From the IMG/VR virus record IMGVR_UViG_3300042940_002333: a stretch of 20,000 nucleotides of DNA; one strand, given 5' to 3'. The translations under genes were made by a program, and so were the position numbers. Of the stretch, positions 1 to 20,000 are shown piece after piece. Below the pieces are notes generated by a model that had not been told where the DNA came from, made no database searches, and saw nothing but the letters and a program-made list of their open reading frames with translations. The number at the start of each line of letters is the position of its first letter. The first letter of the stretch is position 1. This DNA comes from an uncultured virus (IMG/VR IMGVR_UViG_3300042940_002333). Its lineage: Duplodnaviria > Heunggongvirae > Uroviricota > Caudoviricetes.

Positions 1-1
1 T

Positions 2-868
2 ATGTGCGGAAATAGCAAAAATAAAATAAACTGTCAATGCGACGGTAACTGCGATTGCGGAGAGATACTGCCTAACGGGATGATCTCTTGCGATAATTGT
101 GGCTGGGAAGCAAAAGAAAAGTATAATGCCATTACCGGCAGATTTACTTGTCCTTCTTGCAGAACAGAAAAGCTTAACTTAGATTATTATTCAAATTACT
201 CTAATAACTCAAATAAAAAAAATCAAATGACAAACAACGACAACTTTACGCAAGGATTAGTTGGTTTCGCGACTGCTAACCCTGGTTTCCTTGACTGGAG
301 CGAAAACCCACTTGGAAAACTAAACGGAAACAACGAATCAAACTTTGCTAATAATGTATCTTCACAGAATGTTGTTGGATACGCTATTGGGCAACAATGG
401 ATGCCGATGAATCCAATTCACGGACAAGATATCACTGAAAGTAATTTCTTATTATTAGGATTAGGCGCGCTTGCTTTAAGAAAAGATATTTTCTGCGGAA
501 GGTATTGTAAGTCTTTAGGTTATATGCGTTCTGCCGACAAAAATTCTTTCAAAAGATGTAAGGCTGCTTGTAAGGTAAACTTCAAAAAAGCTAAAAAAGG
601 TCAATGGAAATATCCTGCTGCACCAGAGGGTGCTGAATCAAATATTTCTCCAGAAGATTTAGACGCTCAATCACAAAGAGATGTAAATTCAATGTCTAAA
701 GAGCAGATAGACAATGCTGCAAGAAACGTTGCCTCACAAAGTGGATCTACACCTATCATACAACCAGAAAAAAACAATACGATGATGTATGTAATTATTG
801 GCGCTGTTGCGTTAGTGATTATTGTAGCACTTATTGTGTTTATGCGTAGAAAGGCTACGACAGCCTAA
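2..868 (+). CDS. Cys-rich, C-terminally membrane-anchored hypothetical protein; 5' end may lie outside the window, or the true start may be ATG 227
   Basis: N-terminal CQCDGNCDC, CDNC and CPSC (Zn-ribbon-like); central CGRYC..CKAAC; C-terminal TM MMYVIIGAVALVIIVALIVFM followed by RRK. In-frame ATG 227 has an A-rich leader like other genes here. Confidence 0.8.
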   Translation: MCGNSKNKINCQCDGNCDCGEILPNGMISCDNCGWEAKEKYNAITGRFTCPSCRTEKLNLDYYSNYSNNSNKKNQMTNNDNFTQGLVGFATANPGFLDWSENPLGKLNGNNESNFANNVSSQNVVGYAIGQQWMPMNPIHGQDITESNFLLLGLGALALRKDIFCGRYCKSLGYMRSADKNSFKRCKAACKVNFKKAKKGQWKYPAAPEGAESNISPEDLDAQSQRDVNSMSKEQIDNAARNVASQSGSTPIIQPEKNNTMMYVIIGAVALVIIVALIVFMRRKATTA

Positions 869-928
869 TAATTACTACCGGTGATAGCTGGATTGTAACG
901 ATGATTGTTTTACCGCATAAATTAATGA

Positions 929-1708
929 ATGTACTACATATACAAAATAGCATATCGTATCTCAGACGAGATTATTGCCAAGAAAGAAGCCGAAAAGCCT
1001 TTTTGGTGGGAGCATCTTCACCCAGAAGTGAAAGGTCAGTCCATCGAGGAGATTGAAAAAGGTATTCTTGAGGCAGGTACTCCCGCAGAGAAGCTGGCAG
1101 AAATGACTAAGCACGAAAAGTTCTTGGCTGTCAGCGAGGGTTGCTATGTTATTGATAGTAAAGAGTCACTTAGAGTAAGTCAGGAGTTAGAGTCGTTAAA
1201 GAAAGATGTCGAGCGTAACAAAGCCTCTTTCTTAGGACAAGCCTCTCCGAATATACAAAAACAAGTACAAGAAACGTATGAGCCTATTTCTTTTGGTAAT
1301 CCAACTCCATCAGCAGTAGGCGCGCCTGCGTCGCCGAGTCCTATTCCAGCAAGTACTATCTCTCCAAACGAAAGTGGTTTTGATATACCTGGAGAACCGT
1401 CAAGTCCGTCTATGACAAAAAGTAATGATCCGTTATCGCTTGATGATGACCATTTAAAAATTATGGCTGCAAACGTAAATGATTCCGACTTAAAAGATGA
1501 CGAGGATAAGCCTTTCGGTGGTTCTTTAGCCGGTGATATGAGTTCTACGCCTGGAAAGGCAGAGCTTCGCAAGTATGCACAATCGATTGTTAGTAAAACG
1601 GTAAGTGATATTAACTCGAAAGCAGATGGTATTCCTGATGATGTTGCTGTTATGAAAGAGCAAGAGCTTCTTCAAGCAGTTATTGATGAATTAAAATCAT
1701 TACGATAA
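929..1708 (+). CDS. Hypothetical protein with Pro/Ser-rich, acidic disordered middle and helical C-terminus
   Basis: 259-aa ORF filling the gap between + strand neighbours; PTPSAVGAPASPSPIPAS low-complexity segment; no family recognised. Confidence 0.75.
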   Translation: MYYIYKIAYRISDEIIAKKEAEKPFWWEHLHPEVKGQSIEEIEKGILEAGTPAEKLAEMTKHEKFLAVSEGCYVIDSKESLRVSQELESLKKDVERNKASFLGQASPNIQKQVQETYEPISFGNPTPSAVGAPASPSPIPASTISPNESGFDIPGEPSSPSMTKSNDPLSLDDDHLKIMAANVNDSDLKDDEDKPFGGSLAGDMSSTPGKAELRKYAQSIVSKTVSDINSKADGIPDDVAVMKEQELLQAVIDELKSLR

Positions 1709-1747
1709 TTAATTTAATAATTACCAAATTATAAAAACAAAAAAATA

Positions 1748-2734
1748 ATGAATACAGGAGATATAAATTCATTTTATCCATTAAATCCAGACTCGGGTTT
1801 AGAATCTGCTTATTACCCATATAATAACAGCGAGAGTTCTTATGATGATCTTGATGATAGTAAAGATAATCAAGGTAGCATTGAAGATGAGGGCGAGGAA
1901 GATGAGGTTCCCGGTGTTCGTGATAAATGCCCTTTTGGAGAATTTAGAACGCGTGTAAGAGCTAAGAAACAAGAATTAAAAAATCAGTATGGTGAGGGTT
2001 TTTTCTCCATTGGAGAATGTGGTATTAAGCCGTCAAGAGTTGCTTATAATCCAAATGTAAAGATTAGCACTACTTATTGGCCGTTTACGGGTTGCGGTGT
2101 AAAACCGGCTCGAATGTCGTATGGTCCTCCACATTTTAGAACTAAAAATAACGCCGCCAGATACGATGCCGATACTCAAAGATTTAATAATGATATGGCT
2201 AAGTGGTACGAATGTCAAAATCGTCAAGGTAAGGTAGCTATTCAAGGTAACGAACAAGCTTACGATAGCGCAACTGTAAGGTGGAATGGGGCTATGGCTG
2301 TTTGGAATAAGTGTCGTGAAGAAAATAAAGGAATTTGGGTATCAGGATGGCGAAAAGAATGGCGTAAATTTAAAAAAGCTGGCGGTCTTAATCAATTAAG
2401 AGATCAGTGTCGTGGTGTTGTGCCTCCGCCGCACGCTTCAGCTCCACCGCGTTCTTGTGCGGATATGGAAAGAGATTTCGACATAATTGCAGGTCAAAGT
2501 TGGGGAACGGCCGATCCAGCAATAAAGAATGAATGGATTGCAAAAGGATGTAAAGGTACAGCAAAAGCCATTGCTAATAAAATCGTTGCTAATAAAGAAA
2601 CTGATATGCAGGGATCCAGAACATCTGGCGAAGAAACTCCTCCTACTGATAACAAAAAAATGTATATTATTATTGCTGTAATTGTGCTTATCGTAATCGC
2701 AACAATTTTTATTATAAAAAGACAAATGAAGTAA
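1748..2734 (+). CDS. Cys/Trp-rich tail-anchored membrane protein (putative virion protein)
   Basis: A-rich leader; acidic N-terminus; duplicated CGxKP and RxNxxMAxWxxC motifs; C-terminal TM MYIIIAVIVLIVIATIFII + KRQMK. Confidence 0.8.
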   Translation: MNTGDINSFYPLNPDSGLESAYYPYNNSESSYDDLDDSKDNQGSIEDEGEEDEVPGVRDKCPFGEFRTRVRAKKQELKNQYGEGFFSIGECGIKPSRVAYNPNVKISTTYWPFTGCGVKPARMSYGPPHFRTKNNAARYDADTQRFNNDMAKWYECQNRQGKVAIQGNEQAYDSATVRWNGAMAVWNKCREENKGIWVSGWRKEWRKFKKAGGLNQLRDQCRGVVPPPHASAPPRSCADMERDFDIIAGQSWGTADPAIKNEWIAKGCKGTAKAIANKIVANKETDMQGSRTSGEETPPTDNKKMYIIIAVIVLIVIATIFIIKRQMK

Positions 2735-2766
2735 GAATGTAATGTATAATCAAAAAATGTAAAGCT

Positions 2767-3906
2767 ATGTCAGATTTAAAAATCAATTATTACGAAGTCC
2801 TTAAAGATACTCCTATGTGGGATCTGGACGAAACGAACAAGGTTGCCTTGCCGGTAAAAACAGATGATAAAAAGAATATCTCTGCTGAAAACTGGAAGAA
2901 TGTATGGATGGTTGAGAAAGGAAAGTATGTTAAGAGTTTTGGTCAGACGAGAGTGATGAAATCATATCCCGACAACAAGAAAGAAGAGTTTATTCTGCTT
3001 GTAAGTGGGAACGGTGTTCTTCTCAAAGATGTAAATCTTTTTAAAGATAAAGTAGATGATTGTGGGTGCGACGGAAATCCTATCGCTTTACCAACAGAAG
3101 TAATGAAAGCTATGGAAGCAGAAAATAAAACAGAAAACACGGAACATAAAGCATTGGATAAAGAGAGTGCATATCTTAACAAATCAAAAGGCTTTGATAC
3201 AAAAGGCTTATACGGATTTTTATTGGGTGCCGTAATCGGTGCTGCAATTATGTGGCTATCTACCAAAGATAAAAAGAAAACAATTATCGGTGCAGTTGCC
3301 GGTGGTGTACTCGGAATGATTATCGGGTATTTTATTGGTCGCAGAGGTACAAAGAAGTTGGAAACAATGGATAAGCTCAATCAAATTGAAAGAGTTGCTA
3401 ACAATACGGATGTTGAAACCGTTGAGTCTGGTGCTAAATCAGACGCCGACAATCAAGGTTTCTTTCAATTAGGACAAACTTATGATTTTTCGATTCCTTA
3501 CCCTGTTTATGCGCTTATTTATGAGGAAAAAACATTCTTCGTAGCTAAAGACCAAAAGACAAACAAAAAGGCTATAATTAAGCCTAATGGCAAGATAAGA
3601 GGAAAATTAATAGAGGTTAAAGAGCCGGCTTTCTTTGTTCCGAACCCACACACTAAAAAAGTTGAAAGAATAGTAAGCCAAAAGCCTTTACCTTATTTGG
3701 ATTTAGGGAATAACATTTTCATTCCTTTAGCTGTGGTTGATCCAGATTCAATGATAACCCCAGAAGAAGCAATGACATTCTTAACAACAGGAAAAGGTCT
3801 TGAAAACGAAGTTTACGTTAAAGGAAGATATGCGGGTAAGAGATTGTTTAACCTTATGTATATGCCGTCACACGCAGTAATTATAAACAACAAATTTGGA
3901 AATTAA
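2767..3906 (+). CDS. Membrane protein with central glycine-zipper TM hairpin between two soluble beta-rich domains
   Basis: GLYGFLLGAVIGAAIMWL and TIIGAVAGGVLGMIIGYFIG (GxxxG repeats) separated by STKDKKK. Confidence 0.8.
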   Translation: MSDLKINYYEVLKDTPMWDLDETNKVALPVKTDDKKNISAENWKNVWMVEKGKYVKSFGQTRVMKSYPDNKKEEFILLVSGNGVLLKDVNLFKDKVDDCGCDGNPIALPTEVMKAMEAENKTENTEHKALDKESAYLNKSKGFDTKGLYGFLLGAVIGAAIMWLSTKDKKKTIIGAVAGGVLGMIIGYFIGRRGTKKLETMDKLNQIERVANNTDVETVESGAKSDADNQGFFQLGQTYDFSIPYPVYALIYEEKTFFVAKDQKTNKKAIIKPNGKIRGKLIEVKEPAFFVPNPHTKKVERIVSQKPLPYLDLGNNIFIPLAVVDPDSMITPEEAMTFLTTGKGLENEVYVKGRYAGKRLFNLMYMPSHAVIINNKFGN

Positions 3907-4022
3907 TGACACCAGAGGAAAGAGAAAATAGAAAAAAAACGATTGTATTTTTCTTAGGAGCCTTAGCTTTAATTGCTTTGGTAATCATATACGTTAAGCA
4001 ATTAAAAGAAGCAGAAGATTAA
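3906..4022 (+). CDS. 38-aa single-pass membrane protein (not in ORF track)
   Basis: Translated by hand: MTPEERENRKKTIVFFLGALALIALVIIYVKQLKEAED*. TAATG overlaps with both neighbours (3904-3908, 4020-4024). Confidence 0.8.
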   Translation: MTPEERENRKKTIVFFLGALALIALVIIYVKQLKEAED

Positions 4023-4702
4023 TGAAAACAAAGAACATAATAATAATTGGCGTGGTTACCATTGTGGTACTCGGCATTGTTATTTACGTTCTTGTGAGAA
4101 AAGGTAAGTTTAAAAATAAGAACCCAAAGAACATACTTATTGTAGGGGATAGCCAAAGTGCGATAAAAACGGCTGACGGGAAAGATATTTCTTTTACCTG
4201 GTCAAGATTATTGAAGAACTCTTTAGAACCAAAAGGCTACTCGGTTGATGTACTTGCTTTAGGCGGTATGCCTACTAAATGGATGAGGGATAATTTACCG
4301 GCACAACTATCAAAGAAAAAATACGATAGGGTTTATATTCTCGGAGGCGGTAACGATTCGGCTAATTCATCTATTGCTTTAAAAACTACTCTTGATAATT
4401 TTCAGTCAATGGTAGATATGGCAAACGCTAATGGTGCAGATCCTTTTATTATGCTGGGGTATAGAATTGACAACTTTAGTGATTACCGAAAAATGCCTTT
4501 AACTATTTACGTTAAGAAGCAAGAGGATTGGATTCCTTACATTGAGAGAAGAAAACAAATACAAGATAATTTAAAGAGAATTAAAAATGCTGGGATTGTT
4601 CCCGTTTATGATTTGAATGGAATGACAAGTGATGGAATACACCCGACGGCACAAGGACATAAGATAATTGCTCAAAAAATGATAAACCATATTACCCAGT
4701 AA
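4022..4702 (+). CDS. SGNH/GDSL-family esterase with N-terminal membrane anchor
   Basis: Block I ILIVGDS (Ser44), block II GG, block III LGGGND, block V DGIHP (Asp204/His207); N-terminal TM IIIIGVVTIVVLGIVIYVLV + RK. Confidence 0.9.
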   Translation: MKTKNIIIIGVVTIVVLGIVIYVLVRKGKFKNKNPKNILIVGDSQSAIKTADGKDISFTWSRLLKNSLEPKGYSVDVLALGGMPTKWMRDNLPAQLSKKKYDRVYILGGGNDSANSSIALKTTLDNFQSMVDMANANGADPFIMLGYRIDNFSDYRKMPLTIYVKKQEDWIPYIERRKQIQDNLKRIKNAGIVPVYDLNGMTSDGIHPTAQGHKIIAQKMINHITQ

Positions 4703-5409
4703 TGACAAAGGAAGAAGCATTAAGAGATTTTTTTAATACTGTTCTCAAAGGGGAGAGTAAGACTTATAATGACCATAACTGGTATAGTACGTCTGGACTT
4801 AGGGGTTACATACAGGGAAGTGGAAATAGCCCTTATTCGTTGCTTAAAAAACCATTGAGTGAGTACACGCTTGGCGAAATAAAACAATTTCAGTCAAGAT
4901 CACGAGATTCGGTTGGACAGCTTTGGGCAACAGGTCGCTATCAGATTATACCAAGTACATTAAAAGGCATTCAGTCAAAGCTGGGATTATCAGATTCTGC
5001 AAAATACGATAGGGCAACCCAAGATAAAATGGCTTACGGTTTAATTGTTGAGAGAAAACCGATTAATGACTACATAAAAGGTTCCGTGCCAGACACAACA
5101 ACTACCAGGCAAAACGCAGCGTTGCATATGGCAATGATCTGGTCAAGCATTGGTGTTCCTTACGCGGTAAATGGAAAACAAACTAATCAAAGTTATTATC
5201 CAAAAGACAAAGCTTCGGTTGATACTGCTGCAGTTCAGGCAAAACTACAACAATTAAGGGGTAGTATGCTCTCAAGAGGTATTGATTTAGCTAAAGAGAA
5301 CCCGAAAACAACCATAGCTATCTTTGTGATAGTAGCAATAATGATAATTGGAGCTATAATGTTATTAATTTATAGAAAAAAGATTGCAATAGCTCTAACA
5401 AAAGTGTAA
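4702..5409 (+). CDS. Lysozyme-superfamily (lambda R / GH104-like) muramidase or lytic transglycosylase with C-terminal membrane anchor
   Basis: Putative catalytic Glu18 (VLKGES..YN), ATGRYQIIPSTL, QDKMA and WSSI motifs; C-terminal TM IAIFVIVAIMIIGAIMLLIY + RKK. Confidence 0.8.
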   Translation: MTKEEALRDFFNTVLKGESKTYNDHNWYSTSGLRGYIQGSGNSPYSLLKKPLSEYTLGEIKQFQSRSRDSVGQLWATGRYQIIPSTLKGIQSKLGLSDSAKYDRATQDKMAYGLIVERKPINDYIKGSVPDTTTTRQNAALHMAMIWSSIGVPYAVNGKQTNQSYYPKDKASVDTAAVQAKLQQLRGSMLSRGIDLAKENPKTTIAIFVIVAIMIIGAIMLLIYRKKIAIALTKV

Positions 5410-5434
5410 TTTTAAAACTTAAAAACAAACAAAA

Positions 5435-6010
5435 ATGTTATACAACGGATTCGTAGTAGTAGACACTAGAGATTCTCAAATGGCAGAATTTAATAACGCC
5501 GAGGAAAGTAATTATCCTCCTGGCACTTACGCTGGTCCTGGTGGAGCTCCATCTGGAACATATGGCCCTAATTTGCCAGGAAGCTCTGGCGGATCTTCTG
5601 GACCTTTACCTGGTCTTGGCGGTACTGGTTGGGGTGGAAGTCAATCTGGTGGTGGTCAATCTCGTGGTGGAGCCGGTCAGTACATAAACGCTGACACTAT
5701 TGCCGCAGGAACAAATCTACTTGGTGGTATTTTTGGAGCGATTGGTGCGTCAAAGGCAGCAAAAGGGCCTATTGCAGGAAATGTAAAGGCTGTTTGTGGC
5801 AGAAAACCATTGTTTAATATCGGTGGGAAGAAAGATAGGTATTTTGCTTGTGCAGAAAGAGTGGCAAACCCTCAACCTGTTTTTAGAGAAACACCTCCCC
5901 CAGAATCAAACAAGGGTTTAATCATTGGATTAATTGTAGCTGTTGTGTTGATAGGGATAATTATTACAGTAGTACTTGTTATGAAAAATAAAAAAGCGGC
6001 AGTAGCTTAA
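5435..6010 (+). CDS. Gly-rich tail-anchored membrane protein
   Basis: Long G/S/P-rich segment; amphipathic NLLGGIFGAIGASK; CGRKP..YFAC; C-terminal TM + KNKK. Confidence 0.8.
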   Translation: MLYNGFVVVDTRDSQMAEFNNAEESNYPPGTYAGPGGAPSGTYGPNLPGSSGGSSGPLPGLGGTGWGGSQSGGGQSRGGAGQYINADTIAAGTNLLGGIFGAIGASKAAKGPIAGNVKAVCGRKPLFNIGGKKDRYFACAERVANPQPVFRETPPPESNKGLIIGLIVAVVLIGIIITVVLVMKNKKAAVA

Positions 6011-6020
6011 TCTAAACACT

Positions 6021-6380
6021 ATGGCACAATATAAATTTAATAAAGATTGGTCTGGCGGAACTTATGTTCCTTCGGGGCAAGGTAGAGCGGTGTCTCTTGT
6101 TTCCTTTAAACAAGGGGACGTTGTAGAGGGAACTCCAATCAGAAACGACGTAAACTCCGAGCCACCAACTTTTATTGAGTTTCAGTCTAAAATGGGAACT
6201 GTTCGTGTAGGTTACGGCGGGAGAGCAGGAAGCCCTCTAGATTTAGTGTCTGGTGGAAATGTGGCATCTAAAACGATGGGAACTGAAACTGGATTGCTTA
6301 CTAAGAAAAACATTATCATAGCCGTGGTAGTTATCGCTATCGTAGCGGCAATTATTTATTTCATTAAACTAAAAAAATAA
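6021..6380 (+). CDS. Small beta-domain (SH3-like?) tail-anchored membrane protein, paralogue 1
   Basis: YKFNKDWSG..SFKQGDVVEG..GTVRVGYGG; C-terminal TM + KLKK. Confidence 0.8.
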   Translation: MAQYKFNKDWSGGTYVPSGQGRAVSLVSFKQGDVVEGTPIRNDVNSEPPTFIEFQSKMGTVRVGYGGRAGSPLDLVSGGNVASKTMGTETGLLTKKNIIIAVVVIAIVAAIIYFIKLKK

Positions 6381-6784
6381 TGACAATAAGTTTTATATTC
6401 GATAAAGACTGGACAGGGCCAAACTTAGCTTCTTCAGGTACACAGATTTCTTTCAAAAAAGGAGAATATGTTACCGGTGAAGTTGTAGACTCTAACACTC
6501 AAGATCCAACAAACTATGTCGTTATAACTAACACTAAGGGTCAAGCTCGCGTTCCTTTTGGTGGAAAATCGTATCAAGGATTAAATTCTATACTTAAATC
6601 TCCAGTTGCTCCGTGGCTTGGAGAAACGAAAGTAGATACAACTCCTGTGGGTGATTATAAAGCAGGGGACGTCACGGAAAAAATTAAAGAAATTAGTATG
6701 CCGGTAAAGATTATCGCTGGAGTTGTTTTGGTAATCATCATATTTTTTATTGTAAAATATATTAAAAAATTAAAAAGCAAGTAA
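6380..6784 (+). CDS. Small beta-domain (SH3-like?) tail-anchored membrane protein, paralogue 2
   Basis: FIFDKDWTG..SFKKGEYVTG..GQARVPFGG; C-terminal TM + KYIKKLKSK; TAATG coupling. Confidence 0.8.
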   Translation: MTISFIFDKDWTGPNLASSGTQISFKKGEYVTGEVVDSNTQDPTNYVVITNTKGQARVPFGGKSYQGLNSILKSPVAPWLGETKVDTTPVGDYKAGDVTEKIKEISMPVKIIAGVVLVIIIFFIVKYIKKLKSK

Positions 6785-7083
6785 TGAACAAGAACGTAAA
6801 AGCCATCATCATCATTGTAGTTCTTCTGATAATAGCGTATCTGGTTTACAGGTTTGCGTTCAAGAATAAGAACTTGGTAAAAGGATATGCAAAGAAACCT
6901 GGAGATTGGGTTGCTTGTCAAGTAAAAGACTTTGACAGTAAAAACTATCAGGGCTACAATACTGCCGGTGTACAAATTATTTTTAAGAAAGATGCGGTAA
7001 AAACCCGCCCAGGAAAAGATACTAATCTAGGTCAATGTGCTGACGCTGTTGCTAACCTTAATGTTTACACTTTAAAAGCATAA
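6784..7083 (+). CDS. Small N-terminally anchored membrane protein
   Basis: TM AIIIIVVLLIIAYLVY; two Cys in the soluble part; TAATG coupling. Confidence 0.8.
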   Translation: MNKNVKAIIIIVVLLIIAYLVYRFAFKNKNLVKGYAKKPGDWVACQVKDFDSKNYQGYNTAGVQIIFKKDAVKTRPGKDTNLGQCADAVANLNVYTLKA

Positions 7084-7085
7084 AA

Positions 7086-7580
7086 ATGGAAAATAAAACA
7101 TCAAAAATATTAGGGTTATTTAAGGACATTCCAGGTTGGGCAAAGGGAGTAATGCTTATTATCGTTGTCTTGCTTATTGCGTGGATAGTGTATATGTTTT
7201 ACAAGACAACTGGATTTCAAACTGGTGAGGAGCGTGATATTCAAAAAGACCTTGATAAAGACCAAGATGTTTTAATCGATAAAGGTCAAAAACCTACCTT
7301 TCCGAGAACTTGGTATAGAGGTGCTGCCGATAAACTTTATGGTTGCGGTGCAGGTCAAGCACTTGGTGGAACAGACGAGAGTTGTATTTACTCAGTGTTT
7401 GTTCAACTAAAGAACGATCTTGACGTGTTACTTTTAATTGAGGCTTTCGGCTCAAGAAGAAAAGGTTTTTCTTTTGCAGAAGCCAATTTAACAGGATGGA
7501 TCACTGACGAAATGAACTCAGAAGAAAGAAGTGCACTAAATAATATATTAGCAAGAAGAGTAATTAAATACAGATTTTAA
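7086..7580 (+). CDS. Membrane-anchored protein with an annexin-like repeat
   Basis: TM GVMLIIVVLLIAWIVYMFY; ADKLY..GGTDESCIYSVF..LLIEAF..LTGWITDE resembles the annexin GxGTDE repeat. Confidence 0.65.
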   Translation: MENKTSKILGLFKDIPGWAKGVMLIIVVLLIAWIVYMFYKTTGFQTGEERDIQKDLDKDQDVLIDKGQKPTFPRTWYRGAADKLYGCGAGQALGGTDESCIYSVFVQLKNDLDVLLLIEAFGSRRKGFSFAEANLTGWITDEMNSEERSALNNILARRVIKYRF

Positions 7581-7581
7581 T

Positions 7582-8034
7582 ATGATACAAAATTTAGGAA
7601 ATAATACGATAATGCCTGTTGTTGAACCACCACCTTTTAATAAGGTTGGGCAGTATATTTTTAAAACAAACTATTTAGCGTCAAGCCCTCCTCCAGAATG
7701 TGCTAAATCGAACCCTCCTTGTCCGTATATGCCAAATAGGAGAGAATTTAAAGCAGGAGAAGCTGTTGACGGAAAAATGACTGGTCAGAATCTTGATTCA
7801 AACGGATTGCTAATTCCAATGTCTTTGTTAGCACTTAATCCTATTGACGCAAGAAACACTGGTAGAGAAATGAATGATAAAGCCACCGATAAAGATCCTT
7901 GGACAGGAAAACCCGAATGGAATAAGATATTTTCTATTCAGAATTTCTGGAGACTGGTAATCGTGATGATTTTCCTTTACCTGTTCTTGAAATATATGTT
8001 GCCCTTAATCAAAAGCTCATTTAAAAAAGCGTAA
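7582..8034 (+). CDS. Tail-anchored membrane protein, distant paralogue of 6021/6380
   Basis: QYIFKTNY..EFKAGEAVDG; Pro/Cys insert PPPECAKSNPPCP; C-terminal TM LVIVMIFLYLFL + K. Confidence 0.75.
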   Translation: MIQNLGNNTIMPVVEPPPFNKVGQYIFKTNYLASSPPPECAKSNPPCPYMPNRREFKAGEAVDGKMTGQNLDSNGLLIPMSLLALNPIDARNTGREMNDKATDKDPWTGKPEWNKIFSIQNFWRLVIVMIFLYLFLKYMLPLIKSSFKKA

Positions 8035-8062
8035 TGGATTTATACGGAACAAAATATAGAAG

Positions 8063-8446
8063 ATGATATTACAGAAACAGACCATAGGAGGACTTGATGA
8101 AAACATACAAGGTAATTGTATGGCGACCTGTATTGCTTGTTTATTGGATATGCCCGTATCTAAAGTTCCTAATTTTGTGACTAAGCCAAGGACATTTGAT
8201 CTGCTTGGAGAGTTCCTGACCGAAAGAGGGTACAAATTTAACGGGTTTTGGTATTACCCGCCTCCAGATTGGGCAAAGAAATTTAATGGGGTTGATGGAT
8301 TTGCGATTATCGGCGGGCCAAGCCCTCGCCCTTACGTTAATTCACACGCAGTACTTTATAAAGACGGGAAGCCGTTTTGGGATCCGCACCCAGACGACAC
8401 ATTTACACTCGGAATAAAAAGAATTTATTTAATAACAAAGAAATAA
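8063..8446 (+). CDS. Putative papain-fold (C39-like) cysteine peptidase
   Basis: Q..GNC19MATCIACLL..VPNF, SH95AVLY.DG...WD107PHP: Cys-His-Asp order of clan CA enzymes. Confidence 0.6.
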   Translation: MILQKQTIGGLDENIQGNCMATCIACLLDMPVSKVPNFVTKPRTFDLLGEFLTERGYKFNGFWYYPPPDWAKKFNGVDGFAIIGGPSPRPYVNSHAVLYKDGKPFWDPHPDDTFTLGIKRIYLITKK

Positions 8447-8467
8447 TAACCTAAAAAACAAAATAAA

Positions 8468-8620
8468 ATGGAAGGCGACGCAAAAAAAATCGTATGGACA
8501 GTAGGAGCTCAATTAATTGCTCTTACAATCGGCTTATTAACTATCGCACTTATCGTGTGGGTATCTGGAAAAGCTTGGAAAAAATCTCAAGCAGAAAGCA
8601 ATTATAACGGAAACTGGTTA
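8468..8620 (+). CDS. 50-aa single-pass membrane protein (not in ORF track)
   Basis: Translated by hand: MEGDAKKIVWTVGAQLIALTIGLLTIALIVWVSGKAWKKSQAESNYNGNW*. Strong A-rich leader AACCTAAAAAACAAAATAAAATG. Confidence 0.85.
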
Positions 8621-8643
8621 AATTACTAACAGTAATTAAAAAT

Positions 8644-8684
8644 CACCATATTGTGTATAACAAATTTGCGATGTGGTGTTTTTT
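8644..8684 (+). terminator. Probable intrinsic terminator ending the membrane-protein operon
   Basis: CACCATATTGTG / TGCGATGTGGTG stem (several G-U pairs) followed by a T6 run. Confidence 0.6.
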
Positions 8685-8695
8685 ATGTATTTTCG
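8665..8695 (+). promoter_or_regulatory. Possible Bacteroidota sigma-A promoter
   Basis: TTTG (8665-8668), 19-nt spacer, TATTTTCG (8688-8695), one mismatch to TAnnTTTG; upstream of 8734. Confidence 0.45.
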
Positions 8696-8733
8696 TGGAG
8701 TAAAATAATTTATTAACTAAAAAATGTAAAGTT

Positions 8734-9105
8734 ATGTTTGGATTCGATTTAGGAAAAATGCTTGGCGGCGACGGTGGTGGCGGAAATGGAATGATTATGA
8801 ATATGATTATGAAGCAACTTGCCTCGCCAGGAACACAAAAAATGATTGCCGGTAAAATTGACGAAATGTTCGCTCATTTAGCTGGAACTGTAAAGTGTGA
8901 AAAGAAAGATTTAGCTTTGTTGTTAAAACTGGAAATGGTACCAGAATTAAACGAAAAAGGTGAACATCTTTTAGAGGATGATGGAAAAGGTGTAGCCGTA
9001 CAAAAGCTTACTCAGAAAGCGATTATCTATGTAATGGTTGGCAATAAAGCAGTACAAAAGATTGCTATTGATCAATTTCTTGCGATGATGCAGGAACAAG
9101 GATAG
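8734..9105 (+). CDS. Hypothetical protein
   Basis: 123-aa ORF with Met/Gly-rich N-terminus; no family recognised. Confidence 0.75.
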   Translation: MFGFDLGKMLGGDGGGGNGMIMNMIMKQLASPGTQKMIAGKIDEMFAHLAGTVKCEKKDLALLLKLEMVPELNEKGEHLLEDDGKGVAVQKLTQKAIIYVMVGNKAVQKIAIDQFLAMMQEQG

Positions 9106-9116
9106 GAGACACAAAA

Positions 9117-9368
9117 ATGACAATGTATTCACCAGCACAACCAGAGGTATTAATAGCTTCTGGTACAATAGAACAAATTAGCTCAATGTATTCTTGGGCT
9201 ACTTTTATTAATAGTGGAGCTGCGGCTGGAACGATTGATTTCGGCGGCGGAAACATTGTTACTCTCGGAGCGGGCGAATCACTCACAATGCCTTACCTTG
9301 GTCGTCCATACGCATTTACAGAGATTGATGGTACTCTTACGACTATTAAAATCATTTATGTAAGATAA
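9117..9368 (+). CDS. Small all-beta protein, candidate penton/vertex base
   Basis: 83 aa of short beta strands (ATFINSG, GTIDF, IVTLGAGESLTMP, TTIKIIYV), directly upstream of spike genes. Function is inferred. Confidence 0.6.
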   Translation: MTMYSPAQPEVLIASGTIEQISSMYSWATFINSGAAAGTIDFGGGNIVTLGAGESLTMPYLGRPYAFTEIDGTLTTIKIIYVR

Positions 9369-9399
9369 AATGGGATTTGAAGGATCTTCTGGTTGGCAC
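9367..9399 (+). repeat. 33-bp direct repeat, copy 1 (AAA + ATGGGATTTGAAGGATCTTCTGGTTGGCAC)
   Basis: Identical to 11034-11066; encodes MGFEGSSGWH. Confidence 0.95.
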
Positions 9400-10647
9400 C
9401 CACCTGGTGGTGGTGGAGGTGGCGGAATGGCTTTTACTTCTCTTACTTATGCTGCGTTACAAACTTTAATAGGAACATCAGCGTTAGTACAAGGAAATTA
9501 TTATTTAATAAATGACTATCAAACGATTTACGACCAACCTGATTATGATGCGGCAGGTAGTCCTAAACCGGTAGTTACAACAAATACAGGCTCTGTTGAA
9601 CCTTTAATTGTTCAAGCGTCTTCTGTTAATCAGATAAATGAAAATGCTATTTCAACTTTATTCCCGTTAGATATTATTCAATACGATGTAACGTTTACTG
9701 AAACAGAGGTTATGTTACAACCCGCAAAAGGCAGAATAACATTACGAATAGATACAAATAATAATAGAACTAACTATGACCATAGAGCAGTTGTATTTAA
9801 AAGATACGAAACAAGTCCCTCAAGTGGAATCTATACGGTTGTTAATGATAATGGAAATGCTTCATTAGATACAATACCAACATTTGGAGCAGACTGCTAT
9901 TCTAATAAAATAGGTAATTTTTATACAACTTTAGATTTAAACAATACAGGATTTATATTATCAAATAATATTTTTGGAGATAATTGTTCTGATAATACAA
10001 CAGGAGCAGATTTTTATAACAATACAATAGGCTCAATAGTTTATCAAAATAAGTTTGGGGATTTATGTCACAATAACGTCATCGAAGGTGATGCTTATAA
10101 CAATAACGTAAACAATAATTTTAGCTTAAATACGATTGGAAGTCAATTTTATAATAACTCCATATTCAATGGATTTAGACAAAATGTAATTGGCTCACAA
10201 TTTCAAGGAAATGAAATTTTAAGTGGATTTAGAGAAAATACAACGTCAGCAGGATTTGCTAAAAATAGAATTGGGTATGATTTTAGAAATGTAGGCATAA
10301 CTATTGGAACAAACTTTTTAGATAATCAAATAGGAAATAATTTTAGTTCAAATGTTGCTATCGGAGATAACTTTCAAAATAATTCAATAGGAGATAATTT
10401 TCAAACTAATACAATAGGAGATGACTTTAAAAGCAATAATATTTGTGATAATTTCACGTCAAATTCAAATATTTTAAACAATTTTAAATTTAATATATTT
10501 CAATCGCCAACTACTTTAAATTATTCAACAGCTACTCACGTTTACGGGAATTATAATTGTACTATATTTTCAAATAGTACGGGGTTACAAAGGTTGAGTT
10601 ATTTTGATGCCGTAGATACATTAACAATAGTAAATCCCAATTCATAA
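9370..10647 (+). CDS. Fibre/spike protein with Asn-rich beta-helix repeats
   Basis: MGFEGSSGWH + Gly7 linker; LTYAAL..YYLINDYQT..EPLIV..KGRITLRID..YDHR..FKRY region resembling Bacteroidota-phage fibres; about 11-aa N[TS]IG[DS][NQD]F.. repeats. Confidence 0.75.
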   Translation: MGFEGSSGWHPPGGGGGGGMAFTSLTYAALQTLIGTSALVQGNYYLINDYQTIYDQPDYDAAGSPKPVVTTNTGSVEPLIVQASSVNQINENAISTLFPLDIIQYDVTFTETEVMLQPAKGRITLRIDTNNNRTNYDHRAVVFKRYETSPSSGIYTVVNDNGNASLDTIPTFGADCYSNKIGNFYTTLDLNNTGFILSNNIFGDNCSDNTTGADFYNNTIGSIVYQNKFGDLCHNNVIEGDAYNNNVNNNFSLNTIGSQFYNNSIFNGFRQNVIGSQFQGNEILSGFRENTTSAGFAKNRIGYDFRNVGITIGTNFLDNQIGNNFSSNVAIGDNFQNNSIGDNFQTNTIGDDFKSNNICDNFTSNSNILNNFKFNIFQSPTTLNYSTATHVYGNYNCTIFSNSTGLQRLSYFDAVDTLTIVNPNS

Positions 10648-10973
10648 TGGAAGAAAAAGCACCAATACCAACAAGCGTAGCGTATTTAACATCAGAAAAT
10701 TACGCTACATATACTACGGTAACTTACGAGCAAGTAGTAAGTGCTTTAGGATATACTCCTTATGATGAAACAAATCCGAGTAAATTCATTTCGGGCATAG
10801 ATTCATTAATGGTTACTGACGCTTTAGGTTATACTCCTTATGATAGCACAAACCCCGACGGATTTATTACAGTAAGAGCACTTGAAGGTTATGTGCCTTT
10901 TTCGGGTGCTAGTACAGATTTAGATTTAGGAACTCATAGTGTAAGTGGGATTATTCTGATATTTTTGTATTGA
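10647..10973 (+). CDS. Short fibre-shaft-like protein, possibly a truncated remnant
   Basis: Two ALGYTPYD.TNP..FI repeats and YVPFSGASTDLDLG, motifs usually internal to long phage fibres; abrupt end. Confidence 0.6.
   Translation: MEEKAPIPTSVAYLTSENYATYTTVTYEQVVSALGYTPYDETNPSKFISGIDSLMVTDALGYTPYDSTNPDGFITVRALEGYVPFSGASTDLDLGTHSVSGIILIFLY
10743..10844 (+). repeat. Intragenic 24-bp repeat GCTTTAGGwTATACTCCTTATGAT, 78-bp period
   Basis: Copies at 10743-10766 and 10821-10844, one mismatch. Confidence 0.9.
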
Positions 10974-11033
10974 ATAAAATTTATTAGCAAAAAATATAGT
11001 TTACAGAATTTTTGTATATAATAAGATAAAATA

Positions 11034-11066
11034 AAAATGGGATTTGAAGGATCTTCTGGTTGGCAC
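11034..11066 (+). repeat. 33-bp direct repeat, copy 2
   Basis: Identical to 9367-9399; TAAGATAAAAT also lies just upstream of both copies (9361, 11022). Confidence 0.95.
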
Positions 11067-12536
11067 GGTCCAAGTGCCGGGGGTGGTGGTGGTGCAATTC
11101 CATTAGCACAAGGCGAAATATATGTCGATGATAACGCTAATACACAGACTTTAACTAATCAAAACACATTCTACAAACTCACAGCACCAACTTGGTCTGC
11201 TGGTACTAATAATGGCTTTACGCCAAATCTTGGCAGTCAAGAAATTCAATGCAACGGTGACGGAACTTATTTAGTAGTTTGTCAGGGCGATATCATTGCT
11301 CAAAATAATGAGCAAATAGAGTTTGCTTTATTCGTTAATAATGTTGAGCAAATAAATTTTGAATCGCTTGTTACAGGAAGAGGAGGTGCTCAACATTCTT
11401 CTTGGGGATATAATGGATTTGTTATTTTATCTGTTGGAGATATTGTAGATGTTCGAGTTCAATGTACTTCAAGTGCAGGTGAAACAATACTCTTACAACA
11501 TATAAATTTAAGTTTACAAGCAAGTGCAGGCGCAACGGGTGCAACGGGTGCAACGGGTGCTGGTGGAGCTCTAGGTTATTGGGGTTCTTTTTGGTCAACT
11601 GATGATCAAATAGCAGCTAATACAACAACTGCTTATCCAATAACTTTAAACAATACCGACCCTGATTCTAATGGAGTAAGTATTGTTTCTAGTAGTCGTT
11701 TAACTTTTGCCTATGCAGGCGTTTATAATATTCAATTCTCTGCCCAGGCTGACAGAATATCGGGTAGCGGTACTGACACTATTGATATATGGTTTCGTAA
11801 AAATGGAACTGATGTAGCAGATAGCAATACTGTTGTAACAGTATCTGGTTCTGCATTAGCAGCTAAGACCGTTGCTGCTTGGAACTATATGGCTGAGTGT
11901 AATGCTGGTGATTATGTAGAACTAATGTGGAGAACTTCAGATACTAGACTTGAGTTAGTTGCAAGTGCGGCAGGAATAATTCCTATTAGACCAGCAGTTC
12001 CTAGTGTTATTCTTACAGCCTCTCAAGTTATGTACACTCAAATTGCACCAAGCGGAAATCCAAACATTTCAGTTACAACTGATACTGTTTTTTTAGAAGT
12101 TCAGAGTGGAATGACAAATTTGAACTCATTGTACACAGTAGATGGATTAAGTTTTGATAGATACCGTATTAGTGCAATAGTACCAAAGACAAGTATGTCA
12201 GGAAACAATACCTACGTTTTCTACTTAGGTACGGTTTTTGACCCTGATAATACTTTAACTTTCAAGGTTTATGATAACAATTCAGTTGTTAATTCTTCAG
12301 ACCCTGTTCTTCAAGAATGTCATACAGCACTAACACCATCTGCCTTAGTTTACGACACGGTAAATGGATTTGTTGTACCTGTGAGTTTAATGACGATTAC
12401 TACGGATAATTCAACAGACCCTCGATTCTATGATATTTTCTTATTAGCAGGAGATACAAATATCTTTGAAGCCGAAGTCTATGTGGATTTTGAGTTTTAC
12501 ATAAAACAGGGTACAGCTATTACTTTCACAAATTAA
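11037..12536 (+). CDS. Spike protein: N-terminal peptide + Gly hinge, two C1q/TNF-like beta domains joined by a short collagen-like segment, plus a third beta domain
   Basis: MGFEGSSGWHGPSAGGGGG; domain 1 DGTYLV..LSVGDIVDVRV; GATGATGATGAG; domain 2 YWGSF..AGVYNIQFSAQ..IWFRKNG..AGDYVELMW. Confidence 0.75.
   Translation: MGFEGSSGWHGPSAGGGGGAIPLAQGEIYVDDNANTQTLTNQNTFYKLTAPTWSAGTNNGFTPNLGSQEIQCNGDGTYLVVCQGDIIAQNNEQIEFALFVNNVEQINFESLVTGRGGAQHSSWGYNGFVILSVGDIVDVRVQCTSSAGETILLQHINLSLQASAGATGATGATGAGGALGYWGSFWSTDDQIAANTTTAYPITLNNTDPDSNGVSIVSSSRLTFAYAGVYNIQFSAQADRISGSGTDTIDIWFRKNGTDVADSNTVVTVSGSALAAKTVAAWNYMAECNAGDYVELMWRTSDTRLELVASAAGIIPIRPAVPSVILTASQVMYTQIAPSGNPNISVTTDTVFLEVQSGMTNLNSLYTVDGLSFDRYRISAIVPKTSMSGNNTYVFYLGTVFDPDNTLTFKVYDNNSVVNSSDPVLQECHTALTPSALVYDTVNGFVVPVSLMTITTDNSTDPRFYDIFLLAGDTNIFEAEVYVDFEFYIKQGTAITFTN
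11532..11558 (+). repeat. 3 x 9-bp perfect tandem repeat GCAACGGGT (collagen-like G-A-T)
   Basis: Read directly from the sequence. Confidence 0.95.
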
Positions 12537-12546
12537 AATTTACATA

Positions 12547-12882
12547 ATGCCGTCAAGAATTGAATTAAAAAAAGCACAACTCCAAGAAGCTCTAAGGTTA
12601 AGATTCAAAGGTAGTGTGGTTTCATATTATTTAGGAAATCCTTATGATACTGCCGAAGAAGCATCGCAAGAAAATTTACCACCAAAAGATGCTACAACTG
12701 TTTATCTTAAAGGAACACCTATAAAGGTAGATGATATTGTTTATCAGGATAGCGAATTAAAAATACCGATAAATACTGATAGTGGAAAATACAGAAACGT
12801 CTTTACAGAAGGTAGTTTACCTGTTGGGTATGTTATTATTTATGATAAATTTGGTAAAGTAACATCTGTTGTGAATTTTTAA
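12547..12882 (+). CDS. Hypothetical small beta protein, likely virion-associated
   Basis: TVYL..KVDDIVYQDSELKIP..GKY..YDKFGKV pattern; located in the fibre cluster. Confidence 0.7.
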   Translation: MPSRIELKKAQLQEALRLRFKGSVVSYYLGNPYDTAEEASQENLPPKDATTVYLKGTPIKVDDIVYQDSELKIPINTDSGKYRNVFTEGSLPVGYVIIYDKFGKVTSVVNF

Positions 12883-12924
12883 AAATAGATTAATCTATTA
12901 AAAGCATTGATAATACTGAAAGAA

Positions 12925-13143
12925 ATGATAGTAAACCTATACATTAAAGAAGATTTAGATATTGAAGAGGATTCCATTGCAATAACGATAATAAGGAAAA
13001 GTAAAGACAGGTTTCAGTCTATAAATGTAAAGAAATTGGATAATCTAACTGCCATTGAACAGCAAACAATGAGATCGGTAATAGCGATGATGGAGAAATA
13101 TCGAGGGGAACAGGGTTCTGTGAATCTTAAATATGGTCTATAA
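12925..13143 (+). CDS. Small hypothetical protein (ATG 12925 preferred over TTG 12907)
   Basis: In-frame ATG after AAAGAA; C-terminal helix LDNLTAIEQQTMRSVIAMME resembles that of 16073-16249. Confidence 0.6.
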   Translation: MIVNLYIKEDLDIEEDSIAITIIRKSKDRFQSINVKKLDNLTAIEQQTMRSVIAMMEKYRGEQGSVNLKYGL

Positions 13144-13184
13144 ACATAATTGTTAATTAAGTCTTAAAAATAATATCTTTCAGT

Positions 13185-13243
13185 TTTGTTATTTAAAATA
13201 AAACTAATACATTTGGCAAAAGTATAATGTAATGCTATTTTTG
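13185..13243 (+). promoter_or_regulatory. Two interlocked Bacteroidota sigma-A promoters
   Basis: TTTG(13185-88)-N19-TACATTTG(13208-15) and TTTG(13212-15)-N20-TATTTTTG(13236-43); both match the -33 TTTG / -7 TAnnTTTG consensus, in the largest intergenic gap. Confidence 0.65.
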
Positions 13244-13323
13244 TAAAGTATGTAATGATTTATGTAATGTTATTACTAATTCAATTAATCAATTACAAAT
13301 AAAACCTAAAAAAACAAAAAAAA

Positions 13324-13725
13324 ATGGCAGCATCAACTAAAACAAACACCGTGAACCTGAACTCAGGTGTATTCAACGGTAAAACAAATGCAGGTGGAAC
13401 ACCAGAAAACACACCAGCTTATTACGTTCAATGGTGTTACGGAATAGGCAGTCTTGAACTTATAGATTCGCAGTTGGATCTTGTAGTTGCAGAAATGTCT
13501 TTAATCCCAACAGAAGTAGCGGCTCTTGCTCAAGCAGGATTGGCTTTAGCGCCCTACATTAACTACACAGTAGGAAAAACAATTATGGTTATTGATTGGA
13601 ACGCTACCGGTTTCGGTGTGATCATCCAAAAAGTAGCTGACGTTGCTAACGACTTTAACGACTGGAGAGTTGTCTCTACTGGTACTAAAGCAAGCACTGG
13701 CGACGTTGGAGAAAAACCTCTATAA
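13324..13725 (+). CDS. Hypothetical protein, probably an abundant virion protein
   Basis: Own promoter(s), very A-rich leader, all Asn codons AAC and frequent GGT/TAC, own terminator. Confidence 0.8.
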   Translation: MAASTKTNTVNLNSGVFNGKTNAGGTPENTPAYYVQWCYGIGSLELIDSQLDLVVAEMSLIPTEVAALAQAGLALAPYINYTVGKTIMVIDWNATGFGVIIQKVADVANDFNDWRVVSTGTKASTGDVGEKPL

Positions 13726-13733
13726 TTTTTAAT

Positions 13734-13758
13734 GTAGCCCCGTAAGGCTACTTTTCTT
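13734..13758 (+). terminator. Intrinsic terminator
   Basis: GTAGCC-CCGTAA-GGCTAC hairpin followed by TTTTCTT, 8 nt after the stop of 13324-13725. Confidence 0.7.
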
Positions 13759-13767
13759 ATCATCTTT

Positions 13768-14214
13768 ATGGCAAAAAATTCTAAAACTACTGAAATAATG
13801 AGTTATAGCGGTCATTCTTTATTTTATGGCTGGCAATCATTATTAATGAAATATCTCATATTCTTTTTTTCGCCTATCGCCTGGCTTATTTTTGGAGTTG
13901 GCGTAATGGTTCTGTTTGACTGGATTGCCGGTATGGCGGCGGCTAAGAAAAAGGGTAATAAAATTGTTTCTGGAGGTTTTTACAGGACTTTCGTGAAATA
14001 TATGCTATACTCTATCGGTATAATTGCGACAAGGGTTCTGGAGATATTACTGAAAGATAATATTAATCTTCCGTTTTCCTCTTTGCTTGCTGGTTTCATA
14101 CTGGTAATAGAGTATAAAAGCGTAATTGAAAATATAAGCATTGCTACTGGAACTGACTTGTGGAAATGGGTTAAGGAAAAGATAGCTCAAATTCATCCTA
14201 AAAACGAAAAATAA
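13768..14214 (+). CDS. Phage holin (Phage_holin_4_1-like)
   Basis: LFDWIAGMAAAKKKG.KI.S.GF.RTF.K..LY and IEYKSVIENI..ATG signature; three TM segments. Confidence 0.85.
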   Translation: MAKNSKTTEIMSYSGHSLFYGWQSLLMKYLIFFFSPIAWLIFGVGVMVLFDWIAGMAAAKKKGNKIVSGGFYRTFVKYMLYSIGIIATRVLEILLKDNINLPFSSLLAGFILVIEYKSVIENISIATGTDLWKWVKEKIAQIHPKNEK

Positions 14215-14681
14215 TGTATCCATTAGGCACGTTAAAAGTAGCTTGGATTGAAAAAGATCCAGAATATATGTCTTCGGATATGTTCGGTCCAAATGATTTA
14301 AAAAAAGCGGTAGCCTTTGGCGAGGAAGTAGGCGACTATTTCATAATGCAACTTATTAGTCAAACCAAAGACCGTTACCGTTGGAAAGTATTACCATACG
14401 GGAATTACAATTTATATAAACGCGGTATGAAACTGCGTAAAAAATTTAATAGTATTTTTAATAATGACGAGAGTGGTTTTGATGATGATATTAAATTAAT
14501 AAACGATTCTGATGAAAAGAAAACTCAAATGGTTCGCCTTGTTGATGTTTTCTTTATTGGTCCGTTACTTATTTATGCGTCAACCTTTAAAGCGTTACCA
14601 TCCTATCTTAGAGTTGCCTTATTGTTAATAGGTATTGCAACAATAGTTTATAACGGAAATAATTATCTTAAAAATAAATGA
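14214..14681 (+). CDS. Two-domain protein with C-terminal TM hairpin
   Basis: Soluble N-domain, acidic linker DESGFDDD, then VRLVDVFFIGPLLIY and LRVALLLIGIATIVYN TM segments; TAATG coupling to the holin. Confidence 0.75.
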   Translation: MYPLGTLKVAWIEKDPEYMSSDMFGPNDLKKAVAFGEEVGDYFIMQLISQTKDRYRWKVLPYGNYNLYKRGMKLRKKFNSIFNNDESGFDDDIKLINDSDEKKTQMVRLVDVFFIGPLLIYASTFKALPSYLRVALLLIGIATIVYNGNNYLKNK

Positions 14682-16054
14682 TAGGAGTACCATATAACCC
14701 TGCCCAATGTTGTTTTCTGTTAAGTCAGTCGCTTAACGCAAATCAGTTTGATCCGAATGTTCCTAACACGGGAGTAACACCACACAATCTTCTTTGGAAT
14801 TTTGTGGAGAATAAATTACAGTGGGTAGAAACATTAGTTGGCGGAATTATCGTGCAGGAGCTTGGTGCCACGCTATTTCCTAACAGAAAAATAATAACCG
14901 TAGATGCAACTTACGGAAATAATACTACGGCGGCGACAAATCCTTACAATACGGAATTTGCGTTTAGTGATTGTGCTGCGGCAGTAGCTACGGCAGTAGC
15001 TGGTGATTTAATTATTGTAAACCCGGGTAATTATACGGTAAATCAGATTCAAAAAGATCAGGTAGATTGGTATTTTCATAACGGCGCCATAGTAAACACT
15101 CCTGGTCACGTTTTCCAAACTAATGGTATGACATTTAATGTTTACGGATTCGGAACATTTATAGCTAACGGAATATCCTTGCCAGCATTTGTTATAAGCT
15201 TCTTCTCTAATGTAAATATAACTTGTTCTAAACTTATAGGAGCTGCTACTACTTTTGCTTTCTTTCAGGGTGTTTATGTTGAGATAAACTCTACTTGTAA
15301 TTTCACTGCGTTTGACTTGGTTGATTGTAGCGTTAATCTTGGGAACGCATTTTTCTGCGAGAATAATTCAAAGCTTATAGTTACGGCTCCAGAGGTTCGT
15401 TTTAGTTGGATAGGATATGGCTGCGGAGATAATTCTAGAATTATAGTAAACGTACCGAAAACGGTTGCTTATGATGTTATTGGTGATTTCACTTTATTTG
15501 GTTCAACTTATGCTTCTATTGCTAATGGAGTGACAAATGCGATAATCAAAATTTATGGCGATATGGATACCGCAAAAACAGCACCAGATCCAGGGCCAAT
15601 TTCAAGAACGTCTGGTGCCTTGGGTATTAGATCTTCTGGTGTTGATTGTGAAATTCACATTACCGGCAACAAATCTGTAACACAAGGCTTACGCGCGGTT
15701 TATATTGACACACTTTCTGCGAAAATTTTTGTAAATACTGATATAGAAGAATTACAGGGCGATGGTGTTTATTTTAAAAGAGGAAAGGTGTATTTGAACA
15801 GAAGATTAACGACGCCGGCAGCTCCTTCGATTGCTCCAGGGATACCTGTTAATGCTATTGAAGATGGTGCTGGTTTAATTGTATTAAACGGCGCTGTTTT
15901 AATAAACGGTAACGGCGGCCCAAGTATAGATGGATCTACACTTCCTGTTCCTCCTGTTAATTATGCAAATTACCAAGGCGTAGCAAGTACAGCTCCAGTT
16001 GGAGCGGCCGAGGTAATAGGAAACCCATTAATAGTAAGTCCTTTTGTAGAATAA
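14678..16054 (+). CDS. Pectin-lyase-like beta-helix spike / putative polysaccharide depolymerase
   Basis: IITVDATYGNN..AFSDCAAAVATAVAGDLIIVNPGNY is the typical N-cap of right-handed beta-helix proteins, followed by beta-rich repeats; ATGA overlap. Confidence 0.7.
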   Translation: MIGVPYNPAQCCFLLSQSLNANQFDPNVPNTGVTPHNLLWNFVENKLQWVETLVGGIIVQELGATLFPNRKIITVDATYGNNTTAATNPYNTEFAFSDCAAAVATAVAGDLIIVNPGNYTVNQIQKDQVDWYFHNGAIVNTPGHVFQTNGMTFNVYGFGTFIANGISLPAFVISFFSNVNITCSKLIGAATTFAFFQGVYVEINSTCNFTAFDLVDCSVNLGNAFFCENNSKLIVTAPEVRFSWIGYGCGDNSRIIVNVPKTVAYDVIGDFTLFGSTYASIANGVTNAIIKIYGDMDTAKTAPDPGPISRTSGALGIRSSGVDCEIHITGNKSVTQGLRAVYIDTLSAKIFVNTDIEELQGDGVYFKRGKVYLNRRLTTPAAPSIAPGIPVNAIEDGAGLIVLNGAVLINGNGGPSIDGSTLPVPPVNYANYQGVASTAPVGAAEVIGNPLIVSPFVE

Positions 16055-16072
16055 TAACTTAAAAAAAATAAT

Positions 16073-16249
16073 ATGACACTGACGCAACAAATAAACATCG
16101 ATGTAACTGACAACAAGGCTGCCGTTCTTGAATTTAATAACGGAATGCCTGTCCCGCCGGCAAAAAATCTTGACCTTAATGCTTTATCGTTAGCGGATAG
16201 ACAGAAAGTTAATGAAGCAATAACTATAATCCAAAACAACGCAACTTAG
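16073..16249 (+). CDS. 58-aa hypothetical protein (not in ORF track)
   Basis: Translated by hand: MTLTQQINIDVTDNKAAVLEFNNGMPVPPAKNLDLNALSLADRQKVNEAITIIQNNAT*. A-rich leader AACTTAAAAAAAATAATATG. Confidence 0.75.
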   Translation: MTLTQQINIDVTDNKAAVLEFNNGMPVPPAKNLDLNALSLADRQKVNEAITIIQNNAT

Positions 16250-16304
16250 TTTAAATGATTGAATAGGTTTGTTATCAATTTAATTCACCAAATAGTATAA
16301 AATT

Positions 16305-17267
16305 ATGGCATCATTAAAAAAAGGCGACAAAGGAGCTGCGGTAAAGAAGCTGCAAGAGCTATTAGGCATAACTCCAGATGGAGATTTCGGAACAGGCACG
16401 GAAATCAAAGTTCGTGAATACCAAAAAGCAAATGGACTAACGGCCGACGGAGTTATTGGAAACGGAACAGCGTCAAAGTTGGGATTCAAGATCGAAGATT
16501 ATCTTTCTACCGACTTGAGAACATCTGGCGTAGTTAAACCTGCTACTGCTAATTCACCTGCCGATTCGTATAATACGGATCTCGAACTTACCATAAATAG
16601 AAAAATGCTGGATGCTGACGAGTACACTCCCGCAAATCTTACTAAATACTGGCTTTTATTACACCATACTGCCGGCAGTCACAATCCTTATGCTACTGTT
16701 GACCAATGGAACAATGATACCAGGGGAAGAATTGCGACACAATTTGTTATTGGCGGACTTTCTACGACAAATGGTGACGCTAAACACGACGGAGTTGTGG
16801 TTGAATGCTTCCCAGAGGGATCTTGGGCTTCTCATATTGGAGCAAACGGAAATTCACGGTTACATCCAGAGTCGGTTGGCATAGAAGTTTGTAATTACGG
16901 ATACCTAACCAAACAAGCTGACGGATCTTTCTTGAACTATGTTGGTGGAAAAGTGCCAAATGACGCTGTTTGTGATTTAGGATTTAAGTTCAATGGACAC
17001 CAATACTACCACGCATACACCGACAAGCAAATACACTCTCTTGTGCTTTTGATAAAAGAAATCGCTAAGAGAAATCCGAGCATTGATTTAAAACAAGGAT
17101 TATTGAACTGGCTCTCAAAAGAAGCACCGGTAGTTGCGTTTGGATACAAAAAAGAGGCTTTTGACGGAACAGTAAAAGGTATGTTTGTTCACACAAATAT
17201 CCGCGCTGATAAAACCGATATGTCACCACAACCAAAATTAGTAGCCGCGCTTAGAAATTTGCTTTAA
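16305..17267 (+). CDS. Endolysin: PG_binding_1 domain + Amidase_2-type N-acetylmuramoyl-L-alanine amidase
   Basis: LKKGDKGAAVKKLQ..DGDFGTGTE..YQKANGLTADGVIG (PG binding); LLHHTAG, SVGIEVCN and HTNIRADKTD (Zn ligands). Confidence 0.92.
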   Translation: MASLKKGDKGAAVKKLQELLGITPDGDFGTGTEIKVREYQKANGLTADGVIGNGTASKLGFKIEDYLSTDLRTSGVVKPATANSPADSYNTDLELTINRKMLDADEYTPANLTKYWLLLHHTAGSHNPYATVDQWNNDTRGRIATQFVIGGLSTTNGDAKHDGVVVECFPEGSWASHIGANGNSRLHPESVGIEVCNYGYLTKQADGSFLNYVGGKVPNDAVCDLGFKFNGHQYYHAYTDKQIHSLVLLIKEIAKRNPSIDLKQGLLNWLSKEAPVVAFGYKKEAFDGTVKGMFVHTNIRADKTDMSPQPKLVAALRNLL

Positions 17268-17280
17268 CAAGTTTTGAACA

Positions 17281-17301
17281 GGTGAACGATTGCCGTTCAC
17301 T
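17281..17301 (+). terminator. Hairpin after endolysin (possible terminator or processing site)
   Basis: GTGAACG-ATTGC-CGTTCAC perfect 7-bp stem; downstream tail is AT-rich but not a clean T run. Confidence 0.45.
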
Positions 17302-17343
17302 ATAATTATCGGTAAAAATCTACTAATTATTTCAAATTTGTTA

Positions 17344-17353
17344 TATTTTTGCA
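17344..17353 (+). promoter_or_regulatory. Possible Bacteroidota -7 element
   Basis: TATTTTTGCA just upstream of ATG 17357; no clear -33 TTTG. Confidence 0.35.
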
Positions 17354-17356
17354 GGG

Positions 17357-19102
17357 ATGGATAGCAAACCTTTACTATCAAGAATTTCCCGTGAGGGAAA
17401 CTTTGAAAATTCGTTGGCGTACAAGGCTTCCGACGAGTCGCTTGATCGTGTAGGCGATTTTTTAGAGGGTACAGATCCTAATGTTTCAAGCAACAAGATA
17501 ACAAGACTTAGTAATACTCTTGTTTTTGCTATTCAAAATCCTACTGCTGTTCCTCAAACTGTTGATCTTTTCGGGTTCACAAATAACCTATTTTTAGGTG
17601 CACCAGTTAATCCTCCTCCGAGTATTCTTCAACCTGTCCTTACACCTGTTGGTCTAGGGCCGGTTGACGCTGCATTTTGTCCGTTTAATAATTTCATTTA
17701 TACAGCAGACCCTATTTCGAGTACCGTAGAGGTTATTGATACTGTAACAAATACTGTTTTTGCTACAATCCCTACACCTGGTTTCTTTGGAACATCAATA
17801 GCTTATTGCCCAACTAATAATCAAATGTATGTTGGTGATTCGCTTGGGGCTACAATTATTAGAATTGATTGTGCGACAAACGCGATTGTAGGTGTTCCTA
17901 TCATACCGACGGTTGTTCCACAAACGGCTGGATTAACATATAATTCAGTAAACAACAGTATGTATGTAGTTGGACTTGGAGGTCCTATTATGTGTGAAAT
18001 AAGTTGCGTAACAAATTTAGCGACACCTTTTTTCATTGTTGTAGGTGCGGCGTTTTTACAAAGAGCGGCGTTTAGTCCTGTTTTAAACAGAATATATGTA
18101 ACTGATTCTATAACAAATAATGTTTTTACCATTGATTGTTTGACGAACTTAACTATTCTTGCTACTGTAACCGGTCTTGTTGGATTGCAGAGTATTTCTT
18201 TATGCTCATCGAACAACTCTGTTTATATGCTTGGTTTTACAAGTAATAACGTGATAGGATTAGACACGCTTACAAACATACTTACTCCGATCATACCTGT
18301 TTTAGCGAATAACCCAGCAGATATTTGTTATAATCCAATAAATAATCTTCTTTATGTTACAAAACTAACAAACCAAGTTGCTATTATTGATCCAGTTACA
18401 AATACTGTTTTAAGTTTTTTCTTATCTGGTATTACATCGACAGCTATTATTGTTTATAATGATATATCTAACTCTGTTGGTCTTTTAGCTAATGGTGGTG
18501 CTGCTGGTGAATATGTAGCTTTTGTGCCGATAGCTCCTCCGTCAGCAGTTGTTACTCTTAATGGTGGATTTACCTTAACCGATATTTACCGAGATCTTCA
18601 AGGAAAGTCTTTTTTGTTAGAGGGTGTAAAGATGATAGTTAACTCTATCGATCAGTTAGCGAATAACATAATTGTTAGCCAAAAAACTATTACCGGTAAT
18701 GACGAGTTATTACAGTTCCAGCCGTTAAATTATGTTTCTCCTACAAATCCAAATGCGTTAATAATTGACGCTGCGGATTTCAATATTATGGTAGACAGGA
18801 ATACAAATGTTGATTTAACTATAAACCCTTTATCGTCTTTAGTCATATCGTTTACGATTGGAAGACAAGTTGATAATACAACGCCTCTGTTTGAGGATAT
18901 ATCGAAAGACTGGGGAGCTGGCGCCGACGTATCGGATGTTGTTAGGCTTACAGGAAACCCAATAGTTGATGCTATATTAGAGGCAGAGGCTCAAAAAATA
19001 CTTAGCGATTCTAACTATACCAGTATTGTTCAGTACGCAGAATACCCAAGAGTAACAGGAAATCCAGTTGCTGATATTGCACTACTAAATCAAGGCTTAT
19101 AA
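17357..19102 (+). CDS. YncE/YVTN-type beta-propeller inserted within a putative jelly-roll (capsid-like) domain
   Basis: About 7 blades of ~42 aa (..CP.NN.IYV....N.V.VID..TN) at ~17630-18525; flanked by LVFAIQNPT..TVDLFG and a beta-rich C-domain (SFLLEGVKM..QL..IID..VDRNT..LVISF). Confidence 0.75.
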   Translation: MDSKPLLSRISREGNFENSLAYKASDESLDRVGDFLEGTDPNVSSNKITRLSNTLVFAIQNPTAVPQTVDLFGFTNNLFLGAPVNPPPSILQPVLTPVGLGPVDAAFCPFNNFIYTADPISSTVEVIDTVTNTVFATIPTPGFFGTSIAYCPTNNQMYVGDSLGATIIRIDCATNAIVGVPIIPTVVPQTAGLTYNSVNNSMYVVGLGGPIMCEISCVTNLATPFFIVVGAAFLQRAAFSPVLNRIYVTDSITNNVFTIDCLTNLTILATVTGLVGLQSISLCSSNNSVYMLGFTSNNVIGLDTLTNILTPIIPVLANNPADICYNPINNLLYVTKLTNQVAIIDPVTNTVLSFFLSGITSTAIIVYNDISNSVGLLANGGAAGEYVAFVPIAPPSAVVTLNGGFTLTDIYRDLQGKSFLLEGVKMIVNSIDQLANNIIVSQKTITGNDELLQFQPLNYVSPTNPNALIIDAADFNIMVDRNTNVDLTINPLSSLVISFTIGRQVDNTTPLFEDISKDWGAGADVSDVVRLTGNPIVDAILEAEAQKILSDSNYTSIVQYAEYPRVTGNPVADIALLNQGL

Positions 19103-19103
19103 A

Positions 19104-19529
19104 ATGAATAAGACAATAAAATACATAATAGGAATTGCCGTGATCATAGTGATCATTGTAGTGTTTATGTCGTTTACTCCATCACAAGATAATGTTTTGG
19201 ATCAAACTAAGAAAAATAAGGTCGATGGTATGTTCGCGATATGGCTTGAAGTTGCCGGTTCTGGAGACAGAGCTACTCTTATTCAAAATCAAGTTAGTAT
19301 TAAGCAAGACTTGTATGATAAATTAAATATAGAAGAAATATCTTCTTTAACAGCTTACAGTATTGCTCTCAAAGATATGCTTAAATCAAAAGGTCAGCCT
19401 TTTAGTACTGAGTTTTTAAATTCCCTAGCGTACCTTACAGCAAACTTTGTTTCGGCAAAAGCTATTGTCGGGAAAACAAACGCGGTCAATTTATTCAACA
19501 ATTTTGGATTAAGTAATGTAAATGTTTAA
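19104..19529 (+). CDS. N-terminally anchored membrane protein, helical
   Basis: MNKTIKYIIGIAVIIVIIVVFMSF TM segment. Confidence 0.8.
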   Translation: MNKTIKYIIGIAVIIVIIVVFMSFTPSQDNVLDQTKKNKVDGMFAIWLEVAGSGDRATLIQNQVSIKQDLYDKLNIEEISSLTAYSIALKDMLKSKGQPFSTEFLNSLAYLTANFVSAKAIVGKTNAVNLFNNFGLSNVNV

Positions 19530-19554
19530 AATGTAATGTAAAAAGTAAAGAAAA

Positions 19555-20000
19555 ATGGAAAAATTAAGAGAAATGATGAAAAATAGAACATTCTGGTTAG
19601 TTGTACTAATCGTAGTGTTCGTGATAATTTTTATAATCTATATCCGTAAACGCGGTAAGGAAAAAGAGCAGGGCGAGTTTGCCAAGCAAATTAAAAAAGA
19701 AGCGATTAAGGATAAGATTACTGAGAAAGAGCAGGAGTTAAACCAATACTTGCGTAAACTTTGGGCTGAATACGCTTTCTGGATGCGTCAATATGTTATT
19801 GCTTACTTTAATGGATCTGCCGACGTGAATGATACTACAAAGCGTATGCTAAAAACCCAAGACCAAATCGGAAGATCTCTTGGTATGTGGTATGGCGAAA
19901 ATAACGGCGCTAAGATTTCCAGCGTAATGAAAGCACAGCTTGTTTCTTTTGGAGATATGCTTAGTGGAATGATAAGCAGGGATAAGAATACTTCGGTGAT
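19555..20000 (+). CDS. N-anchored membrane protein with helical-bundle domain; runs off the window (not in ORF track)
   Basis: Translated by hand: MEKLREMMKNRTFWLVVLIVVFVIIFIIYIRKRGK..LRKLWAEYAFWMRQYVIA..RMLKTQDQIGRSLGMWYGENNG..; open to 20000. Confidence 0.85.
   Translation, partial: MEKLREMMKNRTFWLVVLIVVFVIIFIIYIRKRGKEKEQGEFAKQIKKEAIKDKITEKEQELNQYLRKLWAEYAFWMRQYVIAYFNGSADVNDTTKRMLKTQDQIGRSLGMWYGENNGAKISSVMKAQLVSFGDMLSGMISRDKNTSV

Follow-up and report, generated by a model that had tools for sequence, protein, structure and literature searches.

The window, the whole 20,000-nucleotide stretch of DNA analysed here, comes from a 71.9-kb contig of an uncultured lake-water bacterial virus, apparently tailless, and contains two spike genes that begin with the same ten-residue peptide (hereafter the tag), the first of them lying behind a small gene of 83 codons. 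The features of the locus are as follows:

9117..9368, + strand: 83-aa predicted jelly-roll protein, candidate spike base (socket), based on homologs, an AF2 model and fold matches
9367..9399, + strand: repeat copy 1, made up of the end of a stop codon, a spacer base and 30 nt coding for MGFEGSSGWH
9370..10647, + strand: spike 1, 425 aa, with the tag (residues 1-10), Gly7 (13-19) and an Asn-rich repeat body
9406..9426, + strand: Gly7 linker of spike 1, read from the translation
10647..10973, + strand: 108-aa untagged ORF with two ALGYTPYD repeats, within the 1667-bp cassette and before copy 2
11022..11032, + strand: TAAGATAAAAT before copy 2, one of two occurrences in 71.9 kb
11034..11066, + strand: repeat copy 2, same sequence as copy 1
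11037..12536, + strand: spike 2, 499 aa, with the tag, Gly5, a beta domain, Gly-X-Y, a TNF/BclA-like domain and a C-terminal part
11571..12047, + strand: TNF/C1q/BclA-like domain of spike 2 (residues 179-337), model pLDDT mostly >85

Sequence comparison established that 11034-11066 repeats 9367-9399 letter for letter over exactly 33 bp at an offset of 1667 bp, including, as the original prediction had stated, every synonymous position; when the window was shuffled by triplets 100 times, exact repeats reached 18 bp at most. A third copy was absent from the contig even when 8 mismatches were allowed. Both spike ORFs start with MGFEGSSGWH, and identity between the copies stops exactly at His10, the last invariant residue of the tag, after which the linkers differ (PP-Gly7 in copy 1 vs GPSA-Gly5 in copy 2). 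The identity at synonymous sites is real but less telling than it had seemed, as two related loci, L007 and L008, also share an identical 30-nt tag, the products of their 83-aa genes being 94% identical. The end of the 83-aa gene had likewise been seen before copy 2, and TAAGATAAAAT indeed occurs at both sites and nowhere else in the contig (9361-9371 and 11022-11032), their spacing differing by 6 nt from that of the 33-bp repeat. Its second occurrence is likely a remnant of the 3' tip of the 83-aa gene, copied together with the tag. Of 79 ORFs, just the two tagged ones have TAAGATAA in the 30 nt preceding them. Of the two spikes once placed directly behind the 83-aa gene, the first does lie there, whereas the second is preceded by the 108-aa ORF, which matches phrog_31472 (E 4.5e-6) and, over 32 residues, Pseudomonas phage AF, and which by its sequence appears to be a fibre-like fragment.

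An assembly artefact was rejected, since the repeat recurs in L005, a second assembly of the same virus (100% identical over 9,423 bp, though it may share a source), and in public-run contigs. In the latter, a 1,694-bp piece with the repeat at both ends was recovered from 7 of 7 DNA runs, all lake metagenomes that may themselves be the source of this DNA; among the matches listed, no RNA run contained this virus, and run X24 yielded short unrelated pieces only. The depth of the cassette relative to its flanks averaged 1.01 over the seven runs (range 0.78-1.21), and no 9399-11067 junction was present among the public-run contigs listed, in which rare variants are invisible. The proposal that the repeat allows deletion or exchange of the cassette is therefore unsupported as a common event, cassette depth being equal to flank depth. 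Direct repeats that include a start codon do have a geometry that would permit such recombination, and in one run the cassette stood at 0.78 of its flanks; however, with this mean ratio, no such joint among the contigs listed and relatives that conserve the peptide rather than the DNA, we give very little credence to a repeat kept as a recombination site, at which the 1667-bp cassette would be deleted, spike 2 moved behind the 83-aa gene and host range switched. The direct repeat would instead be a by-product of duplication and not a working switch.

The 83-aa gene is single-copy in the contig, and its product has 26 homologs besides itself (24 full-length, 65-89% identity). Downstream DNA is available for 8 related loci, representing 6 distinct viruses as judged by the 83-aa protein, and in all 8 the gene behind the 83-aa gene starts with MG[FY]xG[AS][SD]G[FW]H followed by glycines, such that the tag is conserved as protein in every readable relative. 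L005 is the same virus, and these counts exclude L013, which ends within the 83-aa gene, as well as L004, L015 and L020-L023, whose matches of 27-32 residues (E 4e-5 to 1e-3) were taken as chance. In the alignment, M1, G2, G5, G8 and H10 are invariant and positions 3 and 9 are aromatic, while position 6 is Ser in both copies here and Ala in the tags of all six relatives. The genes upstream are syntenic in the relatives, and none of their downstream ORFs matches this genome at E 1e-4. No relative has a second tag copy (just L010 and L012 extend more than 3 kb beyond the spike), and two copies are known from this virus only. The spacing from the stop of the 83-aa gene to the start of the tagged gene is -1, 1, 6, 7, 11 or 42 nt; as it differs in frame among relatives, we rejected the idea that base and spike are fused by a conserved frameshift or read-through.

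Between relatives, as many as 6 codons of the tag differ synonymously, indicating that the peptide and not the RNA is what is conserved. These changes bear on the reading of the conserved start as a signal for processing or export, either a cleaved leader or an RNA-level initiation element, instead of a plug. Glycine-aromatic leaders are cleaved in some viruses, which lends this reading some support, but the synonymous changes favour a peptide over an RNA element and, unlike a general sorting signal, the tag pattern is found on no other ORF of the contig; we thus regard it as highly unlikely. A search of IMG/VR with tag patterns gave no real match and a single chance one (L001), antisense to a capsid-like gene of a tailed phage. 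An N-myristoylation signal, brought to mind by the initial Met-Gly, was also rejected, as the host has a peptidoglycan wall (Pfam matches identify a holin and an amidase in the contig); moreover, an aromatic residue after Gly2 does not suit the N-myristoylation pattern.

Beyond the tag and a linker of five to seven glycines, the two spikes carry unrelated bodies, as first described: they do not align with each other (best BLASTP E 3.4), the tag is all that they share, and neither is related to the spikes of the relatives. The body of spike 1 has repeats spaced 27 nt and an Asn-rich nine-residue spacing, from which a beta-solenoid or beta-helix is predicted; it has 415 homologs, while Pfam and PDB sequence searches returned no match. 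In two of these homologs, P0052 and P0055, the same body follows other short aromatic-glycine N-termini and poly-Gly. Spike 2 comprises a poorly modelled beta domain (residues about 22-160), four Gly-X-Y triplets (165-176) and a domain at residues 179-337 in which the presumed C1q/TNF-like fold was recognised by Foldseek as a TNF-like beta-sandwich, with E-values of 2.6e-8 to BxpB, 4.5e-8 to 4-1BBL and 5.8e-7 to the BclA C-terminal domain (over the TNF, BclA and BxpB matches, E 2.6e-8 to 1e-6 and TM by target 0.63-0.75). Homologs of spike 2 cover this same part, mostly alongside collagen repeats, and the protein is presumably a trimer.

Both bodies belong, by sequence, to module families that have other N-termini elsewhere. 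Among 80 viral loci that contain the body of spike 1, none had the tag or the 83-aa gene within about 6 kb, and none of the 238 other body homologs listed carries the tag, making it likely that foreign bodies were grafted behind it. The original prediction had counted homologous spikes without the peptide against itself; the bodies' homologs in other viruses do lack it, whereas relatives of the lineage keep it, and such tagless homologs favour grafting and are no argument against docking. When related contigs were checked for the tag on other domains, as had been suggested, it was found on at least three unrelated body families.

Conceivably, the tag docks spike 1 only and copy 2 is a passenger, the duplication having lent a captured gene its start and initiation region, with spike 2 displayed rarely or never. 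The copied stretch does take in non-coding upstream bases, the lack of any difference between the copies gives no sign of selection on copy 2, a fibre-like fragment lies at the junction, and two copies occur in no relative. Nevertheless, identity ends precisely at His10 and gives way to a different glycine linker, and the 499-aa frame of spike 2 is unbroken, includes a domain of trimer type and was recovered at full depth from 7 of 7 DNA runs, leading us to consider a passenger quite improbable.

As for the candidate base, the AF2 model of the 83-aa protein (8 strands, pLDDT 87) folds as a single jelly-roll beta-sandwich, in agreement with the jelly roll originally claimed, and 80-83 of its residues align with viral jelly rolls. 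The protein matches jelly rolls from viruses and spores with Z 6.6-7.8 across 80-83 residues, level with cupins; these matches include PR772 chain 6q5u_O (Z 6.8, 80 residues, 3.0 A) and further full-length matches to the HFTV1 turret (Z 6.9), YomS (6.9) and the pentameric phage capsid protein 4dmi (6.6). All PDB fold matches have Z <=8, the tool's 'common arrangement' range, and cupins rank at the top. The Atlas gave a 0.79 lead to PRD1_P5_spike_N, a PDB sequence search linked the protein to no solved penton (best E 0.14), and IMG/VR scans found no real relatives of it or of one distant 83-aa homolog. Comparable small jelly rolls are also widespread in tailed phages, which weighs against the penton reading.

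With regard to the virus itself, 28 of 79 ORFs have a strong hydrophobic helix, which, alongside a Zot-like ATPase and the holin and amidase, is genomic context in favour of the docking view set out below. A 232-aa capsid candidate (G000, 43886-44584), which has no Pfam or PHROG match, gave Atlas leads below 0.9 toward Nucleocytoviricota clusters and V18-19, and adjoins a 306-aa ATPase that is Zot-like (E 1.3e-4, above the Pfam cut-off) and also has a weak terminase match (E 9e-5), the latter counting against a tailless virus. Neither protein had a match in 50,697 GenBank phages or a real relative in IMG/VR scans. No HK97 capsid or portal was detected among 64 ORFs (Pfam) and 52 (PHROGs) of this contig, which is incomplete (24% estimate), so that a head-tail module could lie outside it. 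A literature search by titles and abstract openings, in which subscription journals are little covered, found no description of the tag or the virus family.

The principle of docking a spike by a short N-terminal peptide is already known from other viruses. PRD1 P5, one of the precedents first named, has a glycine hinge and a TNF-like knob, and it attaches by a whole penton-like N-terminal domain. In comparison with PRD1 and PR772 (P31, P5), attachment here would be by a ten-residue peptide and not a domain, and the fold match is tied with cupins; adenovirus, the other precedent, is indeed among the close ones, but Vibrio phage NO16 and the RcGTA head spike are closer than PRD1. In NO16, the trimeric spike GP13 is anchored by residues 3-20 in a pentamer of the penton base GP14, in which residues 2-89 form an N-terminal domain consisting of one jelly roll (PMC13552765). 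Like the present virus, which is apparently tailless, NO16 is a tailless bacterial virus with a jelly roll of similar size and consecutive base and spike genes (PMC13552765), yet as described there its spike gene is single, its penton has two domains and its capsid is of the double jelly-roll type, unlike the two non-homologous spikes and one-domain 83-aa base found here; the two show no sequence similarity, and anchoring here is predicted from genes. In RcGTA, a pentamer of the small jelly-roll base Rcc01079, encoded, as here, consecutively with the fibre, holds the head fibre Rcc01080 by residues 2-10 only, the remainder being flexible and binding the capsule (PMC7296036). Its docking residues form an (Ile/Leu)-Gly dipeptide repeat, unlike the tag with glycine at every third residue, two aromatics and a histidine, and it has an HK97 capsid, a tail and one fibre gene in place of two tagged genes (PMC7296036). 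The RcGTA base was absent from the best 50 matches of each of three PDB fold searches. In adenovirus, a short conserved fibre tail, FNPVYPY, docks the trimeric fibre to the penton base, and HAdV-F40/F41 have two fibre genes that provide alternative fibres for the vertices (PMC8156859). Adenovirus, however, infects eukaryotes and has a penton base of far greater size, and FNPVYPY does not match the tag. Its two fibres are homologous shaft-and-knob proteins, whereas the spike bodies here are unrelated to each other.

By analogy with NO16, RcGTA and adenovirus, we cautiously favour the view that the ten-residue tag docks the spikes to a small vertex base made of the 83-aa protein. Against this, the tag could be an assembly signal for another virion partner (the capsid candidate, a membrane protein or the 123-aa product of 8734-9105), with the 83-aa protein serving as cement or decoration. 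Adjacency alone joins the tag to the 83-aa gene, which counts against docking; the 123-aa gene is equally syntenic in the relatives, other shared N-terminal modules are present in the genome, and small jelly rolls of this kind are widespread among tailed phages. We nonetheless find another partner rather unlikely, since the 83-aa gene is followed by a tagged gene in the window as well as in 8 of 8 relatives, and a small jelly-roll base binds the N-terminal residues of the spike in three solved systems (PMC13552765, PMC7296036, PMC8156859).

Under the docking view, the tag would bind a jelly-roll oligomer of the 83-aa protein on the particle surface, probably at the vertices, its aromatic and glycine residues packing into the base and the glycine run acting as a hinge, and a single type of base could present one or the other of two unrelated adhesin-like proteins. 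Because both copies have Ser6 where all six relatives have Ala, we infer that a short stretch, comprising the start codon and the tag together with the tip of the 83-aa gene, was duplicated within this lineage, and the duplicated stretch may have given a captured adhesin gene both its start and its plug. Both spikes would then be mixed on the particles, giving these access to two kinds of cell-surface receptor. More tentatively, the tag may be a capture device, whereby any adhesin whose gene acquires ~30 nt of 5' sequence comes to be displayed on the 83-residue vertex base. The device would belong to a hitherto undescribed family of large bacterial viruses rich in membrane proteins, and in this virus would give mosaic particles with a beta-solenoid spike and a TNF-like trimer in the same type of socket.

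Little work has been done on how host range shifts or broadens in tailless bacterial viruses. If the above holds true, a 30-nt tag would suffice to recruit a foreign adhesin, a minimal route to a new host range, and one genome would run two unrelated receptor binders through one base, the 83-residue base and the ten-residue peptide making up a compact protein plug-and-socket pair.

The 33 bases at 9367–9399 recur exactly at 11034–11066, and both copies encode MGFEGSSGWH, a decapeptide (the tag) that opens ORFs of 425 and 499 aa, each then running into glycines. The locus is laid out as follows:

9117–9368, 83-aa gene, candidate base
9367–9399, repeat copy 1
9370–10647, spike 1 (425 aa)
11034–11066, repeat copy 2
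11037–12536, spike 2 (499 aa)

The original prediction had reported this identity and common start, and both were confirmed; the 71,924-base record holds two copies only, with no third even when 8 mismatches were allowed, and the longest identical run in the shuffled window was 18 bases (triplet shuffles, 100 trials). The spike bodies proved as unrelated as had been claimed, giving no alignment once the first 20 residues were removed (best E 3.4). The copied upstream stretch, TAAGATAAAAT, is present twice in the record, offset by 6 nt in register from the 33-bp repeat, and TAAGATAA lies within 30 bases upstream of 2/79 ORFs, exactly the two tagged ones. Between these lies a 108-aa ORF that the prediction had left unmentioned.

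An assembly artefact was rejected: L005, a second assembly of the same virus (possibly from the same source), is identical to the window at 9,423/9,423 bases, and a 1,694-base contig piece over 9370–11063, with the repeat at both ends, is present in 7/7 DNA runs. In the runs that list the 33-base piece separately, it has ~2x the depth of its flanks. Loss of the 1667-bp cassette between the copies had also been proposed. Its depth relative to the flanks was 0.95, 1.03, 1.07, 1.21, 0.78, 0.99 and 1.06 in the seven runs (mean 1.01), values drawn from assembled contigs that hide rare variants, in runs from which the window itself may derive. Common cassette deletion is excluded, and the exclusion reaches no further than common events. 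The mean ratio speaks against the repeat being a recombination switch, the explanation to which we give least credence.

We next turn to relatives. A metagenome scan returned 11 loci, of which one from the same virus, one ending within the 83-aa gene and one chance match were left out; the other eight represent six distinct viruses, judged by the 83-aa protein. In 8/8, the gene after the 83-aa gene begins MG[FY]xG[AS][SD]G[FW]H and then runs into glycines, so the search for the tag on other bodies succeeded: the relatives' complete spikes have a C-terminal domain in common among themselves, and match the two window proteins over residues 1–12 only. Up to six synonymous codon differences separate the relatives' tags, and the stop-to-start gap is -1, 6, 7, 11 or 42 nt (1 nt in the window), which argues that the peptide is the conserved part; a read-through extension of the 83-aa gene was rejected, since the gap varies. 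By these comparisons the tag is a lineage feature, conserved as a peptide. That such a peptide is a processing signal seems to us very improbable. Residue 6 is Ser in both window copies and Ala in all six relatives' tags, a sign that the duplication took place in this lineage, while the identical 30-nt tag of loci L007 and L008 cautions against over-reading the identity of the window copies. No second copy was found in relatives, of which only L010 and L012 continue for over 3 kb downstream of the spike; that the window's second copy is a mere passenger we consider improbable.

A 123-aa gene (window 8734–9105) is kept ahead of the 83-aa gene in most relatives (61–82% identity). Other shared starts were seen. 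Relatives' genes 3' of the tagged spike begin with a common module of 55–60 residues (MA[EN]I...) joined to different bodies (L006:5503, L007:1536 and 2074, L010:3881, L011:3456, L012:2806); this virus's record lacks the module, which is possibly a further connector. Within the record, two distant genes, window 14678–16054 (458 aa) and L002:3134–3733 on the minus strand (199 aa), have their N-terminal ~80–95 residues in common, a module starting MIGVP[YF]NP (40% identity, E 1e-10), before differing bodies, possibly a second anchor-plus-payload system. Through a 93-bp exact repeat (L003:12876–12968 and 13149–13241; 48875 and 49148 in the full record), two small neighbouring genes have identical N-terminal membrane helices but different Cys-rich tails; this start is common to several more genes, and the repeat resembles the tag in copying a gene's 5' end.

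The spike bodies, as far as homology searches tell, are borrowed from elsewhere. Among 240 homologs (the best 120 of 415 for spike 1 and the best 120 of 730 for spike 2), the tag is confined to the two entries derived from the window. The spike-1 body stands behind many different N-termini in the 80 IMG/VR loci kept of 152 found, with the tag in 0/80 and the 83-aa gene in the flanks of 0/80. Homologous spikes lacking the peptide thus exist among body homologs, whereas relatives' spikes behind the 83-aa gene carry it, a pattern in favour of grafting that does not tell against docking. Two spike-1 homologs, P0052 and P0055, have this body too, but their short N-termini are different aromatic-glycine sequences, again with poly-Gly behind them, and may be tags that fit other bases. 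In spike 2, residues 179–337 are well modelled, with structural matches to BxpB, 4-1BBL and the C-terminal domain of BclA, bearing out the predicted C1q/TNF-like domain; the remainder is poorly modelled. Four Gly-X-Y triplets lie ahead of this domain, an arrangement suggestive of a trimer. Spike 1 is probably a beta-solenoid, given its Asn-rich repeats.

A first search with the 83-aa protein gave 26 homologs, and a profile search 22 cluster representatives (19/22 of 69–102 aa). Its AlphaFold model (eight strands, pLDDT 87) is a jelly roll. Foldseek's top matches were cupins in the PDB and small uncharacterised phage proteins in BFVD. Exhaustive structural alignment gave no match over Z 8; cupins align over about 70–75 residues, and the following over 80–83:

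Structural matches of the 83-aa model
Ena1, Z 7.8
HFTV1 turret, Z 6.9
YomS, Z 6.9
PR772 chain 6q5u_O, Z 6.8
pentameric phage capsid protein, Z 6.6

Of the gene's predicted penton-like nature, the jelly roll therefore stood and a penton-specific fold was not singled out, cupins ranking first; a penton or spike-base role is compatible with the model, the fold by itself being insufficient to assign it. The tag could instead have a partner other than this protein, which we think unlikely.

We lean towards plug-and-socket docking as the simplest account of the shared tag: the observation behind it was confirmed, and the interpretation is supported in part. The tag would bind an oligomer of the 83-aa protein, presumably a pentamer at a vertex; the glycine run would act as a hinge and the body would bind the host surface. 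A short duplication (base-gene tip, start codon and tag) would have handed the same plug to a second captured adhesin.

The particle may be tailless and membrane-containing, because a Zot-like ATPase gene adjoins a 232-aa capsid candidate (43886–44584 of the record), 28/79 ORFs encode a strongly hydrophobic helix, and no HK97 capsid or portal was matched (64 ORFs against Pfam, 52 against PHROGs, in an incomplete record with a 24% completeness estimate). The sole head or tail matches in these scans are weak, and the candidate's Atlas neighbours are leads only. The virus was found in lake-water metagenomes, and the 83-aa protein is also present on a 107-kb contig. Since a holin and an amidase are encoded, the host is taken to be a bacterium. 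A 581-aa protein (window 17357–19102) has a C-terminal part paralogous to the capsid candidate (L003:7887–8585; 33% over 140 aa, E 1e-15). Window 4022–5409 encodes two candidate virion entry enzymes, both with a membrane helix: a GDSL hydrolase and a lysozyme-like protein. Among very large ORFs (722–2614 aa; L016:184–14996, L017:115–7379, L018:105–7028) are two SNF2 helicases, of which one has an intein-like insert; an ART-PolyVal domain is also encoded there. These ORFs resemble polyvalent-protein cargo, in an apparently tailless virus.

Spike residues 3–20 of NO16 are anchored in a single jelly-roll pentamer (PMC13552765), the RcGTA jelly-roll base pentamer grips its head fibre via residues 2–10 (PMC7296036), and a conserved N-terminal tail docks adenovirus fibres, HAdV-F40 and F41 having two fibre genes and one fibre per vertex (PMC8156859). 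The window system likely works in a similar manner, membership in none of these being established; the RcGTA fibre peptide pattern is not matched by the tag. Unlike these systems, one bacterial virus here has two non-homologous bodies sharing a ten-residue anchor only. A title- and abstract-level literature search found no description of the tag or the virus family. Docking of a spike by a short N-terminal peptide is already known; two unrelated bodies on one anchor would be its new aspect.
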